From Camelus dromedarius (lineage: Eukaryota), in contig NC_087436.1 of assembly GCF_036321535.1 (NCBI RefSeq), positions 26,228,001 to 26,292,000 of the forward strand: a DNA stretch of 64,000 nucleotides. The letters run 5' to 3'. The notes beneath the pieces were generated by a model, which was not told where the DNA came from, made no database searches, and saw only the letters and a list, made by a program, of their open reading frames with translations. Below, one piece after another: positions 1 through 64,000 of the stretch. How positions within the stretch are numbered: the stretch's first letter is position 1; each line of letters opens with the position of its first letter. Position numbers and translations under genes: made by a program.

Positions 1-2314
1 CCAGAAATTGGGATATGTACTTTAGATACATTTACTCATTTAATCCTTCCAGAAAACAAACTATGATTTAAGACAGTTAAGGACACTGAAACTAAGAAGT
101 CAAATAGGATAATTTGTAAGTAAGATAATTAGTAGGGAGATAATCCAAAAGTCATACTTAAATTATCTGAGATGTAAGCTCATTGAGTATCTGGAGATAA
201 GAATTGTTACAACTATTCTCAAATTCTTTGAAACACATGATACTTATATTGTTTTTAGTTGAGGGCAAAAAAAAGAAGTCCTAAGCAAAGGAAAAGCACA
301 TGTGGGAAGGCATGCACAAGAAGAGGCCACAGAAAGAATTGCCCTGAGGAATTTGACTATGTCTATAGCGAGAAAGTTCATGTCTTTAAAATCATTAATG
401 CAAACATTTTTCTCTTATCCAGTTTGGTTGAACTTTGTAGACTTAAAAACTCCTAAAAGTTAACTTTTCGAAAATCTAGTTTCCAGTTTTCATAATGAGG
501 CCCTTCAGAAGCCATTTAGTTATGGAATATGATATTTGGATTTAAAGAAACATTGAACAGTTTAAATTTCCTCAGATATCAGTGTTTTACTCTCGTATAC
601 TTACACAAAAGTCTAGGTAAATTTGACTTGAAGTCAGAATTTATCATATTTTTGCTTCTTTATAAGTTGAAGATAGCTAAAGTATTAGAAAATTATGGAT
701 ATACTATGTCATTTTTATTTTATTTATAGTACTGTAGGAAAACTCTTCAAGATACTGTTTTATTCGTATTTCAATGAAATTAAAATAAATGTGATAATAC
801 ATTTCAAAAGAAATTAAAATTCTTTCAATGTAATTTTTCTCAGTCTAACTTTTATGCCTTTTATTTACAAGATATTTAAGCAGTAGGAGTAGAATTACAT
901 TTTAGAGAGTAATAAGATTTTTTACATTTCCCCTTTAAAAAAAAATGCCATCCACTGGAAAAAAAATTGAATGAATGAAAGAAACGTTTCTGAGAACACA
1001 AGGACTGAAATCACACCAGCTACCATATTACTTTGCCAGCTTCTGAATAAGCAGTAAGAGATGAGAGTAAGCACTATGCTATTGGCTAATAGGACAATAG
1101 AGAAATCCGGTACATTTTCTTTTTACTTTTCAAAACTTGCAGAGAGCTGAAGTAATTAATTACCTCTCCATTTTCAGTTAGCTGTTGATTCCTCAACCTG
1201 CACGTATACTTATTTCAAGATCAATATTCTGAGTACAGATTTAATTGTATATCCTGACATTCCCCATTCTAGTTATATTTTAAAATAATGAAAAATGGTA
1301 ACATAGACTTTTGTATTAAATAAACTTTGACAAGCACAGTAATTTTCCTAGTAGAGACTAAGTGTTTTCATTCCATACCTCTTCTATCAAGATGGTTAAC
1401 AAAATAGAGTGCTTAGATTTTCTTCCAGCTTTTTAAAAAATTACACACAGACACCGACACACAGATCCTTTATGTTTTAACTAACAAGCCTGCCATATAG
1501 CTTATCAATAAAAATAAAACTGGATATGCAACTTGTTTTTCAGTATTTAAACCAGTATATGATGCAGAAACAAAAGTACTTGTTTACAATGAAAGCAAAG
1601 AACATTACTCTTAATTGTATTGTCAATCTTGAAAAAGGAAGAACTACTTAGTACCAAATAGTTCTAGTGGACCTAGAGATTTAGGTCCAGAACCTGTTTC
1701 CTTAAAGTAATGTAAAAATCATAGGTATCTGGATTTCTTATACCTAATTAGTGAGGCCATAAAATTTACCAGTAGAGGAGAGTCTTTTAACCAAACAAAT
1801 ACATTGAGGCTTATATCCTCTTGTAAATATTTTCATTTATTTGTTCCCAATATAGTGTTTTGATATTTTTAATAACTAATCTAATCTTAATTAGATTAGG
1901 GTCTAATGTTAATCCCCTGCAGATTTTATATACTCTAGGAAATGTGCCTTTAACTTAATGTTATTTTCATTAAAGATAGCATAAAGTCATGCTTGAGTAA
2001 TCTTTGCTGTCCTCTGGAGTAACTCCTCTAATTTCAAATATGTTTTAGGTAAGTATAATAGGTAAAACATCAATATATCTTTTGAAGGATGACTTATAGA
2101 CAGTAACAATAAGAAACATTACAAAAAATCTTAGAAAATGAATGCTGAAGTTTTAGGACCAATTTCATTAAACCACAACAAATTTGAGATAAAATCATGA
2201 CTAAAAACATAAATTTTGCATAACTTATTCACATTCAGTATAAGAGAAAAATTATTCTGAATGATTTTTGTCACTTTACAAAAATTATTTTGATATTTAT
2301 TTAGCTTAATTTTT

Positions 2315-4600
2315 TCTTAAAATTTTATGTAAATACATAAAGTTTGCATAAAGTATACAAAAATTAAATGTACAATTTGATGAATTTATATAAATATATT
2401 CCTCTATATCATCACCACTCACATTACCAGCCCCTTAGGCCTCCAAGTCAATCCGTCTGCAAAGGTAGCCACTATATTAACTTTAATCACAATAGATTCA
2501 TTTTTTTCTGTTTTTGAACTTTAAAGATGTAGTCATACAAGTATATACTTTTTTGTGTCTGTATTCCCCAGCTCAGCATAATGCTTATGAGATTCATACA
2601 TTCTAGAGCTTGAAACAGCTTGTCCTTTTTATTACCCCTACTGTACCATCATATGAATACACAATAATTTATTTTTCCATTGTAGTCTTCATGGGCATTT
2701 AGATTATTCCCAGTTTGATACTACTGTGAATAAAAGTTCTATGTACATCTTTATATGTATCTTTTGGTGAACATAAATATTTGTCTCTCTAGGGTGCGTA
2801 CCTTGGAGTTGAATTGTTATTTCAAAAATGACTGAATATCAGTAATTATATACATTCAACCTAATACTATCTGATTTGTATTTTTTAAATGATATCTTTG
2901 ACTTCCTCTTATTAGCTATATAGCAATGAGCTTATTCTGTTTTCATCTCTTTTTCTCAGGTATTTTAGTTCTGTTATTTCTATTTCATCAAAACACTTAC
3001 ATTGTATTCTTACATTACTTTTGTATTAGTCATAAACCTACAATTGCATATGTTAATTGCCCACCATCAGTTCTTTTGCTTAGTGATGTTTCATTAGTCA
3101 CGTCTATGTCAGATGATGCTCATCCTTTAGTAGATTCTTCAAAAAGAAATAATGTTTATATGAATTTTTTCCTGGGAGTCTAGGGGATTTTTTTCTCTTT
3201 TTTCCCCTAAAGTTGAATACTGTTCTTAGTCTAAAAAATTACTAGGATGTGTCTTGCAGTTAACTATTAAAGGTCAGTTTTCTCAGGTATAAATTGGGCC
3301 CTTTCAGTATGTAGGTATCTCCTTTAAATTCCAGAGATTTTTCTTGGATCATAGTTATAAATATTAATTCCTCTTTTTGTTTTTTCCTTCAGAATCTACA
3401 ACTGCATATGTACTTGATTTTTGTTTCTCTTTAATTTGAACTATTTTCTCCTTTGTCCTTTAAATTCTGTCTCCCACTTTCATTGTCTTGGTTTTCTTCC
3501 TGTATTTTTTAAGCCCCTCATTAATTTGGGGTTGAATTTGTTACCCCATATAGATCCTGTAATTTAGTCTTCATTTCTGATATAATTTTTTCTTTTTTCT
3601 TTATTTCTGATTTCTAACTCAATCAGTATTTTATGTCTTCGTTGATATTGTTCATTTATGCTCTTATTTTTAAAGTCCTGATTTATGGTGTGTTTTTCCC
3701 TGTTAATATTTCTGAATGCTTGCTTAAATATATTAAGTTGAGCTTGAAGTTTTCCATTAGAGTTTTTTCTGCTTTGCTTTTTTTTTTTTTCTAAGAAAAA
3801 TTGCATCTGCTGAATTATTTTGATTCTCACTTTCTATTGTCTTTTAAATAGGTATTTGCCCAGTTTTAGATTTCTTTTTTGTTATTTCATTTGGGGGCAG
3901 CTGTTACGGGTTAGAAGTATCTCAGAAGACTATCAGTTCAAGACTACTTTCTTAAGTGTAATAAAGTGTAATTTTGTTTTTTTAATATGTAACTTTTTCC
4001 TTTGGTGGTGTTGAGGGGAGCATTTGGTGTGTCTTTCATCCTTGTGATTTAATTTTATTTCTTCAGGATCCCTTAATTTCCTCACTTTCTTCTTTCTTTT
4101 TATTCGCTTCTGAGTATCCACACATTATTGCCCATTTCTGCTTACTTCTTACTTTCCCAGAAGTAATTGGTATTTATGACTTCTGCTTCAGTTATTATAT
4201 GTATTCAAATATTTTCCCTTTATCTCCTGCTGAGATCTGTCAGGTCTCAGGCTTGTTTTCAGGAGTTTTTAGTTGGTCCTATTGCTGATTTAAAAAAAAT
4301 TTTTTTTAATGTAGCAAAAGGAATTTTTCTTTCTGGGATGAATTTCTCTATGCTCTGCCACCCATGAGTTCTCTGCTCTCCTCTTTTTTGTGTGCAAACT
4401 CTTCATATTCCTTGCATTCTCAACTTGGGACTCTTGTATGAGCCATCTACTAGAGTATCACGTTTATTTATCTACTTACGCATAAATTGAGGTTTGTAGT
4501 AATCCCTATCCCTTATATGTTGAACTGTAAGTTATGTTTATTTTTATTTGCTCTCCTTATTGAAGTGTATGATATTATGAAGGATATGCAGAGAAACTCA
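2315..4600 (-). mobile_element. Old, highly decayed LINE-1 family fragments (L1ME/HAL1-like 3' end plus ORF1-like region)
   Basis: T-rich antisense L1 texture. L1 3'UTR-like text at 2320-2830 (aaattaaatgtacaatttgatgaattt..., ttagattattcccagttt...gtgaataaaag) and ORF1-like text at 3240-3800 (gggccctttcagtatgtagg...ttttcttggatcatag). Boundaries approximate. Confidence 0.6.
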
Positions 4601-5865
4601 GATTTCAGATTTAGCAAGTCAAAATTACTTTAGAATGACCTGGAAGGCAAAGACATAACATTCTTATTGGAGTAGAATTCTTATTCATTTTAAGAAGTTT
4701 AGAAATGTAAAACTCAATGAAAAGTTAAACTATAGAGATGAGTTTTGTGAGTATTTTGATGCTTATACTGTATTTTTATGGAAAAATGCATAATTATATA
4801 TATATATTCAGATTTATTATTCTTAACTTGGATCATGTCATATTTTTTGTGTTTTTCTCTTAATGACATATTTTTGCAATATTTCTGTGTTACAATGTTT
4901 TTCAGAGTGATTTTCAAAGTATCATATCAAATGTATCCTAGTAATATTAATTACCATAGATTGCTATACATCGATATATTTGTGCACACTATCTGAAAGT
5001 AATCTTAACATTATTATAAGATAAACACAGAATAACATAGTATGTAAAGATTTATTTTTCAAGTTCAAAAGATAATTATTGCTTTTATTAGTGGCCAAAG
5101 TAGTTATATTTGCTATTAAGAAGTGGTTACCTATTTTGTTGATCAGTACTAAGTTATAATTAATTGTGGAATGATTTATTTTGTAAAAGATACTTTTAAA
5201 TACCTTTTAAAAATCTAGGACAAAGTCATAAAACTTCAACCATCAGCATTGTTATAAAATTTTAAGAATGGATAAACTGCTGAGTTGTTGAGTTCATTAT
5301 ACCATATGTTCAGTCTATTTTTTCCAACAACTTGTTTTAATACCTTACTAAGTACATGTCATACCTCACCCTCAAAGAAGACACAGAAGATTTCTTAGTG
5401 TAAAAGCAATTTTGTTACAACTTTATTAATTTAAATCCAGAATATGGCAGTTAGCTCAGACCTGGTAAAATTAGTCTCCTTCTTAGCAAGCAGACAGCCA
5501 CTAGTGTTTACTTATTACTGTGTTCTTTCACTGATTGAAGAATCACCTTCTAGCTTTTATATCATGCCTGTTGTGACTCTTCTATTTTCTGCACTAAGCA
5601 ATAATAGCCAAGTCGATTTTTGCTTTCCACATTTTATCAAAGAGGATATATTGAGAAGACTTGTGACACTGGTACACTAGAACATGGCACATAAAGTTAA
5701 ATCATGTTCCTTTTCCCACTTGAATCTATGTGCAACAGATCTTGAGTAGGGTATATCTTGAATGACGAGGGGAGGATCTCGCTCAACTATCTTCAGCATA
5801 TTATGAATATTTACAAAGGAATATAAGACATTTGGATTCAAAACATTGAGTAACTTCATTAGGCA

Positions 5866-6095
5866 TCGTATTATTTTTCTGTGGCTGCTGAACAAAGTAC
5901 CACAAACCTGCTGATTTAAAACAGGAAATTTATTCTCTCATGATCTGGCAGATACAGTCTGAAATCAAGGTACCAGCAGAGCCCTGGTTCCCTTAAAGTT
6001 TCTACAGGTAAATCCTTTTCTCCCTCTTGTGAGTTCTGGTGGCTCCAGATATTCCTTGGTTTGGGGCTTTGTGAATACAGTTTCTGCTTCCATTC
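5866..6095 (-). mobile_element. MaLR LTR fragment (MLT1C-like)
   Basis: ggctgctgaacaaagtaccacaaac...ttaaaacaggaaatttattctctca...gtctgaaatcaaggt matches the MLT1 LTR pattern. Confidence 0.7.
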
Positions 6096-6099
6096 TATA

Positions 6100-6675
6100 C
6101 AGGGAATAAATCCCACTTGATAGTTGCGTATAATTCTGTTTGTACATTGTTGGGATTACATTTGCTAATATTTTTATTGAGGATTTTGTGTCTGTGCTTA
6201 TGAGAGATATTGGTCTGTAGTCTTCCTTTCTTGTAATGTCTTCATCTGTTTTTCATATTATGGTAATGCTAGCCTCATAGAATGAATTAGGACATGTTCC
6301 CTCTGCTTTTATTTTCTGAAACAGGGAGAGGACAATTAGTATTATTTCTTTCATAAATGTTTGGTAGAAGTCACCAGTGAACTCATGTAGGCCTGATGTT
6401 TTCTTTTTTGGGAGGGTATTGGTTATTGATTCAATTATTTTAGAGTATACTTTCCTATTCATATTTTCTATTTATCCTTGTGTGAGTTTTTGCATTTTGT
6501 GTATTTCAAGGAATTGGTTCTTTTCATCTAAATTATCTAGTTTGTGGACATAGGGTTGTTTATAATCTTCCTTTACTATCTTTTTAGTGTGTATTGAATC
6601 AGTAGTGATAGCCCATCTTTCATTTCATTAGTAATTTGTGCCTTCTCTCTTTTTCTTGGTTAGCCTGGCCAAAGT
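6100..6675 (-). mobile_element. LINE-1 ORF2 fragment
   Basis: Minus-strand ORF 6253..6462 (LPKKKTSGLHEFTGDFYQTF...PNSFYEASITII) is the L1 ORF2 segment preceding the RT domain. Confidence 0.9.
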
Positions 6676-7805
6676 TTGGATTTCCTCACATGCTATAGTT
6701 TGGGGGTTCCTGACATAGACATTTGAGGGAACAACGGTTTAGAAATATGTTTTGGTGGAAATACTTTGAAACCATACAATTTCAGTGAGGTTTAAACATT
6801 AGTGTTCATTAATTTTTTTGCCCCTTACTTACTCCCCCATCTTTCTTTTCCATTCTTTCATTTCCCAATTCCTTATAATTAGTTTTATTTATGTTTCCTC
6901 ACTGAAGACACAATTGCTCCACTTCCTAAGATGTGACTGACACTGCTTGTACTTAAGCTCCTATAGACCCTCCATAAGGGCTAGTAATTAGAAACTCTTC
7001 TAAAGTTTAGTCTCCTTGCCACCTATCAGACTTCTTTTCTTATGAAATAATAAAATGCAATCTACTGTTTTAATATCAAACTGTAACATCACTCAAATCA
7101 GCAATTTCAGTAGCTTAAATGCTTCTAATAGCCTAGCCAAAGGTTTCCTTTTATGAGTTCAACAAAAGAGAAACATGTACTCGTTGTGGAGTCTTCTTTA
7201 TATACCAACAGTGGGAGTATATAGGTGATTATAGTTTCTTTGCTTGTATATGTGATTTAACCAAATCTCTATTAGGCATTTTGTAAATACATAGGCTCTA
7301 TTAGGATTTCTCCCTCCCTACTCCCTCCCAGATTGTTTTCTCTGTTGAGAGAAAAGCTTACCTGCCTCTACTGCTAAGAGAAGGTGACTCTAGATCCATG
7401 GGGCTGCCCTTTTTCTGTCCTGAGGCTCTTTGGTGTTAAATGCTAGATTCCTTGCCAACTCTTGCTGGCCAACTCTTGCTGGCACTGCAGATTTCTGTGA
7501 CACAGTCACAGCCTCTATTGTATTTATGGCTTAGGTCATCCCACCTGACAACTTCCATTTAGGGTCACCTCACCTCTTACTGCGGTGAAAGACTTTCACA
7601 AGGGCAGGTCCATGGACTCTTTCTGTCTCCCACAGGGAGCACACAGGAAAAAGCTCTCTTCTCTAAACTGTAGGAGCTTTGGGCAATTGTGGACATAATC
7701 CCTGGTGGCACATTTCTCTGTTGGGCTTGCTCCAGGTTAACACAGAGACACTCGAAAAGGTTGTCTCCTCACAGAATCCTAAATGAGGATAGGGAAAACA
7801 TCTAT

Positions 7806-8220
7806 TGTTTTGTTTTGCTCAGGCTGCCATAGAAAAATACCACAAATTGGATAACTTAAACAATGGAAATGTTATTTTCTCACAGTTCTGGTATCTGGAG
7901 GGCCAAGATTCAAATGTCAGAGGGTTGGTTTCTCCTGAGGCCTCTCTACTTGGATTGTAGATGGCCCTCCTCTTGCTGCCTCTTGATGGTTGTAGATGGT
8001 TGTCCCTCTGTGTAAGTGCACCCTTACTGTTTCTTTGTGTGTCCAAATTTTCTCTTCTTATAAGGTTACCAGTGAGATTAGATTGGGGCCCACACTAAAG
8101 GCTTCATTTTAACTTAATTATCTATTTAAAGACCCCCATCTTCAAATATAATCACATTCTGAGGCTCTGCCTAGGACTTCAATGTGTGAATTTTCAGGGA
8201 ACACAATTCAGTCTGTAACA
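7806..8220 (-). mobile_element. MaLR solo LTR (MLT1B-like)
   Basis: ggctgccatagaaaaataccacaaattgg...ttctcacagttctgg...acacaattcagtctgtaaca, a complete MLT1-type LTR. Confidence 0.85.
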
Positions 8221-9309
8221 TCTGCCTGCCTATCTGTCTATCTATCTCTCTATCTCTCTGTCTCTGTCTCTCTCTATCTACCTATCTGTCTTTATCTACT
8301 TATTTCCCTTTTCCCTATCTCAGTAGAAAGTGTTTTGATCTAAAAAAAAACCTGTTTTTTCTTTTCACTTTCTTTCCTCCATTCTGTGTCTTCTCTTACT
8401 CTAAGAACTACTAGAGTTTTTAAAAATTTGTATTTCCCCCCTTTTGATTTCCTATGTCATACTTTACTCTTTCTTGTCACCTGGGAAAATGGAGGTAGGG
8501 AATTTAAAATATGCACTTAGTATTATTATAATTACATATCTCCTCTACTTGATGATAAAACACCAAGATATAGGTATATTAAATAATCCTTATGTTCGTA
8601 AAATATTTCTGATAAATGAATAGAAACTTCCTGAAATAATATATGAATAGTAGAAAACAAATATATTACCAGTTTACAAAACATGGTAACTGCAGATATT
8701 AGTTGTAAGTAAGCAAAAAATGGTATTTTTAAACTTCTTTATGCTTTTAACATTTTAAAATCCCCTACAATTATTTGCTTTGTAATATGAAAAAGCACTG
8801 TAGATTATATCAAATAATTCTGCAGATCTCAAGAGTAATTATGTTTTTTCCCCTTGAGTAAATAAATGTTCATCTTAGTCTCCTAGTTATGATTTTCTAG
8901 AGTAGTCTATATTTTCCCCCACATCTCAATGATGTCCTTAAACATAGTTTAAATTTTCACATACACTGTGAATTTCAGTAATTGAGTTTGCCTCAAACAC
9001 TGAATTGCATTCTCTGAGAATATGTACAAGGAGGATTAAAAATAACAAAAGGAACTTTAAATACATAAAGCTATCAGATCTGACTCTACCTCAGAATTTT
9101 TAATCTTTATTGTTAAGTATTCTGCAAATGCCTTAAACTGAGTTTGACTTAATAATAAAAATATTCTCATCCTGTTAAGAATAAAATTAATTCAGCTCAA
9201 CTGATAGCAGTTTGATTTAAATAAGTACAATTTTGCCTATAAACTTAGAGACAATAGTTTCAGCAAAGAGACATTTTTGAATCCAGATTTATATTAAAAC
9301 AAGCTAAAA

Positions 9310-12300
9310 AGACTTTATTTTTTAGAGTAGTACTAGGTTCACAAATTGAGGGGTAGGTACAGAGATTTCCCATATACCACCTGCCTCCACACACACACAG
9401 CTTCCCCCATTATCAATATCCCCCATCAGAGCGGTACATTTGTTAGACTTAGTGAGCCTACATTGATACATCATGGTTGCCCAAAGGCCATAATTTACAT
9501 TATGGTTCATTCTTGATATTGTAAATTCTATGGATTTGGACAAATGTATAATGACATGTATACATCATTATGATATGATACTTTCACTGCCCTAAAATTC
9601 TCTCTGTTTATTTATTCCTCCCTCCCACACACCCACCTGCAACCCTTGATCTTTTTATTGTATCTATTGTTTTGTCTTTTCTGGAATATTATAGAGTTGA
9701 TATCATAAGTACATAACCTTTTCAGATTGGCTTCTTTCCCTTAGTAATATGCATCTAAGGTTTCTCCATGTCTTTTCATGGCTTGATAGCTCATTTCTGT
9801 TTAGTGATGAATAATATTCCATTGTCTGTGTGTACCACAGTTTATATATTTATTCACTCAGTGAAGGACATCTTCATTACTTCAAAGTTTTGGCAATCGT
9901 GAATAAAGGTGCTATAAACATCCATGCGTGGGTTTTTGTGTGTGGACATAACAAGTATTCAAGTCCTTTGAGTAAATACCAAGAATCATGATTGCTAGAT
10001 CGTATACTACGAGTGTACTTACTTTTGTAAGAAACAAGTCATCTTTGCAAGTGGCTGTACCACTTTGCATTGCCATCAGCAGTGAATTAGAGTTCATGTT
10101 GCTCCAGCATTTGTTGTTGTCAGTGTTCTGGATTTCAGTTATTCTAATAGGTTTGTATTGGTATCTCCTTGTTTTAATTTTCATTTCCCTGATGAGATGA
10201 TGAGGAGCATCTTTTATATGCTTATTTGCCATCTGTGTACCATTTTTTTGATGAGTTACCTGTGCAGTTTTTAAAATCAGGTTGTTCGTTTCTTGCTGTT
10301 GAGGTTTAAAAATTATTTGTATGTTTCAGGTAACAGTTCTTTACAAGATGTGTTTTTGCAAATATTTTCTCCCAGTCTATGGTTTAGTCTTCTCATTCTC
10401 TTGATACTATCTTTCATAGAACAAAAGTTTGTAAATTTAATTAATCCAGTTTATAAATTATTTCTTTCACGGGATCAAGCCTTTTATGTTGTATCTAAAA
10501 AGTCATTGCCATACCCAAGGTAATCTAGGTTTTCTTCTGTTATCTTCTAGGAGTTTTAGAGTTTTGTGTTTTACACCTACATCTGTGATCCATTTTGAGT
10601 TAATTTTTATGAAGGATGTAAGCTCTGTGTCTCAACTCATTTTATGTATTTATTCTTGCATGTGGATGTCCAGTTGCTCCAGCACCATTTGTTGAAGAAA
10701 CTCTCATTGTTCCATAGTATTGTTTTGCTCATTTGCAAAAATCAGTTGACTATATTTATGTCTTCTTTTGGGCTCTCTATTCTGTCACAAATTCCATGCT
10801 TTCTTGATTACTGTAGATTTATAGTAAGTCTTGAAGTTAGGTAATGTCAGTCTTCCAACTTTGTTCTTCTTAAATGTTTATTGGTTATTTTAGTTCTTTT
10901 GACTTTCCATATAAACCACAGAATCAATTTGTCCATATCCACAAAATAACTTGCTAGTGTTTTGATTAGGATTGCATTAAATCTATAGAACAAGATGGGA
11001 ATACCTGACATCTTAACAATATTGACAATGTTGAGTCTTCTTATGCATGAGCATGAATTATCCATTTATTTAGTTCTTCTTTCATCAGTGTTTCCCTTTT
11101 TTTAGTGCTAATGTAAATGGTATTGTGTTTTTAATTTCAAATTCTGCTTGTTCATTGCTGATATAAAGGAAAGTAATAGACTTTTGTTTATTAACTTTGT
11201 ATCCTTCAAACTTGCTATAATCACTTACTAGTTTCAGGAGGCTTTTTGTCAGTTCTTGCAGTGTTTTTACACGAGATGATCATGTCATCTACAAACAAAG
11301 TTAATTATCTCTTTCATCCCAATCCGTATACCATTTACTTCCTTTTCATGTCTTATTGGACTAGGTAAAACTTCCACTAAAATACTGAAAATGAGTGATG
11401 AGAAGAGACATCCTTGCCTTATTCTGATCTTAGTGGCAAAACTTCACAGTTCTCATTATTAAGTTTGACGTTAGCTGTAGAATTTTTATAAATATGCTTT
11501 ATCAAATTGAGGATGTTTGACTCTATTCCTCGTTTACTGAGAGTTTTTATCATAAATGGTGATTAGATTTTATATAATACCTTTTCTACATCTATTACTA
11601 TGATCATGTGACTTTGCTTTTTTAGCTTATTGATGGATTACATAAACTGATTTTTGAATGCTCAACTTGCCTTGCTTAGCAGGAATAAATCCCGCTTGTT
11701 TGTAAGGCACAATTTTTTTATACATTGTTGCACTCAACTTGCTAATATTTTACTGAGGAATTTGCATCTATGTTCATGAGAGATTTGGGTCTATATATAT
11801 ATTTTTTCTTGTAATCTCTTCATCTGGTTTTAGTATTAGGGTGAAACTGGCCACATAGAATGAGTTAGGAAATATTTATTCTGCTTTCATCCTCTGAAAA
11901 GCATTGTAGATAATTGATACAATTTATTTCTTAAATGTTTGGTATAATTCATCCGTGAACCCATTTGGGCCTTATGCTTCCTGTTTTGGGAGGTTATTAA
12001 TTATTGATTCAATTTTTTAAATAAAAATAGGGCTTAGATTGTCTATTTCTTTTCTGTGAGTTTTGGCAAATTATATCTTTAAAGAAATTGATCCATTTAA
12101 TCTAGGTTGTCAAATTTGTGGACAGTGTTGCCCATAGTATTCCTTCATTGTATTTTTAATGTCCATTGAATCTGTAGTGATGCTACTTCTTTCATTTCTA
12201 TTATTAGTAATTTATGTCTTCTCTTTTTCTCTCAGTCTGGCTAGAAATGTAACTGTTTATTTGATCTTTTCAAGAAACAGCTTTGGTTTGTTGATTTAAT

Positions 12301-13813
12301 CTATTTCTTGTTTTAAATTCCATTGATTTCTGCTATAATTCTTATTATTTATTTTCTTATGCCTACTTTGGATTTAATTTGTTATTTTTTGTTTGTTTCT
12401 TAATATGGAAACTTACATTATTGATTTTAGATCGTCTTTTCTAATATGCATTTGATGCTATAAATTTCCCTCTAAGTACTGCTTTTGCTGTATCCTACAA
12501 TTTTTCATAAGCTATTTTTTAATTTTAATTTAGGAAAAAATATTTTAAAATTTCTCCCTAGATTTCTTCTTTGACCCATGTGTTATTTAGAAGTGTGTTT
12601 AATCTCCACGTATTTTGGGATTTTCCAGTTATCTATCTATTACTGACTGACTTCAAGTTAAATTTCATTGTGAATTAAGAGTAGATGCTTTATGATTTCT
12701 GTTCTTTTAAACTTTTTAATGTGTTTAGATAGAGGATGTATTTCAGGTTGGTGAATGTTCATATGAGCTTGAAAAGGATGTGTATGCTGCTGTTGTTAGA
12801 AGATTTAGTCTATAAATGTCATTTATATCCAGTTTATTGATGGTGTTGTTGAGTTCAGCTATGTCCTTACTGATATTCTGCTTGCTCTATCTGTCCATTT
12901 CTGAGAGAGAGAGATTTGAAATATCCAACTATGGTAGTAGATTCATCTATTTTCCTTGTAGTTTTATCAGTTTGTCTCTCATAGTCTGATGCTCTCTTGT
13001 TAGGCATATACACGTTAAGGATTGTAATTTGTGGAAAATTTACCTCTTTATCATTACATAATGCCCTTCTTTTTCCCTGATAACTTTCCTTGCTTTGAAA
13101 TCTGCTCCATTTGAAATTAATATAGCTACTCATGCTTTTTTGATTAGTATAACTATGATATATTTTTTCTTCAGCCATTTACTTCTAATCTGTGTGTGTC
13201 TTTATATTTAAAATAAGTTAATTGTAGCCATCGGATAATTGGGTCTTGTTTTGTAATTTGTTCCAATAATCTTAATCTTTTAATTGGTGCATTTGGACCA
13301 TTGATGTTCAAAGTGATCCTTGATATATTTGGACTCAAATCTACCATATTTGTTACTGTATTCTGTTTAATGCTCTCCTTCTTTGTTCCTGTTTTCGTCT
13401 TCCACTTTTTTTCTGCCTTTGTAGTTTCAAATGAGCGTTTTTTGAGTCCATTTTTCCCTTTTTCAGCATATAGATATACTTCTCTCTTTTTTTTTTTACT
13501 AGTTTTATGGTTGTCTTAGGGTAAACATAAATATTTTAATAGACATTTACATCTGATAAGTCCACTTTCAAATGACAGTATACCACTTTATGGGTAGCAT
13601 GAGTATCTTATAATAACAAAATAATTCTAATTCCTTCTTTTCATCCTATGTATCATTGCTGTTATTCTTTTTACTTGTATATAAGTACACATAAGCATAT
13701 ATGTATACACATATATGTACATGATATATGTATAAGCATGTATAATCAAATACATTGTTAGTATCACTTTCAAACAAATATTATCTTATTTTCCTTGTCT
13801 CTAAAGAACTTTT
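9310..13813 (-). mobile_element. Old LINE-1 (L1MC1-like), 3' portion: 3'UTR and decayed ORF2
   Basis: L1MC1-type 3' end (ttttagagtagtactaggttcaca...gtacagagatttcccatatacc). Minus-strand ORF fragments match L1 ORF2: MANKHIK...REMKIKT, ILFYRFNAILIK, EN-domain ITILNVYMPNKRAS. Confidence 0.9.
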
Positions 13814-15789
13814 CCCCCCAACACTTCTCCACTTTAAGGTTAACCAATGTGGTATTTATGTATCTAAACATTTGCTGTAAGTTTTCAGTGATGTTTAAAT
13901 TCTGAATTATCTTTCCATAAAGATAGTGGCATATTGGTTTGTATTTTATAGAAACCATTTATCTTTAGGTCACAAATAGGAATGTATATAATTTGCCAGT
14001 GTTACAAAGTTGATTCGAACCCTCAGCTAATCTCTTTCTTGAGAAATTGCAACCACTTGTTTAATCTTTAATGAAAATAGAGACTAAAAACAATTGCTTA
14101 AACATATCACTGTGTAAGATTCCAGTGACTAAAAAATCCCTGAAAGAGCAGTAAACCGTGATTATTGAAAAGCTCAGAACACTAGCAAGGTAAAGATTTA
14201 ACAGAAGGCCACAAACTGTGTTTTCCTAAGAGGAGCTAGGAACTATATATGCCGTTTAATAATGTTTGAAATGGCCTTGTCTAGTGTTAGTGTTGCACAG
14301 AAACCCCAAGTCACTTCTTCCTGGTCTGTTATTTTGGATAAGCTTCCACTATCATAGCATGGCCCTGCACGCCAGCTGCATAGGCAGCCACTAAGCCATA
14401 CTGGCCTGCTTCCTTCCATCATCTGTTGGCAGCTATCATGACTAGCCAGCAGCCAGTGGCTCCATACAGGTGTCCCAGGGATAATGATCCACCCCAGTTG
14501 TTAAACTTACTCAAAGGATACAATCCAACCTTGTTTTTTTCTATCCATGTAGTTTTGCACAAACCAATCAGAATCCACAGCTTTACTATTAGCCAAAATC
14601 TGACCTAAGACAGCTTCATGAAATACAAGAGCTTCAATATCATTCATTGTTAATCCTTCCTTTTCTAGCACTTTTAGAGTAGCATATGTTGGTCTGAGTA
14701 GAAGTTGATCTTTTGAATCTGGAGACAGATACACAAAATCCCTCAAATATGACTTTGACTTATATAACCCATGGTCAGAGCTTTTTCCTTTGCTATAATC
14801 AGCATTGCAGATGCAACATCAGTCAGAGAAGAAGAATTTGTAGCTGTCACTGTGCTGTAGGGCTTGATGAATGCAGGTTTTAGTTTGACCGTTTGTTCTA
14901 GGAAGGACAAATGCCACTATTTGATATTTGTATCTTTTCCTGCTTTGAAGACATACAGCATAAGAAAGGAGTCCTTCATCCTATGCCTTCTTGGCCAGGT
15001 TGTGCAAGATCAGTGTACACTCATTGTGTTCCAGTCGAGAAATAGCAAGGCAGAAGCAAGTCAGTCTGCAGAGTGATGCATAGTCTCAGTGGTGGAGAAC
15101 TTGGCCACTGTAGGGTGCTCAGATGATAGGAAATTCAATCTAAATTTAGAGATTAAAGATAGTCACTGACCTAGAGTCTTAGACTTATTGAGATTAAGGT
15201 TGATATTCCTTGAATGATAAATAGGGATGTAGGATGTTTACTCTACACCACCTGCTACGACCACATCTTACTGGCCAGAGGTAATCAAGCCAACACTCGT
15301 GGTCCTGGCTTGGTTTGCAGAAATGCAAGCCATGGTGACAATGTGAGCAAGAGTCTTGTCAGAAAGGTCAGCTCATAGGGCAGCCTTTAGCCACATTGCT
15401 TGTTTTCGTTTCCTGTACAACTGTGCCCAAAATTATATAATAAGCAACTTCCCTTGGGACATTGGTCTGATGCAGCAAATCCAGAAGTGCTTCTCTAGCT
15501 GAATCATGTGGCATCTGGTCTTTATATAAAGTACCTGACAGCAAAAAGGGAATGTGAATACCACCACCACATTCCTTATACAAGGTTTAGCCAAAGTCTT
15601 CTTGATTTGGTTTGGGTGGGTAGGGCAGCTGGTAGCTGGTAGGAACAGCTCAGAAGTCTTACAGAAAACCTGAGGGCCCATTTTGACATACTGGCAAGAT
15701 TTTCAAAGTCAAGATGGAAGTCATCTTGAAATCATCCCACCTTAGCTCACATCTGTTGAGGCTTCTGCTGTGGGCAAGGCTTGGTCCCA

Positions 15790-16153
15790 AGTGAAAAGGT
15801 CAGAGGGACCAAGAGATGTGTCCAGCCTAGAAAGGATCCCTCACACTGGCCCCCTGGGCTCCAAAGGTGTGGCTGGCTTCTCAGCTATCCACCAGCCTTA
15901 TGATTAGACAACCAGTCATTTGCCCCCTCCTTGATGGGCCTCTTTCCTCCCAGCAGACAAAGAGTTATTTCTGCTCCTTTAGCTACAGGGAGGGGCAGTG
16001 TTAAGAGGCCTGCAGCAACTCAGCATGGTGGGTGGAGTGGGGTTAATCAGGAAGTATGTTGGGGGCTTGGCTGGGGCCAGGCTGCAGGAAATAAAGTCCT
16101 CTGTTCCCTCAGCCCAACTTGAAGTGGCCTGCTTTCTTCGTCTTCAGCTCAGG
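15790..16153. promoter_or_regulatory. Retrocopied, CpG-decayed copy of the HADHA/HADHB bidirectional promoter
   Basis: GC-rich segment between the HADHB 5'UTR (minus) and the HADHA ATG (plus), inside the TSDs. GC-box-like runs appear eroded by CpG>TpG (ggtgggtggagtgggg). HADHA and HADHB are known to be head-to-head. Confidence 0.8.
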
Positions 16154-16210
16154 ATGGTGGCCTCCCTGGCGACAGGCAGCTTCACTTCCTCCAGGATGCT
16201 CAGTACTCAG
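16154..16210 (+). pseudogene. HADHA: Copy of HADHA exon 1 coding part (mitochondrial presequence start) followed by its splice donor
   Basis: tcttcagctcaggATGGTGGCCTCCCTGGCGACAGGCAGC...CAGGATGCTCAGTACTCAG|gtgagc resembles recalled HADHA exon 1 (tcttcagctcaagATGGTGGCCTGCCGGGCG...CCGAG|gtgag; MVACRAIG...). About 10 nt shorter than the recalled exon. Confidence 0.85.
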
Positions 16211-16295
16211 GTGAGCCTGGCTAAGAGTGCTCTAGAGCCCTGGGAAGATCTCCCGAGGATGAGGCAGGAATGGCCTCTGAGCCTCATCTCCCCCG

Positions 16296-17255
16296 CTGAA
16301 GAACTTTTTAAAACATTTCTTGCAAAACAAGTCTCTTGGCAGCAAGTTACCTCAATTTTTATTTATCTGAGAAAGTATATTTCTCCTTTCCTTTTGAAGG
16401 AAAATTTCACAGGGTACAGACTTCTAGGTTGGTGCGGGGTTTTTCTCTCAACATTTTAATTATTTCACTCTACTTTCTTCTTGCATGGTTTCTGAGGAGA
16501 AGTGGGAGGCAATTTTTATTTTTGTTTCTCTATAAGTAAGATATTTTTTCCTCTCTGGTTTCTTTCAGGACTTTTTTTCTTTCCCTTTAATTTTCTGTAG
16601 TTTGAAAAAGACAATGCCTACGTGTAAGGGTTGTTTGTTTGTTTTCCACTTATCCTACTTACTTTCCTCTGAAATTCTTGGATCTATGGTTTGGTGTCAA
16701 TATTAATTTGGGGAAATTCTCAGTCATAATTGTTTCTTCTGTTCCTTTCTCTCTTTTTGGGCTTTAGTTAACTAATTTCTCCAGAGGGCAGGCCTTCTTA
16801 AGAACAGAGTGCTCTGGAGTATTTCAGAATGGTTCATTTTCCCCTACTCCTGCCAGAAGCCCAAGGGGATGTTTCTCTAATATTTACTCTGAGAATTTGG
16901 TCAAGTTACCTGAAGTAAACCTTATAATGTTGTGGGGACCCCATGTATGACTGTGTTCCCCTTGAGTTTTAAACTCTCAGACTTCTCCACACTGAGCCTC
17001 CAGCAATTCTTCAGGTTTCTTACCCACATCCCTTGCAGTGGTGCTTTCTGCTTGGGATCTCTGCTCGGGCCAGCCAGTACTCCCTGTATTCTCCTGTCTA
17101 TCTCCAACCTTGGGAGTGGTGGTTTGTTCTGTGTCCTTCCCTCTCTTAGGGATCCACAAAGGGTAGTTAATTTTTCAATCTGTTCAGTTTTTTACTTGTT
17201 GTTAGGACAGTGTGGTGACTTTTAAGATCCTTACATCAGACCTAGAAACTGGACC
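16296..17255 (-). mobile_element. Old LINE-1 (L1MC1-like), 5' portion: ORF1 remnant and 5'UTR, continuing the element at 9310-13813
   Basis: L1 sequence resumes colinearly across the TSD (ttccttgtctctaaagaactttt / aacatttcttgcaaaacaagtc...tctgagaaagt), then gives L1M-type 5' end text ending ...ccttacatcagacctagaaactgga. Confidence 0.8.
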
Positions 17256-17447
17256 TTAAACATGTCACTTTAATATATAATTGCTTGGCCATGATTTAAT
17301 GCCTGTCTAATAAGAACTACATTCGTTAGAGATATTGTTTGCTCTGCACCAATATTTCCAAAGCCAGGAGTCTAAAGTCATTCCAGACACTCGGTCCTCC
17401 TATTTCCTGTCTCACAAGGGATCAGAAAGCATTTGAAGATATTGGTG

Positions 17448-17759
17448 CAGGCATACCTTGGAGATACTGTGGGTTTGGTTTCAGATCACAAAAATAAAGG
17501 AAATATCTGAATAAAGTGAGTCACATGATTTTTTTTGGTTTTCCAGTGCATATAAAATTTACTTTACATTAATCTGTAGTCTATTAATTGTGCAATTGCC
17601 TTATGTCTAAAAAAGTACATATCTTAATTAAAAAATACTTATTTCTAAAAAATCCTAACCATCATCTGACAACAGAGTTGCTATAAACCTTCAATTTGTA
17701 AGAAACTTAATATTTACAAAGTACAATAAAGTGAAGGGCAATAAAATGAGGTATGACTG
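17448..17759 (-). mobile_element. Tigger1-derived non-autonomous Tc1/mariner element
   Basis: TIR-like ends caggcatacct... and ...gaggtatgactg followed by TA; internal sequence resembles Tigger1 termini. A second copy lies at 48686. Confidence 0.85.
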
Positions 17760-18056
17760 TATTTAGGGATCTTCTTTCTCTGAATCCAGCTGTGAAACAG
17801 TGACATTTTACTCTTTTCTCTGTATTATTGTCTTCTTAGAACCTGAGTGTATAGGTATCTCTTGTTTCCAGAAACTGATAAATAGCTATAAATAACTTAA
17901 CATAGTAGGGGATGTTGTGTAGAGAGTCACAGAGCAGGCAGGTTAAGTTATTCTTATATTATTATTCTTTGCAAGTGATCTCCAGCTCTCAGCTCCTAGC
18001 TACTTCTAAAATTACAGATCAAATTAATAATAATCCATTTCACCCCTTCTTTCTTT

Positions 18057-18449
18057 TTCTTTTTTTTTTTAAATTGAAGTATAGTCAGTTATAGTGTGTC
18101 AATTTCTGGTTACAGCACAATGTCCCAGTTACACATATACATACATATATTCATTTTCATATTCTTTTTCATTAAATGTTATTGCCAGGTATTGAACATA
18201 GTTCCCTGTGCTATACAGAATAAACTTTTTAAAAAACCTATTTTTATATGTAGTGGCTAACATTTATAAATCTCAGACTCCCAAATTTATCCCTTCCCAT
18301 CCCTTTCCCTGATAACCGTAAGATTGCTTACTATGTCTGTGAGTCTGTTTCTGTTTTGCAGATGAGTTCATATTGTCTGTTTTTTCTTTTCTTTTCTTTT
18401 CTTTTCTTTTCTTTTCTTTTCTTTTCTTTTCTTTTCTTTTCTTTTCTTT

Positions 18450-18525
<76 letters not shown>

Positions 18526-20283
18526 TCCTTCTTCCTTCCTTCCTTCCTTCCTTCCTTCCTTCCTTCCATCTTTCTTTCTTTCTTTTTTGAGATTCTACAT
18601 ATGAGTGATATCATGCGGTATTTTTCTTTCTCTTTCTGGCTTACTTCACTTAGAATGATGATCTCTGGGTCCATCCGTGTTGCTGCAAATGGCATTATTT
18701 TCTTCTTTTTTATGGCTGAGTAGTATTCCATTTTATAAATATCCCACAACTTCTTTATCCAGTCATCTGTCAATGGACATTTAGGTTGCTTCCGTTTTTT
18801 GGCTATTGTATATAGTGCTGCCATGAACATTGGGGTACATGTATCTTTTCAAATCAGAGTTCCCTATGGATATATACCCAGAAGAAATGGGATTGCTGTA
18901 TCATACGGTAGTTCTATTTTAAATATTTTGAGGAATTGCCATACTGTTTTCCATAATGGCTGCCCCAAACTACATTCCCACCAGCAGAATAGTAGGGTTC
19001 CCTTTTCTCCATACCCTCTCCAGCATTTATCATTCATGGACTTTTGAATGATGGCCATTCTGACTGGTGTAAAATGATACCTCATTGTAGTTTTGATTTG
19101 CATTTCTCTGACAGTTAGTGATATTGAGCATTTTTTCATGTGCCTATTGGCCATTTGAATGTCTTCACTGGAGGATTGCTTGTTTAAGTCCTCTGCCGAT
19201 TTCTGGATTGGGTTGTTTGTTTACTTTTGTTATTAAGTTGTATGAATTATTTATATATTCTGGAAATTAAGCCTTTGTCTGTCACATCATTTGCAAATAT
19301 TTTCTCCTATTCTGTAGGTTGTTGTTTTGTTTTGCTTATGGTTTCCTTTGCTGTGAAAAAGCTTATAAGTTTAATTAGATGCCATTTGTTTATTTTTGCT
19401 TTCCTTTCTATTGCCTAGGTAGACTCTCTTAGGAGAACATTGCTAAGATTATGTCAGAGAATGTTTTGCCTATATTTTCTTCTAGATTTATCATGTCCTG
19501 TCTTATATTTAAATCTTTAAGCCATTTTGAGTTTATTTTTGTGTATGGAGTGAGGGAATGTGCTATCTTCATTGATTTACATGCTGCTATCCAGTTTCCC
19601 AACACCACTTGCTGAAGAGACTGTTTTTTTTTTTTTCATTGTGTATTCTTATCTTCTTTGTCAAAGGTTAATTGACTAAGTCTGTGGGTTTATTTCTGGG
19701 CTCTCTATTCTGTTCCACTGATCTATATGTGTATTTTTATGCCAAGACCACACTCTTTTGATTACTGGAGCTCTGTAGTATTGTCTGAAGTCTGAGAGGG
19801 TTATTCCTCCAGCTTTGTTCTTTTTTTTTCAATATTGCTTTGGAAATTCTGGGTCTTTTGTGATTCCATATAAATTTTAGGATTGTTTGTTCTAGTTCTG
19901 GGTAATTTGATAGGAATCACATTTAATCTGTAGATTGCCTTGGGCAGTATGGCCATTTTAATGATATTGATTCTTCCAATCCAAGAGTGTGGGGTATCTT
20001 TCCATTTCTTTAAGTAATGCTATATATAGAAAACCCTAAAAGCTCCATGCGAAAACTATTAGAGCTGATAAAATAATTTGGCAAGGTAGCAGGATACAAG
20101 ATTAACATACAGAAATCAGTTGCATTTCTTTACACTAACAATGAATTAACAGGAAAAGAAAATAAAGAAACAATTCCTTTTAAAATTGCATCCAAAACAA
20201 TAAAATACTTAGGAATAAATCTGATCAAAGAGGTGAAAGACTTATACATGGAAAACTACAAAACGTTAATTAAGGAAATTAAA
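18057..20283 (-). mobile_element. Younger 5'-truncated LINE-1 with 5' inversion (20016-20283 on plus strand)
   Basis: Poly-T tail at ~18051-18070. ORF2 C-terminal peptides on minus ([10 protein letters not shown]...[31 protein letters not shown]). Plus-strand block encodes the immediately upstream ORF2 segment (YIENPK...YKTLIKEIK). TSD caccccttc(t/c)ttc(t/c)tt at 18041-18056 and 20284-20299. Confidence 0.93.
18380..18588. repeat. Compound pyrimidine microsatellite (TTTTC)n-(TTTC)n-(TTCC)n within the L1 3' region
   Basis: Directly visible tandem arrays. Confidence 0.98.
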
Positions 20284-21529
20284 CACCCCTTCCTTCCTTA
20301 TCTTTCCTAATAGCAGAGAAATATATTTTTTAAATCTTAAAAGGTTGAATTCCTCTCAACTGAGGGCAAGATGAAGAAGAGAAGAGAGAAATTCTGATTA
20401 TAGTCATGAAGTTAAAGCTAATGATTCTGTGATTTCACAAAGGTTAATACCTACATTGTCTATGTAACGATGCCTAAGAACACTGTCACCAGGCTGACTC
20501 TATCCTGACCCACTACCCACTTGTCCCAAAATGTACTAAAAACTGGTTAGTATTAGGTACTAATTACTGGAGAAACATTTTTGGTTAAATAATAGATAAA
20601 TGATTTAGTCTTTCTACTTATAAAAATGTCGTTAGTGGTGAGTAGATGTAATGTCACTGTATATCATGAGAAAAATCATTTAATTTATGTTATAGAATAC
20701 ATTTCTTCTTTGCTTTATGAAAGTTTAATTTTAACACAACTTTATTTGCATATTTTTATCTCTTTTTCTTCCAGATTAAACATTAGTGTTCTGCCTTATT
20801 GATTTGCAAAAAGTAGTGCTAGCCCACTGCTCTGCACAATCACCAGTGTCCTATATCCAATATTTTACTGGACTTCAGGGACCATTTCATGCATTTATCA
20901 CCCTGTGCTGCTATTCAGCAAAATGCCATGACAACATTTGTATAACATACAGAGACCTAAAGAACCCTATGAGGTGTTTTTCACTCTGATTGATTTTGGG
21001 TATATAACTGCTCTCAAATGGATAAAAAACAAGAAAGTAATTTTGCTTTACCAAACAGTGCTCAATGAAAGTGATCATTGTATTTCCTTATAGGAAAAGA
21101 AAGGAGGTCCAGGGGATTTTTCAGTGATGCCTATTCACTTAATCCCTTACCAAATAAGCTTGTAAAACTCAAAGAACTGATTCTTCCCTCTCCCAGTAGA
21201 CATATTTTATTTAAACACATCAATAAGCCACTCACCCAGAAAAAAAGTGGACTTAAATATAAAAATATATATATATAAATATGTTTGTCTATATGCATAT
21301 GATCATTATTTAAAAAAACAGAAATATATTGTATATTTAAGTTGTACATTATAATTTTTATTTAATTATTATAAACATTTTCATATTTCTCATTAAAATT
21401 TCCTGCTATAATACAGCTTTTACTATAGGGTAGTATTAAAATTTATAAAACAAGTCTATTGTTGAACATTTATGATATTTCTAAACTCTCATAATCACAG
21501 CAAAGTTTCAGTGAATATTCTTTCATATA

Positions 21530-21685
21530 GGGAGGGGCATATGGCTCAGTGGTAAAGTGTGTGCTTAGCATGCATAAGGTCTTGGGTTCAATCCATAGTA
21601 CCTCCATTAAAAAAAATACACAAGTAAATAAATAAATCTAATTACCCTTCCCCCCCCCCAAAAAAAAAGAAAAAAGAAAGGAAAA
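21530..21685 (+). mobile_element. tRNA-Ala-derived SINE (camelid Vic-1-like)
   Basis: Head with A box (tggctcagtgg), gtgcttagcatgca and B box (gggttcaatcc), then tacctccatt, an A-rich stretch, ctaattacc, a C-run and an A tail. Confidence 0.85.
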
Positions 21686-21709
21686 ATATGGTAATGAGAG
21701 TTTGAGGCT

Positions 21710-21804
21710 GGGGAGAGTAGCTCAGTGGCAGAGCACATGCTTAGCATGCATGAGGTTCTACGTTCAGTTCCCAGTACCTCCATTAACAACAACAACAACA
21801 AAAA
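21710..21804 (+). mobile_element. tRNA-Ala-derived SINE (camelid Vic-1-like), short form with (AAC)n tail
   Basis: ggggagagtagctcagtggcagagcacatgcttagcatgcatgagg...cccagtacctccatt followed by aacaacaac... Confidence 0.85.
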
Positions 21805-22569
21805 GTATTACTAATTCCTTAGGATAGTGGTAAAGAAGAGAGATTTCTATGAATGAGCCATTTTATGCTTTTTGGCACAATCACCATTCTTGGTATTAAT
21901 ATTATGTGTGACAAATAATTATCTTTTCAAAGGAGAAATGTGACATTTTTGATGTTTGAATTACTTTTATTAATTGCAAAGTAAAACAAGCTTAGCATGG
22001 TTGTCATATACTTTTATAAATTTAAATTTTGTATACTCAGTATTTTTTTCCAGTTTCAACTGGAAAACTAATTGTTTTTTTTATAACTTTAAAATTCTTC
22101 TTTTAGTCTGCCAGATATGGGGCAAATAGTTTCCCTCATATTCTTTTTGCTTTTTATGTTTATGTTACTTTTTAATTCACGTTAAAAACTTCACATATTG
22201 ATTTCTATGAACTATTTTTGATAGTATATTTTTATTTATATACAACTTTGAAAGCCCTTTTCTGTCCCAAGACCAGATGCATGCCTATATAATTTATATT
22301 TTCTGTTGTTTAATGAGCTTGGACATGAGGACTAAGACTTTCCTTTTACTAAGGGAAGGGGTAGGGATTGGGGAGAAGAGAAGAGGATACACTAGGTGCC
22401 TACGTTTGTACTCTTGAGTTGGCCCTACAAATGCAATTATTGGTGGGCTTAATCTCCCTGACTAAGTCTATGAATGTATTGAAAGACAAAAAAGAACTTA
22501 ATTATTTTTATATCCCAAAACTTAGCATGTTTTTGTTTAATTATTTAGAAAACTTTTTCCAACCTGAAC

Positions 22570-22880
22570 CAGCAAACTTCTGGTTCTCGGACAAGATCTG
22601 TTTAAACTTTTTGTGTTGGGTCTGCACTGTATTTAAATTTTATTTTGAATAAATATTTAATATTTGGGAAATAATCTGGCTTTTCAGAAAAAAAAAATCT
22701 GAAAAACACTAGTCCCAGCCATGTTCCCAAATGGTATCAGAAAAGACCAATTTCTTCTTCACCCCCAACATATCTCCTGTTGTTTGTCCAGTTTGTCATG
22801 GTCCAGAGATTCCCACGTTTTTTCTTACACCAGTTTCAGTGCTATGAGTCACTTGCCTGAATCGTTTGACATTTGGATAT
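22570..22880 (+). mobile_element. Possible hAT-Charlie fossil (MER102-like)
   Basis: atctggcttttcagaaaaa...atctgaaaaacactagtccc...ttcccaaatgg resembles the recalled MER102 core; very diverged. Confidence 0.4.
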
Positions 22881-24458
22881 ATCACATCTGTGATACACAT
22901 GTATGACATAAATGAGAAATTAAAATATAGAGGATAGTATTATAACAGTATTAAAATTCTGTATTAATTTAACTTAAATTCATAGGCCAGTATTAGAATT
23001 CTGATGATCTTGGAGTTGTTGTTAAAGCAGAACTCTCCTGTGAAAAGAAATTGATTTTTACAAATGAATTTACACTAACCCTGTATCCATGAAGTTTAAC
23101 TCTTAAATGTTGTAGCAGTTTAACCATAGTCTCATTAATCTTAACTCCTGAATGCTAAATGTCCCTATTTGAGATTCCTAATCAGATAATTTTTGAAAGA
23201 GAAACTTGAAAATATCTTCTTTGTATCTGAAATCAACTCTCTGTAATTTGAATTTCCTAGTTCTCTAAAGGGCTGTTAGAACTTTATGCCTCAAAACAGA
23301 AGGATGTCATGAATACATTTTTCATTTTGAAAATATCACTTTACCCCATTGGACTAAAAAATTTTATCGTTAATGTTTTTGTTTTCAGCACCTGATGCTA
23401 GATAATTTACAATAAAACCAAATACTAGATACTTTATAATGTATAGATTGATATTTCAGATTTCAGTTATCATGGTCACTTTATTACATATCATGGTCAC
23501 TTTATTACATATACATATCCTTTATTACAAATGAAGTAGTCTTCCTTTATCTCACATCTTTTATTTGGATAAATATTTTTCTAGTAGTGCAGTAAAATAT
23601 ATAATAGCTTATCAATGATGCTATTTGTATTATAGTTGTGACTACCAGATAAGATAGGAAGAAATGCATAGGGGATATATTTCAAAATAAATAATAAAGT
23701 CATTTTTCTGTGTGTGACAAGAAGATAAAATCAAAGAGGATGCCTAATTTTTACAGCTGGAATTATAAGCACTTGTCTGCCATGAACTTCTCCAAATTCC
23801 CTTCCCAATACCATCAAATAAATCTTTCAAATATATTACTGATTTCAGAAAGAAAACATTATATTCTAGTTGAATTGCAATCAGAATATAGGCTAAATAG
23901 AATTAAGGGTCTATATCTAAACATAAACTTTATGCAAATATTTTGTAAAACCTTAGCTATGCATTCTAAATGGTTGGATTCCAAAATATTAGATTTGAAA
24001 GCTATTCATAGGTTATATTTGGTAATATTTCATGCAACTCTCTTCTGTACTCCAGGTTGAAAATTTATTTAATATGGAGAATCCTAAAAATCTTAAGCTG
24101 CTGCCCCATTATGTATTTCCCTTGTCTGTCCAACTCTAGTATTATCCTCCTGCCTGGACAGCTATAGAATAGAGCTGTGCTCACAGCACATTTTCTTGGT
24201 TGGGAGCTTCATGCTGCATTGAAGCCACAGTCTGTCAGTGAGTCTTCCAAAAACATGGGGATGTTATTGATCTGGTTTTCCTTCATGTTATCTTTCAATG
24301 CTTGATTTGAGTTGACTTTCAGTGAATCAGTGAAAAGCTTACTGCTGAGGCATGAGAATTCAGTGACAGCTTTCAGTGCTGCACCTCTTATGAAGAGATT
24401 TGGCTGCATGTAAGATACAGTTTAGTTGTCAGTCCTTAGCACGCAACTGACACCTTAA

Positions 24459-24663
24459 AATGATCCATAATCTGTTACAGGATTATTTGTGTGAGAGCTC
24501 CTACATGGACTGTACAGCCTGCTTGGATGTCAGTGTCAATGCTGTACTCTGTACATAGGCATCTAACAGTAGTGGTCTTGCAATTTAAGGGACAAAGCCT
24601 AAAAAAGTGACATTTTCAGAGAGCAAAACTATTATTAAAAATTAGGCTAAAAGAAATGGCATA
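24459..24663 (+). repeat. Direct repeat copy 1 (~190-200 bp), possible ancient LTR remnant
   Basis: Shares aatgatccataatctgttacag, tgagagctcctaca.ggactgtaca, tcagtgtcaa and aaaactattat..aaaatt with 27243-27432. Confidence 0.85.
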
Positions 24664-25449
24664 ACCATCTGCAGAGGTACCTTTTCCAGAGAGATGATAT
24701 ATAAATATGTTGCTTAGAAGACTTGGTGAAATCCTTAATATAATCAATTGTAAATCAAATTTGGAATATAGAGGAAGATGCAATCTAATTATAGTTTGTG
24801 AGTTTGAATAAAGATGTATGAATATGGTGCTATAAATGGATAGTAAGATAAATGACACATTTTTATGTTCCTTCCTAGGAATAACTCAGGGGGATGTAAA
24901 ATATCTTCAGAGATTCCAATGGCTAGCTATTTAAACCTAGCATAATAATATTCTGAATTAGTTCATGTAGTGGAAAAATAGGAATTAATGTCCAACTTAG
25001 GAAATATTGGGCGTGTACTACAGGCACAGTCTTTGACATTATTTTATCATGGGAGTAACTAAGGCTGCTACTAAATCTGCTAGATGGCTGAGGCTTCAGA
25101 AAAATAATTTTTGGAAGGCCCTGTCTATATAAACAATACATTTAAAAACTCACAAAATTCATAAGACCATGTGTACTACAATGATCTGTCAATGAAGACT
25201 TAGAGAACAATGGGTAGGGAAGAGGTTCTTATGTATTTTTTATCACCCAACCAGTATACATGAAGAGTCTTCTTAATGCCCATGTGCCATTTTTCTCTAT
25301 TGTCAATTGTGCCGTAATTCGTTAATTTCATATCCCTCACTAAGACATAAAGTCAAGATGGTATTACCACTCATGATACCATGGCTCTTCATTACCTACT
25401 TGTATTTAAACAATATAGATTTGCTTGCCTCTGAAGGTCCTTAATACTA

Positions 25450-25947
25450 TGTATTTAATATTACTTATTATTCATTTGTATCCTTCTGAAAGATAGGGTC
25501 AAGTCCTAACCTCTGGTACTCTTAACCCATCGTGAATATGATATTATTTGGAAATAGGGTCTTTACAGATATAATCAAGTTAAAATGAGGCCATACTGGA
25601 TTAAAGTGAGCCCTAATCTAATGAATTGTAAATCAGTGACTTCCTTATAAGAAGAGGAAAATTTGGTCACAGACACAGAAGACACAAGGGAGATGATATG
25701 AGGATGGAGGTTGTGATTGGAGTGATGTGTCAACAAACTAAGGAATGATAAGGATTCCCAGCAACCTCCAGAATCTAGGAGAAAGGCATGGAACCTGTTT
25801 CTTCCTCGAGCCTTTAGAAGGAGTCAACCACGTTGACACCTTAATGTTGAACTTCTGGCCTCCAGAAGTGTGAAAGAATAAATTCATATTGTTTTAAGCC
25901 ACTCAGTTTATGGTAATTTGTTATGGCAGCCCTAGGAAGCTAATGCA
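25450..25947 (+). mobile_element. MaLR solo LTR (MLT1C-like)
   Basis: ttatttggaaatagggtctttacagatataatcaagttaaaatgagg...ttttaagccactcagtttatggtaatttgttatggcagccctaggaagctaatgca. Confidence 0.88.
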
Positions 25948-26441
25948 CTGGTGATACTGCACCATCTAATATGTCACGCATGAAATACTGGCTTTCAGTG
26001 ACTCTCTCAAAGATTGCAACTTCAATTCATTGATGACGACTACAAATATAAGTCTTACCCAGAGTGTGCAGGAAATTGTGAATGCTAACTCATTTTTGGT
26101 CATGTTAAATTTACCATTTAGAATTTTATAGCATAAATGTAAAAAAGTCCATCTTCCAACCATGTATTCTCTTGAACTCTTTAGGTCACAATCATTACAT
26201 TCTTACAATGATCTTTTTCAATATTGACTGCACCTCTGCCTTGCTTTAGTGAGGAAGATAGGCAAAAGACTTGTGGGTGGAATATGAAGAGAAGTCCAAA
26301 TTACAAAAGGAACATCAGTCTCTCTTGGGCATGGCTCAAGACTAACCCAGGAGAGCACAGCATCATGACCTTGATTGAAGGCAATTAAGGACATCAGTTG
26401 GAAGGACACTTTGGCATTTCAGAGCAATAATATCAAATCCC

Positions 26442-26650
26442 TTGCAGGAGATACACATAAGTCACCTACGGGAGACTGAGAAATATGTTGCACAGAATCT
26501 GCTACATACAAGAGATATGTGGTGAATACTCTGAGTGCCAACAATAGAAGCTGCAGAGGATAAAAGATGTGTTTATCCACAGGTGCTGTAAACTGAAGGT
26601 GGCCCATATCTTTGGCCAACAGATGGGGCAGAGACTTAGGCCTTCAAGGT
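26442..26650 (+). mobile_element. Possible decayed Gypsy-type integrase N-terminal (HHCC) remnant
   Basis: With one frameshift it reads LQEIHISHLRETE(K)/MLHRICYIQEICGEYSECQQ*K, followed by WGRDLG, resembling H-x2-H...C-x2-CQ and the start of the integrase core. Confidence 0.4.
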
Positions 26651-27242
26651 GTAAGGAAGATACTGACAGAACTATGTAGTAAATTATATGCTTGTTACAA
26701 ATATTACCTAGCATCCATATGCTGTCTTCATCATCCTAAAAGATAACTTGCAGCTCGAATACCTAAGGGGAGGTTGTAGTCTCAGCTCTAGGGTTGCAAT
26801 TTTTTGGTCTAAGGATAAACCAACCCCAAGAAATTAGGTCTGTCATGCAATACAATATAATTCTAGCTAATTGTGTAAAAGTACCCTTTTGCCAAATGTA
26901 AACAAGGCCCTGGTTATTTCTGGTAACCATCCTGGAAACTTGAAGAAAAACTACTTCATGAAAAGTTGACAATTTGAGAAGCAGAAAAGAAAGATACAAA
27001 GAATTTGGCTTTTAAATGATGAAATTGGGCTTATGAATGAATCTATATGAAGCCAGCACTAGCTCTGGACTTCTATCTTCTTATTTATTCTGAGTTGGGT
27101 TTGGAGTGGTGTTGGAGAATGGTACTAGAGGAGGAAACCAGTTAAAATTGCTGTTGTTTGGATTAACAGTTTGGACTACATGGTGCAAACTATTGTATTA
27201 AAGAACTTAAGCCGGTTAAGTTATAAAAACTTCATACGTTAG

Positions 27243-27432
27243 AATGATCCATAATCTGTTACAGAATTACTCACCTGAGAGCTCCTACAGGGACTGTACA
27301 ACCTGTTGGGGTCTCAGTGTCAACAATGTCCTTTGTATATAGGTATCTAACTATAAGCAGTCTTGTGATTTAGGGGACAAGCTCTAGAAAGTGGCATATT
27401 CAGAAAGAAAAACTATTATAAAAATTGGCATA
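27243..27432 (+). repeat. Direct repeat copy 2 (~190 bp), possible ancient LTR remnant
   Basis: Diverged colinear copy of 24459-24663; the first 22 nt are identical. Confidence 0.85.
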
Positions 27433-27454
27433 ATCACCTACCAACAAAAACAAC

Positions 27455-27645
27455 AGTACCTGCATTTATTTTTTCAGTCACTGGGTTAGACACTTCAGTC
27501 ATTTTGTCTTAATTCTTGCTTTCTCAGCAGGCATTATTATTTCCATTTTACAGATGAGGGATCTGAGATTCACTGAGTTTAAGCAAGTTGCAAAACCATG
27601 TATCTAAGAACTGAAAGCACTCAAATTTAATCCCAAATCTCTTTG
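27455..27645 (-). mobile_element. MIR SINE
   Basis: attattatttccattttacagatgagggatctgagattcactgagtttaagcaagttgc, the MIR core. Confidence 0.8.
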
Positions 27646-28095
27646 TTGTAATGACCATGGTCTTTCCATCACGGACTACTTTGAAGAAAGACATACAGAA
27701 GACCCAAAGATTGGCTTTGCAAATATGGTTAGTCGTATTAAGTTAATGTTTTGTGTTTTCATTGTCATATTTTTTTTATCACCAGTGTCGTAATCTGCAG
27801 CACGCACATATACTGAGCACAAGTTGAGAGGAAGGGCATAAACTTAATTATTTATCTATTTGTTCTCTGATGTTTCTACTCTGAAATAAGTTTTATTGAG
27901 TAGCAAAAGAGCTAATACAGGCATCTAGTGCCTTCAAAGTCAAACTGAAAGTTCCAGTACCATTTATTAAAATACAGATTTCCAGAATTACATAGAAATT
28001 AAAGGCTGAAGTAATTGAGCCCCAGATTATCTAACATTTTTTCCTTGAATTTATAAAATTTATCAGTGTTTTAGAGAGTTTTAGTAAAATGCTCT

Positions 28096-28153
28096 TTGTG
28101 TGTGTGTGTGTGAGGGTGTGTGTGTGTGTGAGACAGAGAGGCAGAGAGAGGCA
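28096..28153. repeat. (TG)n and GA-rich microsatellite
   Basis: Directly visible. Confidence 0.9.
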
Positions 28154-28539
28154 TAAAGAGGCAGAGAGAGAGTGACCTAACCAAATAGTTATCTTATGCA
28201 GTGGAGAGCAGCTATTACACTGGCTATGCTATACTGGCTTCTTGATATTCTTGCAGTGGTTGCTGAACTACCCATATCTTCCCAGCCCTGGGGTTACTGA
28301 CACTACTCTTTTCACTTTAACAGATGGCACAGTCTTCTATGTCCTGGGACATGAGGCTCAAGGATTAGAGATGTGACTGTGACTCTAAGGCCTTAAACCA
28401 CTCCCTGCACTCCTAGTTCCTCCAGATTCAGAAAGAGTTGTTTGCTCTCTTTTCTGAGACCTATCTTCATATGGTGTATATATTTCTGTAGAAATACAGT
28501 CTCTCCAATGAGTACCCTGTTTTCTGCTTTTATCTAGAG

Positions 28540-28760
28540 CAAGGGCTTGCAAACTTTTTTTGTAAAAAGCCAGATGTTAAATATTAGGCTTTATAGGCCA
28601 TATGTTCTCCATCACAACTATTCAAATCTGTCATTGTAGTGTGAAAGCAGCCATAGGTAATATGAATGGATGTAGCTGGGTGCTAATAAAACTTTATTTA
28701 CACAAACAGGTGGTTGATGAAGTTGACCCATGGCTTGTAGTTTGCTAATGCTAATGCCTG
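28540..28760 (+). mobile_element. hAT-Charlie MITE (MER58A-like)
   Basis: caagggcttgcaaacttttt...aaatattaggcttt...gaaagcagccatag...aataaaactttatttac...gtagtttgc. Confidence 0.85.
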
Positions 28761-31700
28761 GTTAGAGCATCACTATGTTACTTGTCTTCTTTTACTACAA
28801 ATGTATTCAGTTTTGAACTATCTTGAGATACCATTTCAGTATAAAAAATCAGGAAATCAAATTATCCTGAAATAAAATATTTAGGAAATTTTTTTCTGAA
28901 ATATGTATGTTCTCTTTACTAATTTTTCAAACTGAATTTCAAACCCTTACTATCTATCTTCAACATATTGCTTCTACCCCTTCTCTGTACAGACACAGAC
29001 ACACAGTCACACTGTGCACATGCTCCTCAATTTAATATTGATTGCCTTCTCGGCAAGCCTAGTGCACCACCACTCCACAATAACATAATGTTGGTTTTAT
29101 TTTTCTGTGTGCTTTTTTCCTATAGTTTCTACTCCCTGAAATGCCCACTCAGACTTTACCTACCCAAAAGTTGCTCATATTTCAAAATTTATTGTGCAGA
29201 GCTAGAATGAACATGGATATTTATTGTTTGTGTGAGTACTCTAACCCCTGATGATATTTATCTTAACTAATATGGCATTTATTGACTGTGACAAATTACT
29301 CCCTGTGTGTGGGGGTGTGTGTAGGTATGTGTGGTGTGACTGTGCATAGGTGTGTTTTACTGCTGCTCTATCATCTAGAGATTTAAGAGTGAGTAATTCC
29401 TGCCAATGTGGAGTTCACATTCTAGTAGATGAGACAGTCATTTGAGTCATTTTTTGTTTCCATATGATCTTTTGCTTTTATTAAGCAATATTGTGTGGTA
29501 TATCATTCCTTCTCATTAAGATTATAATATACATGAAGACAGAAAATTGTTCTAAGTTTTGTATATATGTATCTCACACAATAACTAGTGGATAAATGTT
29601 TTTATTGCTGAAGTTCAAAAATAACATACCGAATTAAATTAAAAAGTGAAGTTTCTGTTTTAAATTACCTTTATTTTAAAATTTTAGATATTATAATTTG
29701 CCACATTTGTCATATTTTTTATTTGTAAGAGCACCGTGGGTCTTATACTGTTGGTTACGTCTTAGGTTTCTCCAAAAGTTAGAGTTTCAGTGAAGAGTAA
29801 ACCATATTTTGACCCTGCGTAAAGAAGCAGTGATACAGGTTGAGTGAAGAGGCAGGAAGCGTAGGAGAGAAAAGACATTTGGGCTGATTGTCAAGAGACT
29901 ACAGCTCTCTCTTTTAACTTTTTTATTATCTGATAGGAAAAAAAAGCCTTTCCTGATAAACTATTGTTAATTCAAGGGAAAAAAAAGAAGAAAGAGAAAG
30001 GTAGAGAGGATGGTAAGAGGAAAGCATTTTTCTTGATTTCTTGCCTCCACGCATGCGGCAGAAATATTCAAGGAAAAAATATGCAACCATAGGCCCAATG
30101 TGGGTCACTTACAAAAGGATTCAGTACCATCTCTTTAAACCTCAACTATTTAATTGATAAATTAAATTTTTAATTTCTAAATCAAGTGACAAAATGTATC
30201 AGAATTGTACATAGGCAGAAAGGGCACAATTCTAAGTCACCTGAATTGAATATTTTTACAAAGGATATTTCTCACCCTCTCTTATGATTACTTTCACATC
30301 AAGTATACTTGCCTGACTTTCTTTCAACATAAGGATGATGGCAGAGGCCTGATATTTAATTAAGACCTATCTCTTATTAACTAATGGTTGAATTTGACAC
30401 CTCGTTGCTATATTCTAACAGGGTTGAGCTTTTGTAAGGGTTTTGGCTGAGATCCAGTCATCACAGCTGTTCTTGTATGATCACTGCTTCGAGAAAACTA
30501 ATTTTCCTACTTCTAAAGACCCTATTTTCAAATGTAATTTTGCCATGAGAACTTCTTTTATCCTTTTTTACACATAAATCACTTCCAATTGGAGAAATCC
30601 TTAACATTGGCTACTAACTGCTGTTCACAACTATTACTCATCTGTGATATCATTGTAAAGTAAACCACCAGAAACTATCCAACCAAGGGTCACAGGGAGG
30701 GTGTATTTTATTGTTAGAAGGTTTAGGTAGAAGAGCTTCTAGTCAAAAGAAACAACATATATCATGAGAATATCATAAAAATTATTAATGCATGCATTAT
30801 ATTAATTAATATAATTAATTAATTAATGCATTATAAATGCATGCCTTTATAGCATTTTATTCTTTTTATTCTTATAGACAAGATTTAGGCTTTACATTAG
30901 AATAGGAAAGCAAGCCTGAATCCCTGAATGCACGTTTTCTTTTTCAAATGAATAGTCAGCATTTCTTTCTATGTTAAAAAGGAAGTGTTCCTTCTTCTCC
31001 ATAGTGTCCTTCAACTGACTTTATTTTCTAATTCCAGATACTGGGAATATTCACAAATACCACATATAGAATGAATTCTAATGTCCTGGAGTGCAAGCAT
31101 GAATAAAATGGGTTTTCTTTAGGAGCTGCACTTAGACATTAGAATAAATCTGGGCTGTAAGTTTGACACTGTACAACTGGCTTAAATGTAGCTTTTCATT
31201 GGGATAAATGTGGTTTTGCAACAGATTAAATATACTTATGTAATTATTGTGGTTGGCACTTATGGGATTGTGATTGTGTAAACTCTAAATTCCAGGGAAA
31301 ATCTGGGCTTTGAAATATACATGGTTAAATTTGTATTCTGACCCTGCTAAATTCACCTGTGTATGACATGCCAAAGTGCTCATAATGTCTACTAGCACTA
31401 AAATTTCTCATTTGATCCCTTATATGTCTCATTTTGCCTTGGACTACAGTAATTTTGAGTCTTGATCAACTGTTTCCTCTTCTGCTTAGGCAGTCCTATT
31501 TAGCATATCAGTTCGCAGTCTTTCAACTTTCCACTTGGTCCCCTCAAATTTGAATGATGTCTAATTTTACCAGTCCTGGGTATCCACTGGCTGTTAAACT
31601 GAGAGCAAATACCACTTGACATAGAACCACCATCATCAGCTATCATCAGCTATCACAGCACTCTATGTCACAGCCCAACATGTGTGGTTTTGAGATATAA

Positions 31701-31989
31701 TGTTGTTAATCATACAGAGACCTAAGATTAATACATAATTAACAGTCATCTTGGAAGGTGCATACTTTTTTAAAGTGTGCTTTAAATGGCAATATCAGTC
31801 TACCTTGGCTTGGCTGTAATCTTTTGCGTCTCTGCTGATTCAATTTATATATTTAGTTAAACAAATATGTATCCCAACTTGATCCCTTTTATAGTCAGAT
31901 ATCTTTAAACAACGGTATATCTAGGCATGTTAAAAATTTCTTTGTTCCTGTATTGATTATATAAAAGTCTAAACATTAAAGATTTTCAA

Positions 31990-32150
31990 CAGGGCTCATA
32001 GGTGTGAGGCCCCACGCACTTACACGGGGCCCAACACTCAGATGTGCCTGCACTTGGTATAATGCTTGCTGTCTTTGTCTTGAAATTCTTAAGAATTTTC
32101 TTGAGCAATTTTATTTTTTACTGAGCTTGACAAATTGTGTAGCCAACTTG
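31990..32150 (+). mobile_element. hAT-Tip100 MITE (MER91A-like)
   Basis: cagggct...gggccc..cactcaga...cacttggtataatgc...gtcttgaaattcttaa...caaattgtgtagcc matches the recalled MER91A layout. Confidence 0.7.
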
Positions 32151-32229
32151 CTTTTGAAATTTGGCAAAGGCAGTAATTAATCTGGTCATAGGTGATTTCG
32201 GATATTAATTAAGGAGATATAGGAAAAGC

Positions 32230-32650
32230 TTTAATTCAATAAATATTTATTAAGTGTACACTATTTGGCAGGCCCTGTTGTTCTAGGTACTGGGGATATG
32301 TTGGTGTAGCAAACAGACAAAATCCTTGCATTTATGGAGCTTATGTGCTAGGGAGGAGAAACAAATAATAAATAGAGATTCTACATAATATGCCAGATGA
32401 TAAGGATTGTGGAGGAAAACAAAATATTATAAGAGGAATAAATATAAAGACAGACAGACAGACATTACCCACCAGGACAGAGATGGGGTAGAATTTAGCA
32501 TCAGTCTTTCTTTTTCTGCTAAAATCATCTCTGCCTTAGGATAAACTTTCCTCCCCAAACCTTTAAGATGAAAAGAAGTCATCAGTCTGTCATTTAGATG
32601 AGAAAATAGACTTGGAAAGTTTTTATGAGAAGTTATTGAAATCAAATTTG
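32230..32650 (-). mobile_element. L2 LINE 3' fragment
   Basis: attcaataaatatttattaagtg..tactat...ggc...gttctaggtactgggga...acagacaaaatccttgc, a typical L2 3' end. Confidence 0.75.
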
Positions 32651-32972
32651 CAGTTGATTAAAATCTGTCTCTGACTCTGAACAAATTCTTTATTGTGGGA
32701 AATGGTGGAGTTAGAGGTCTCTATGACCAATACTTTGCATTAAATTCTGCCAACTAAATTTTTTCTGTACTCAGGAAAGCAAACCAGTGATGTGATGGGT
32801 CTTTGTATTTGTAATAGGAACATAACACCTTTGCAATTATACTTGAAGATTTATAATAAGAATATGTGAGGGTTATATATCCAAGATGATCAATTTTTCA
32901 AGCCATTTGTCATTTAAAAAATAATGAATACCAGAAAATTAATTTTATGGTATTATATGTTTTACCTTGGAG

Positions 32973-35496
32973 GACATTTGGTCCTGTCCAAAACACCCAT
33001 TGAGACATTTGGTCCATTTGATAATACAAACATTTAACTTCATTAAAATTTTATTTACATTATTTTTATTGCAGTTCATGATGAATTCTGGATTTCACAT
33101 TTATTCTTGTTCTTCCTCATCATGAAGTTCACCAGAATTACTCTTAAGTCAATAAGCAATTGCTCTCAGGTATATATCGATCTGATTATTGACTTTGTAT
33201 TTGTTATATGTTAACAATCTCTATAATATGAATTTTATTTTATTTGTATCATCATGAGGTTAGTGGCCTTTTTGAGTGTGACCACCAAGAATCTTATTCA
33301 TGGCTTTGCTGTTCATCTTTTAACATTTTAATAAATCTCCAAATTTAAGTATTAAGCACTACCATCAGCTTTTGAGATTTGCTATGCCAGCCTTCTGCGG
33401 CATTGTTCATCCTGTGTTTGATGTTCAGTTCTGATGTATAAACAGTCCAAGTTTCTGGTGGAAATCTTGGAGCTTCTGGTCTTCTTCTGCCTCTGCCACG
33501 CCTTCTGGGGACATACACTCTCACTGTAATCCATTAGGTCATCTAATTTTTTTTTTTTGCGTTCTCCACAATGTACACCAAAATTTCATTTATATCTTCC
33601 AAAGGCAGGCATGAAAATCCAAACAACATGGAGTTACTTTTCATTGTCATATACTCTCATGTTAGACCCCACGAAGATATTTTTTTGCCACGGTGATTTT
33701 GAAAAGTGCAACAGGCTTTCTTTTACTTGTCCATTTGGTAGGAGTAGTTGAATCACGCACAACATAATCTTGAATTTTTCCCATGCAAATGCAAATACTT
33801 TCTCATATATATCTGTGTCTTCTCACCTTTTCATTATTAGTGCATAATCACTAGTGTAATATACCCCAGTACTACACTGTGCACAGTTAATAACTGAGTG
33901 GATGATTTGAAATAACTGGTGCCATCTTGTACCACTGAGTGATGTGGTACTGACACTTATATTGAAAACTGTCATAAGCTGTGTAAATAAGAATTCTTTC
34001 GTCATCTTGAGCACTGGAGTCATACATAAGAAATAGTTCTCCACATCTGATCACTGTATACGCCTCAGGAATTTCAACCTCATGCAATGAAGTAGAGTTT
34101 GGAGGTTGATGTGTATTTTCAATTCTATTCAGGTCCCTCTTTAATGACCTCTTCATTATGAATATCATGAAAATCACAGAGAGTTCTCTAAAGTGCCTGT
34201 GGTGGCACTGCATTTGGTTTTTCTTCTGTGTGTTATTTTAACCTATTTGGGGTTTTCCTTACTTCCTCTTTAACACCAGCATTATGCTGATGTTTTCCTG
34301 TCCCGTCTTGAATAGTTGGAAAGTTATCCAAATCCTGACTAGTTACATATCTGACATTGCAGGATCTCCACTCGTAGTGCTGGTACCTTTTAATCCTATT
34401 TTTGTTAAAGGAATGAAATGTTAAGAAAAACCATAATAACATTGCACTTTTTTTTTTTAAACTTTTTGTGAGTATACTGTTTCTGCCATATTCAACCAAT
34501 AATTTTCAAATGAAGATGTCATATTGCCAAGCAACAAAATAAGGGTTATTTTTTTTTCTTTTGTAGCCATCTGACCAATGGTCACTGATTTGCTGGTAGA
34601 GGAAATCTTATTAATATCCTATGGATTCAACGCCCTGTTTAGCCACTCTGGATCAACCAGTAGTTAGACACCAGCTGAGGCCCTCCTGGTCCATACTGAT
34701 TGGCAGGTAAGTGCGCGCATCACACTCATTAAAACCTCTCTATGCTTCTTGAGATTTACTTCAGTTGTACCTCTATAGGAAATCAATTCAAGGAAAACAT
34801 TGCCCATTAACCCTGGGCAGTAGGATAGTTGGTGGGGGGTTAATCAGATGCTGGTATACTCCTCATGGTGAACATTACACTGACAAGTGAGATACTTTGT
34901 AAAGTGTTTATATCAACACATTCACCACCTGTTTTACACAGTAGTCTGCACAGTAGTCTGACCAAGTTCTTCCTTTCAAAGTCTGCCCTTATTGAATGAC
35001 CTAGCCACATTCAACCAAGTGTTCAGTGACATATTAATGCACCATGTATAATAAGATTCTATCCTTGATTTGTTATTTTCTATGCATTTCACTAACTGTA
35101 GGACTCTTCCTCAGTAATCATAGTTAATGTAACTTCTGCTTTTCTGCAAGATTCAAACCCCAACCCATCTCCCTAACTCCTTGTCCCATTATTAGCTAGG
35201 CTGCCAAGGTGAGAAGGGTTTTTATTGGCAATACAACCATAACATAGTTATAAGATCAATAAAATATGGTAATATTTTTATGTATTAATCTCATAAACCA
35301 AAAGTATAAATAAACATATGGACTATTTGAACCCAGGGACATTTTCTAAACAGAGATGTTTTTGACAGGACCAATATCAAGGACCATTTGTCATGGATAA
35401 ATTATGCTCATGGATATTTTTGAAATGACCAAATTTCAAGGATCTTTTGGCGTGGACCAAATGTTTCCATGGGTGTTTAGAATAGGACCATATGTC
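32973..35496 (-). mobile_element. Mutator-superfamily (FLYWCH+MULE, Phantom-like) DNA transposon fossil with TIRs
   Basis: Inverted repeats 32973-33016 and 35453-35496 match at 38/44. Repeated ggaccaaatgt-like subterminal motifs at 35320-35525. Internal decayed transposase. Confidence 0.88.
33101..34522 (-). pseudogene. Decayed MULE transposase with N-terminal FLYWCH-like domain
   Basis: Manual translation across frameshifts gives ...YSQK...HYEWRSC...HQH (FLYWCH-like); IPEAY...GELFLMYDS...DERILIY; LFQIIH; YALIMKR..IYEKVF; LLHFSKSPWQK; PRFPPETWTVY...RMNNAAEGWHSK (33384-33413, equivalent to the RTNNxxEGWH catalytic-E motif); IWRFIKMLKDEQ; YLRAIAY. Confidence 0.85.
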
Positions 35497-37639
35497 TGCT
35501 AGTCCATATTCTATGGTTCAAATGCTATATCTTATAGTAGTATGTTATTTTTACTTAGACAGATGTGATATGTGTGTGCTAATTTAATGTACAAGTTATA
35601 AAAATTAGGCCATATGGAAAAACACAATTGTCAGGTACAGCACTCTATCTGTGATGCCTTCTAATTACCACAGCATCTTTACCATAAGAACTAAAACAAA
35701 TGGAATTTCACATGTTCTCACAATTCATGCAAATAATATATCACCACCATGTTTTAAGATTTCATCATATAGACCCAGGAAACCGAATTAACTTTCATAA
35801 GTTTATGTAGTAAGTAAATAGGTCAGCTGATGAATGTGTGGCTCTTCAAAAGATTGAGTGACTTTATTTACATCAAAAATGTATATGTACACAACCTTAG
35901 CACTTTTAAAGTTTACAGACAGAATTAAATTTAATGGAAGTGTATATCACCAATCTCTGGCTGAATTGTGTAAAGTTAAAAATCTATTCATACCAGCAGC
36001 AGTGCCATCAAAAATAGTCATCATTACTTAAATTGTGACAGTCTTTGTCAAATACTATTGCTTTTGGCTGGACATTCTGCTGCTACTACAGTATATTAAA
36101 CAGATACAGCCACCCCACCCCCGCCTTACTACCACAGCTTTTTTTTTTTTTTTTTTTGTAATGTGGCTGATATGCACTCATCTCTGCATTTGATTTTCTA
36201 TATTTTTCCTACATTATATTCCATTTCTTTTTTTTTTGCCTTCTGTTAAAAAAAAAGTAATTTTTATTTTTGAACCTCTACTATGTAAATTTTTAACATG
36301 TTTTCAATAGGATTTGAAGCAAAGTACATCAATTTGCATTTTTTATTTATTCCAGATAAGTTATACTCCTATTAGCCAAGTAGTTTCCAATATGTGCTTT
36401 TCCTATCATCTGTTCCAATAACTGGGGGGGGGGGGGGGAATGTTTAATGGCTAATGATATACATGTGTTAGTATGTCTTTAAGATACTCTGTCACTTTGA
36501 TGGGCTCAGTGCTTCTGACATAATCATCTAGCTGTTGAAATTTAATTTTAAAATTTGAGGGATAGTGGCAAAATCTGCAAAAGCTGTGAGAAATATTTTG
36601 AGGTTGAATTGAATTGCATACACTATTCCGAATTACCTTGATGTCTACTTTAAAAAAAAATTCCCTTTGATTCCAGTTGTAAAATCTAGTAAACTAAAAT
36701 TGAGACTATTTTCTTGGAAAGGTAATGGTGTTAATGCATTTATAGGTCATATGTCTTGTTCAGAGTGCTTGAGTAACTTCTGTAGGTTTGTAGCACTTCA
36801 TGTGGAAGGACTCAGAACATACTGCATATGTTGTTTACATTGCAGCCTTCAAGCACTTTGACCACCTAAAGTAATAAAAATGTTGGATAATTTATTATTG
36901 CCATTAAGAATGTAGAATACTTTTTGGTTAAAAATAAGAGCATCTAGTTAAAAAGTGAATATTCCAAAATAAATCCAAAAAAATAAAGTTTCAAATTCAC
37001 ATTGTTAATAACATCAATTTAAAGCTAGAAATATGAAAGTCAAAATAATGTTTACATTTTTTCTTTGTTTTTAGTCTACACATCTTAAAATTTAAAACTA
37101 CATTGGCAGACAAAAATCCAACAAGGTTGGTGAAAATGATAAAATATCTGCAACGTATATAAAATCATTGAGATTATAACTTTTCCTGTCTAGGTATTCC
37201 ATGACTTAGGAATAAATAACCTACCTACTTTGCTTATATTTGAACGTACAGTGAGGAAGAGTGGTCTAAGGTGGTAATTCCTGAGGGTAACTCACCTTCC
37301 CCATAGCTCTCGTTGGGGAAGTATCCCTCCTACAGTGAGGAGAACCAGGGCTGCTCTCATGGACCTTAAATTCCAAAAGTATGATTGTTGCTTTTCATCA
37401 AAACATGGAGACTTTTCAGATTGTGGTAAGTTGTGTACCTATTATTTCTCAGACTGCTTTAGTATCCTATAAAGGCACACTGAAAAATCAGTCTGCCTCA
37501 AAACAAGCAAACAAATCACAATGACAATAACTTCTGGGGTCAGAATATCTATAACAGAGTCACTGATAGTTACTAAGTGTTTCTATACAGTCCATACCAA
37601 GTGCCAACTCAATACCAAGTCCTGTCTTGGGGTTGGGGG

Positions 37640-38420
37640 ATAATAGTAACACACGGGACATGACTTTCTGCATCTCCACTGTAGTCATCACGCAGGGTGG
37701 AGATAAATATTTCTGGCAGAAAGAAAGAGCACATTTAAAGATTTAGATGAGAAAAATATGGGACCATAGGGACTAAATTAAATAAATTCAGTGATAGCTA
37801 CTGTATTATAGAGGGTAAAGAATACTAGTTTAAGAGGCAGGTTTAGAGAGAGAAGGGACCAGACCATGATGGCACTTGTAAACCATGTTTATGAGTGTAG
37901 ACTTTCTCCTAAAAGGAAATAGAAGCCATTGAGTTGAAAAGAGAGAAGTGCCATGTTCAGATAAATGTCTTCCATGTTAGGCAACTGGTTAGACATCAAT
38001 ACTATTTACTTAAAAAGGGATCACTGGAGAGGAGGCAGGTTTGGGAGATGATGAGTTTAGGTGTTCAAATGTTGAGTATGATGTGTCTGGAAAACACTCA
38101 AGCATACACTTGCAATTGGCACTTGAACATTTATCTCTAGCAATCAAGAGAGTGGAGTGATTTGAGACAACAGCTTTGTAGCTTAATAGAAATAAAAGGA
38201 GGGATCAAAAGAAACAAATGTTGCCAAAAGATCAGTTAAATGCAAATGAAAAAGGAAAAATATCTATCTTCAGTGAATTTAAGGTGAACAAGTTAAATGG
38301 TTTGGGTCCTAGATTCAGGGGAATTATGGGAGCAGAAAACTAATAGTAATCACTTAAGGAGGAAAAGGAGACAATTAATTTAACAGGTTATATCAGGAAA
38401 TTTTGCTCTGTCATAGAAGA
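37640..38420 (-). mobile_element. L2 LINE fragments
   Basis: Purine-rich L2 texture (gaccagaccatg...cttgtaaaccatg...tagactttctcctaaa...gaagccattga; ggcaggtttgggagatgatgagtttag). Confidence 0.65.
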
Positions 38421-39510
38421 GAGAAAGAAGTAGCTGTGCAATGATTGGATTAATGAAGGGCCTCTTTAAGGGAAAAATTTTTAATATTTGAGTAATGATG
38501 GAACAAAAACCAGGAGCAAAGAGATCTGTTTTTCTTTCTCTTATTTGTCTAAATGGGACAATCTTGAGGATATCTGTAAAGACTGTAGGGTTTATGTATA
38601 TATGTATTAGAAAAAGTTGAGCTTTTTTCTGATCCTAGTTTGGCCTGGGCAAACTAGAAACCCTGAGCAGATGCAAAAGATATTTTCTTGAAGCAGGAGC
38701 CTAATCTCAGGATAGACTTGGGGAGAAGTAAAGGAGAACTAACTGTACCTTGAGATTCTTAATTATAGGACAATGTGACCTCTGGCAAGTATTTGCCTCT
38801 GACTTTCTGAAATACTCCTTCATATATTGTTTATATTGTCCCTGATCTTTCAGTCTCTGCTAAAGCAGTGTAGTAAAGTCATTCCTATTAATCAGTCCTG
38901 TCAGTTCTGCCTTTTTCCTCAGGAAGTAAAGCCTGTGGATCTCAGAAATGATTCTTTTGCCAAGGCTGAGGGCAGCAACAGGGGAAATGAAAGGAAGACG
39001 ATTAGGAAAGGGCAGTCTTACTGTTATTCCAAGTCAGAAACTGGAATTTGTAACTCTCCTGAACTGACTACCCTCTACACCCCCCACCAAAAAAAAAAAA
39101 AAAAAAAAACAAACCTTAAAAAGGAAAATATTAAAAATTTAAGTTTGAAGCAAATTAATATAAAGATTAAATGTCTTTTTTTCAAGAATGATCAAAAAGT
39201 CTCAGTTCATTCTTTTCCCAAGAAAATTTATTGGGTTTCTAATTTATTTAAATAAGAAATGTTGGCATAAATATGTGTAACTTGTTTTGTTCAAATCATC
39301 AAGATTTCTATAACAACACCAAAAAGCCTTAGTCTATAATATATTTAAAATGCTTTGGAAATGTAAATTAAGATGACAACTTGGAGCAGTACTGTTGATA
39401 CAACTGGTTTTAATTATAAAACTATGCAAGGCCATATAAAATTTAAGAACTTTATGAAAGATATTAAAAATTTGGTAAGGGATGGAACTTTGAGTGAGTT
39501 TATATCTTAA

Positions 39511-39724
39511 TAGGGCTTAACAAACTTTTTATTATAAAGAAGCAGCTAGTAAATAATTTAGGCTTTGCAAATCATTGGTCTCTATTGTAACTACTCAGTT
39601 CTGTCATGGTAGTTTAAAAGCAGACATACGTAAAAGAATGGGGTGGATGTGTTCCAATAAAACTTTATTTACAAAACAGGCTGAAGGCTAGATTTGACCC
39701 AAGGGCCATAGATTCCTATCCTAG
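39511..39724 (+). mobile_element. hAT-Charlie MITE (MER58A-like)
   Basis: caaacttttt...gtaaataatttaggctttgc...aactactcagttctg...gtgttccaataaaactttatttacaaaacagg. Confidence 0.85.
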
Positions 39725-42700
39725 ATGCTAAAAATATATAGATGATGAATAATAGTCTACTTGAATAAAATTTATATAAAGCAATATATTTTGTGTGTGT
39801 GTATGTCAGCATCACTTTTCTTTCTGGGAACACCAGCCATCATAAAATCATTGTGAAACAGTAAAGGAGATTTAATAAGTACATTTTCCTTTTTTTCTAT
39901 CCAGGCAAATTTTGCTACTTTCTTTAGGTGTTTCTTCTTGTATATGTAAGGATTAGGGTTCACACTTTATTGGAGGAAAGCAAGGCAAAATAACTAGGTA
40001 TTGTTTTGTTTTTAGTTTGGATTTTATTCTTTTTTTGGTTTCCAATTGCAGTTAAACAAGTTGCAGTCAGATTGGAAGATAGCTGAGAGTTTTCTCTTGT
40101 TTACAGACTTTTAGAAATCTGGTTATTAAGTCAATCATTCCAGAAAAAATAATTAATTCTTACTGTATGCTAAAAACCATAGTAAAAAAAATAAAATAAA
40201 ATAAAAACCATAGTAGGTACTGAGGATTCATATCAAGTAAGACATGCCTCATTATCAAATGCATGTAGACAAACAATGTCTTCTAATATAATATGAGAAG
40301 AGCTACAATAAAATGATGTACTGGATGTTATAAGAACCCTAGAGAACGAGTCTGTTCAAACTAACAAGGAGACTGTAGGATATTAATGTTCAGGTAACTA
40401 CTTAGAAGGCACAATGTCTTAATTATCAGAATAAAGTGTTCCACTAAAACAGTATGCTAATGTCTTATTGCTCCAAATGTCATTATCCATAGTATCAGGA
40501 AGTACAGTATTTTCTCCATGAATTTTTCAAAGACCTTGGCAAAAAGTTATAGTCTAAAATGTCCAATTTCCAATTCTAAGCTACAGAATTATGTAAGTAG
40601 GATCAGCTCACTATATCTATTCCTTCCACCTTTGGGTATGTTGCTTCACAGTTCAACTATGTGGAAATACGTGATGCTGGTCCTTTATTTTTTGAATTAT
40701 TTTATGAATCTCTTGTCTGTGTGGCTGCACATCCCACTGTGTTCTTCCAGAGAAGATGATCTCACTCTCTTGTTGCTTTGGTGAGAAAAGTATGCCAAGT
40801 ATTTGAATTCCCAAAGATTATGGCTCTCAATACTTGGATACTTCAGTTTGAAAATGCAGAGAGCTTTCAGAGGGGTAGGTTCAAGAGAGATTCTGGTGTT
40901 TATCGCCTCATAGGCTAAGAACTGCTCAACTTTTTCTACTCCCCAAGTATTTACTTCTAAATATTTGGCAGCTTTTTCTTTTAGAGTTTCATAAAACAAA
41001 TGTCTGATTATATTGCCTTTTCCTGAATTTAAGAATGCAAACCTAAATTTGTAATTCTTAAGTAAGCCACCTATTATTTTTTCATAGTGTTCTCTTTTAT
41101 TTCTCTTTAAAAAAAAAGATACCCTCAGTGAAGTGGCATCTTCTTTGCTGAAGACAAGGTGAACAAAACATAAATAAATAAACCCACACATGACAAGTAA
41201 TGTTAAGTATACCATTCAGCTATACAAATATTTAGTATTCACTAGACAAAAAATGCCATAAATATATGATCTGTGTCTTACTAGAATTCTGGCACTCTGG
41301 CACTCTAGAATGCTGGCATTCTGGTACTTTAGAATACTGCAAAGACCACCTTCCCCCAAATCTGAAAAGCCTAGCTACTTTTTACTGTTGCCTAACACTG
41401 AACAAATTTTAATAGTTAAGACATGTTCTTCATGTGCAGAGAGTTTCCTGCCTTCCCCTACCCCCAATCTTACTCCCCAGCCCAACAGAGTCCAAGCAGG
41501 GGTCTAATGTTAGAGATACATGATGCAAGTAATGTTACATTTTACCTTTTCTTTGACCATTACTTTTCAAAGGGAAACATGCAGTAAGAAGGCTATAAAG
41601 AGAGGTATATCTCAGTTTAGAAGCCTAATGATCTTTGACATACGTCCATGAGATAAAATATGTGTATTGTACCTTAGGGAACCAAATAACAGGTGGTCAA
41701 TAAATGTGTCCTGGTCCTACCAGTTTTAGAGATGGGGATCAAAGGTACATAGTAGAAAGGGAAACAGAATTTTTTACTTTCCTTCCATATTATTGGAAAA
41801 CTGCAGCAAAGCTACCTGTAAGAGGTGGTACAAGCTATATGGCTACCTGTAATATTAGACCAGAACCTCAAAATTTGGATGATATAGCTCAGGGCAAGTC
41901 CCTTAACCAATCAAAAAGCTTCTCAAGCATTTGATTGTGAATTCATTCTCCCACGTTGACTCTGTACTCTTCTTCCCAGAATTAATTCTACTTTAATTTG
42001 AAATCCACAAGTAATACTGATGATTAGACTTTATTAACTGAAGTATGAATAAATTATCCAGGATACCGATAGAGAGCTGATAAATAGACACAATGATTAA
42101 TAGTGTAGTCTCATTCAGTAATTATGCAGGAACTGGATATATCCTCTGTCAACAAGATACCCTACATGAGAACATCTGGCTTTTCCTTTGTCCTCGAATA
42201 ACCAATTCAGCAGCCTTCAAGCAAGTATCTTTAAAGGAAGCTTAAATGAGTAAAGATTCTTATGATACTGCGATACTTCTTCCCCAAGAGACAAGAATAA
42301 CACATAGCAAGTTGAAACTGAAGAAAGTTGAATGAGTGAATGATTCAATCAGCAAAGAAATGCAATATGAATTCAGAGGCAAATCTAAAACATGTTATAA
42401 TATTTAATTAAATTTCAGTTTAATGTATTCATCATCCACCACATATTGAGTATCTACTATGAATTGGCACTATACAACGGGCTGTAGACATAGCAATAAA
42501 TAGTTCATCCTTGCTGTGAGAAGTTTGCAGCCAAGAAAGAGAGAAAACCCCAGAGGAGACTGCAGTATTTGCTGTAACAGTGTAAGTACAGGAAGTCACA
42601 AGAGTATAGGAAACAATACCTTCTCCCAGGAAGAATTTGCTATAGAATGGAAGACCTTAGCCCCTCACCAATTAGACAGGATGTGCCTCCCTCAATTACA

Positions 42701-44514
42701 GTGAGAGAGGAAATGTGGAAAGAGTGGCCAGAAAGGCTATTTTTGCAAAAGTCTCCTGAAAGAAATGGGAAACCAAGAAAATAGGTGTTCTTTTCTAATA
42801 CATGTGGCCTACGATGACAAAATTAGAGAAAATGTAGGACTTTTGTTGTCTGGTGATAGAACAGGGTAGCTTCTATTACTTTTTATGTTAAAAAAATGCC
42901 CCCAGGAACTATGTGGGAGCCTTCAAGATACTGTGAGGAAAGCTAGCCTGAAGACACAGCGACACTGGAAAAGAACTAGAGCCCAGTAAACACAACTGCC
43001 TGAGTACTGCCTTAACTCTAAACATTTCAATCCTATAAGTCAATGCATTCACTTTATTAAGACAATCAAGGTTGTTTTCCTTTTAAACCAGTGAATATGA
43101 CAGTACTTTTAACTGATATTCACAATGATATAAATAAATTGTCCTGAAATATGTTTTAAATGTCCTTAAAGATTTTTATGTCAAAATGTGTCATATGTAT
43201 CTGTATCAGATTATGTATTTGTATTATATACATTGCAAAACCTAGGGTATATGACTGCATGCTAGTATTCCAGGAAGCATACACAGTGATGTGCTAATTT
43301 GTTTCACTTCTAATAACATTGTATTCCCTTTTTGTCACATTGAAACATTGCTTGTATTGGTCACTGGCAGAGGCAGTCTGCCTAACTAGATGGGCCAGAA
43401 ATCTAATCTGGTGTGACAAATGAAAGAGACACATAATTGGCTGTGTAAATCTAGGGTGGAACTATTATCAATTTTAAGCAATTGATGTTATCAGAACAAC
43501 ATTATACACAGCACAGGTGATTACAATTACTGTGAGGAATCACTGACTGTTTCTGTAATTTTCTAGTGGGTTATAAAAATTGAACAAACTTTTGGTAACT
43601 GGTATTTTACTTGCATATGGTGATGATCTGAGTTTAGCTTCTTTGATGCAAAATGGCTCTCACCATAAAGCTGTTTTCATCTTATTGTGTTAAGTATCCA
43701 TCTTTAAGCATAACATGACTGTTTATTTTACTTGAAGTATATAAGCCTTTAGCTTTAGACCATGTCAGTCTCTTGCCCGCAGTATCTGCCAGATGGGGGC
43801 ACTTGTTTTGTTGACCTCAGCTTCTGTTGTCTCCACTCCCCTCATGATCTAGTGAAACTTTCAAAAACACAAATATTTCTATTTCTATTGCTCATGCACT
43901 TTTACAGTCACTCTAATTTTCCAGAAAACTGAACCTTTTGAGATTTGGGGGAAACTGAAATTATATAGCTGAGAGTTGAGAGAGAAACTCTAACTAGGCC
44001 ATATACAGAGTTACATACTAATCACTTCCTGGCTTGCATCTTAGGGAACTGATGAAATTTAGCCCAGACTTGGAAATGTCACTTTTCTCAAGAGATTGTG
44101 CTATACTACTGCTTATTTCTTGTCTTGCATTTCTCCACTATATCTCAAAGAATTGGCTCATTCTCCACTTAAGTTATTTTAGTAGGTTCTGTATGATTTG
44201 GCAGACAGAAAGACACAAATGAGACAGTTCTCCATGTGCCCACGTTCACCATGTGCTTACAATTAAACTGCACTCTTCAGCATAGATTGATTTGCAGAAA
44301 ACAACTTTCAACACAATATTCTGGATTCCTCTGAAGCTGCAACATTTAAAATATACAAGAGGTGTTAATTCTTTATTATGTCCCCAAATATAAAATAGTA
44401 TTACAGCAGGACATAATAAGTTTCCATGGCTATGTAGGATTCTTAATGTAGAAGTGATCAGATAATTTGAAACACTCTTAACAGAATAATTCTAATGATA
44501 AGAACAATGATAAG

Positions 44515-44715
44515 GCATATTAACACACATTCATTTTTTGCCAGGCACTGTGTTAAGTGCATCACATTAAATTTGAATCCTTTCAACAGACCCTGCACAC
44601 TTGAGATTATTATCCACTTTTTAAGGGTGAGGAGTTTGAGACTCATGTAAGTCGTTTACCAAAGGTCATGTACCTGGTAAAAGAAAAGGCCAGCACTCAA
44701 ACCCAGTTTTGTTTC
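44515..44715 (-). mobile_element. MIR SINE
   Basis: tgccaggcactgtgttaagtgc...attattatccacttttt...gaggag...ccaaaggtca...tggtaa...actcaaacccag. Confidence 0.75.
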
Positions 44716-47700
44716 ATGTACCTTTTAAATTATAGCACCAAGCTCAGCAGTCTGATAAAAAAATTTCCATCACAAAATATATAATGGTCAAGAAATAAAT
44801 ATATTATGGGAAATATATTTTCTTGATTTAAAAAGAAATGGTGGGGATGTAAGGATCCAAAGGAAGGTAATATAGCTCTTCTGTGTGTATATTATACTCC
44901 AACAGAGGTCTTAGTTCAGGGTTGTTAGGCAAACACATTTACCCACCAATTAGCCAAATTCTTTTTCTTCAAGTAATACATTAAAACCATACTATTTGTC
45001 ACATGTAAGATAGTTTAATTTTTTATTTTCTTATTTTTAAATGAAACAAAATGAGCTATTAAAAAGCAGTTTCTCTTGTGCAATGATTAAGACAATTATA
45101 ATAATATTGACTCTACATAATAAAAAAAAATTCCAAATGGCTCAAGATTATCTCTGAGGATTAATTTGAAAGTATTTAACTGGTAGATGTATCCTGGACA
45201 GGAATTTAGTTAGTGTGACTATCAAAGGGTTTCTAAAATAAAGTTAGTTCACCATTATTATATATTAGAGCTTAATCAACCTTAGAAGTTAAAGAAGATT
45301 TGTGACAGACAAAGGTTATTTTGACAAAGTCAGATTAAGGATGAAGTAGGTCTTGATACACAGAAAGACTATTCAGTCCCCAGTGAGTCTAGTGATAATT
45401 AACATCTGACTTAAAGAACCACTGGGAATGACTTGGAATGTTTTAATTGGTCCACCTTACCTGCCTGCAGGTAAGGTAATTTTCTGTTGAGAGGATGACT
45501 TAAGCCTCTTCTTGCTTTTGTTTAAATCTCAGCATGTCTCAGATTTCTAAAGCACCTTTATCATTTGAGGCCATAAGGAAAAAGTGAATTGTAATTTAGC
45601 TTTCATCTTACTTCATGGAGAACCATAGTGTTTCTATAATATTAAAGGGAGAGCTGATTAAGAAAGCAGGAATCAATCACAAAATAAAGGAAAATAAGTA
45701 GGAATGGATCTTTAGGTGTCTACTAATATACATGACCTGGTTCTTTCATGTAAAATGTATCAGATTAAAATATATTTTAACTTATAAGAGTGATAAAGAA
45801 CTGTTCACAAAACCACTAGGGGGAAAACTTGACATACACTGAATTAGTACAAAGCCATACATTTGCTAAAATCTATCAATATTTGCCACTCCTATAGTGA
45901 AATTAGACATAAAATTACTGACTGTTAACTGTATCTCATATATATTTTTATTGTTGCATACTTGGAATGAAACCCATGGGAGGATGGTTATGAAAATAAC
46001 AATATCCATTAAGAGTGCAGTTCTAATTGAAAGCATTATCAAATGCAGTAACACTTGCAGCTGGACCACTACAGAAATGGAAATAAATATGCAGATGGTC
46101 AAAACCAGTCTGCTGTCAGTGAACCATTAAGGCACATTATCCCAGCTGTCAAAAAATTGTCTATTTATATTGAGTATTCATCTTTGCTAAGTGGTAGACA
46201 GACAAATAAATCGTTTTATCTTTTAAGACTGCATTTTTATAAATTTACAAAGATAAACTGTTGCTCTCTGGAAAGATTTTGTATTGGTTTGGCCACTTTC
46301 TTCTTTTACTATAAGTCATACTATCCTAATTTCAGATTATATATATTATTATATTATCTATATTATGTCAATACATTATTAATTAAATATGTATATGTTC
46401 AGTAATAACTGGCTTATTTTAACATATGTGTACATGTACATTTTTATATAAATTCCTTTTACGTAAACACTAAATCATTATCATGAAGAAGATAGCTCTT
46501 AATTGGGTTTTGAGTTATGTAGTTGTAGATAACATGTTCAGAAAAGAAAATTTTAAAAAATCTCTTTGGATGCAGAGAAAAATGGGCAGAAACATATTTT
46601 CTTTCCTTTTTCTGTTACTTTCATTACACACACACACACACTTTAATAGAATAGGAATTTCAGTATTTTCATTATGCTGAGATAGAAATGCCAGAATGAG
46701 TAGAAAGTGGAGTCCTGCTGTCACTGAGAGTCCTTGAATCTCTAATTCTGAATGAGTTATCTGAAGGTTGCTGGTAAGCATAAGGGAAAATTCTTGTCAA
46801 TCTGGTACTTAATTGGATGTACTTCATTCTATTTGTAATCTCTGGAGAAAAGCCCTCTCAAACAGTAGGCCCATAACATTTATAATTGAGATACTGCACT
46901 TGCAGCTTTGCTTTCATTTAAACTGGATGGAACTATGCTTCTAAGATTCATATAAACACGTGGCAATACATGAAACATTCACAACAAAATCTGTGCAAGG
47001 TGAATATATATGAGATTGTGTTTTAGGAAAAGTTTTGTCCTAAATTCCTGTTATTCTTCAGTAATTGGTTCCATTTATATGTAGAAATCATTCTTTGTTG
47101 TATCACATTTATGAGTATGGTGAAGTGCAGTGACATTCCTTAAAATGTTACTTTGATACTAGTAAGAATCAAACTTGTGATATGAAATATGTGAGAACAT
47201 GTTCCGAAGTTGCCCACAGCCCAGATTCATCTTCAAATATTCAAATGGCTAGGAAACAGGAAAAAGAATAGCATTGGAAACCACACACACACACACAAAA
47301 AAACCTTGTATATACATGTCAAAAGTATAAAGACATGTCTGCCAGCAAAGTACAGGTAAAAAAAACAGAAAGGAAAAATGTGGCACATGACCTGCCACAA
47401 AGCACTTGTAATTTGAGAATGGAACTCATGATTTGAAGGAGTAAGGACTAGATTGCATCTGGGAAATCAGTAGCTTTTCCAGCAGTATTTCTCTGACACT
47501 CGTGAGGCCTTATTGAATAGAAATCCTGCCATGCTCGTAACTGTGGGCTGTGGCTTAAAGCTGGTATCTGACAAAAGAAAAGTATCAGTCACAGGCAAAG
47601 TGACTGTGCACTGACCCTGCTGCTATTCGGCTACTATATCCATGCCAGGTGATAACTAGTTGGCTCCAGCTAGAGTCCAGATGCTTCCACAGCAAAGGAA

Positions 47701-48685
47701 AATCACCCAACCTCTCCTGTCTTCTCTCAATATCTTGCCTATTATCATATCTCTCTAACAACCAAATAGACTGCAGGAAATCTAAGTGTTCTCCTTCATT
47801 TCAACTTGAAAGAAGACATGAGTGTTTCCAATAATCTCTGGCAGACCCTCCTCAATTCACAATATGGAAGTTAATTTCTCTTCCTGTTGAACATGGAACA
47901 AAGGAAAATATTATCTGACACGAAAAAAAATTTTGCAATTCAGACGAAAGAGTACAGTATGAAGAAACAAACATGTCTCCCTATGACAAAGAATTATAAT
48001 GACACAAGAAAACCTACAGAAAATGTGTAATTTTGTTAATTTGTATTTTTATTTATTAAATTTAATATTACTTCCAAAACAACTCACTCTTTGCCAGGTG
48101 CTCTTCGAAAGGCATTACAAATATTAACATTTTATTACTATAATAAATTATAATCCCCTTTTCACAGATTTTATTCTTAAGTCAGAAATCAAGAGCATGC
48201 TTTATACAGGAAATAGAGGCTACAGACACAAAGAGAGATGAATCTGAGTTCAGAAAAGGATTAGGGCTCCTGAGATAATATGTATTACACAGTAGGAACT
48301 CAGCAAATACTTGTTGACTTCAATTCTGTTGAATTTGGAAGATTTCTGATTTTAAAAATATAAATGTATCAGATTGAGTTATTCAAATATAAAAAATCAG
48401 CACTAAAATAATAAATAAGCACAAAAAGTTCCCATATAATTAAAAATAAATGATAGTGGCAAAAATTAAAATAATGAGAGAAATAAACATACGTGAAATA
48501 TTAACAATTTTAGTAGTAGCATAAACAGAAGCCAGGATGAAAAATTGCAGAAAAGTAATGCTACATCCATGCCAGGTGATAAATAAAAATAAGATTTTTT
48601 TTAAAAGTTGAAGAAAATTTCTTTTTGTACAAGCATTCACAATATAGTAGTGATGATGATGATGATGATAACTGACATTGAACTA

Positions 48686-48989
48686 CAGGCATAACTGAGA
48701 TATTTCAAGTTCAGTTCCAGACCACTGCAAATCCCAACAAAGTGAATCACTTGAATTTTTTTGATTTCCCAGTGCATTAAAAAGTTATGTTTACAGCATA
48801 TTGTAGTCTATTAAGTGTACAATAGCATTATGTCCTAAAATGTACATACCTTAATTAGAAAATAATTTATTGCTAAAAAATACTAGCCATCATCTGACAA
48901 CACAAGGTTGCCACAAATCTTTACTTTGCAAAGCACACAATATCTGTGAAGCACAATAAAGTAAAGAATAATAAAGCAAGATATGCCTA
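48686..48989 (-). mobile_element. Tigger1-derived non-autonomous Tc1/mariner element
   Basis: ta|caggcata... and ...atatgcct ends; colinear with the copy at 17448-17759, sharing the same internal junction (ccatcatctgacaac). Confidence 0.85.
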
Positions 48990-48999
48990 TAATAATTAT

Positions 49000-49175
49000 G
49001 ATTAACTTCCAAAGGGCTTTGTATCTATACACTCACTTAATATTCACAACTTATTAACCCTATTAAACCTTATTAAAGGAATACTGTTATCAGGACTTTG
49101 CAGAAGCAGAAATTGAAGTGCAGGATGAAAGTTAGAGCCTGGATTCAAACCCACAGAGCTTTTCCCTAAGTCCTT
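49000..49175 (-). mobile_element. MIR SINE fragment
   Basis: ctcacttaatattcacaac...gaaattgaag...agagcctggattcaaacccacag. Confidence 0.55.
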
Positions 49176-49669
49176 CACTCCAATCACCTCTATACCAAAC
49201 TCTATTGTTGAAGAGACCCACATCTTAGAAAAGTAACTGCACTTCAAGAATAACAACAACAACAACAACAAAAACTACACTTATTCATGCAGAAATACAT
49301 TTTAAAAAGCTACAAAAAAAGAAATAAAACAACAACTTGGTGCCTAATAAGGTAGACATGAGAATTACAAAAATAAGTGCCAAAGACAGTGAATCCATTT
49401 CCATAGAGTTTTGAGTAAAATAAATCTGATTCAAATTTTTATAGCTAGTCATAGACAATCTCAAAAAATTTACTTCTTGAAATAAAGAGTAATTCAAAGA
49501 CATACTTGCAGCCAACAGTAAGGTAAATCAAGTTATTCAGTAACATGGAATCTTGCCAAAAAAAGAAACAATAGTTAACTAAAAAATACAAAAACTATTA
49601 ATAGGTTCATAAATTGTGATATATATGTCAATATAATATTAGATGCAGATGTTACATTATTAATTTAAT

Positions 49670-50490
49670 TGTTTATTCAATAATACTGTCTGAAAGACAA
49701 CTAGGTGCTTGGTCTTAGACATTCAGCAATGAATAGAACAGATAGATCCTTCTCTTATGTAACTTACTTTTAGTAAAGAGGGTGTAGTTACAATGAAAAA
49801 AAAAAAATCAGGTTGTGATGAGTGCTATAAAGTAAAATAAAGCAGAGTAAGGAAATAGAATGAGGCCAGTAAGGAAAAGCATTTGTATTAAGGAGACTCT
49901 TGAATGGGTGAAACTGAGGGAGTGAGACTTGCAGCTATCTGGAGAATGATCATCCCAGGAGGAAGGGACAGCAAGTACAAAGGACCTGGGGTTGAATAGT
50001 GTCTGGCTGGTTTCAGGGAAAGGGTGAAGTGAATGAAGGAAGTGAGTTAGGTTCTAAGATCAAAGAAGGAACTAGATTTTTAAGCCAGGGGTTGGCAGAC
50101 CTGTCAGATTCTGCCCACAACCTTCTTTTGTAACAACTTTTTTGGGAACATAGACATACCTATTCATTTGTTCACATTGTCTATGGCTGTTTTCACCTTA
50201 CAGCAGCAGAGTTGATTAGTTTGCATGTTATGCTTATGCCTACAAACTGAAAAGATTTACTTATTGACCTTTACAGAAAAGTTTGCTAGAACCTGGTTTA
50301 TGCCATTGTTAAATTCTGGGCTTAATGAGTCAGTAGGGAATTAGTGAGTAGAGAAGCCATGGGAGGTTTTTGAGCAGAAAAGTGATACTATATGACTTAT
50401 AGAAGAAACATTATTGATGCCATTTAGCAAATGGACTTTATTGACGCAAGAGAAGGAGAAAGGGAGTACTTGGTGGATTGTTTTTCATAA
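49670..50490 (-). mobile_element. L2 LINE fragment interrupted by a MER58A-like MITE
   Basis: tttattcaataata...gcaatgaatagaacagata...gtgatgagtgctataaag...gaagggacagcaagtacaaagg...gagaagccatgggaggtttttgagcag. Confidence 0.75.
50086..50295 (-). mobile_element. hAT-Charlie MITE (MER58A-like)
   Basis: caggggttggcagac...attcatttg...attgtctatggctgtttt...gacctttacagaaaagtttgct...cctg, with degenerate 8-bp flanks ttttaagc/gtttatgc. Confidence 0.85.
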
Positions 50491-51554
50491 TCTGGGCAAA
50501 AGCTATTCAGAATTATGTTGTACACCTGAAATTTATATATTATTGTAAATCAACTATACCTCATTGTTTTCTAAAGAAAAGAATGAGAGAAGACTAACTG
50601 GGATGTGGTTCAAATAAACACAGCAATTGAGATCAATATACAATATTGGGGGGAAATCTAAATATGCTTGTTTATAATGTTTACTAGATTATTTTTCAGC
50701 TACTTTGTTGCTACAACTACCCTCATTGTTTGCCAAGCACGGTTCTAAATGTTGGAAATAGTGTGGTAAGGGAAACACACCAACTCCCTGCTCTCCTGAA
50801 GTCCTGATGTGGACAGTTGACACCTGAACAAGTTCCTGTTAAAGTGCTAGTGAGTTTCCTGAGCTCTTCAATATAAAATTACTAACTCAGTCCCTCGTGC
50901 TAGCAAATAATGTTGCTAATTCTACAGAGCATTTGTCATTCTTGATTAAGATTAATCTGTAATAACATTTGTATTTGCACATCCTAGGTATTTCAAAACC
51001 CCTGGTGTCAGATGAAAATAAGGAGAAAAATCTTGAGCATATTCTAAGTTACTTATGGAAATGGGTTAGCCTACTGCCTAGATTTGGAATCATATTAGGA
51101 ATTTAACATTTCACAACAGAATGTCAATTCAGCTGCCTGAGTGTCTGAAATGTAAAGCATATGGATCCTTTTATCAACAGCACAAAATATTGGCATTTCA
51201 GACACTCATTAAAAATGTCAATCATAAATTAACTATGATGCCAAAAACTTGCTGGAGACATCTGATATTTGAAAGTTAGGATCTAAAAGATATATGAAGC
51301 ATCCATTTCTCTAGTCAGGCAATCAAGAAACTGAAGTTCAAATGTTCACTGAGTTCCAAATTACATGATTTGCAGGAACAAGGAATTTGCTTCTTTCCCT
51401 TATGCCATTATTCTTTTGCTTTCAGAGAATAAAATTTGGTGGTTTAATGATTGTGTTCATTTATTCATAAATATTTATAGATTTATTGCCAACCATTGTG
51501 CAAGTATAAAGAACATAAGAAATAATAAACTTAACTTTATTTCATAACAAAAAG

Positions 51555-51790
51555 TATTGTAGCCAAAAGCCTTAGCTCTGTACTCAAACTAACCATGAGT
51601 TTAAATCCCTGCTTTTTTACTAATAAGCTCTATCCTTTTAGGTGAATTTTATTAACTTCCAAAACATCAATGTTCTTATTTGTGAATGGGGATTAATAAC
51701 ATATACCTGGTTCATAGAGCTCTCACAACAATTAAAAAATGATATTATAAGGACTTAGCACTGTACATAATGCTTAGTAAGTAGCTATTA
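51555..51790 (+). mobile_element. MIR SINE
   Basis: gagtttaaatccctgc...tactaataagct...ttcttatttgtgaatggggattaataac...acttagcactgtac...tagctattat. Confidence 0.75.
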
Positions 51791-51829
51791 TGATCATTAT
51801 CATTAATTCTGATTATCATTAAAATTACT

Positions 51830-54250
51830 TTTTAAAAATGTTTATTTTGAGATAGTTGTAGACTAACATGTAGTTTTAATAAATAGGTCAGAGCAATTCT
51901 GTATAAACTTTACTCAGTTCCTTCCAGTCTCAATATCTTGCATTACTTGTAGTATATCAGAAGCAAGAAATAGACATTGATACATCACTGACCTTATTCA
52001 GATTTGACAAGTTTTATATATACTCATTTGTGTGTGTTTGTATGTGTATTTAGTTCCTTGCAATTTTATCATATTATCTGTGTGACTATGACCATAGTCA
52101 AGATACAGGATAACTCCATTATAAGGATTCCTCTTGCTACCCTTCTATAATGAGAGCTCTCTTCCTTACCTCTGCCTCTCCCTAATACCTGATTACCACT
52201 TACCTGTTCTCCATCCTTATAATTTTTTCATTTCAAGAATGTTATATGAATTCAATGATATACAACCTTTTGAGTTTTTTCCCATCACTCAGCATAATTC
52301 TTTTATGATCTATCCAAATTTTCATATGTATGAATATCCTGTTCCTTTTTAAGACTGCATTGTATTCCATGGATTAGGTGAACTGTAGTACTATATTTAA
52401 CTATTCGTACAATGAAAGAATTTAGTTGTTTCCAGATTTGGACTATTAAAAATAAAGCTGCAATGAACATTTATCTATGATTTTGGTTGAACATAAATTT
52501 TCACTTCTCTAGAATAAATGCCCAAGAGTGGAACTGCTTGGTCATATATAAGCAGATGTTTCGTTTTTTAAGAAATGTCGTACCTTTTCCAGAATACATG
52601 TCCTATTTTACATTCCCACCAGCAATGTATGAGGGATCTGATTCTTGGACGTCCTTGATGGCATATGATATAATCACTATACTTGGTTTTAGCCATTCTT
52701 ATTGGTGTGTAGTAAATATTAATGTGGTTTTAATTTGTATTTTTCTTATGACCAACAATATTGAATATATTTTCATATGTTTATCTGATATCTCTATACC
52801 CTCTTAGTTAAATAACTGCTTTGTCTTCTATTTTCTGATTGGATTATTTGTTTTTTCACTGTTAACTAAAGAGCTCTTTACATATTCTAGATATCTTATG
52901 TTGGATATGACTTTAAAGTATTTTTTCTCAGTTTGTGCTTGATTTTTACCCTTTTTACTGAATCTTTTACAGAGAAAAGTTTTTTTTTTTTAATTTTCAT
53001 GAGGTCCAATTTATGATTTTTTCTTTTAATGGATTGTGCTTTGGTAACAAGTCTAAGAACTTGCCACTTAGCTGCAGGTCCCAAAGAATTTCTTTTATGT
53101 ACTTTTCTAAAAGTTATACAGTTTCATGTTTTGCATGTAAGTTTATAATCCATTTTGAGTTACTTTTGTATTACAGTGTGATATTTAAGTTGAGGTTCTT
53201 TTCTGCCTTTTCCTCTTTCTTTTTGCCTATAAATATCCAATTGTTTCAACACTATTCACTAAAAATTCTATACTCTATCCATTGAATTGCTTTTGCATTT
53301 TTGTCAGTCTCAGGCACATATTTATAGGTCTATATTTCAGTTCTCTATTCTGTTTCATTGATCTGTGGGACTGTCCTCCAACAATACCACACTGTCTTCA
53401 TTACAGTCACTTTATAATAAGTCCTAACACCAGAGTGACTCAATTTCACTGACTTTTTTTAAAGAACCAGCTATTAGCTTCATTGATTTTTCTATTGTTT
53501 CCTATTGAAAATTGAAAATTTTATTAATTTTTGCCTTAATCTTTATTATTTCCTTCCTTTGGTTTGCTTTGTTTTTATTTTACAGTAACTTTTTTTTTTC
53601 TGAAGGTAGAATACATGTTATTGGTTTGAGAACCTACCTTGTGTCTAAGGTAAGCATTTAGTGCCATAAATTTCTCTTTTAGCACTGTTAGTTGAATTCC
53701 ACATATTTTAATATCTTTTATTTTCATTCAGTTCTACATAGATTTTTTAAACTTCCTTTTGACACTTTCTGTTGGCCTCATGGATTAATTAGAAGTGTGT
53801 TGTTCATTGTCATGTGTTTGGAGATTTCCTCTTATCCTTCAGTTATTGAGTTCTATTTTGATTCCATTATAGTCAGAGAACATAATCTGCATAATTTTAG
53901 TTTCAGTTTGTTGAAATTTGTTTTTGGCCCATGATATAGTCTATGTTGGTGAATATCTTCGGGAAAAAAAATGTATATTCTGCTGTTGTTGGCTGGAGTG
54001 TTCTATATGTTAGATCCTGGTGGTTGAGTGTAATCCATTTTTTCCATATACTTATTGATTTTCTGTTTAGTAGCTCTATCAGTTGACAAGAGAGGGATAT
54101 TGAAATCCCTAACTGTGATTGTGGGTTTGTCTGTTTCTCTTCGGGTCTATCTGTTTTTGGTGTGTGTATTTTTAGGCTCTCTTGTTTGGTGCATACACCC
54201 ACAATTTACTATTCTTATGTCTTTATGATTGATTGGTCGTTTTATCATTA
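51830..54250 (-). mobile_element. Old LINE-1 (L1MC3-like) 3' end and internally deleted ORF2
   Basis: ttattttgagatagttgtagactaacatgtagtt...gaaatagacattgatac 3'UTR; EN-domain remnant DLTYRTLQPTTAEYTFF in ORF 53903..54202. Confidence 0.85.
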
Positions 54251-54754
54251 TAAAAATAAATTTTAATGGTAATTATTAATTATGTTGCCTTGTATACTTT
54301 TCAAGGAATCTTAAGCAATGTAATCTACATAAATTAATAATTAAATAGGGAAGCCTCAAACCCTAGTGCAGTAGTTAGGACAAGTTATTTGAACTTTAGC
54401 CAATGTAACTGGAAATACATTTTATAGTGTGGCAATAATAAGACACCAAAAAAGAGTCTTAGACTTTGTGCAAAGAAGTTTATATGGTACGTGTCTACCA
54501 TTTTCATTCATAAATTAGTAAAATTAGTCATGTGGGTGTGTTGATGTGCATGTATACGTATATTGAGCAGCTATTGAATAAGAAAGAGCTACTTACTATG
54601 CATATGGATAATGGTAGACACACTTGCAGTGTGATTGTGATATTACCTAACAAATTAGTCTGACTAAGCTACCAGTAAACTCCTTGGCTATAAACAGCAA
54701 GAGATAAGTAAAAGATAAAACAGCTCTGGTTATAATATGATCTTCTCATCTCTA

Positions 54755-54975
54755 TTTTTCCCTGAAATTTTGTTGAGATGCAATTGACATATAACACTGT
54801 ATAAGTTTAAGGTGTACAGTATAATAATTTGACTTACATATATTGTGAAATGATTACCACAATGAGTTTGGTTAACATCCATCATCACATATAGATACCT
54901 AAAAAATGGGATCTTTTTTCCTTGTGATGAGAACTCTTAGAATCTACTCTCTTAACAACTTTCATATATACCATA
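54755..54975 (-). mobile_element. LINE-1 3' end fragment (L1MA9-like)
   Basis: ttgagatgcaattgacatataacactgtataagtttaaggtgtacag...gtgatgagaactcttagaatctactctcttaacaacttt. Confidence 0.85.
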
Positions 54976-56302
54976 GTGAGCCTCATCTTTGTTTCATGTT
55001 GAGATATTAATCAGCTAATATTTGTAATAGTTATGTTGTCAGTTATTATAAAAGTTACTTCAAGCCTTAGGTTTTCTTTTTTTCCACTAATGGATGCAAA
55101 CAAACAAACAAAACAAATATGAATAAAGTGGCAGGGACTAAGGATCCTGTTTTTAGGTTTAATGTTTTAATGGCATGTGTCACAGTGATAGAAAAAGGTT
55201 TCATTTTATAAAGATAGTTGTTATAAGAAAAAAGTAATGCTTATATCTAAATCCATGTATTAGTTTTGCACAGTTCTTGCTTTTAAGTGGAATCTTTTAC
55301 AGATTCTGTGTTTTATGTTTATTTTTTTATTTCGGTTTTAAAAGCCAAGTTGTCTAATTTTTTCTACATATTTCCAGTTACATCCTCACAAACTTGAGAA
55401 TGCAAAAGGTGACTTACATTAGTGATTATGGTGGTCACATAGAAGTCCCTAGGGCCACTTCAGTTTATCTTTATTTGTTTACAGAGACAAATAAATGACT
55501 GGATGGTGTAGAATCAGATCAGCATCAGGACCAACATTTTCCTATCCATTTCTAACCAGGGAACGAGTGTGCATCTGTGTGTGCAGGTGCTATCATTTTC
55601 ATAGTTTAAAAACTTTGTTTTAAAGTAAGGGGACTTTTACCACAATAATCCTCCATCCTCCTCTTAGACTTCTTCCCTTCAGTGATTCTGTTTGGCACCT
55701 TATGGGTTCTACAGAATCCTTTTCATGGAATTATTTGTAACCATGCTACTCTATATTTGACTTTTGGCGTGTCAGTCAGTAGATAACCTATATACTTGAG
55801 ATGTTCAAAATACTTGGTAACTATGGTAGTTGAAGTTTTATATCTATACCTACATTTGTGTTGATATCTATCAGGCTCAGAGTGGGAGGTTTGTGTGGTG
55901 ATACCTGAAAGGGGAAGAAACTTAGTTCTTATTTTCAGAATCTTTTTATATCTAGGACTGATTTCTAAAGACACTGTGGCTTAGGTCAAAACCCCTTGGG
56001 CTATAGAAATTGAAAAATAAAATTAACCTGTGTCCAATACTTCTTATACTTCTTTAAAATGTCATATTAAAAGTTTTTGACAATTAATATAAAGTATAAA
56101 ATGACAGTATGATTTGTGGCACTCTGCAGTATCAGCTGCCCGCAGAGTCACTAATCAACAGGAAGGAAATGAATCTTGATCTTGGTTACTTAGCTCAACA
56201 TCAGAAACTAAATTTTAGATTTCCTTTGAACACCTATTGTTGACTCAGTAAATGTTGTTCAGTGATTGACAGGTTCTATATGAGATGTGAGGGTGAAAAA
56301 GT

Positions 56303-56836
56303 TGTATTAGCTATCTATTGTTAACATAAGAAATGACCCCAAAACTCAGTGGCTTAAAACAACGAACATTGGCTGTTTCTGTGAATAAGGAATCCAAGTG
56401 TGACTTATCTCTGTTTCGAGGTCTCCCAGAAAGCTGCATTCATGATGTAGGATGGGGTTGTAGTTGCATCTGAATATGTGTCTGGGAGAGGACTTGCTTT
56501 CCACACTCATGCATGTGGGAACCCACAGGATTCAATTCATCACCAGTTATTGGTTGAAGGACCACCTTAATTCTTTGTCGTGAAGCCCTCTCCATGTCAC
56601 AGATGAAAACATAGCAGGTAGCTGGATTCTCTCTGAGTACGTGAACAAAAGAGCAAGAGAGGGCACCCAAGGCTGAAGTCACTTTCTTTTTAATCTTGGG
56701 AATTCCGTCCCCTCACTTTTGCTTCATTTAAGTCCCTAAGTCTAGGTCACGTTCAAAGAGAGGGGATTATACAAGGGAATGATAAAAAAAAAGAGGCAGG
56801 GATTATTGGGGATCATGTTAGAAACTACCTATCACA
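56303..56836 (-). mobile_element. MaLR solo LTR (MLT1F-like)
   Basis: tgtattagctatctattg...ccccaaaactcagtggcttaaaacaac ... ggattattggggatcatgttagaaactacctatcaca. Confidence 0.8.
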
Positions 56837-59101
56837 AGGGTGTTGTTAACAATGCTGATGTACACAAATTATTTTCTTTAAAAATCCGTTTGATTTTTTT
56901 CTCTCTCACACATGTGATTAAAGAAAATACAGGTAAATGAACAGGAGAACAGACACACTCTGAAGATAATCCTGTGGGTAGCTATGGGATAGGGTGGGAA
57001 GTTAACCATATGAAAGAGAAGATTAATAAATTTAAATGCTACAGATGCATGATATCTCACTTTCTAATGTTTTAAAATATCAACTCACTAAATGTTTTAA
57101 AATATCAACAGATTTCCACCAGCATTTAAGACTATATTTAAAATTCAACAAAAGACAACCAAATTTTGAATTTCTGATTTTAAAATAATTTTCATAGCAT
57201 TGATTTTTCCCATAGTGGGCAAAGAGATATCCAGTTACCATGTTTTGTCTTTATACAAATTGTTGAACAAAGTATAGACAACACTAGATCAAAAGAAGGC
57301 AAAATGTCTTTGCATAAAATGATAAGGGACTGTTTCATTAGTGAAGATTCCCATTCCCACACTTTAGAAAAATCAAGGTTGTGTTAGACTTGTTATTTTT
57401 ATTTTGTAGTTGTTTGCTGCTAGTTCTTAGGTAAAGCATTACATTTTTCTCCTGAAATGGCCCCTGTTTTTAGTTTAGTTAATTGGAATGCCAGTTTATT
57501 TTATTACCGAAAAATTTGCTTACAGAGTGCACTAAGATGCAATGTGACTATAATTATAAATGTCAGCTGGTTGTGATATCTTCTTTCTTTCCATGACTTC
57601 AGAATTTGGAATCCAATATTACATCGTATTGATTTTTTGGTAAAATCTCTTATTGTTGTTGTATGCAATATTGAACCATTGAATCCCTTCCCTGCTGTGG
57701 AATTAGATGTGTAACCATTGTCTCATAATGAATATGCTGCCTAACAATAGAGTCCTTTATAAACACAACAATAACATTTTGAATTTCATCATTATGAAAG
57801 ATTAGAAATGTACAATTTAATTCCCAGGGTTTTAGCGTTAATATGATGCTAGCTAAAATATTTACATTTTCAGTGCCAGTTTAATTAAGCATATTCATTG
57901 TCTTGAATCAAAACGTAATTTGCACTGGGTTTAAATATTTCAGCATTATGTTTGTACAGAGTTTGAACGCTGTCACAGACGGTCCTTAGAGTTAATTTTA
58001 AACTCTAGTAAATGAGTCATTTTAAGCTAACCCAAGCTTCTTGGTGCGTTGCAACACAGCTTTACATTTCCTGACAAATTGAATTCCAGCCAGGTGTCAC
58101 TCTTTAGAATCCCCAAGGTTTATCTCTGCCCTTTCTGCTCTGACATATGCTTTTGACATACCCAGAAAATTGTGTGATAGAAACCTGTGGAGTGGTAATA
58201 CCCTCTACAGCAGGGGTCAGCTGTAAAGAGCCATTAATGAGGCCTCCCATAAACAAACTGGTTTGAGCAGTGACTGTGGTGGAGGAAACAAAAAGAGATA
58301 TGATCTACTATTATGTGTTGCATACAGTGCGAGGCTCTTACAACCCATTCTTCAGAGTGTTTTTCCAACAAATGAAAACAAGCTGATTTTTTTGTCCATC
58401 TCTCCCTGAAGAGAATTATTTGAACTTATTTGAATTTTTTTCCTCTCAATTTGAAAAGTATTCAATATTTACTTTTCTTGATGTTTCACAATGGATATGT
58501 TATCTACTATCTATCTTCATTAAAGTATATCACATTTTGAAGATATGTCAAAGCACTTGAACTAAAATCAATAAGTATGTATTTAACTCGCAATAAACAG
58601 TTCCTAGTGGACCCCACCCTGTAGATTAATTGGGAGTGAGAATAATGAAGAACAAGAAAGGACATAACTACCCACAATAAATAAAAACTATCAAGTGATA
58701 TTATTTAAATTAACCCATGAGAAATAAACAGAATATCCTGGTACAATAATATTATAAAGTTGTATTTACATATAATCTGCTTATGTTTGTCTCACTGACC
58801 CCAAATATGAATAAATGTAATAATATACAGCTAAATAAAATAAAGGATTATAGCATCAGTCACTACATAATGAAATGCTGACTTGTAGAGCTACCCAAAG
58901 GCTCTGCACTGTTTCTCCTTCCCACATCACAAGTCTCCTTGACTACTCTAACCACCTTTCTGTCTAGTCTTAACTCAAGTTCAAAGATTCTGAATTAAAG
59001 ACTTTTCATTTACAGATCTCTCTCATTTCCTCATCCTAATTAATTCTAAGATAATAATACTAAGATAAAAATACCTGAGAGGTTATATTAATGTGGAAAG
59101 T

Positions 59102-59147
59102 TGTGTGTGTGTGTGTGTGTGTGTGTTGTGTGTGTGTATGTATGTGT
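59102..59147. repeat. (TG)n microsatellite
   Basis: Directly visible. Confidence 0.95.
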
Positions 59148-59644
59148 AAATGACATCATTCTAACTGCCTTGTCAATGACTTAAATATAGAAGCAATGCC
59201 TTAGAAATTTACCCCTTGGGGAAAAAGCAAAGACATTATTTATAATTTTTATAATTCCCCAATAGGTAAAACAGTCTTACTTTGATTAGCCTGGTTTTGA
59301 ATAGATTTGGAGCAATCTCAGCTCTCAAATACCCTTTTTCTGAGTTCTTTGTAGCTTTGATTTGTCATTTGATATGCCATAAACAAAGCACACCAGGGAT
59401 GAAACCCAGCTCCTCCCCTCAGTGGGCTATGTTTCCTAAGAGAGGGACAGGCTTGTGCTTAACTCTGCTGTTAAGTGTTCTTGTCTCTTCTTACCATTAC
59501 AGTCCTCCAAGTGTCTTTCTGGAGTCTTAAAATACACACCATGAATAAACTCCCCAAAGCCTCAAACCTAAGAAAGAAGTATGAAAAGGTGAAGAAGATT
59601 GGGTATATGCAGTCTAGTGATATATTTTTGACTGCCCAAATCTT

Positions 59645-61007
59645 ATTTTTTTCTAATTTTGATAAATAATTAATATACATCGTTCTATTAGCTTAAAATG
59701 TAGAGCACAGTGATCTGATTTACATATATTATGTCATGATGACCACAAAGGTTTAGTTAACATCCATTGCCTCATATACATAAAATAAAAAGAAAAGAAA
59801 AAAATTCTCCTGTGATGAAGACTCTTAGAATCTACTCTCTTAACGACAATATATTATACAGCAGTGTTAACTGGTCATCACGTTGTATATTCCATCCCCA
59901 GTTTTTAGCTTATAAGTGAAAGTTTGTACCTTTTAACTACCTTCCTCTAAATCTCCTTCCCCTAACTCCACCTCCTGCCTCTGGTAACAGCAAATCTGGA
60001 CTCTTTTTCTATGAATTTGAGCTTTTTGTTCTTGTTTTCTTTTATAATCCACATAGAAGTGAGATCATACAGTGTTTGTCTTTCTCTGCTTGATGTATTT
60101 CATTTAGCATAATGCCTTTAAGGATCATCCATGTTGTTGCAAATTGTAGGATTTCCTCATTTTTTATAACTGGAAAATATTCCATTGTGAGTGTATATAT
60201 ACACACTTCTTTATTCATTTATCAATGGATGGACAACTTAGGTTGTTTCCATGTCTTGGCTGTTGTAAATAATGCTGCTCTGAACAGGTATCTCTTTGAG
60301 TTAGTGTTTTTATTTCCTTTGAATATATTCCCAGAAGTGGAATTTGCTGGATCATATGATAGTTACATTTTAAATTTTTGTGGAATCTCTATACTGTTTA
60401 CCATACTGGTGTCCCAATTTACAACCTCCCCTCAACAGTGCACAAGGATTTCCTTTTCTCCACATCCATGCTAGCATTTGTTTATCTTGTCTTTTTGATG
60501 ATGGCCATCCTAACAAGCATGAGGTGAAATCTCAGTTTGATTTTAATTTGCACTTCCTTAATGACTAGTTATGTTGAGCATTATTCACATTTCTGTTGGC
60601 CATTTATATATTTTCTTTGGAAAAAAATCTAGTCAGGTTCTTTGCCCATTTTTAATTATATTTGTTTTTTTGCCATTGAGTTCTATGAGTCCTTTATATA
60701 TTTTGGATATTAACCTTTTATCAGATATATGGTTTGCAAATGTTTTTCCCATTCTGTAGGTTGTCTTTTCACTTTGATGATAGTTTCTTTTTCTGTGCAG
60801 AGGGTTTTTAGTCTGATGTAGTTCCACTTGTTTATTTTTTATTTTGTTGCTTTGCTTTAGGTGCAAAATCCAAAAAGTTATTGCCAAGACCAACATCAAG
60901 GAGCTTTTTTCTATGTTTTTTTTTTTTTATGGGAGTTTAATCGTTTTAGGACTTACACTTAAGTCCTTAATCCATCAAGAGTTAATTTTTGTGAATGTTA
61001 TAAGATC
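59645..61007 (-). mobile_element. LINE-1 3' fragment (L1MA9-like)
   Basis: 3'UTR shared with 54755-54975; ORF2 C-terminal remnant KTFANHISDKRLISKIYK in ORF 60633..60899. Confidence 0.9.
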
Positions 61008-61795
61008 TAAAACCTAAACTATTAGAATATCTTTAAGAGAAAGTAGAAAGCACTGGGGTCACCAAACACACAAAACACTAGGAGTCACATAAGTGGTTCT
61101 TCATCTTTTTGTTTTATATCACCCAATGATAACATGACTCAGTCGTATAAATACTGTATACAGACATTCACATGAATTAAAGATTCTCAGTATATCCTTT
61201 ACATGAGAAACAGTAAATGAAAATTATAATAACAAAGTATGTAGAGATTGTTACAGTAGTAATGGAATACTAGTATTATTATCAAACGTGGAATGATTAA
61301 ATAATATTTAACATATAACATTCAGAATATTGATTAACTTTTATTTCTCTCTATCTTACATTGAGATTATGTTATTCAGTTGTTGCAATTTAACTTGTAC
61401 ATATATACAGTGGGATCGACATCAAAGGAATCTGTTTAATGGCTCATGTGCTTGCATTTCCTGAGAGTTTCATTGCAATGAAAACCTCCAAAGGGAAACA
61501 CCTCCCTTGGTTAACACAGCTTCTCTGATTACTGTTCCAAAGTTGTACCTTTTACTCTGGGGAAGTGGCAAATGAACCTCTCCATGGTCCTCTCTTCAGC
61601 AATGACAGATTCCAAGGTTTTGGACTTGGTTCATAATGACTTAAACTATATTTAAGTCTTGCCCCAAGACTTAACCTAACTTTGTAGAAATGACAAGAAT
61701 CTTAAAATCATGAATATCTATTATGTCAGTGATCCCTGTCCTAATGGTCTGCTTTAAAAAAGGAATTGAAAATACATGAAATATTTTATATCATA

Positions 61796-62562
61796 TAAGA
61801 ATGTTAACTGGTACAGCCACTATGGAAAACAGGATTGAGGTTCCTCAAAATATTAAAGGAACTACCATATGATCCAGTAATCCCACTTCTGAGTATATAG
61901 CCAGAGGAAATAAAAACAGAATATTGAAGAGATATTTGCACTCCCATGATCACTGCAGCATTATTCACAATAGTGAAGATATGGAAATAACCTAAGTGTC
62001 CATCAATGGATGAATGGATAAAGAAGATGTGGTATGTGTGTGTTTACAATGGAATATTATTAAGCCATGGGAAAGAAGGAAATCCTGACACTAAGACACT
62101 GTAGATGGACCTTGAGGACATCATGCTGAGTAAAATAAGCCAAATAAAGAAAGGCAAATACTGCATGGTGTTATATATGGAATCTTAAAAAAAAAAAAAG
62201 TCAAATTCGTAGAAATACAGAGTAGAAAAGTGGTTGCCAGGGGCTAGGCAGGAGGTAGGGAGGAAATTAGGGAGAGATCAGTAAAAGAGTACAGACTTTA
62301 GCTATAAGATGAATAAACTCTAAAGATCTAATGTAAAATATGGCAACTGTAGTTGATAACACTGTATATATAATTTAAATTTGCTGAGAGAGTAGAACTT
62401 AGGTGTTCTCATCAAAAAACAAAAAGGTAAATATGTGAGGTGATAAATATGTTAATTAACTAGATGATAGGAGTTCTTGCACAGTGTATATATGTATAAA
62501 ATCACTATGACATACACTTTAAATATCTTACAATTTTATGTCAATTTTATCTCAATAAAGAA
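61796..62562 (+). mobile_element. 5'-truncated LINE-1 (L1MA-type) with TSD
   Basis: ggtacagccactatggaaaac...gaactaccatatgatccag...ctcaataaag plus A tail; aaatattttatat is duplicated at 61779-61791 and 62563-62575. Confidence 0.9.
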
Positions 62563-64000
62563 AAATATTTTATATTACAGTATAATTTCCAAATTATTTA
62601 TAATTTTAGAAAGTTAAAATAAGTTGTATACACAAAATTAATGGGATATTATTGTTGAAATAAAATATTTATAGAAATTTTCTAATATAATGAAAAATGC
62701 CTATGTTAAATTAGATTCAATAATTATCATGAACTTTCAAAAATGTAATTGCTGTCTTAAAGCAATTAAGTAAATATTGAGGACATTTACTTTCCATTAT
62801 TATAAAACTAAAAAAATGTTATGTGGATAATTCACATTTTGTTTTCTGAATTGTGACAAAGAAGGGTTATTTTCAAAAGAATCTTTTCCACTATGCATCA
62901 GGGACAATTCAGACAAAGGTATTATAAAAGATAAGAATCCTAAAGGCTGATATTCAGATTTCATTTAGCCCTTAGAATGTTATTATGAATAAAATTATTT
63001 TTTTAATTCTAGGTTTAAAAAAATAGTGCATGAATTTAAATCAGTGTCATCTACAAAAATGGAAGAGAAGTTTTCTATGCTTGCTTCAGTATACTTGATA
63101 ATTCAGTATTTTAGAATATGGAATACACAAAAAGAGAATTAAGAGAACATAGATGTAAGAGATAATGAGAAAGAGAGAGAGAGAAAATGAGGGAAAATGA
63201 CAGAGAGGAAAAATGTGTGTGTGTGTGTGTATATATATATATTTAGTAACAAAAAAGAAATAAACAGTTCTTATCAAAGATTTAAGTACCATGTAGTGCA
63301 TGAAACATATTTGTGGGAAATGTGGGCTTTTGCTTTGTTAAAGGAAAATTAAAATTTAAGCAAGTGTACAAAAAAAATCTCTGATGAGGCAATCTATTTG
63401 ATTAAGGATTCAAGGGTAGAAACATTAAAGCTAGGTATGGTTCAAAGCACTCACACCGTCTCAGTGTGGCTTTGCTCTGAGAGCAAGCACAGAAGTTATT
63501 TGATTGATGCACCCTTTCCTTCTCCAGTGTCTACAATTTGCGTTCCAAATGAAAGTCAGGAAACATACACAAGATCATTTTTTGGAATGAAGTGTGGAAT
63601 ACAAATTAAGGTAGCTTAATTTTTTTAAATGCTTGATTTCTATTTTCCCGTCCATTTTTGTTTTCAATTGCCTTATGGGTATGAAGAGTTACTGTTAGTT
63701 TAAAAAAAGAAGTGCTGGTTTTGGATGTGACAAATTTCAAAAGAATAAGATTCATATCAAAGGACCGCATTATCACACAGTTAGGGGGTGAGGCATAAAT
63801 TCAGCAACGTGATTCACTGCCAGTGTATAATAGCAGGATAGCACCTTAAAAACTGCACACACTGCTATGCCTTTTCTAACAAAAATAAAAAGAGCAGATG
63901 AACAAATGGCTACTTTTCTCAGCAGCTCTGTGAGATGCTTAGGTGCTAATGTTTCTAAATGAAGAGAATAGAAGTGCCACAGCTATTTTAGAGACCTTAG

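Follow-up and report, generated by a model that had tools for sequence, protein, structure and literature searches.

Okamura and Nakai described in 2008 how core promoters can be retrotransposed when transcription begins at upstream sites within CpG-island promoters and, in the accessible portion of their paper, report promoter inheritance in over half of the 29 functional retrogene pairs (PMC2386082). In the corresponding portion of Carelli et al. (2016) "parental promoter inheritance" accounts for ~3% of expressed retrocopies, and Supplemental Table S4 of that paper, a list of promoter-inheriting retrocopies, could name cases comparable to the one presented here (PMC4772013). The word "bidirectional" is absent from the former, and in the accessible text of the latter it is used of promoters acquired at the new site and not of ones brought in with the copy. 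HADHA and HADHB share a bidirectional promoter (Orii et al. 1999, as cited in PMC4442397). According to the available text of two transgene papers, the human HADHA/B promoter alone, 350–390 bp in length, gives balanced two-way expression (PMC8974095, PMC4442397), a 390-bp fragment being the one used in PMC8974095.

The window analyzed here, a stretch of 64,000 nucleotides from Camelus dromedarius, contains a dead, old retrocopy of HADHB, a gene for burning fat, which was produced by reverse transcription and carries a decayed copy of the HADHA/HADHB two-way promoter. Like the promoter-inheriting retrocopies of the two surveys, as far as their accessible text describes them, it apparently derives from a spliced RNA started upstream in a CpG-island promoter, with promoter sequence integrated along with the cDNA. 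Those surveys, to judge from the same text, chose expressed or functional retrogenes, whereas the HADHB copy is a dead pseudogene whose promoter has decayed; and unlike the retrocopies surveyed there it captured a complete two-way promoter together with the first exon of the partner gene and the start of the following intron. Promoter-carrying retrocopies arising via upstream start sites have already been described (Okamura and Nakai 2008; Carelli et al. 2016), and promoter capture by this retrocopy is unusual, not unique. Judged by titles and the opening lines of abstracts, the literature on HADHB processed pseudogenes describes no such copy; that on the HADHA/HADHB bidirectional promoter, represented in part by title and abstract opening, does not mention a start site inside HADHA.

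The minus strand of window positions 13814–16298 is a single intronless HADHB copy, situated on contig C1 within an old L1 element, with a copy of a target-site duplication on either side. The parental HADHB gene is found on contig C15, where its 16 exons extend over ~36 kb. A genome search with the copy gave 14 exon-sized matches on C15 (78–89% identity), and BLAST of the copy against the parental locus recovered the HADHB exons in order (16/16), every one of them bordered in the parent by AG/GT-type sites. The earlier note on this DNA had claimed a fully spliced HADHB coding region and 3'UTR within the insertion, and this is what was found. Segmental duplication at the DNA level was ruled out because the copy is spliced. 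We consider it highly probable that the insertion is an L1-mediated processed pseudogene of HADHB carrying promoter sequence.

The parental genes were identified through their products. Parental exon 8 matches trifunctional enzyme subunit beta among solved structures [E 5.1e-31], which establishes the parent as HADHB. The neighbor is identified as HADHA by a same-strand exon, lying 29 kb downstream, that matches trifunctional enzyme subunit alpha [E 2.6e-31, PDB]. Two of the seven matches in a 3HCDH_N family search fell on C15 and identify HADHA exons; none of the 15 matches in an ECH_1 family search fell on C15, and no HADHA exon was found there by that route. The 22-residue peptide of the putative HADHA exon 1 had no match among solved structures, and the identity of this exon therefore rests on its position and its likeness to the retrocopy. 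No other HADHB retrocopy was found: the genome DNA search returned, besides this copy and the 14 matches to parental exons, a single 86-bp hit on C22, while both matches of an exon-8 protein search of the genome (2/2) were the parent and this copy, so that no further HADHB retrocopy with a 5' extension was seen.

The coding region (14329–15724, minus strand) consists of exons 2–16 joined without introns, as judged from exon-by-exon HSPs, and is disabled by stops and frameshifts; its stop codon lies at 14329–14331 and its ATG at 15722–15724. It is followed by a 3'UTR (13820–14328, minus strand) representing part of parental exon 16 and 84.8% identical to C15:46056146- over 493 aligned columns. 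No recognizable poly(A) tail is present at the 3' end: parental last-exon homology ends at 13820, and in the expected position of the tail there is a run of six G (13814–13819, minus strand; CCCCCC on the plus strand) and then the duplication, the first four A of which could be a remnant. Loss of the tail through decay or deletion seems plausible given the ~15% divergence. In being intronless, on another chromosome from its parent, flanked by a duplication at a TTTT/AA-type target, interrupted by frameshifts and stops, and neutrally diverged, the HADHB copy resembles an ordinary L1-mediated processed pseudogene. It differs from one in that no poly(A) tail remains and in that it extends 400–570 nt past the usual 5' end into promoter and neighbor-gene sequence.

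The two copies of the duplication lie exactly where the earlier note had placed them. The left copy (13801–13813, ctaaagaactttt) is part of the host L1 sequence, and the right copy (16296–16308, ctgaagaactttt) is followed by TAAAAC; the two 13-mers are identical at 12/13 positions, while the strict duplication, AAGAACTTTT, is identical at 10/10 (13804–13813 and 16299–16308). Between positions 13000 and 17000 these two copies are the sole matches to the 13-mer motif at ≤2 substitutions. The probability of such a pair by chance is 40/4^13, or ~6e-7 per position pair, rising to ~1e-4 when ±6 nt of slack is allowed at each end. The two flanks are parts of a single old L1 copy, each matching the same L1 copies, and this permitted an empty-site control with 20 paralogous L1 copies chosen by their right-flank match alone. 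In 19 of these 20 the motif is single and continuous into the right-flank sequence, that is, the site is uninterrupted, and the remaining one has a different insertion at the same spot; paralog L024 bears an unrelated SINE with poly(A) at the same L1 position. A chance origin of the duplication was rejected on the basis of this control. The pre-insertion site reads ...GAACTTTT(T)/AAAAC (equivalent to ...CTTTT(T)/AAAAC), and the L1-endonuclease-type TTTT/AAAA target which had been proposed is thus present, the consensus for this enzyme being TTTT/AA. The N-terminal (endonuclease) part of the host L1 ORF2 is found at 13174–13515 on the minus strand [LINE-1 ORF2 protein, E 1.3e-8], and the retrocopy lies upstream of it within the same L1 copy and in the same orientation. 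The surroundings of the retrocopy are rich in L1 sequence.

Upstream of the retrocopy ATG there are 571 nt (15725–16295), in agreement with the ~570 bp claimed earlier. The eight nucleotides next to the ATG (15725–15732, minus strand) represent the 5'UTR part of HADHB exon 2 (ATTTCAAG+ATG as against ATTTCAGA+ATG after the parental acceptor). The following 18 nt (15733–15750, minus strand), at the joint of exons 1 and 2, match neither exon in sequence comparison; the stretch starts with GTGAG, aligned on the parental donor GTAAG, and possibly an alternative donor 16–18 nt downstream was used. Beyond this, window positions 15746–16298 gave one local alignment with positions 1282–1836 of the parental locus L002 (580 columns, 70.6% identity over ungapped columns), and the contiguous alignment through HADHA exon 1 into intron 1 that the earlier note had anticipated was thereby obtained in this genome. 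On the parental side the alignment starts at the HADHB exon-1 donor, crosses the intergenic CpG island and HADHA exon 1, and stops 88 nt inside HADHA intron 1. In the 2.3-Gb genome the only non-self match to the upstream block is the parental locus, 3.1 kb upstream of parental exon 2.

Within this block HADHB exon 1, the shared promoter and the HADHA 5'UTR (antisense) occupy 15751–16153 on the minus strand, colinear with the parent and depleted of CpG. The coding part of the HADHA exon-1 copy lies on the plus strand (16154–16210) and falls 10 nt short of the 67 nt found in the parent: an ATG at 16154 is followed by about 18–19 codons and then by a GTGAG donor at 16211, the GT of which is intact. 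This donor begins the first 85–88 nt of HADHA intron 1 (16211–16298, plus strand), the last 3 nt of which, CTG, are common to the target site. The opposite-strand, HADHA exon-1-like sequence with its gtgag donor and ~85 nt of intron had been read correctly from the outset. The captured sequence is the homolog of the head-to-head promoter that lies between the two first exons. It is ~70% identical to its parent in this genome, and its CpG-island character is gone. Colinearity through the shared CpG island shows that promoter sequence was carried in with the copy; what is left today is a decayed, CpG-poor relic. Among the sequencing runs matching the parental promoter (L039:3800–4600), 24 were listed, and 20 of them hold at least half of the sampled words. 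Seven of these 20 are recorded as RNA (shares 0.51–0.80), which may reflect DNA carry-over, pre-mRNA or related species.

Based upon the colinear block, which passes through HADHA exon 1 into intron 1, and upon the spliced exons attached to it, a spliced HADHB-sense RNA starting at or upstream of position +85–88 of HADHA intron 1 is supported as the probable template. The extra sequence might instead have come from two events, a 5'-complete HADHB retrocopy having been joined by a separate insertion, or by a template switch, that added the promoter and HADHA piece. Chimeric retrocopies from reverse-transcriptase template switching do exist and likewise have extra non-mRNA sequence at the 5' end, and divergence is higher in the promoter part than in the cDNA part (K2P 0.33 versus 0.17). 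In the HADHB copy, however, this extra sequence is colinear with the genome beside the parental gene, so that no template switch is needed; the alignment proceeds unbroken from HADHB exon 1 into the promoter in parental order and orientation, a second arrival would have needed to hit exactly the right base, and a single duplication surrounds the whole insert, the L1 paralogs showing one empty site. Nor does the higher divergence of the promoter part argue for a separate origin, as it is expected where two copies drift neutrally and CpG sites decay. We regard such a two-step origin as extremely improbable.

Where the template began is less certain. The mismatched CTG at 16296–16298 also agrees with the parental sequence and may therefore be part of the cDNA; equally, it provides 2–3 nt of microhomology between the parental sequence and the target site, and microhomology of this kind is seen at truncated L1-type 5' junctions. 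The HADHB-sense template could accordingly have been far longer, such as an antisense transcript from deeper in HADHA, and have been 5'-truncated upon integration, in which case position +88 would be no start site at all. The 18 odd nucleotides at the exon 1/2 joint also hint at an unusual isoform. Against this, the data fit a true start just as well, and the dispersed start sites of CpG-island promoters, as treated in the accessible text of PMC2386082, offer a simple nearby source. We hold truncation of a longer template to be possible but somewhat doubtful. Since truncation with CTG microhomology fits the junction equally well, the end point in HADHA intron 1 gives only a lower bound for the template start; of the earlier proposal that the template began inside this intron, the part which stands is that a spliced HADHB-sense RNA reached that far, and the exact start does not.

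The copy has drifted neutrally and has lost its reading frame and nearly all of its promoter CpGs. Read continuously, the coding region (14328–15722, a reading shifted by one base from the ATG frame) contains 36 stops; the exon-8 match of the copy alone has 3 internal stops, and exons 2–15 have sustained 10 indel events. K2P values at codon positions 1/2/3 are 0.162/0.144/0.191, calculated from 9 of the 14 exon HSPs, those in which the open frame is unique, and their near equality indicates that there was no period of protein-level selection. Neither an open reading frame nor purifying selection has been retained, and the copy is no functional retrogene. Divergence is 0.173 (K2P) in the 3'UTR and 0.328 at non-CpG sites of the promoter part. 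The latter, roughly double the single-lineage value, is what one expects if both copies drift there, and the promoter and cDNA parts would be of one age. From a single-lineage divergence of ~0.15 and neutral rates of 1.5–2.2e-9 per site per year one arrives at roughly 70–100 million years; the copy would thus be tens of millions of years old, and at such an age its presence in species far outside the genus would be expected.

The captured promoter has 4 CpGs (o/e 0.09) as against 39 (o/e 0.71) in the parent, and its CpG-island character has not been retained: among the 39 parental CpGs, 18 are TG/CA in the copy, 2 are kept, 2 lie in gaps and 17 are otherwise changed. Such loss is expected after methylation, which we infer to have taken place. 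One might still ask whether the transposed two-way promoter is, or formerly was, active, giving rise for instance to a non-coding RNA from the HADHA exon-1 copy. The captured stretch does cover the equivalent of the 350–390-bp human HADHA/B promoter, and the GT donor following the HADHA exon-1 copy is in place. The CpG figures given above (2/39 kept) speak against activity, as do the equal divergence at all codon positions, the L1-rich surroundings and a Pfam scan in which none of the 7 long open frames of the window matched above the curated cut-off. Past or present activity therefore appears very unlikely. Little more credence can be given to the whole of the most ambitious reading, namely that the head-to-head promoter, the partner's exon 1 and its donor were moved as a unit by retrotransposition and would be the dated fossil of an ancestral HADHB start, used in the germline, within HADHA intron 1 and convergent with it; in its boldest form the promoter would have been active for a time, or still be so, and would have set up a divergent transcription unit new to this L1-rich desert. 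We consider this reading improbable.

Returning to the promoter-carrying processed pseudogene as the preferred explanation, its history was probably as follows. In an ancestral germline, an origin which would be required for inheritance, a HADHB-sense RNA would have had its start in the first ~88 nt of HADHA intron 1, or farther upstream, and would have read antisense across HADHA exon 1, then through the CpG-island promoter common to both genes, before entering HADHB exon 1. All 15 HADHB introns were spliced out of this RNA, which would also have been polyadenylated. A TTTT/AAAA site in an older L1 copy on another chromosome would then have been nicked by L1 endonuclease, with reverse transcription at the nick and integration producing a target-site duplication of 10–13 bp. 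The copy brought with it the sequence of a complete two-way promoter and was not retained, succumbing to neutral drift, frame loss and CpG loss.

The principle is already in print, and the worth of this locus is as an illustration and possibly as a dating marker; it implies no new mechanism. It does provide a clean, fully bracketed case of a promoter travelling with a retrocopy, including a whole two-way promoter and a piece of the neighboring gene. For annotation, the HADHA exon-1-like and promoter-like stretches found here should not be called a gene start. Arrival with a promoter did not save the HADHB copy, which speaks against the view that retrocopies are rescued in this way. To judge from its sequence, the locus probably also preserves a record of HADHB-sense germline transcription across the shared promoter, overlapping the first exon of HADHA.

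A reading of window 13500–16700, on contig C1 of a 2.3 Gb mammalian assembly, placed HADHB-like sequence on the minus strand between two 13-mers. Its ATG lies at 15722–15724 and its stop at 14329–14331 (both minus strand), the latter followed by about 510 nt of 3′UTR. Searched against the genome, the cDNA part (13814–15760, minus strand) gave 16 matches: the retrocopy itself, 14 of about exon size on contig C15 (46056146 to 46089169, 78–89% identity) and one of 86 bp on C22. A more sensitive BLAST also recovered the short exon 3 as well as exon 1, so that all 16 exons of the C15 parent are represented in the retrocopy, in order and without introns; this bears out the earlier note's claim of a spliced HADHB coding sequence and 3′UTR inside the insert. 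Acceptor- and donor-like sites flank every exon of the parent, and a translation of its exon 8 hits the beta subunit of the human trifunctional enzyme [E 5.1e-31, 6dv2_A]. A protein-level genome search with exon 8 returned two matches, the parent and the retrocopy, and, the match counts being lower bounds, there appears to be no second HADHB retrocopy in the assembly. At the parental 3′ end (about 1501–1560 of the fetched stretch L004, C15:46056146-) the canonical AATAAA is absent from the last ~60 nt before the homology ends; near this point the retrocopy has ATAAAT and the parent ATATAG.

The 571 bases upstream (15725–16295) matched themselves and one other place in the genome, C15:46092482–46092773 (67% identity, E 1.1e-13), 3.1 kb upstream of exon 2 in the parental HADHB. 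Local alignment of window 15746–16298 to positions 1282–1836 of L002, the fetched parental promoter region, runs in a single piece (580 columns, 373 matches, 52 gap columns; 70.6% identity over ungapped columns). It passes, in parental order, through the HADHB exon-1 donor, exon 1, the GC-rich intergenic region, an opposite-strand exon and 88 nt of its intron. In the parent this opposite-strand exon starts MVASRVIGSLGRFTASRTLCCP and ends at a GT donor. Two 3HCDH_N exons lie 29–35 kb beyond it on the same strand (two of seven genome matches) and one of these matches trifunctional enzyme subunit alpha [E 2.6e-31, 6dv2_G]; the opposite-strand gene at C15 is therefore HADHA. None of the 15 matches of an ECH_1 genome search fell on C15, and no solved-structure match was found for the 22-residue HADHA exon-1 peptide. 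The contiguous alignment that the earlier note expected, through HADHA exon 1 into intron 1, was obtained for 15746–16298, and what the earlier note had read as HADHA exon-1-like sequence with an intron start is indeed that. Passages in PMC4442397 (citing Orii et al. 1999) and PMC8974095 describe the human genes as head-to-head with a shared promoter of 350–390 bp. For the parental promoter stretch (3800–4600 of L039, the fetched parental locus), which is mostly intergenic and intronic, 0.51–0.80 of sampled words were present in seven runs recorded as RNA; these could be DNA carry-over, pre-mRNA or promoter-crossing transcripts, and they carry no weight for the proposed isoform.

As the earlier note stated, 13-mers bound the insert, ctaaagaactttt at 13801–13813 and ctgaagaactttt at 16296–16308, with a single mismatch. 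The strict duplication is AAGAACTTTT, 13804–13813 being identical to 16299–16308 at 10 of 10 positions. The sole mismatch falls within CTG (16296–16298), which equals the parental sequence at the same point; there is therefore a 2–3-nt microhomology between cDNA and target. One and the same old L1 copy makes up both flanks; its sense strand is the window minus strand, and its ORF2 endonuclease N-terminus is found at 13174–13515 (minus strand; LINE-1 ORF2 protein match, E 1.3e-8). Genome-wide the right flank had 846 candidate relatives, 40 of which were scored (72–77% identity), and 20 L1 copies were fetched on the sole criterion that the match start within the first four right-flank bases. The motif CTAAAGAACTT(C/T)T is single in 19 of the 20, preceded by the left-flank sequence tattttccttctct and followed directly by the right-flank sequence TTTAACATTTCTTGC; these uninterrupted paralogs stand in for an empty site. 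The remaining copy (L024, G000:C12:5869859–5870509) carries at about 335–470, the very position of the retrocopy, a tRNA-like SINE; this has a long poly(A) and its own AAGAAC... duplication, and the L1 sequence GAACTTTT/TAAAA therefore looks like a recurrent endonuclease target. The pre-insertion site was reconstructed as ...GAACTTTT(T)/AAAAC, which is of the L1 endonuclease type. The host L1 is missing ~60–120 nt immediately left of the insertion site (window about 13680–13796) that most of the 20 paralogs have, and it has a TA/CA-rich low-complexity stretch at 13680–13750; both seem unrelated to the retrocopy. Pieces of an apparent second L1, presumably ORF2 C-termini, lie at 18254–19220 (minus strand), interrupted by a long purine/pyrimidine microsatellite, with open frames reading FSFLFF.../KERKKE... 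repeats; two tested pieces gave no Pfam family above cut-off.

The simplest account is a single HADHB-sense RNA whose start lay within the first 88 nt of HADHA intron 1, or upstream of them, and which ran across HADHA exon 1 and then the shared promoter, had its HADHB introns spliced out and reached the L1 target by target-primed reverse transcription. Separate addition of the promoter part, in another event or through template switching, is highly improbable, since genomic order, orientation and exact junction would all need reproducing. Under the single-RNA account the 5′ end of the retrocopy might be a truncation point, with which the junction microhomology is consistent, or a true start site, and the sequence does not tell these apart. 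The observation of the earlier note is confirmed; of its proposal that the template began inside HADHA intron 1, the upstream origin is supported by the colinear alignment, with the position as a lower bound only.

Some features fit less well. No poly(A) tail was found at the retrocopy 3′ end: homology to the parental last exon ends at 13820, then come six G (sense, 13814–13819) where the parent has AGAGAA, and finally the duplication, in which the four leading A could be the sole poly(A) remnant. At the exon 1/exon 2 joint 18 nt (15733–15750) match neither exon. Their first bases, GTGAG, align with GTAAG of the parental donor, and hence the template may have used a donor 16–18 nt further downstream, where the parental sequence offers a GT at +17.

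The coding region read continuously (14328–15722, a register one base off the ATG) contains 36 stops, and its longest open frame is at most 82 codons. Retrocopy and parent are 84.6% identical over exons 2–15 (1364 columns, K2P 0.175, 10 indel events), and K2P for the 3′UTR is 0.173. Nine of the 14 exon matches have just one open frame in the parent; for these, K2P is 0.162 at the first codon position, 0.144 at the second and 0.191 at the third, which gives no hint of constraint on the protein. For the promoter part K2P is 0.328 at non-CpG sites (0.382 overall), roughly double the single-lineage value, as it should be if drift acts on both copies. In the parent this stretch forms a CpG island (63% G+C, 39 CpG, o/e 0.71), and the retrocopy promoter has 4 CpG (o/e 0.09); among the 39 sites of the parent, 18 have become TG/CA in the retrocopy, 2 are kept, 2 are in gaps and 17 are otherwise changed. 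The host L1 differs from its paralogs by 23–28%, an estimated ~0.15 per copy on a star tree, close to the drift of the retrocopy. With neutral rates of 1.5–2.2e-9 per site per year the insertion would be, very roughly, 70–100 million years old.

The earlier note had the copy arrive with a two-way promoter. The promoter sequence was transferred whole; at the new site it is a relic today, and activity there, past or present, is improbable.

Okamura and Nakai 2008 (PMC2386082) attribute promoter inheritance to dispersed start sites, with CpG islands in 27 of 29 source genes, and Carelli et al. (PMC4772013) put at about 3% the estimated share of expressed retrocopies that inherited a parental promoter via an upstream-promoter transcript. 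An HADHB retrocopy of such a kind was not found described in the main text of open-access papers. The mechanism is identical to that of the published promoter-inheriting retrocopies; what is particular here is the capture of a complete two-way promoter plus the first exon and donor of the partner gene, and that the copy died despite it. The HADHB retrocopy is a further case of an already known mechanism.

Follow-up and report, generated by a model that had tools for sequence, protein, structure and literature searches.

The Phantom group of Mutator transposons, to which Muta1 of Aedes (3.2 kb; PMC5499845) belongs, is group 20 of Dupeyron et al. 2019 (PMC6446971); the similar Tm1-A (2.5 kb) has been described from Meloidogyne (PMC3169594). 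These elements carry a single gene of ∼460–500 codons encoding an N-terminal FLYWCH domain and a MULE DDE transposase with a conserved tryptophan, and their terminal inverted repeats (TIRs) combine a terminal motif with subterminal repeats, the two ends being unequal. The hosts of group 20 are flatworms, arthropods, tunicates and an ichnovirus. Among placental mammals, Ricksha, Ricksha_0 and Ricksha_a are old DNA transposons classified as Mutator, human MULE-MuDR fossils have already been counted by RepeatMasker-based work (PMC9004415), and a horse Phantom was published in 2010 by Marquez & Pritham, as cited in Dupeyron et al. (PMC6446971).

In a 64,000-nucleotide stretch of the dromedary genome (the window) we find an element that shares the single gene, the domain order and the TIR build of the Phantom group. 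It spans 32960–35506 (∼2.55 kb), about the size of Tm1-A and smaller than Muta1, and it is almost certainly a Phantom-type Mutator DNA transposon that was once autonomous and is now dead. In contrast to the group 20 elements its host is a mammal, and the copy is dead with its second catalytic aspartate deleted.

An inverted repeat of 44 nt with 38 identities, reported previously in the first-pass annotation, pairs 32973–33016 with 35453–35496 and has a chance expectation of ∼1e-6 in the whole 64-kb window. Gapped local alignment of both ends gave these 44 bp only, or ∼55 bp with the terminal bases. The TIRs are composed of repeated GACATTTGGTCC-type motifs, and the inner part of the element is the transposase pseudogene on the minus strand. 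The left (3′) terminus and TIR (32960–33016) comprise the core at 32973–33016, with two GACATTTGGTCC motifs 31 bp apart that are exact copies of the 11-mer core motif, and a first base probably within 32960–32965. The right (5′) TIR (35453–35506) comprises the core at 35453–35496 and terminal bases to about 35505–35506. The motif array noted earlier at this end was recovered: four copies (35381, 35426, 35454 and 35485) lie within two mismatches of the 11-mer core, which is expected by chance 0.25 times per 200 bp at three mismatches. The 5′ subterminal array (35320–35452) holds at least three further decayed units, and an extra 18-nt unit at 35357–35374 is 94% identical to the left end.

The element had originally been placed at 32973–35525. 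The element is real, but its true ends are probably 32960–35506, because related intact elements stop, with GGTT, 8 nt outside the GACAT motif (7 of 8 displayed ends) and the weak motif at 35515–35525 falls outside the candidate target-site duplication; a right end at 35525 was rejected. The terminal motif, with at most one mismatch, was seen at 6 of 29 loci coding for related transposases in metagenome contigs. The candidate duplication, a 9-bp feature considered alongside those of the Phantom group, consists of TATTATATG at 32951–32959 and TATTCTATG at 35507–35515, which match at 8/9 positions; Mutator-like elements make duplications of 8–10 bp. With a chance of 12.7% across all scanned boundaries, and of 0.8% in a narrow range picked post hoc, this match is no more than suggestive of a genuine target-site duplication.

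The pseudogene (∼1.39 kb, minus strand) runs from an ATG at 34489 to a final stop near 33101, both of which were located, and frameshift-aware alignment required no intron. Its reading as a ∼1.4-kb decayed transposase with the MULE blocks in order was confirmed by alignment to the Trichuris suis transposase P0177 (M514_08442), in which 222 of 440 aligned residues were identical (50.5%), interrupted by 10 stops and 11 frameshifts. The two align from end to end, finger and C-terminus included. A second T. suis protein, P0151 (KFD47203.1), matched the pseudogene with a tblastn E value of 1e-39.

Of the conserved MULE residues, the first D, W and E are intact and the second D is deleted. The first D had been described as mutated, which was incorrect: D-G-T (GAT-GGC-ACC) stands at 33926–33918, its codons directly following a frameshift. 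Loss of the DFE block was rightly recognized and reflects a deletion of ∼10 codons near 33756; the interval 33706–33760 takes in this site and the C-x-x-H motif that follows. In that motif, which is intact in the T. suis transposases, the H is kept (33708) and the C is replaced by S. Both the PRFPPETW and NNAAEGWH blocks are present as claimed, with the conserved W at 33449–33447 and the catalytic E (EGWH) at 33395–33393, within 33384–33449. Carrying 21 breaks and lacking the second D, the camel copy is unable to move itself. The FLYWCH zinc finger, previously called readable, is a relic at 34284–34430 (minus strand), corresponding in the alignment to the PF04500 region of P0177; it has kept its second C (34361) and H-x-H (34292, 34286) and lost its W and first C. 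When 642 six-frame pieces of the window were scanned with an HMM of non-Trichuris homologs, this relic was the single match.

The MULE or FLYWCH HMM match by which the first-pass annotation had proposed to check its classification was not obtained with Pfam: none of the six raw frames matched Pfam, seven pieces gave no MULE or FLYWCH match, and word-index protein searches with window pieces returned nothing at E≤1e-3. Classification is based on homologs and on our own HMMs from 24 non-Trichuris relatives. On raw frames these HMMs detected the FLYWCH region (iE 0.0015), the linker (1e-17) and the C-terminal part (5e-29), and the MULE-core HMM had no match. Homologs of the pseudogene with PF04500 and PF10551, together with relatives that have the terminal motif, support the Mutator/Phantom class even though the direct Pfam match failed. 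The Phantom assignment appears supported at the level of FLYWCH-MULE homologs and foldback-type TIRs.

Upstream of the gene lies a non-coding 5′ interior of ∼830 bp (34490–35320, minus strand), which may be leader, captured or inserted sequence. It has no Pfam or Rfam match and no similar stretch elsewhere within the window, and none of 248 proteins matched it credibly (seven weak matches, per-query E 0.006–0.02). Rfam matches in the window were limited to two tRNA-like sequences, both outside the element. The copy is CpG-depleted (o/e 0.18) and sits among LINE-1 and SINE relics, an ordinary dead repeat without sign of function. At least 95% of the words of a stretch including both junctions occur in 20 sequencing runs of one organism from 8 studies, 7 of which runs are possibly the source of the window. 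All 24 rows of matching runs came from one organism and hence give no cross-species evidence.

Among 114 short protein matches, 28 had the window or Trichuris, and no other long protein, as their closest relative. These decayed fragments look like sister copies of the camel element. They are about 70–76% like their own majority, with a median of 52% to each other (251 pairs), which is the star pattern of neutral decay. Some also resemble the window out of frame, fragment P0006 reaching 51% over 63 residues; for T. suis P0177 the value was 23% over 136. The fragment majority (120 columns) was 72–76% like three T. suis transposases, a figure that is inflated and partly circular because resemblance to the window or Trichuris was how the fragments were chosen, and 42–55% like 15 non-Trichuris proteins. 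Judged from these sequences, the element very probably belongs to a multi-copy family, and the 28 fragments make the earlier description of a low-copy family doubtful.

A decay simulation returned 11% from protein identity and 15–22% from the stop count, and the TIR divergence is 7.5% (CI 2.7–17%). At a rate of 2–2.5e-9 per site per year, the decay simulation and the TIR divergence would place the spread of the family roughly 50–90 My ago.

Such an age and multi-copy pattern are typical of families that curators usually catch. We put at slightly below even the chance that a curated family already includes this copy. The candidates are the autonomous partner of Ricksha/Ricksha_0, a further MULE-MuDR entry of Dfam and the 2010 horse Phantom. 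Human MULE-MuDR protein fossils are known in number (437, 374 of them annotated before; PMC9004415), and PMC6446971 cites an earlier report of a horse MULE with its FLYWCH alignment. However, Dupeyron et al. state that neither the horse sequence nor the Repbase vertebrate MuDR entries yielded a MULE transposase to their search (PMC6446971), whereas a consensus of the present family would be ∼75% like an intact transposase. Human entries of this type in Repbase are limited to RICKSHA, RICKSHA_0 and Ricksha_a (PMC5753468). The Ricksha TIRs measure 79 bp (PMC1431705) against a 44-bp core here (∼55 bp with terminal bases), a weak argument since decay or lost inner repeats can shorten a TIR. Ricksha also carries ERVL/MLT2B sequence; the camel interior is mostly transposase, and its ∼830-bp 5′ part, which has no Pfam or Rfam match, may or may not hold such a segment. 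The termini of the camel element presumably differ from those of Ricksha as well. If a curated family did prove to match, only the whipworm link described below would be new, and the explanation we favour would still be compatible with it.

Of 397 matches at E≤1e-3 in a phmmer search of 1.84 billion representatives, the strongest to a named, intact protein was to T. suis P0003 (KHJ40130.1; E 8e-25). When the window DNA was compared with a panel of 13 proteins, identity was 47–50.5% for the T. suis transposases (which also include P0179, M514_09469), 37–42% for a diverged Trichuris pair (T. suis P0180 and T. trichiura P0012, CDW58273.1) and 31.5–37.5% for eight non-Trichuris proteins. By this measure the nearest intact transposases are those of T. 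suis, one of the whipworms, which live in the guts of mammals. The T. suis and T. trichiura proteins are annotated only as hypothetical or domain-containing, and their comparison with the camel copy was made at the protein level. P0177 and P0151 lack ∼9 residues before PPxFPP that are present in the camel copy, in P0180/P0012 and in the outgroups.

In a careful 17-row tree, for which the window was translated along a non-Trichuris guide, it grouped with five Trichuris rows at 100/100 (stem 0.44–0.51), and forcing it beside the nearest non-Trichuris rows was rejected (p-AU 1.7e-10). A quick 46-row tree recovered the same grouping with an SH-aLRT of 100. The tree is incongruent with host phylogeny, as it places a mammalian copy in one group with Trichuris at 100/100. 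Within the group, the free tree left the window outside the five Trichuris rows, without support (56/0), and nesting inside Trichuris was not rejected (p-AU 0.39). The window row is long (1.06) and of odd composition. T. suis holds several intact, divergent transposase copies on contigs of 111–407 kb, and the P0180/P0012 pair (69% identical; stem 0.63) is common to T. suis and T. trichiura; the transposase lineage is therefore resident in whipworms. The first-pass annotation had suggested horizontal transfer without reference to Trichuris, and that suggestion now gains specific support: on the sequence evidence, a horizontal link with the Trichuris clade is probable.

Two trivial explanations of this link were rejected as highly improbable. 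Contamination would mean that the T. suis assemblies contain pig DNA or that the camel window contains worm DNA; T. suis does live in a mammal, and nematode contamination of a mammalian assembly is documented (PMC6542046). However, the worm genes are intact, mutually divergent and spread over contigs from 111 kb up to 2.8 Mb in three locus-tag series. The camel copy is heavily decayed and CpG-depleted, lies among LINE-1 and SINE relics, and has junctions found in runs of 8 studies. Vertical descent from the nematode–vertebrate common ancestor, for which we found no specific support, is equally improbable. DNA transposons evolve neutrally in vertebrate genomes, as stated in PMC7070016, so identities of 50% (decayed copy) and ∼75% (majority) cannot outlast >550 My. 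In addition, human MULE-MuDR fossils are never pre-amniote (PMC9004415), and none of the 18 organism-named relatives (among 74 matches) is a vertebrate.

The closeness to whipworms could also be an effect of sampling, if a third, unsampled lineage (an arthropod, a virus or another parasite) had supplied mammals and whipworms separately. The tree is a trichotomy without nesting, the next relatives beyond Trichuris include whitefly and thrips, Phantoms are present in an ichnovirus (PMC6446971), and the fragment majority differs from T. suis by ∼25% at the protein level, all of which suits such a history. We nevertheless regard it as less likely than not: no third-party protein fell within the window–Trichuris clade among the 45 (quick) and 16 (careful) treed homologs, and a clear gap separates the 72–76% to T. 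suis from the next values of 55% or less. Two scans of viral contigs found no relatives, and the Trichuris copies and their deeply diverged pair point to long residence in the worms. In other collections, GTDB genomes gave no relatives, metagenome contigs contained 29 loci with more distant relatives, none of which matched the element by blastn at E≤1e-3, and the ESM Atlas matches of P0177 were generic arthropod FLYWCH-MULE clusters.

A transfer in the opposite direction, with an active mammalian family entering an ancestral whipworm and remaining active there, would agree with the unsupported position of the window outside the Trichuris rows. It seems distinctly improbable, as the remaining named relatives are all invertebrate or fungal and vertebrates have few other MULE transposases (PMC6446971). 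The P0180/P0012 stem suggests an older worm history, although relaxed constraint or a new function could lengthen it. Worm-to-mammal transfer is somewhat more likely than the reverse.

The explanation that we consider likely overall is a dead, multi-copy Phantom-type MULE linked to whipworms by horizontal transfer. The family would have multiplied roughly 50–90 My ago in an ancestor of a camelid-like host, an early placental or laurasiatherian, and its copies, of which the camel element is one of many, would then have decayed neutrally; horizontal transfer would join the family to the whipworm lineage, either directly or via an unsampled partner. A direct worm–mammal jump has about an even chance. 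More tentative is the fuller version, in which a still uncurated Phantom/Mutator family jumped directly from the whipworm lineage to early placental mammals ∼50–90 My ago, leaving intact copies in whipworms together with a conserved, possibly domesticated gene (P0180/P0012).

Transposons shared by mammals and parasites are known from RTE1_Sar (strongylid nematodes and shrew), AviRTE, bandit and SPIN/OC1, as summarised in PMC6542046. Those cases involve other superfamilies and other parasites, and the present event is older, with a far more decayed mammalian copy. The terms MULE, MuDR and Mutator do not occur in PMC6542046, nor in the main text of PMC10162687 and bioRxiv 10.1101/2022.12.28.522108, whose supplements may list such a family, and ‘Trichuris’ is absent from the three supplements of Dupeyron et al. 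that were searched (PMC6446971). Our literature search found no paper linking Trichuris or whipworms to a MULE transposase or to Mutator transfer, and on that search the whipworm link of a mammalian Mutator element is new here.

The camel copy provides transposase-level evidence of a MULE in at least one mammal. According to PMC7070016, mammals and birds are involved in <3% of vertebrate transfers, and the whipworm relationship gives a concrete candidate for a parasite–host transfer, rare in mammals, that could date a parasite–host association. If the direct whipworm jump is true, a MULE in a vertebrate genome would have been shown at the transposase level with a named parasite donor, and the element would provide a molecular timestamp for the association of whipworms with mammals.

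The element is a real, dead Phantom-type Mutator transposon. Its terminal inverted repeats (TIRs) at 32973-33016 and 35453-35496 match at 38 of 44 nt, the same count as in the first-pass annotation, with a chance expectation in the window of ∼1e-6. Each TIR is made up of a GACATTTGGTCC-type motif in copies 31 bp apart, and decayed units continue inward from the right TIR to ∼35320, bearing out the motif array claimed for that end. Among 29 loci from metagenomes that encode related transposases, 6 have the motif with at most one mismatch, and GGTT lies 8 nt outside the terminal motif in seven of the eight ends displayed for such loci. Because three of these loci agree up to a common GGTT end and differ beyond it, we take GGTT as the true terminus. 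This would place the window element probably at ∼32960-32965 to 35505-35506 instead of the 32973-35525 first proposed. A direct repeat, 8/9 identical, lies on either side of 32960-35506; since such repeats arose by chance at a level of 12.7% in equally wide scans and 0.8% in narrow scans chosen post hoc, it is only suggestive of a target-site duplication (TSD).

Among the metagenome contigs, L009:13-2114 and L007:488-2664 are apparently complete Phantom-type elements with long FLYWCH-MULE frames, both TIRs of which begin GGTT/GATT-nnnn-GACA; no TSD was seen around the L009 element. A 293-bp MITE-like element with 52-nt inverted repeats (92%) adjoins the end of a Phantom-type element at L006:973-1265.

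Between the two TIRs lies a transposase pseudogene on the minus strand (ATG at 34489, stop at ∼33101), in keeping with the decayed ∼1.4-kb transposase described earlier; frameshift-aware alignment counted 10 stops and 11 frameshifts. A direct Pfam search for MULE and FLYWCH, the check proposed at first pass, recognised neither in any single raw frame. When one frame read through its stops served as phmmer query, 397 relatives were returned, and a Pfam scan of 21 of them found PF10551 (MULE) in 18 and also PF04500 (FLYWCH) in 10. Profile HMMs made from 24 relatives, Trichuris excluded, matched the window in order as FLYWCH finger (iE 0.0015), linker (1e-17) and C-terminal part (5e-29) and nowhere else in it, and the corresponding MULE core HMM had no match in its raw frames. 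Phantom is defined by FLYWCH plus MULE (PMC3169594), the combination found in 10 of the 21 relatives scanned. The Mutator/Phantom assignment stands on the homologues and the profile matches, although a direct Pfam match is absent. Judged by sequence, the element would work like a Phantom element, in the way established for Muta1, and shares the Phantom features tested; the 8/9 repeat is a candidate TSD.

The first catalytic D, previously thought to lie in a mutated region, is intact. The second D is gone together with ∼ten codons, which agrees with the reported deletion of the DFE block. The C of the C-x-x-H is lost, and the conserved W and catalytic E are still present. Upstream of the ATG, ∼830 bp of non-coding sequence without explanation (34490-35320) separate it from the 5′ motif array, far more than the ∼330 bp that L009, a complete relative, has at this point. 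This interior contains a 12-bp tandem duplication (34937-34960); could it be captured or inserted sequence?

The best named intact phmmer match, among the matches listed, came from the whipworm Trichuris suis. A search with the T. suis protein returned 74 proteins, 18 with a named organism: nine were Trichuris and the others came from whitefly, thrips, aphid, shrimp, a plant nematode and two fungi, with no vertebrate among these 18. When window DNA was compared with each protein by frameshift-aware alignment, three T. suis transposases reached 50.5%, 48.5% and 47% identity, the diverged pair P0180 (T. suis) and P0012 (T. trichiura, CDW58273.1) 42% and 37%, and eight non-Trichuris proteins 31.5-37.5%. 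Two trees were built. The quick one, of 46 rows, combined the window with the 42 best BLAST matches of 340-530 aa to the T. suis transposase P0177 and three named but distant rows; for the careful one, 17 rows were hand-selected from these and the window was translated with a non-Trichuris guide. Both united the window with five Trichuris rows (SH-aLRT 100 in the quick tree; 100/100 in the careful tree), and a constraint placing it with the nearest non-Trichuris rows was rejected (p-AU 1.7e-10). Nesting within Trichuris was not recovered (56/0), yet that constraint was not rejected (p-AU 0.39); the window row has a long branch and a composition flag in the careful tree.

P0180 and P0012, 69% identical, derive from this clade of transposases. 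The DGTF context and the H of C-x-x-H are missing from each, and P0012 is without the catalytic E as well; the pair is a candidate for a FLYWCH gene domesticated in whipworms. Four Frankliniella fusca members of the MULE-transposase cluster (P0035, P0172-P0174) carry mistaken NCBI annotations: alanine-tRNA ligase, ribonuclease J or proteasome nucleotidase. P0075 joins a MULE C-terminal piece to a C2H2 zinc-finger array and P0202 a DDE-1 piece to a T. suis MULE C-terminus, either as gene-prediction chimeras or as real fusions.

The element is very probably a member of a family and not a lone copy. The 150 phmmer matches listed, of 397, included 114 short non-Trichuris proteins, 28 of which resembled the window or Trichuris more than they did any of the other long proteins. 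These 28 are broken reading frames with a median pairwise identity of 52% (251 pairs), each mostly 60-80% identical to their majority sequence, and cast doubt on the low copy number first suggested. A few also match the window out of frame, which points to kinship at the DNA level. Several of the 18 looked up have near-identical variants on dozens of contigs, as would fixed pseudogene loci in commonly sequenced hosts, and we infer a mammalian origin for the 28. Over 120 C-terminal columns the majority was 77% identical to the window and 72-76% to T. suis transposases; for the diverged pair, whose first member served as anchor, the values were 68% and 58%, and 15 other proteins gave 42-55%. As the fragments were chosen by similarity to the window or Trichuris, these identities are partly circular and weigh less than the trees and the identity panel.

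The closeness to whipworm genes cannot reflect vertical descent, because DNA transposons evolve neutrally in vertebrate genomes (PMC7070016). Contamination in either direction is unlikely: the worm copies are intact, divergent and on long contigs, and the mammalian copy is decayed and CpG-poor. The stretch with both junctions was found in 20 sequencing runs of one organism from eight studies, seven of the runs being possible sources. The ancient horizontal transfer suggested at first pass has gained support from the trees, and a transfer connecting the mammalian and whipworm lineages is the best reading and quite probable. A direct jump between them has about an even chance. Worm-to-mammal transfer is somewhat favoured by the invertebrate surroundings of the clade and by the deep pair within Trichuris. 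In simulated neutral decay, 77% protein identity corresponded to ∼11% DNA divergence and 10 stops to 15-22%; the TIR pair gave 7.5% per copy (CI 2.7-17%). With a rate of 2-2.5e-9 per site per year, the element would be roughly 50-90 My old.

Elsewhere in the window, a decayed, apparently intronless thiolase pseudogene (∼14340-15600, minus strand; Pfam Thiolase_N E 5e-19, Thiolase_C E 8e-11) resembles HADHB. A LINE-1 3′ end (∼18060-19600, minus strand), with a ∼200-bp GAAA/GAAAA microsatellite within its 3′ part, is one we take to be a camelid repeat. Two neighbouring tRNA-Ala-like repeats with A-rich tails (21534-21605 and 21709-21783; 73% alike) resemble the tRNA-derived SINE of camelids. Direct repeats 2784 bp apart (24452-24640 and 27236-27424; 77-82% identical) are either LTR-like or a local duplication, and six-frame Pfam searches between them found no match.

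MULE fossils in mammals are not unknown, since Frith's count for human is 437 protein fossils of MULE-MuDR type, of which 374 had been annotated before (PMC9004415). The human entries of this kind in Repbase are all Ricksha ones according to PMC5753468; Ricksha has 79-bp TIRs (PMC1431705) against the 44-nt repeat of the element, though decay could shorten a TIR. Further nematode-mammal transfers, of other elements, are treated in PMC6542046. The main texts of PMC10162687 and bioRxiv 10.1101/2022.12.28.522108 gave no match to Mutator, MuDR or MULE, and openly accessible literature yielded no paper that ties a mammalian MULE to Trichuris. The chance that the element is already catalogued as a repeat is slightly less than even. 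Dupeyron et al. describe an earlier report of a horse Phantom whose transposase was not displayed, detected no MULE transposase among the Repbase entries for vertebrates and treat vertebrate MULEs as an open question (PMC6446971). The value of the element lies in its supported kinship with whipworm transposases and in its bearing on vertebrate MULEs.
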